Shown piece after piece: positions 1 through 14,168 of a stretch of DNA of 14,168 bases. Made by a program: the position numbers and the translations under genes. Position 1 is the first letter of the stretch. Each line of letters starts with the position of its first letter. This stretch comes from a candidate division WOR-3 bacterium (GTDB lineage Bacteria > Hydrothermota > Hydrothermia > Hydrothermales > Hydrothermaceae), in NCBI GenBank assembly GCA_039803745.1, contig JBDRZD010000010.1, positions 1 through 14,168 on the forward strand. The letters run 5' to 3'. The notes beneath the pieces were generated by a model. The model was not told where the DNA came from and did no database searches. It was given only the letters and a program-made list of their open reading frames with translations.

Positions 1-749
1 CTTACATATCCTTCTAAGAATATTTTATCTTTTTCAAAAATGACTTTTAAAATTTCCCCTCCTTTTGTTTTCACAAGAATCTCTTTATCTTTTATTTTAA
101 ATTTTTCTTTTGCCAAAAAGGCGCTTGCCACAATCCCTGTTCCACATGCTAAAACCTCATCTTCAACCCCCCTTTCATATGTTCTTATAGAAATTAAATT
201 ATCCTTTTCTTTTTCAACAAAATCAACATTTGTCCCCTCTGGTTTAAAATATTCGTGAAATCTTATTTTTTCTCCAATTCTTTTAACATCAATTCTATCT
301 AAGTTTTTTAAAAAAATAACAGTATGGGGAACACCTGAGTTTATAAAACATAATTTGTATTTTATTCCTTGAATTTTAAAGTCAAATTTCGCCTCTCCTT
401 TTATTTTTAAACTTACCCTTACAAGCCCATTTTTATTTAAAATAAATCCTTCATGTTCTCCGTCATCAGAAATAAATCTAAAGTGTTTTTTATTTGTTTT
501 TAAAAAAGCATAGAATAAAAGGCATCTTGCACCATTGGCGCAAAATTCTGCTCTTGATGAATCAGAATTATAATAAATCATTCTAAAATCATAATTTTTT
601 TCTTCTTTATAAAAAAGAACACCATCAGCACCTATCCCAAATTTTCTATCACATAAAGATTTTATTTTTGGAAAAATCTTTTTTAAGTATTTATATTCAA
701 ATATTAAAAAATCGTTTCCTGAACCTGTAAATTTATAAAATCTTACTTT
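1..749 (-). CDS. dapF: Diaminopimelate epimerase (3' end runs off the window; start codon uncertain)
   Basis: Manual translation of the minus frame (absent from the ORF track) is open from 782 to the window edge: KVRFYKFTGSGNDF...LCDRKFGIGADG...YNSDSSRAEFCANGARC...NSGVPH...GTNVDFV...RTYERGVEDEVLACGTG...KTKGGEILKV...FLEGYV. These are the DapF signature blocks and include both catalytic Cys (CxNG, ACGTG). The 5' coordinate is approximate. Confidence 0.93.
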
Positions 750-3226
750 GAAGAACCTCCTACAGGTGCAAACAATTTTTCTTTAATTTTTAGCCATCTT
801 TCAAGTTTTTTTGGTTTTTTCCATTGCTTCTCTAAAATTTCTTTTGTTTTTTCAACTTCTTCTTTTGTAACAGTTTTTAAGAATTCTGCAAGTTCCCTGT
901 TTTTTTGAGCAAACTGTATTCCCTCTGCTGCTGAGAACCATTGTAATTGTAATCTATCACCTCTTATACCCATCCTTTCAATTCTTTTCTTAAGTGCTTC
1001 ATATCTTCTTAATGTATGTCTATTTGCAAAGTTATAATGGCAATCACCAATATGGCAACCTGACATTAAAACTGCGCCTGCGCCTCTATAAAAAGCATAC
1101 ATAACAAAATCAGGTCTTATTCTTGCTGAACACATTGTTCTTATTATTCTTCCAACTGGTGGATATTGAAAACGCGAAACACCTGCAAGATCAGCACCTG
1201 CATAGGAGCACCAGTTACAAGCAAAAATTATTACTTTTTCATGGGGATTTTCTTCAAGTAATGCATCAATCTGGGCATATATTGCCTCATCAGGAAAGTG
1301 TCCCATATCAAGTGCTTCCTGCGGACATTCTGCACCACAGGCACCACATCCTGCACAGGATGCCTCAACAAGTTTTGGTAAACTTCTTTCCTCTTTACTC
1401 CATATCCATGCATGATATGGACAAACATTTGCACACATTCCACAGGATTTACAAATTTCTGTATTCAACTCAGGTGTTAATGCTTCAACTGTTACCTCTC
1501 CCTGTGCCATAAGTATTCCTGCTCTTGCTGCTGAAGCAGAAGCCTGAGTTACAGAATCTTTTATATCCTTTGGTCCTTCTGCACATCCTGCAAGGAATAC
1601 ACCACCTATTGCAGTATCAACAGGTCTTAACTTTGGATGGGCTTCAAGGAAAAAACCATCATCTGTTGTTGCAAGTGCTAATATTTTTTGAAGTTCTTCT
1701 GAATCCTTCCTTGGAATAAGTCCAACTGAGAGAATAGCAAGTTCAACTTCAAGAGTTATCTTTTCTCCAAGAAGTGTATCCTCTGCATAGATTATTAAAT
1801 TTTTCTCCTTTGTCTCTTCAATCTTTGATGGCAAACCTCTTATAAAAACAATCCCTTCTTCTTTTGCTCTTCTGTACAGATCTTCAAAACCTTTACCAAA
1901 TGCCCTTATATCCTGATAAAAGACATATTGCTGAATCCATGGCCAGTGCTCTTTTATCAAAAGTGCATCTTTTATTGTATTCATACAGCAAACATTTGAG
2001 CAATATTTCCCTCCATTTCTCATTTCCCTTGAACCTACACATTGAATAAAAGCAACAGTATTTGGGATCTTCCAGTCTGATGGTCTTATAAGATTCCCTT
2101 CTGTTGGACCTGCTGCATTTATAAGCCTTTCAAATTCCATTGATGTAATAACATTTTCGTATATTCCATATCCATAATCATGATTCTTTGAGGGATCATA
2201 AACATCCATACCCGTTGCAACAATTATTGTTCCAACATCAATTTCAACAATTTCGTCCTTATCGTTAAAATTTATTGCTTTTTTATCACCGCAGGCTTTC
2301 AAACATTCCTCACATACTATTGTTCCTTTTTTAAGATTCAAGCATAAATCTTTATCTATAATGTATTTTGTTGGAACTGCTTGAGCAAAGGGTATATAGA
2401 TTGCTTTTCTTGCTCTTAATCCAACATCAAATTCATTTGGAGCAACTTGAGGACATACCTTTGCACAATCACCACAGGCAGTGCAATCCTTAGTCACATA
2501 TCTTGCCTTTTTCAAAATTTTTACATTAAAATTACCAATATATCCTGAAACCTCTTTGACCTCTGAATTTGTAAATATTTCTATATTTGGATGTCTTCCT
2601 GCTTCAGCCATCTTTGGAGCAAGAATACATATAGAACAGTCCATAGTTGGAAAAGTTTTGTCAATCTGAGCCATCCTTCCACCAATTGTTGGCTCTTTTT
2701 CAACAAGATAAACCTTATAACCAGTCTCTGCAAGGTCAAGAGCAGCCTGAATCCCTGCAACTCCACCACCTATAACAAGTGCCTTCCTTTTTATCTTAAC
2801 CTTTGATTCAATCCTCGGTTTTAAAAAATGTGCTCTTGCAACTGCTGCTTTTACAAGATCTTTTGCCTTTTCGGTTGCTTTCTCTTTTTCATAAAGATGA
2901 ACCCATGTGCATTGATCCCTTATGTTTGCCATTTCAAATAAATACTTGTTTAAGCCTGCCTCTTCTATTGCCTTTCTAAAAATTGGTTCATGTGTTCTTG
3001 GTGTGCATGCAGCGACAACAACTCTGTTTAATTTATATTCTTTTATGTCATTCTTTATCATATCCTGACCAGGATCAGAGCATGTGTATCTATATTCCTT
3101 CGCAACAACAACATTTGGTAAAGTGGAGGCGAATCTTGTTATCTCATACACATCTGCAATTCCACCTATATTTAATCCACAATGGCATATATAAACGCCT
3201 ATTCTTATTTCTTCATTTTCTTTCAT
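743..3226 (-). CDS. hdrA: Heterodisulfide reductase subunit A (FAD, Fe-S) fused to a C-terminal MvhD/FlxD [2Fe-2S] domain
   Basis: 827 aa. N-terminal cluster motifs (IGVYICHCG, CSDPGQ, AACTPRTHE, NIRDQC), Rossmann GGGVAG, KTFPTMDCSICIL, inserted ferredoxin (CTACGDCAKVCP, C..CEECLKAC), QCVGSR..YCSNVCCM, C-terminal ferredoxin (CKSCGMCANVCP, CAGCGACGAECP). From about aa 663, MvhD motifs: FACNWCSYAGADLAG, RTMCSAR, GCHIGDCHY. Confidence 0.96.
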   Translation of the reverse strand: MKENEEIRIGVYICHCGLNIGGIADVYEITRFASTLPNVVVAKEYRYTCSDPGQDMIKNDIKEYKLNRVVVAACTPRTHEPIFRKAIEEAGLNKYLFEMANIRDQCTWVHLYEKEKATEKAKDLVKAAVARAHFLKPRIESKVKIKRKALVIGGGVAGIQAALDLAETGYKVYLVEKEPTIGGRMAQIDKTFPTMDCSICILAPKMAEAGRHPNIEIFTNSEVKEVSGYIGNFNVKILKKARYVTKDCTACGDCAKVCPQVAPNEFDVGLRARKAIYIPFAQAVPTKYIIDKDLCLNLKKGTIVCEECLKACGDKKAINFNDKDEIVEIDVGTIIVATGMDVYDPSKNHDYGYGIYENVITSMEFERLINAAGPTEGNLIRPSDWKIPNTVAFIQCVGSREMRNGGKYCSNVCCMNTIKDALLIKEHWPWIQQYVFYQDIRAFGKGFEDLYRRAKEEGIVFIRGLPSKIEETKEKNLIIYAEDTLLGEKITLEVELAILSVGLIPRKDSEELQKILALATTDDGFFLEAHPKLRPVDTAIGGVFLAGCAEGPKDIKDSVTQASASAARAGILMAQGEVTVEALTPELNTEICKSCGMCANVCPYHAWIWSKEERSLPKLVEASCAGCGACGAECPQEALDMGHFPDEAIYAQIDALLEENPHEKVIIFACNWCSYAGADLAGVSRFQYPPVGRIIRTMCSARIRPDFVMYAFYRGAGAVLMSGCHIGDCHYNFANRHTLRRYEALKKRIERMGIRGDRLQLQWFSAAEGIQFAQKNRELAEFLKTVTKEEVEKTKEILEKQWKKPKKLERWLKIKEKLFAPVGGSSK
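755..761 (-). promoter_or_regulatory. Shine-Dalgarno-like site inside the 3' end of hdrA, ahead of the dapF frame
   Basis: AGGAGGT directly upstream of the codons for the conserved DapF N-terminus (TTC AAA GTA AGA TTT TAT AAA). Confidence 0.6.
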
Positions 3227-4086
3227 CCTACTCGCTCCTTTTTCTTTAAAACATTAAACACTTCAATTTTATGAAAATTAAAACCAATATTTTCTAAATT
3301 TTCACCCATTGCAAGCGCAAGAAGTTCAAAATAATAAAAAATCGGAACTTTATTTTCTCTTTTTGAAAGAATTTGTGCATTTTCAAACTGCATAAAACAT
3401 GAAGGACATATTACAACAATACCATCTGATTCTGAAACTCTGTTAATTTTATTTTCAGCAATTTTTAAAGAAATCTCTTTATCAGTTATAAAATTTGGTA
3501 ATCCACAGCACTCGGTCTTACCATCATATTCAAATACTTCTGCACCAAGAACCTTTACCATTTCCTCAAGAATTTTTGGATTTAAAGGGTCATCTGTTTG
3601 AGCAAATTCTGAAGGTCTTGAAAAATGACATCCAGGATGAACTGCAAGATTTAATCCTTCCAGTGGATTTTTAATTTTCTCTTTTATTTTTTCAATTCCT
3701 ATTTCTTTGTAAAGATAATTTAAAAGATGATAAACTTCTATTTTCCCCTGAAAATTAAGCCCATATTCTTTTAAAAATCCATTTGCCAAACTTTTTTTCT
3801 TTTCGTCCTTTTTTAAAATTTTATTTATTGTATTCAAACTCTCAAAACATCCATTACATAAAGTAACAAGTGGATTACCCTCTTTTTCTGCAATACTTAT
3901 ATTTCTTGAAGCAATTTTAAACCATGTATCTTCATCATACGATTTAACCCATATAGGGTCAGGACAGCAGGTAAATTCAAAAGATTCAACAAATTCAATA
4001 TCAAGATTTTTTAAAACACTAATTGCTGACTTTTCAAATCCTGGGTATCTTCTTTCAATTAAACAACCAGGATAAAGGGTTATCAT
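3223..4086 (-). CDS. hdrB: Heterodisulfide reductase subunit B (two CCG domains)
   Basis: 287 aa with two five-Cys motifs: YPGC-x31-CC-x35-CNGC and HPGC-x39-CC-x32-CPSC. Lies between hdrC and hdrA. Confidence 0.95.
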   Translation of the reverse strand: MITLYPGCLIERRYPGFEKSAISVLKNLDIEFVESFEFTCCPDPIWVKSYDEDTWFKIASRNISIAEKEGNPLVTLCNGCFESLNTINKILKKDEKKKSLANGFLKEYGLNFQGKIEVYHLLNYLYKEIGIEKIKEKIKNPLEGLNLAVHPGCHFSRPSEFAQTDDPLNPKILEEMVKVLGAEVFEYDGKTECCGLPNFITDKEISLKIAENKINRVSESDGIVVICPSCFMQFENAQILSKRENKVPIFYYFELLALAMGENLENIGFNFHKIEVFNVLKKKERVG

Positions 4087-4092
4087 AAATTA

Positions 4093-4100
4093 CCTCCTTA
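4093..4100 (-). promoter_or_regulatory. Shine-Dalgarno site of hdrB overlapping the hdrC stop codon
   Basis: Minus strand reads TAAGGAGG-TAATTT-ATG. Confidence 0.85.
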
Positions 4101-4553
4101 TTTTACAAAAACCTTTTCAATAATCTCTTTTTTATCTTTAATATCCGGATCAATACCAAGTGCCTCTCTCATTTTTCTAATCCTTTCTGTAGCAGATAGA
4201 ATGTGTCCATATTTTTTAATTGCTTCAATCTCCTCAATTACTTCTTTTGGAGCAAATCCTTTTTTAGTTGCTATATTTCTTAAAGCATAAATAAGTTCAA
4301 CAAAATTAACTTTCTGAGGGCAATTTTCTACACATTCATAACATGTTGTGCATCTCCATATATCAGGCTTTTCAATTATTTCAGGAATTCCAATATTTGC
4401 CATTTCAATTATCTTTCTTGGATTGAATTTATCAGGGAATTGCGAGAAAACAGGGCAAAAAGAAGAACATTTTCCACATTGATAACACATATTTAACTTA
4501 TTTTCATGAAAAATTTCTGTTAATTCTTTTTTAAATTGATGTGATACCTTCAT
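4098..4553 (-). CDS. hdrC: Heterodisulfide reductase subunit C (2x[4Fe-4S])
   Basis: 151 aa with CYQCGKCSSFCP, NPRKII and IWRCTTCYECVENCP; directly upstream of hdrB. Confidence 0.94.
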   Translation of the reverse strand: MKVSHQFKKELTEIFHENKLNMCYQCGKCSSFCPVFSQFPDKFNPRKIIEMANIGIPEIIEKPDIWRCTTCYECVENCPQKVNFVELIYALRNIATKKGFAPKEVIEEIEAIKKYGHILSATERIRKMREALGIDPDIKDKKEIIEKVFVK

Positions 4554-4559
4554 ATATCC

Positions 4560-5111
4560 TCACTTTTTAAATTTTTTGGCGTAATTAATTCCGACTTCAA
4601 AAGCCTTCAAATTTAAATCTATATAATCTTTTTTAACTGTTTCAGAGATTGCCTTTTTAAGTGAATCCGGTGAAACAATTTTTGTTAGTTCGCATAAAGC
4701 ACCAAGCATTATAACATTTGCAGTAAGTTTATTTCCAACTTCTTTTTCAGCGAGTCTTGTTGCAGGGATTGGATAAGTTTTTATATTTTCAGGGAGGTCA
4801 TAAATTTCAACAAGGTCTTCATCATATATGAGCATTCCATTTTCTTTTATTTTTTTTACATAAACAGAATAGGCTTCCTTTGACATACAAACAAGGACAT
4901 CAGGATTTGTAACTTTTGGATAATCAACAAGTTCATCAGGATTTTCTGAGATTACAACTCCTGATGCACTTGCTCCACCTCTTGCCTCAGGTCCATAACT
5001 CTGTGTCATTGATGAATTTCTTTTTTCACAAACTGTGATTGCATATCCTAAAATATAACTTGCTAAAACTATTCCCTGTCCGCCAAACCCTGCAAATTGT
5101 ATTTCTCTCAT
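4560..5111 (-). CDS. korC: 2-oxoacid:ferredoxin oxidoreductase gamma subunit
   Basis: EIQFAGFGGQG, QSYGPEARGGAS and ANVIMLGA motifs; follows the beta subunit with an ATGA overlap. Confidence 0.93.
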   Translation of the reverse strand: MREIQFAGFGGQGIVLASYILGYAITVCEKRNSSMTQSYGPEARGGASASGVVISENPDELVDYPKVTNPDVLVCMSKEAYSVYVKKIKENGMLIYDEDLVEIYDLPENIKTYPIPATRLAEKEVGNKLTANVIMLGALCELTKIVSPDSLKKAISETVKKDYIDLNLKAFEVGINYAKKFKK

Positions 5112-5953
5112 TTTTTAATCCCCTTTTCTTCTAAAAATTTTTGATAAATTTCAAGATAAGAAGGTTTTTCTATTTCAACGAATTCACCAACAACAATTTT
5201 ACCTCTAAAAGAAAGTTCTGCTTCTTTAGGGTCAATTCCATTTCTTATAACTGAATTCTCTTTATAATATCTCATTTCATCAATTGCATCGCCTATTTTA
5301 TTTGGTCTTCCAAATCCTGTTGGACAGGGAGAAATAACCTCTATAAAATTAAATCCCTTTCTTGAGAGTGCTTTTTTGATTGATTGCCTCAACTGGTATG
5401 CATGTAAAACAGTCCACCTTGCAACAAATGTTGCACCGCTTGAAGCAGCAAGATGGGGGAGATTAAAAGGATACTCAAAGTTTCCATAAGGTGTTGTTGT
5501 GGTGATTGCTTCAAGTGGTGTAGTGGGTCCGAATTGTCCTCCTGTCATTCCATAATTGAAATTATTTACACATATTACCGTGATATCCATATTTCTTCTT
5601 GCAGCATGGATTAAATGATTTCCACCAATTGCTGCAATATCTCCATCACCAGAAAAAACAATTACATTCAGGTCAGGTCTTGCAATTTTTAAACCTGTTG
5701 CAAATGCAATTGGTCTTCCATGGGTTGTATGGTATGAATCCACTCTTACATATCCTGCCACTCTTCCTGAACAACCAATTCCTGAAACTATTGCAATTTT
5801 TTCTCTTGGTATCTCAAGTTCCTTTATTGCATATAAAAGGGATGACATGGCTATTCCAAGACCGCATCCTGAGCACCATATATGGGGCAATCTTTCCTTT
5901 CTGAAATATTCTTCTAAAGGATGAACTTTTTCAATTAATTTTGTTTCTTCCAT
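5108..5953 (-). CDS. korB: 2-oxoacid:ferredoxin oxidoreductase beta subunit (TPP-binding)
   Basis: HIWCSGCG, SGIGCS, HTTHGR, TPP motif GDGD...NN, YGMTGGQ, SPCP. Confidence 0.94.
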   Translation of the reverse strand: MEETKLIEKVHPLEEYFRKERLPHIWCSGCGLGIAMSSLLYAIKELEIPREKIAIVSGIGCSGRVAGYVRVDSYHTTHGRPIAFATGLKIARPDLNVIVFSGDGDIAAIGGNHLIHAARRNMDITVICVNNFNYGMTGGQFGPTTPLEAITTTTPYGNFEYPFNLPHLAASSGATFVARWTVLHAYQLRQSIKKALSRKGFNFIEVISPCPTGFGRPNKIGDAIDEMRYYKENSVIRNGIDPKEAELSFRGKIVVGEFVEIEKPSYLEIYQKFLEEKGIKK

Positions 5954-7083
5954 ATTCCCTCCAAAATTTCATCAGGAGTGATTAACTCCCCACCAAGTTT
6001 ATGAACCCCTATTACAGGGACACTATTTACCCTTGCTCTCTCTACTTCTCTTCTTACCTGCCCCTGATTTATCTCTGCTACAACAAATTTTTCAATTTTT
6101 TTAGAAATTTCAGCAATTCTTTCTTCAGGGAAAGGCCATATTGTTATTAACCTGAAAAGACCTGCTTTAATTCCTTTCTTTCTTGCTTCCCTGACTGCCT
6201 TTAATGCTGCTCTTGCAGTTATTCCAAAGGAAACAACAACAATTTCTGCATCATCAAGCATAACTTCTTCGTATTCAATTATATCTTTTCTATTCTTTTG
6301 AATTTTATCAATCAGTCTTCTAACAAGTCTTTCATGGGCTTCACCTGTTATATCCGGATAACCTCTTTCATCATGAGTTAATCCTGTCATATGAACAAAA
6401 TAGCCTTCTCCTGCAATTGCCATAGGGGGAACAAGATCTTCATCAGGTATATAAGGCCAGTATTCTTCGGGTGAAACATTTGGTTTTTTTCTATCTATAA
6501 TCTCTATTTTTTCTTCAGGTGGAATAACAACTTTCTCTCTCAAATGTCCAACCGCTTCATCAGAAAGTATTGTTACAGGAACCCTATATTTTTCTGAAAG
6601 ATTGAATGCCTTTATTGTTAAATCAAACATCTCCTGGCAGGAGTTTGGAGCAAGGGCTATTATCTCATAATCTCCATGGGAGCCCCATCTTGCCTGCATT
6701 ACATCCCCTTGCCCTACAAGTGTTGGAAGTCCTGTTGAGGGTGCTCCTCTTTGAACATTTACAATTACACAGGGAACTTCAAGCATAACAGCAAGTCCTA
6801 TTCCTTCTACCATTAAAGAATAACCAGGACCAGAAGTTGCTGTCATTGATTTTACACCTCCACAGGAAGCACCAATTAAAGCAGTAATTGAAGCAATCTC
6901 ATCTTCCATCTGAATATAAATTCCTCCAAAAAGAGGAAGTCTTCTTGAAATCCATTCCGCAATCTCTGTTGAAGGTGTTATTGGATATCCAGCAAAGAAT
7001 CTGCAGCCTGCCGCAATTGCACCTTCTGCGCATGCATGATCCCCTAACATATAATGGGTGCCTGTCAAAATTTTTGCCTTCAT
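5935..7083 (-). CDS. korA: 2-oxoacid:ferredoxin oxidoreductase alpha subunit (likely 2-oxoglutarate type)
   Basis: GYPITPSTE, QMEDEIAS, TATSGPG, QRGAPSTGLPT, RWGSHGD, TGLTHDERG; no fused gamma domain. Substrate specificity is inferred from family resemblance only. Confidence 0.93.
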   Translation of the reverse strand: MKAKILTGTHYMLGDHACAEGAIAAGCRFFAGYPITPSTEIAEWISRRLPLFGGIYIQMEDEIASITALIGASCGGVKSMTATSGPGYSLMVEGIGLAVMLEVPCVIVNVQRGAPSTGLPTLVGQGDVMQARWGSHGDYEIIALAPNSCQEMFDLTIKAFNLSEKYRVPVTILSDEAVGHLREKVVIPPEEKIEIIDRKKPNVSPEEYWPYIPDEDLVPPMAIAGEGYFVHMTGLTHDERGYPDITGEAHERLVRRLIDKIQKNRKDIIEYEEVMLDDAEIVVVSFGITARAALKAVREARKKGIKAGLFRLITIWPFPEERIAEISKKIEKFVVAEINQGQVRREVERARVNSVPVIGVHKLGGELITPDEILEGIWKKQN

Positions 7084-7361
7084 TTTACAAGCTCCTTTTC
7101 AACAATTATAGCAAATTCAGGGCAAACCCTTTCACAAAATCCGCATCCAGTGCATTTTTCAGGATATTTTGTATAAGGTGGATGATAACCCTTTGAATTT
7201 AACCTATCTTTTCTTTCAAGAACACCACCCGGACAAAATTCTATACAAAAAGAACAGCCCTTACAGAGTTCCTCATTTATATGGACAATTCCCCTTTTCC
7301 TCTCTAACTTATCAAGATCTAAAGGCTTTCTCCAGAATCCTTTTGAGTTAGTTTTTTCCAT
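7080..7361 (-). CDS. korD: 2-oxoacid:ferredoxin oxidoreductase delta subunit (2x[4Fe-4S] ferredoxin)
   Basis: CKGCSFCIEFCP, NSKGYHPP, CTGCGFCERVCPEFAI; first gene of the operon, with AGGAGG 5 nt upstream. Confidence 0.92.
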   Translation of the reverse strand: MEKTNSKGFWRKPLDLDKLERKRGIVHINEELCKGCSFCIEFCPGGVLERKDRLNSKGYHPPYTKYPEKCTGCGFCERVCPEFAIIVEKELVK

Positions 7362-7366
7362 ATTTT

Positions 7367-7372
7367 CCTCCT
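7367..7372 (-). promoter_or_regulatory. Shine-Dalgarno site of korD
   Basis: Minus strand reads AGGAGG-AAAAT-ATG. Confidence 0.85.
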
Positions 7373-7388
7373 AAAAAATAAGAAGTTT

Positions 7389-7418
7389 ATTATAATAACT
7401 TTTTATTGAAAAAATCAA
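7389..7418 (-). promoter_or_regulatory. Putative sigma70-type promoter of the kor-hdr operon
   Basis: TTGATT (7418-7413), 18 nt spacer, TATAAT (7394-7389); about 27 nt upstream of the korD ATG. The AT-rich background lowers specificity. Confidence 0.55.
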
Positions 7419-7435
7419 ACTATTTACTTTAAAAT
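7406..7435 (+). promoter_or_regulatory. Putative sigma70-type promoter of the TPR-peptidase-cobB unit (leaderless geometry)
   Basis: TTGAAA (7406-7411), 18 nt spacer, TAAAAT (7430-7435), 6 nt, then ATG at 7442; no Shine-Dalgarno sequence. Confidence 0.5.
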
Positions 7436-7441
7436 TGAAAT

Positions 7442-7873
7442 ATGAAAAAAATAATATTCCTTTTCTTTTTTTTAATTTCCTGTAATCATAAAAAAGAGGC
7501 AGATAAATATTTCAATAAGGCTTATGAATTTTTATATCTCAAAAATGCTGATAGTGCCTTATTTTATTTAAATAAGGGTCTTGAATTAAATCCTGAAAAG
7601 GCAGAAGGATACAACATGAGAGGGACTGCATATCATCTTCTATATGAAGCAAAAAAAGATACTTTTTATATTTTAAAAGAAATTGAAGATTATAAAAGAG
7701 CAATGAAGATTGATTCTACAATGTGGGAGCCTTATATAAATTTAGGTGTGGCACTTTATATTTTTGGTAAAAAGAAAGAAGCTGTTCCTTATTTGAAAAA
7801 AGGATTAAAATTAAATCCAGGATATGGCGCAAGGAAAAAAGTTGAGGAAATGATAAAAGAAGGTGAAAAATGA
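7442..7873 (+). CDS. TPR-repeat lipoprotein
   Basis: MKKIIFLFFFLISC signal peptide with lipobox-like LISC; TPR-like helices (YFNKA..ALFYLNKGLELNP, GYNMRGTAY..YKRAMKIDS, YINLGVALY..AVPYLKKGLKLNP). Confidence 0.85.
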   Translation: MKKIIFLFFFLISCNHKKEADKYFNKAYEFLYLKNADSALFYLNKGLELNPEKAEGYNMRGTAYHLLYEAKKDTFYILKEIEDYKRAMKIDSTMWEPYINLGVALYIFGKKKEAVPYLKKGLKLNPGYGARKKVEEMIKEGEK

Positions 7874-9747
7874 AAATTTTGATAATCTGGTCTTTTTTTC
7901 AAATATTACCAGAAAATATAAAGGAAGAATTTTTTAAAAAAGAAATTAAGAATCCGTTAATTGAAAGAATAGACACTACCTTTGATATCCTTCATTATTT
8001 TATTGATCTTTATCCAATTCACGAGACTCATTTTCTTAAAGGTAAAAATAAAATAAGATTTAAATCCCTTATCTCTTCACTTGAAACTTTAAGAATAAAT
8101 TTAAAGGGAATGAATATAGATAGTGTTTTAAGAAATGGAATCCCTCAAAATTATATACATACTGATTCTACATTAAAAATAATTCTTTCTCCACCTTTGG
8201 TATCAAACGATTCAACAGAAGTTGATGTTTTTTATTCAGGTATTCCATCAGGTGGTCTTTATTTTAAGGACAGTATAATATATGCAGATAATGAGCCTTT
8301 TAGGACAAAAAGATGGATTCCTCTTTATGACCTTCCTTCTGACAAAGCCTTTTTAGATATGAGCATAAAAGTTCCGACAGGATACAAAGTAATAGCAAAT
8401 GGTTTGAAAACAGATTCTATTTTGCAGGATAGTGTAATAATTTATAAATTTAAAGAAAAATATAAAATAGCAAATTATTTAATTGTTTTTGCTGCTTCCC
8501 CTTATTTTGTTAATGTTAAGGATAGTTTTATTTATGGAAATTATAATATGCCGATATATAATTTTGTTTTTCCTCAGGATACAAACCTTGCTAAAAATAA
8601 ATTTCAAAGAATCTCTTGGATGCTTGAATACTTTTCGAATACTTTTGGAATATATCCTTTTATAGAAGAAAAATATGCCCATGTTCATGCTCCTATAGGT
8701 GGGGCAATGGAAAATCAAACAAATACATTTATAAATGTTCATCTTAATTGGGGAGGTGATTGGGATTGGGTAGTATCTCATGAACTTTCACATCACTGGT
8801 TTGGGGATCTTGTAACATGTAAAACATGGAAAGACATATGGTTAAATGAGGGTTTTGCTTCATATTGTGAGGCTTTATGGTTTGGTGAAAGAGATGGAGA
8901 GAGTGCATATCATAATTATATGAATGGAATGATGCAATATTATATTGAAAATGAGCCATATCCTCCTTTCCCTATTTATGACCCACCAATTCTATTTCAT
9001 TTTGCAGTTGTTTACAGAAAAGGGGCATCAGTTTTACACATGCTAAGACATGTAATAGGTGATTCAATATTTTTTGGAGCAATTAGAAATTACTTGCAGA
9101 ATTTTGCCTATTCTTCTGCAACAACAGAAGATTTAAGAAATGTATTTGAAATAACAAGCGGAAAAAATTTATGGTGGTTTTTTAATGAATGGGTATATTT
9201 ACCAGGGCATCCTGAATATAAATTTTTCTGGAATTATGATTCAATATCAATTGATTCTTTCAAGATTAATCTATTTATCTTTCAAGTCCAATCTCATAAT
9301 TACAATGTCCCAACTTATAAGATGCCAATTGATATATGGATATTATTTCCTCAAGGAGATACCTTTAAAACATTTGTATGGGATTCTCTTGATTCCCAAT
9401 CTTTTGAAATCTATGTAAACAAAAAGCCAGTTGACCTTTTCTTTGACCCTGAGAACTGGATTCTTAAAGAAGTTGAAGAAATTAAAGTTAAGGAAAATTA
9501 TTTTTCAAAGAAAAATGTGTTTAAAATTAGTTATATTGATGGAGAAATTTTGTTAAAATATTCAGGTGAAAAAGATATAAAAACAAAATTAAAAATATTT
9601 GATTTATCTGGAAGGAATTTGATTACCAAAGATTTATTTTTAACATCTAATAAATCACTTTATAAATTAAGTCTAAAACTTTCAAAGGGAATATATTTTA
9701 TAAAATTATATCCTTTCTTAGATACAAAGATTTATGTAATAAAATGA
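7870..9747 (+). CDS. M1-family zinc aminopeptidase with C-terminal T9SS/Por-like sorting domain
   Basis: GGAMEN (8698-8715), HELSH-x18-E (HELSHHWFGDLVT...WLNEGFA), catalytic Tyr in VYRKG, FDPENWIL. The tail KIFDLSGR...LSKGIYFIKL resembles type A T9SS CTDs. Confidence 0.92.
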   Translation: MKILIIWSFFQILPENIKEEFFKKEIKNPLIERIDTTFDILHYFIDLYPIHETHFLKGKNKIRFKSLISSLETLRINLKGMNIDSVLRNGIPQNYIHTDSTLKIILSPPLVSNDSTEVDVFYSGIPSGGLYFKDSIIYADNEPFRTKRWIPLYDLPSDKAFLDMSIKVPTGYKVIANGLKTDSILQDSVIIYKFKEKYKIANYLIVFAASPYFVNVKDSFIYGNYNMPIYNFVFPQDTNLAKNKFQRISWMLEYFSNTFGIYPFIEEKYAHVHAPIGGAMENQTNTFINVHLNWGGDWDWVVSHELSHHWFGDLVTCKTWKDIWLNEGFASYCEALWFGERDGESAYHNYMNGMMQYYIENEPYPPFPIYDPPILFHFAVVYRKGASVLHMLRHVIGDSIFFGAIRNYLQNFAYSSATTEDLRNVFEITSGKNLWWFFNEWVYLPGHPEYKFFWNYDSISIDSFKINLFIFQVQSHNYNVPTYKMPIDIWILFPQGDTFKTFVWDSLDSQSFEIYVNKKPVDLFFDPENWILKEVEEIKVKENYFSKKNVFKISYIDGEILLKYSGEKDIKTKLKIFDLSGRNLITKDLFLTSNKSLYKLSLKLSKGIYFIKLYPFLDTKIYVIK

Positions 9748-10472
9748 CGGAAATAGATAAGTTAAGGAAAGAAATATTTTCTTTGAATTCCCTTCTTGTT
9801 TTAACAGGTGCAGGAGTTTCGCAGGAAAGTGGTATTCCAACATTTAGAGGGAAAAATGGGTTATGGAGGAATTATGATGCAACACAACTTGCTACCCCTT
9901 ATGCTTTTGAAAATAATCCAAAACTTGTATGGGAATGGTACAACTGGAGAAGGGAGATAATTTTAAAGGCAAAACCAAATCCTGCTCATTATGGAATTAA
10001 AAAACTTGAGGAAATTATTTCTGATTTTTTACTTGTTACCCAAAATATAGATGATTTACACAGGGAGGCTGGTTCAAATAAAATTCTTGAAATCCATGGA
10101 AATATTTTCAGAACAAGATGTACAGGATGCGGTAAAAAAGAATTTGAGAAAAAAATATTTAAAAATGAAGAGTTGCCTCCAAAATGTAAAGATTGCAATA
10201 ATCTTTTAAGACCTGATGTTGTATGGTTTGGTGAGCCTATTGATGAAGAAATTTTTGCATCTATTTTAGAATTTGCTTTAAAATGTGAGGCAATCCTTGT
10301 TGTTGGCACATCAGCAGTAGTTTATCCTGCTGCTTCAATTCCTTATTATGTAAAGAAAAATGGAGGAAAAATTTTTGAAATAAATTTAGAGCCAACACAA
10401 ATTTCAGAGATTTCTGATATCAGTATTTTTGGAAAAGCAGGGGAGATTTTTGAGGAATTGATCACTCTATAA
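9744..10472 (+). CDS. cobB: NAD-dependent protein deacylase (class III sirtuin)
   Basis: GAGVSQESGIPTFRG, QNIDDLH, EIHG, Zn site CTGC...CKDC, RPDVVWFGE, GTSAVVYPAA; WYNWRR gives the YxxR motif. Confidence 0.95.
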   Translation: MTEIDKLRKEIFSLNSLLVLTGAGVSQESGIPTFRGKNGLWRNYDATQLATPYAFENNPKLVWEWYNWRREIILKAKPNPAHYGIKKLEEIISDFLLVTQNIDDLHREAGSNKILEIHGNIFRTRCTGCGKKEFEKKIFKNEELPPKCKDCNNLLRPDVVWFGEPIDEEIFASILEFALKCEAILVVGTSAVVYPAASIPYYVKKNGGKIFEINLEPTQISEISDISIFGKAGEIFEELITL

Positions 10473-13400
10473 ATTTTAATACTTGCAAAAATTTTTCAAG
10501 TTCAATGTTTTTTAAATCTTTAAGGAATTGATTTAAAAGAACTTCAAACCTATTTTCAAAATTTTTGTCAATTAAAGATAAGAAGTATAGAGCCCTTAAA
10601 AGGAGCCTATAGTTTTTAATCTCCTGAGCAATTTCTATACCTTTTATAAGTAAATCCTTTTTTTCATTTTCATTTTTTTTAAATAAACTTTCAATTACAT
10701 ATATTTCACCCTCTATGTCTTTACTTTTTAAATCTCTGTTAATTTCTTTTGCTTTTTCAAAATATTCCAAACTTTTATTTATTTCATTTAATATAAGATA
10801 AAGTTTGCATAAACCTATTAATGCTCTAAATTTTAAAAACGGTATATTAACATCTTCAAGTATTTCCAAAGATTTTTTATAAAATTCAAAAGATTTTTCT
10901 GGCTGGATAGTTAAAAAAATATCTCCAAAATTTATTAAACAGACAATTTGCATATCTTTTATATTATTTTCTTGAGATATTTTTAAAGATTCTTCATTTA
11001 GCTCTTTTGCTTTTTCTGTATTTCCCATGAAAAGATAAACTCTACTTTTCCCATAAAGAGCGTTTGCCATCTCGTTTGGTAAATGAAGTTCTTTTGCTAT
11101 TTGTATAGATTTATCTGTTATATCAAGTGCTTCTTCATAAAGACATTGCTTTATATATATTGTTCTCATATAATTGTATATAAGAGCAATATTTTTCTTT
11201 TTTTGAAAAATTGTAAATATATCAATTGCTTTTTTAAAATATTCAATCGCTTTCGGAGTTTCTCCTTTCGCAAAGTAATAATATCCAATATTTTGGTAGA
11301 TTATACCTATATAGTGTTTACTCTTTATAGATTCTGCTAATGATAAAGCCCTTTTTTGATATTCTAAACCCTCATCGTATTTACCAATTTTATAATAAGC
11401 ATAGCCAAGATTTAAAAAATTTAAAATAATTTTGTCTTTAACATCATGTTTTTCGTTTTCTTTAAGTGCTTCTTTATAATGATAGATTGCCTTATCAATT
11501 TCTTCTTTATAATAATATATTCCTCCAAGAGCATTTAAAACAGTTGCCTTAAAAGGGTCATGTTCTTTTAAAATATTTAAAACTTTAAAATAATATTTTT
11601 CTGCCTCTTCCAGTTTCCTTAATACGTGATAAGCCTCGCCAAGAAGATACAGAATTTCACACTTATTTTTATAATCTAATTTTTCTATTTCAATTTCTTT
11701 TTCAATTATTTCAATAACTTTTTTATATTCTCCTTTATATCCACCAATAATTTTAAGATATTCAATTAAAGCATTTATATTTTTTTTATTTTCCCATAGA
11801 TCCATTAAAATTTCTTCACTTTCTTTTATCTTTCCTGTAATTGAAAGATATTTACCCATTTCTATTTTTGCATTTTCTTTCTCTTTTTCATCTTCTGATA
11901 ATTCGATTATCTTTTTTAAATAATTTATCCCTTCTTCGTATAAAAAATTTTTAATAGATTTTTGAAAAGCAATTTTATAATAAAAAATGCTCTTTTCTTT
12001 TTTATTTGCTTTTTCATAATTATAGGCAATTAATGAGCAAAATTTTTCTCTTAAACTTTCATTTGATTCTATTTTTTCTGCAACAAAATTGTGTAAATTT
12101 TCTCTTGTTCTTTTCAAAAGGCTTTCAAGAATTATTTCTCTATAACGAGGAGATTTAAACCTGTAAATTTTATCATCTTCTTCTTGTTCAATTATTCCTG
12201 CCGAAATTAATTTTCTAATCTTTTGATGCAATTTTATTTTCTTTTCTTCTTTTATATAAGAAATTAATTCAATATCAAATTTTTCTCCCAAACAGGCTAA
12301 AATAGCTAATAAATTTTTTTCTTCCTCTTCTAATTTATCAAGGACCGCCCTTCCAAATTCTAAAAAAATTGATGGAATTTTAAACAAAGATAATTCTTTT
12401 TTAAGAAAGGGTAATATATTCACTGTGTAGAGGGGATTACCAAAAGTATTTTGATAAATTTTTAAGTATATTTCTTCATCTAATTCTTCAACATTTAAGG
12501 CACTTTTAATAAATTTTCTCATTTCCTCATAAGAAAGAGGTTCTAATTTTATTTCAAAAAAATTTTTAAAATCTTTAAAATTTTCATAGTAGGATGTTCT
12601 TACAGAAAGAATAAATAAAAATGGTATATCTTTTATTGTTTCAGAGAGATACTTTATAAGTCCGATAGAAAAATTATCTAAGAGGTGTGCATTTTCAACA
12701 ATAAAAACACAGAAATTTTTCTTACATAAAAATTCGAGAAATAATGAAAAAGCATAACACAATATATTTTTAATTTCTTCTTCTTTTTCAAATTTTATAT
12801 TAACTTTATCAGGGAAAAGGGCAAAATCAAGATATTCTCCTGCTTCTCTTTTTATTTCATCTTCTTTCATAAATTCTCGTAATGGATAAAACCTTTTCAG
12901 AAAACCTGAAAATCCTTTCAAGATGGAAAAAGATGAAGGGTCGGGATAAATCCAGTATATTTCGCATTCATCTTTTATAATTTTTTCAAATTCTTTTAAG
13001 AATCTTGTTTTACCTATCCCAATATCTCCTGTTAAAAAAAGAAAAACACTTTTTTCTTTTGCCTCATTATACTTTTCTTTTATTATTTCCATTTCTTTTT
13101 CTCTATTTATGAATATATTTTCAAGGAATATTTCATCATATTTTTCTATTTTTTTATAACCTTTAACTTCGTAAATTTTTATCTCTTCTTTTTTACCCTT
13201 TAATTTAACCTTTGGTAATTCTATAAATTCAAAAATTCTTTTAGCAAAATTATAAGTGTTTTCAGATACCCATATTTTTCCGGGTTCACATATTTCTTCA
13301 ATTCTCTCTGCAATGTTTACAGCATCACCCATTGCTGTATAATCTCCTTCTCTTTTTTTACCAATATATCCTGTAACAACTTCTCCTGTGTTAATTCCTA

Positions 13401-13803
13401 TTCTCAGACTTAAATTGACTCCTTTAGTTATTTCAGTAATTTCTTTATTAAACTCCTTTATTTTTTCCTGCATCTCGTAAGCTGCTTTAACTGCTCTTTC
13501 AGCGTCATCCCCATAGGAAACAGGAGCACCAAATAAAGCCATTATACAATCTCCTATATATTTATCTATATATCCCCGATTATTTTCTATTATCTCAGTC
13601 ATTCTTGAAAAAATTTTATCCATTATTTCTTTTACTTCTTCTGGAGATAATTTTTCTGATAGGGAAGTGAAACCTTTTAAATCAGCAAATAAAATACTAA
13701 CAACCCTTTTTTCTTCTTCAATTTTAAGTTTTAATTCTGCACCGCAATTTTCACAATAAATATTTTTTTCATCATTTTCATATCCACATTTTTTACATTT
13801 CAT
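10462..13803 (-). CDS. Zn-ribbon / class III adenylate cyclase / STAND-type ATPase / TPR multidomain signalling protein
   Basis: N-terminal CKKC..CENC; cyclase motifs LFADLKGFT, KYIGDCIMALFG, RIGINTG, YTAMGDAVNIAER; Walker A GDIGIGKT; Walker B-like FIVENAH; GNPLY (STAND GxP); multiple C-terminal TPR repeats. Confidence 0.93.
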   Translation of the reverse strand: MKCKKCGYENDEKNIYCENCGAELKLKIEEEKRVVSILFADLKGFTSLSEKLSPEEVKEIMDKIFSRMTEIIENNRGYIDKYIGDCIMALFGAPVSYGDDAERAVKAAYEMQEKIKEFNKEITEITKGVNLSLRIGINTGEVVTGYIGKKREGDYTAMGDAVNIAERIEEICEPGKIWVSENTYNFAKRIFEFIELPKVKLKGKKEEIKIYEVKGYKKIEKYDEIFLENIFINREKEMEIIKEKYNEAKEKSVFLFLTGDIGIGKTRFLKEFEKIIKDECEIYWIYPDPSSFSILKGFSGFLKRFYPLREFMKEDEIKREAGEYLDFALFPDKVNIKFEKEEEIKNILCYAFSLFLEFLCKKNFCVFIVENAHLLDNFSIGLIKYLSETIKDIPFLFILSVRTSYYENFKDFKNFFEIKLEPLSYEEMRKFIKSALNVEELDEEIYLKIYQNTFGNPLYTVNILPFLKKELSLFKIPSIFLEFGRAVLDKLEEEEKNLLAILACLGEKFDIELISYIKEEKKIKLHQKIRKLISAGIIEQEEDDKIYRFKSPRYREIILESLLKRTRENLHNFVAEKIESNESLREKFCSLIAYNYEKANKKEKSIFYYKIAFQKSIKNFLYEEGINYLKKIIELSEDEKEKENAKIEMGKYLSITGKIKESEEILMDLWENKKNINALIEYLKIIGGYKGEYKKVIEIIEKEIEIEKLDYKNKCEILYLLGEAYHVLRKLEEAEKYYFKVLNILKEHDPFKATVLNALGGIYYYKEEIDKAIYHYKEALKENEKHDVKDKIILNFLNLGYAYYKIGKYDEGLEYQKRALSLAESIKSKHYIGIIYQNIGYYYFAKGETPKAIEYFKKAIDIFTIFQKKKNIALIYNYMRTIYIKQCLYEEALDITDKSIQIAKELHLPNEMANALYGKSRVYLFMGNTEKAKELNEESLKISQENNIKDMQIVCLINFGDIFLTIQPEKSFEFYKKSLEILEDVNIPFLKFRALIGLCKLYLILNEINKSLEYFEKAKEINRDLKSKDIEGEIYVIESLFKKNENEKKDLLIKGIEIAQEIKNYRLLLRALYFLSLIDKNFENRFEVLLNQFLKDLKNIELEKFLQVLKFIE

Positions 13804-13809
13804 TAAGGA

Positions 13810-13817
13810 ATTTTATA
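13810..13817 (-). promoter_or_regulatory. Possible -10 box for leaderless expression of the cyclase gene
   Basis: Minus strand reads TATAAAAT-TCCTTA-ATG; no Shine-Dalgarno at normal spacing and no convincing -35. Confidence 0.35.
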
Positions 13818-13835
13818 ACTCTTCTTTTTCCTCTT

Positions 13836-14168
13836 CTATTTTAACAAAGCATAAAGGAAAGAACCTATTGGAATATATTGTCTTATATCTTTCTCTGTTC
13901 CATCAGGAAATACAACATATATCCATGTTTGGTGCTGGGGATCATCTGGTGGGTCTGTTACCCATATTTCTCCTTTAATTGATGCTGCAAGTTTTCCATC
14001 TTTTGTTATTTCACCGGTCACTGTATGATAGTAATGGGGGTCATAACCGGGATGCTGCGTATGAACAGGTGCTTTTATATCAATATAGAATTTCCATCCT
14101 TTTGTATCGCTGAACCAGAAGGTCTTTGAGCTGTCTTCGCGATTCTCAAAGAAGTAATTTAATGTATA
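13836..14168 (-). CDS. Hypothetical protein, C-terminal 110 aa (5' end outside the window)
   Basis: The frame of the 61-aa track ORF is open to the window edge: YTLNYFFENREDSSKTFWFSDTKGWKFYIDIKAPVHTQHPGYDPHYYHTVTGEITKDG...YALLK*. The GTG at 14021 is therefore probably internal. Confidence 0.75.
   Translation of the reverse strand, partial: YTLNYFFENREDSSKTFWFSDTKGWKFYIDIKAPVHTQHPGYDPHYYHTVTGEITKDGKLAASIKGEIWVTDPPDDPQHQTWIYVVFPDGTEKDIRQYIPIGSFLYALLK

Follow-up and report, generated by a model that had tools for sequence, protein, structure and literature searches.

A conserved gene cluster joining a 2-oxoacid:ferredoxin oxidoreductase to heterodisulfide reductase subunits in a WOR-3 bacterium

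In a candidate division WOR-3 bacterium, the genes of a four-subunit 2-oxoacid:ferredoxin oxidoreductase (korDABC) stand together with hdrCBA. The cluster is genuine and conserved, publications have anticipated it in part, and its core Kor-Hdr pairing is met again in numerous bacteria and archaea. What is new here is a peptide of KorD that goes with Hdr-linked loci, together with the predicted docking of exactly that peptide on HdrA. Judged from sequence, a Kor-Hdr complex would likely wire the TCA cycle directly to a disulfide, as has been proposed earlier for related clusters. The window, meaning the whole stretch of DNA that was analysed, comprises 14,168 nucleotides (assembly GCA_039803745.1, contig JBDRZD010000010.1, positions 1 to 14,168).

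Genes, subunits and packing of the cluster

All seven open reading frames lie on the minus strand (Table 1); every one begins with ATG and has a purine-rich stretch upstream. On rechecking of coordinates and spacings, the genes and all six junctions agreed with the initial annotation. Neighbouring frames overlap by 4 nt (korD-korA), 19 nt (korA-korB), 4 nt (korB-korC) and 4 nt (hdrB-hdrA), and gaps of 6 nt and 11 nt separate korC from hdrC and hdrC from hdrB, respectively. The dapF gene is a passenger outside the conserved cassette, and is found 3′ of hdrA only in G002, G004, G010 and L171.

Table 1. Features of the Kor-Hdr cluster and its flanks, in window coordinates
Feature	Position	Strand	Remarks
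dapF (diaminopimelate epimerase)	3..746	-	TIGR00652 above cut-off; overlaps hdrA stop
hdrA fused to mvhD (HdrA2 type)	743..3226	-	NF040770, 1185 against cut-off 1100
Inserted ferredoxin-like domain, hdrA codons 244-322	2261..2497	-	Lengthened C295-C305 spacer; predicted KorD landing site
hdrB, disulfide-reductase-type	3223..4086	-	Two complete CCG motifs
hdrC, 2x[4Fe-4S] relay subunit	4098..4553	-	TIGR03290 best match, 110 bits against cut-off 160; two ferredoxin motifs
korC, gamma subunit	4560..5111	-	PF01558; TIGR02175 above cut-off
korB, TPP-binding beta subunit	5108..5953	-	Arg64 aligned to Arg63 of 6n2n_B
korA, alpha subunit	5935..7083	-	PRK08659, 585 bits against cut-off 411
korD, 93-aa 2x[4Fe-4S] delta subunit	7080..7361	-	Two CxxCxxCxxxC motifs
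F-W-R-K-P-L-D peptide, korD codons 9-15	7317..7337	-	Predicted HdrA-docking motif
Sigma70-like promoter candidate	7389..7418	-	10 of 12 consensus match; divergent intergenic region upstream of korD

With separate alpha, beta, gamma and delta subunits and intact YPITP, TPP and Fe-S motifs, KorDABC has the composition of a four-subunit enzyme. KorA carries the YPITP motif at residues 33-37 and Arg112, and its nearest PDB chains are 1yd7, 8ys5 and 6n2n. An arginine occupies the KorB Arg64 site in 103 of 105 loci; this site, Arg63 in 6n2n, presumably has a role in 2-oxoglutarate binding. The substrate is likely to be 2-oxoglutarate; NCBIfam models named for OGOR stay under their cut-offs, and PRK08659, the model that is passed, is substrate-neutral. 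The enzyme resembles Helicobacter pylori OorDABC (8ys5) and the four-subunit OGOR/KGOR of 1yd7 in subunit set, gene order, YPITP motif and beta-subunit arginine. KorD, however, bears an N-terminal extension ahead of the delta-subunit family match (its top NCBIfam matches, OGOR_delta and OorD, are both under cut-off and align from residue 25-26 only), whereas H. pylori OorD has no such extension, its match to the KorD profile starting only at position 22.

The Hdr subunits likewise retain their cofactor motifs. The CCG cysteines of HdrB are C8/C40/C41/C77/C80 and C153/C193/C194/C227/C230, and it matches PDB chain 8rvu_b (E 4e-62); HdrB (TIGR03288, 270 against a cut-off of 345) and HdrC score below cut-offs of TIGR03288 and TIGR03290 that are those of methanogens. 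In HdrA, the MvhD part (PF02662) spans residues 665-784 with all five MvhD cysteines, K419 aligns to K409 of 5odc, and C197/C200 align to C202/C205 of 8rvu. HdrA thus has the FAD-contacting lysine, the conserved cysteine pair and the full cluster ligand set of bifurcating HdrA, a residue set that is necessary for electron bifurcation but does not suffice for it, according to the accessible text of PMC5861303. The window protein is the cysteine form, not the selenocysteine form, and many relatives have an in-frame TGA instead. The C-terminal MvhD fusion, two full HdrB CCG motifs and two HdrC [4Fe-4S] motifs agree with the HdrA2B2C2 subclass.

Gene overlaps had been offered initially as evidence for linkage, but packing this tight can be expected by chance here. 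A simple ORF caller counts 1162 co-directional pairs genome-wide, of which 636 (55%) overlap and 766 are spaced by no more than 6 nt, and runs of at least seven genes hold 226 of 1512 genes. This genome-wide control led to rejection of the overlap argument: conservation is the real evidence for the Kor-Hdr link, and tight packing proves little. The unremarkable packing would also suit a co-regulated operon without a stable complex, in which Kor would reduce free ferredoxin and HdrA2BC would be one sink among others. The claim that there is no room for a promoter holds for the intergenic gaps but not inside korC, where a sigma70-like site (4737-4708, 10 of 12 matches) lies 155 nt before hdrC and scores the same as the site upstream of korD. 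Neither site counts as evidence, because the number of such sites (32, against 29.0 +/- 4.7 in shuffles) is at chance level, and a promoter and terminator scan of the cluster gave nothing above that level. In the four RNA runs examined, out of six listed, no reads crossed the korC-hdrC junction. Runs X3 and X4 had 0 reads on the cluster; X5 had 12 reads (6 pairs), which fell on korD/korA, hdrB/hdrC and hdrA with every first mate on the plus strand; no read fell on the neighbouring genes, and the number is too thin to support co-transcription. The X1 contigs (90-98% alike) extended over the M1 peptidase gene too, so a DNA origin is possible for them.

Conservation of the pairing

Of 20 stretches from 16 relatives in three families, 13 show the cassette in the same order between differing flanking genes, one of these 13 being truncated by a contig end; in several of these cassettes the korC-hdrC junction is a 4-nt overlap. 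Across 151 genomes of the phylum, HdrA-MvhD proteins of the window type have KorA within 13 kb on the same strand in 31 of 34 cases, compared with 9 of 71 for other HdrA. Beyond the phylum, 52 of 80 KorA relatives adjoin HdrA or HdrL (16 stretches were too short and 12 unlinked), and 62 of 80 HdrA relatives adjoin kor genes (15 too short, 3 unlinked). The adjacency is therefore not unique to this genome; it crosses phyla and survives in several changed gene orders. The 12 unlinked KorA loci all belong to one clade (Smithellaceae) nested inside linked Syntrophales, and therefore reflect one event. Kor of the same subfamily without adjacent Hdr, seen in Smithellaceae and in several WOR-3 genomes, is a further point for an operon whose products form no stable complex.

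A three-port layout is kept while the high-potential arm varies, being HdrCB here, HdrD elsewhere and, in Bathyarchaeia as well as one Marinifilaceae genome, an HdrC::GltD chimera; most distant versions carry an added NAD(P)H flavoprotein. No donor module (MvhAG, FdhAB, FlxABC, HdrL or MetFV) was found in the window or the 13 related cassettes, and HdrL occurs in related clusters such as L058, L061, L133 and L134. Two genomes of the same genus, G001 (93% complete) and G003 (67%), gave no match to the cassette; the flanking genes failed to match as well, so a clean deletion cannot be claimed.

The KorA and HdrA trees are congruent (r 0.72, 19 of 39 splits shared, 42 rows). This is not counted as co-evolution, because such congruence is expected of any co-inherited genes.

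The KorD peptide and its predicted site on HdrA

An N-terminal W-R-x-P-L-D peptide is present in KorD at 46 of 49 Hdr-linked loci and at 0 of 11 unlinked ones, and P13 and D15 are invariant across 27 Hdr-linked KorD. Three linked KorD lack the strict motif. Two Kor paralogues lie side by side at L058 and L138, and there the peptide occurs in the Hdr-linked one and is missing from its neighbour. Six unlinked KorD retain it (L145, L148, L150, L256, L265 and L266); four of these six genomes have a spacer-type HdrA elsewhere, G085 has no HdrA among the matches listed, and in G110 the spacer is absent from the one HdrA copy checked. The matching feature of HdrA is a long C295-C305 spacer, which is common to Kor-linked HdrA and extends to divergent 650-aa HdrA beside kor (L083, L075, L096 and L140). 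In a mosaic test, the ferredoxin domains of these four were 49-58% identical to that of the window, a range that overlaps the 43-53% of unlinked HdrA. The HdrA of L142 abuts korD, yet has no spacer. Taken over these loci, KorD peptide and HdrA spacer co-vary with partnership.

Complex prediction for KorD with HdrA gave 0.72, against 0.00 for the best of three controls; in a calibration that is roughly valid with our own alignments, 116 of 157 solved pairs and 2 of 215 mismatched pairs reached this mark. Contacts were at least 90% the same between runs, and partner pLDDT was at least 79. KorD is predicted to dock on the inserted ferredoxin-like domain of HdrA, with residues 5-16 on HdrA 259-272 and 296-307, and the lowest-error contacts are those of the F-W-R-K-P-L-D peptide. 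The interface thus consists of the two features, peptide and spacer, that had been noted before the prediction was run.

The best PDB matches of the KorD profile are the polyferredoxins MvhB and FwdF, and solved HdrA-MvhB/FwdF complexes may have helped the prediction along.

Pairs homologous to solved ones can be passed by structure predictors, a point that also speaks for mere co-regulation. From co-regulation alone, however, one would not expect a KorD peptide that comes and goes with the partner, an HdrA spacer that matches it, or a prediction that brings peptide and spacer together, and an operon without a stable complex is quite improbable. Because the linkage is conserved across phyla and in changed gene orders and KorD docking is predicted, the oxidoreductase seems to serve this HdrA as its dedicated low-potential partner. 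This part of the initial annotation stands; its reliance on overlaps and its implied lack of precedent do not.

Electron flow and related systems

A physical complex between Kor and HdrA is quite probable. The KorD peptide would tether the oxidoreductase to the low-potential ferredoxin-like domain of HdrA-MvhD, with KorD in place of free ferredoxin. Conversion of 2-oxoglutarate and CoA to succinyl-CoA and CO2, followed by ATP formation via SucCD, would pass electrons from KorD to the HdrA ferredoxin domain, FAD, HdrC and HdrB, where a disulfide would be the final acceptor; we liken this path to that of Methanosarcina HdrA2B2C2, whose ferredoxin:heterodisulfide reductase activity has been measured. 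Given a complex, the oxidative direction is somewhat favoured; the full reading, in which the seven genes form one wired Kor-HdrA2BC complex running oxidatively towards a disulfide, is held tentatively. A disulfide would be a wasteful sink for electrons of very low potential unless the thiol is usefully re-oxidised. As the MvhD cluster is kept, docking of a mid-potential partner in trans could make the same complex bifurcating or confurcating.

Encoded in the genome are citrate synthase, an IDH-like protein, SucC/SucD, SdhA, glutamate dehydrogenase and peptidases; a genome search found no ATP-citrate lyase, PF00549 matching SucC and SucD only. The gene content looks heterotrophic, and this context leans towards the oxidative direction. 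Neither DsrC nor FrhB had a match in the 93%-complete genome. A second, two-subunit KorAB is present along with Mvh and Fdh Hdr clusters, and a donor could therefore act in trans.

Such a donor would allow the same tethered complex to work in the reductive direction: a partner whose genes lie elsewhere would deliver H2, formate or NAD(P)H at MvhD, and FAD would bifurcate, sending the high-potential electron to the HdrB disulfide and the low-potential one to KorD for carboxylation of succinyl-CoA, as in the CO2-fixing Hdr-Fmd supercomplex of methanogens. We take the HdrA domain that passes electrons via MvhB to be the inserted ferredoxin-like domain. The predicted KorD site would then be the low-potential exit by which MvhB serves Fmd (PMC13580544, accessible text), and the FAD lysine, the C197/C200 pair and all MvhD cysteines are retained. 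MvhA in 9 of 12 cassette genomes tested, FdhA in this genome, the NAD(P)H flavoprotein of most distant versions and the location of the tubeworm-symbiont cluster among rTCA genes (PMC6315080 and PMC11636981, in part) point the same way. Against this, the operon has no donor gene, and the Mvh and Fdh genes are accompanied by HdrA and MvhD of their own; in G008, a 96% complete genome that carries the cassette, the searches made found no MvhA, second MvhD or molybdopterin enzyme, so that as far as these go both donors are missing. Together with the apparent heterotrophy and the lack of a PF00549 match to ATP-citrate lyase, these points make the reductive direction rather unlikely.

Alternatively, 2-oxoacid electrons from KorD and thiol electrons from HdrB running backwards would merge at FAD and leave via MvhD as H2, formate or NAD(P)H, which would aid thiol oxidation by a fermenter. 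Such confurcation would explain why MvhD is retained, and agrees with the conserved three-port layout with its swapped high-potential arm and with the presence of the lipoyl carrier GcvH. It needs, however, an acceptor at MvhD, which the G008 searches did not find; GcvH lies in an ordinary glycine-cleavage context, no thiol source was identified, and confurcation is improbable.

The literature search agreed with the initial statement that no Kor-Hdr complex has been characterised, but for tubeworm symbionts and Thioflavicoccus an electron-shuttling Kor-Hdr complex had been put forward in 2019 (PMC6315080), and the symbiont cluster was reported to be co-expressed in an operon-like manner (PMC11636981). 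As far as the accessible text of these papers goes, the rTCA cluster of the symbionts and T. mobilis has korABCD interspersed with hdrABC-flxABCD and tfrAB; it shares with ours a four-subunit Kor together with hdrA and hdrBC, and direct shuttling to OGOR was proposed there. By contrast, the present cluster lacks the Flx NADH arm, Tfr and acl genes (flxABCD, tfrAB and aclAB are absent from the window), has the order korDABC-hdrCBA and an HdrA-MvhD fusion, and belongs to a seemingly heterotrophic host. The published analogue has been read in the reductive direction, against an oxidative reading (PMC6315080 and PMC11636981, accessible parts). An HdrAL/POR cluster was noted earlier in Syntrophobacter fumaroxidans (Sfum_0012-0018), where it is uncharacterised and was undetected in that proteome; likened by its description in the accessible text (PMC5947623), it also clusters HdrA-type genes with a 2-oxoacid:ferredoxin oxidoreductase, but it has HdrL, an NAD(P)H-binding module, which the window lacks. 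No Kor-Hdr linkage was found in the accessible portions of PMC9534799, PMC9723716, PMC6085437, PMC13768988, PMC12542636 and PMC12307629.

HdrA2B2C2 of Methanosarcina acetivorans, for which ferredoxin:disulfide reductase and bifurcating activities were measured, is alike in its NF040770-passing HdrA-MvhD fusion, HdrB and HdrC in an operon without hydrogenase; it uses F420H2 and CoM-S-S-CoB, with no Kor partner described in the accessible text (PMC5296606), whereas no FrhB-type domain was found in the 93%-complete genome here. The Mvh/Fdh-Hdr-Fmd supercomplexes of methanogens (5odc, 7bkb, 8rvu, 9sw6; PMC13580544, in part) place a ferredoxin-type subunit on the HdrA ferredoxin-like domain and wire it to a CO2-handling enzyme, an arrangement that is predicted here. 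Unlike in Hdr-Fmd, a thiamine-dependent 2-oxoacid oxidoreductase whose delta subunit has 93 residues takes the place of polyferredoxin and Fmd as the partner, and the donor arm is absent. Still more tentatively, these clusters may form a widespread class of Hdr supercomplexes, the TCA counterpart of Hdr-Fmd, in which the W-R-x-P-L-D peptide would plug Kor into the low-potential port of HdrA and bifurcation would drive or exploit C-C carboxylation without free ferredoxin; the Hydrothermia cassette would be its smallest, selenium-free form, and peptide and spacer would mark members even when unlinked.

The role of HdrABC in organisms that do not make methane is a long-standing open question. For one large bacterial and archaeal clade of HdrA, the present results offer a testable answer, namely that the low-potential partner is a 2-oxoacid oxidoreductase held by a deletable seven-residue peptide. 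Because the window form is small, of the cysteine type and free of extra modules, it lends itself to expression and to cryo-EM. In the reductive direction the complex would be a compact means of powering CO2 fixation through OGOR; in the oxidative direction it would point to a disulfide acceptor in WOR-3 bacteria.

Conservation of the cassette in the phylum

The window opens contig C10 of the host genome (1.67 Mb, 29.6% GC, 93% complete), and among named organisms its KorA is closest to that of Ca. Hydrothermus pacificus (87%), with that of a Hydrothermales bacterium next at 77%, which places the host probably among the Hydrothermales of WOR-3. The seven minus-strand ORFs lie exactly where the initial annotation placed them, with junctions of -4, -19, -4, +6, +11 and -4 nt. 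KorA (PRK08659), KorC (TIGR02175) and HdrA (NF040770, HdrA2), which carries a fused MvhD, score above the curated cut-offs; KorB, KorD, HdrB and HdrC match their own families at scores below them. As read from the sequence, the cofactor motifs are all complete: HdrA K419 aligns with K409 of 5odc, reported to bind FAD (PMC6405883), HdrA C197/C200 align with the conserved cysteine pair described for HdrA (PMC13580544), and both CCG motifs of HdrB and all five cysteines of MvhD are present.

The Kor-Hdr link was originally proposed from gene packing, which is weak evidence, because overlaps are common across the host genome: of the 1162 co-directional gene pairs given by a simple ORF caller, 636 overlap and 766 are no more than 6 nt apart, and the lysine-pathway gene dapF likewise overlaps the hdrA stop. 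A promoter-like site lies within korC, but sites of this kind are no commoner than chance, and the thin RNA coverage of the cassette bears neither way on co-transcription.

The cassette itself is real and conserved. HdrB matches occur in 22 of 41 genomes searched, and among 20 stretches taken from 16 of these, 13 keep the order korDABC-hdrCB-hdrA/mvhD with differing flanks (12 whole; that of G027 ends at korC, at the contig end), so that the adjacency is not peculiar to this genome; the remaining seven lack kor and hold Hdr clusters of the Mvh or HdrL type. The carriers belong to three families, between which KorA and HdrA are 70-80% identical and HdrB only 43-50%. Across 151 genomes of the phylum, host included, 31 of 34 window-type HdrA-MvhD lie within 13 kb of a same-strand KorA versus 9 of 71 other HdrA, a count among kin that draws on the best 150 of 290 KorA and best 105 of 414 HdrA matches and on a 940-bit boundary placed post hoc at a gap in the score list.

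Some features of individual copies were also recorded. G010 (8% contaminated) has two copies, and an hdrA frame there is broken. HdrB of family f2 (L041-L045, L172, L173) is about 260 aa long and lacks about 26 residues between the CCG domains, all cysteines being kept. No ATG, GTG or TTG is found near the conserved N-terminus of dapF; its frame opens at GTA in the window and G002, at ATA in G010, and at GTA then ATA in G004 (loci L033, L034, L035). The opening of the frame and the hdrA stop seem to share 4 nt, and AGGAGG lies 9 nt upstream in the window. The dapF start is likely to be non-canonical and coupled to hdrA termination. Two further Hdr systems and two complex-I-like gene sets occur in the host genome (G000).

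Coordinates of features in the window and in the host genome
Feature	Location	Strand	Remarks
dapF start	window 740-746	minus	
1113-aa zinc-ribbon / adenylate-guanylate cyclase / AAA / TPR protein	window 10462-13803	minus	tail-to-tail overlap with Sir2 deacylase gene
M1 aminopeptidase	window 7870-9747		weak T9SS-type C-terminal domain (TIGR04183, E 2e-5); behind TPR protein gene
hdrCBA-mvhD, unassigned 222-aa gene, fdhA	G000 C2:31112-37306 (L166)		
QmoC-like gene with hdrL	G000 C64:3881-7787 (L169) and C76 (L031)		probably runs on into mvhDGA over contig break
GltD-like NAD(P) flavoprotein fused to PorD-type ferredoxin, 556 aa	G000 C23:23708-25378 (L170:2708-4378)		in delta-subunit place of POR/VOR-like operon; similar 554-624-aa matches in 12/14 genomes searched
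Complex-I-like set	G000 C9:13566-20068		
Complex-I-like set	G000 C49:7536-11870		NuoB degenerate-looking; molybdopterin-domain gene adjoining

Kor-linked Hdr beyond the phylum

Among the best 80 KorA loci in GTDB genomes, 52 are linked to a same-strand HdrA or HdrL, 12 are unlinked and 16 are too short; among the linked loci are those of Bathyarchaeia (25), Thermoplasmatota, Chloroflexota, Thermodesulfobacteriota, Bacteroidota, Spirochaetota and Zixiibacteriota. The best 80 metagenome HdrA loci comprise 62 with kor genes, three without and 15 too short, and three have the gene order of the window. Kor and HdrA-MvhD form the constant core; gene order and accessory arms differ, the latter being HdrCB (5 of 52 linked loci), HdrD, HdrL, GltD-like flavoproteins or an HdrC::GltD chimera. 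After exclusion of near-duplicate rows (L033, L053, L054), 28 Kor-linked HdrA-MvhD form one clade against an outgroup of only four HdrA. Hydrothermia copies stand apart from other WOR-3 copies, a single grouping being rejected for HdrA (p-AU 4e-40) and KorAB (p-AU 5e-4); because the tested group was chosen after earlier trees, transfer of the genes as a unit is only suggested.

In-frame TGA codons, probably encoding selenocysteine, occupy the C197 and/or C200 positions of HdrA in L133-L144, L058, L098, L106 and L114; Hydrothermia, Bathyarchaeia and Thermoplasmata have cysteine there. Two different alpha/beta pairs in tandem in seven Kor clusters (L133, L136, L139, L140, L141, L144, L256) suggest a heteromeric oxidoreductase. 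In L140 and L083, which resemble the tfr-hdr-kor cluster of tubeworm symbionts, a fumarate-reductase-like flavoprotein and an Fe-S protein adjoin the Kor and Hdr genes.

A candidate docking pair

At its N-terminus KorD carries about 24 additional residues, which include W-R-x-P-L-D. This peptide is present in 46 of 49 linked KorD and in none of the 11 unlinked KorD; the unlinked set counts as one loss, because it is a single Smithellaceae clade whose nesting among linked Syntrophales is strongly supported. In 20 more stretches at other WOR-3 KorA, a KorD-type ferredoxin lacks the extension in 11, has it in three and is missing from six. L058 and L138 each have a back-to-back pair of Kor operons, and there the peptide is confined to the operon linked to Hdr. 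A lengthened spacer is common to Kor-linked HdrA; it lies in the inserted ferredoxin domain (C295-C305 in the window).

Six unlinked KorD retain the peptide, and four of these genomes (G070, G074, G106, G130) encode a spacer-type HdrA-MvhD elsewhere, behind etfBA; in G085 no HdrA occurs among the matches listed, and in G110 the one HdrA copy checked lacks the spacer. WOR-3 family f15 has conserved etfB-etfA-hdrA-mvhD clusters (L271, L272, L273, L274, L281) whose HdrA carries the Kor-type spacer; kor is unlinked in these genomes and KorD retains the peptide (four of five checked). An Etf-HdrA-Kor system acting in trans is possible in f15.

Peptide and spacer were both recorded prior to prediction of the complex, in which KorD and HdrA-MvhD, each supplied as a 27-row alignment, scored 0.72 versus 0.00 for the best control. 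Among solved pairs 116 of 157 attain this mark, as against 2 of 215 among mismatched pairs; both counts are approximate for self-made alignments. At least 90% of contacts recur between runs, with partner pLDDT of at least 79. The predicted interface joins KorD 5-16, 42-45 and 71-75 to HdrA 259-272, 296-307 and scattered residues of 346-385, and KorD P13, L14 and D15 are best placed. Because complexes of HdrA with MvhB or FwdF have been reported as solved (PMC13580544) and these polyferredoxins are the best PDB matches of the KorD profile, part of the pass may be owed to likeness. The model supports, and does not show, binding of KorD to HdrA, and makes peptide and spacer a candidate docking pair. 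Co-regulation of tightly packed genes, with no complex formed, is the least probable reading.

Direction of electron flow and precedent

The ferredoxin-like exit domain of methanogen HdrA is presumably the inserted domain. Low-potential electrons are described as leaving methanogen HdrA through it (PMC13580544); KorD seated there would make Kor a fixed low-potential partner. 2-Oxoglutarate would be the substrate, judging from Arg64 of the KorB beta subunit, which we take to have a role in 2-oxoglutarate binding, and we infer a disulfide acceptor at the Hdr end. We tentatively prefer a stand-alone complex that would couple 2-oxoglutarate oxidation to disulfide reduction, by analogy with Methanosarcina HdrA2B2C2, for which disulfide reduction with ferredoxin as donor is reported as measured (PMC5296606). 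Searches of the cassette carrier G008 (96% complete) found no MvhA, second MvhD or molybdopterin enzyme, as fits a complex able to stand alone; MvhA is present in 9 of 12 cassette genomes. Carboxylation driven by bifurcation, the reductive direction, appears rather unlikely, and confurcation less probable still. As to direction, citrate synthase is encoded in the host (14 of 14 genomes searched have it), the host also encodes an IDH-like enzyme, SucC/SucD, SdhA, glutamate dehydrogenase and GcvH, and a PF00549 search of its genome found no citrate lyase. Rnf, FrhB and DsrC were not found in the 93% complete host genome.

The idea of a Kor-Hdr link has precedents. The rTCA clusters of tubeworm symbionts and Thioflavicoccus led to the proposal of a KorABCD/Hdr-Flx complex (PMC6315080), operon-like co-expression is reported for the symbiont kor-hdr-flx cluster (PMC11636981), and HdrAL/POR is named in S. 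fumaroxidans, where the account gives it as undetected in the proteome (PMC5947623). A WOR-3 survey gives korABCD and hdrABC as separate entries (PMC12542636). No purified Kor-Hdr complex or docking motif was found in the literature searched, which covers few subscription journals. The window cassette is the smallest form of this proposed, uncharacterised Kor-Hdr system, and what is new here is a specific predicted KorD-HdrA interface that is open to mutation.
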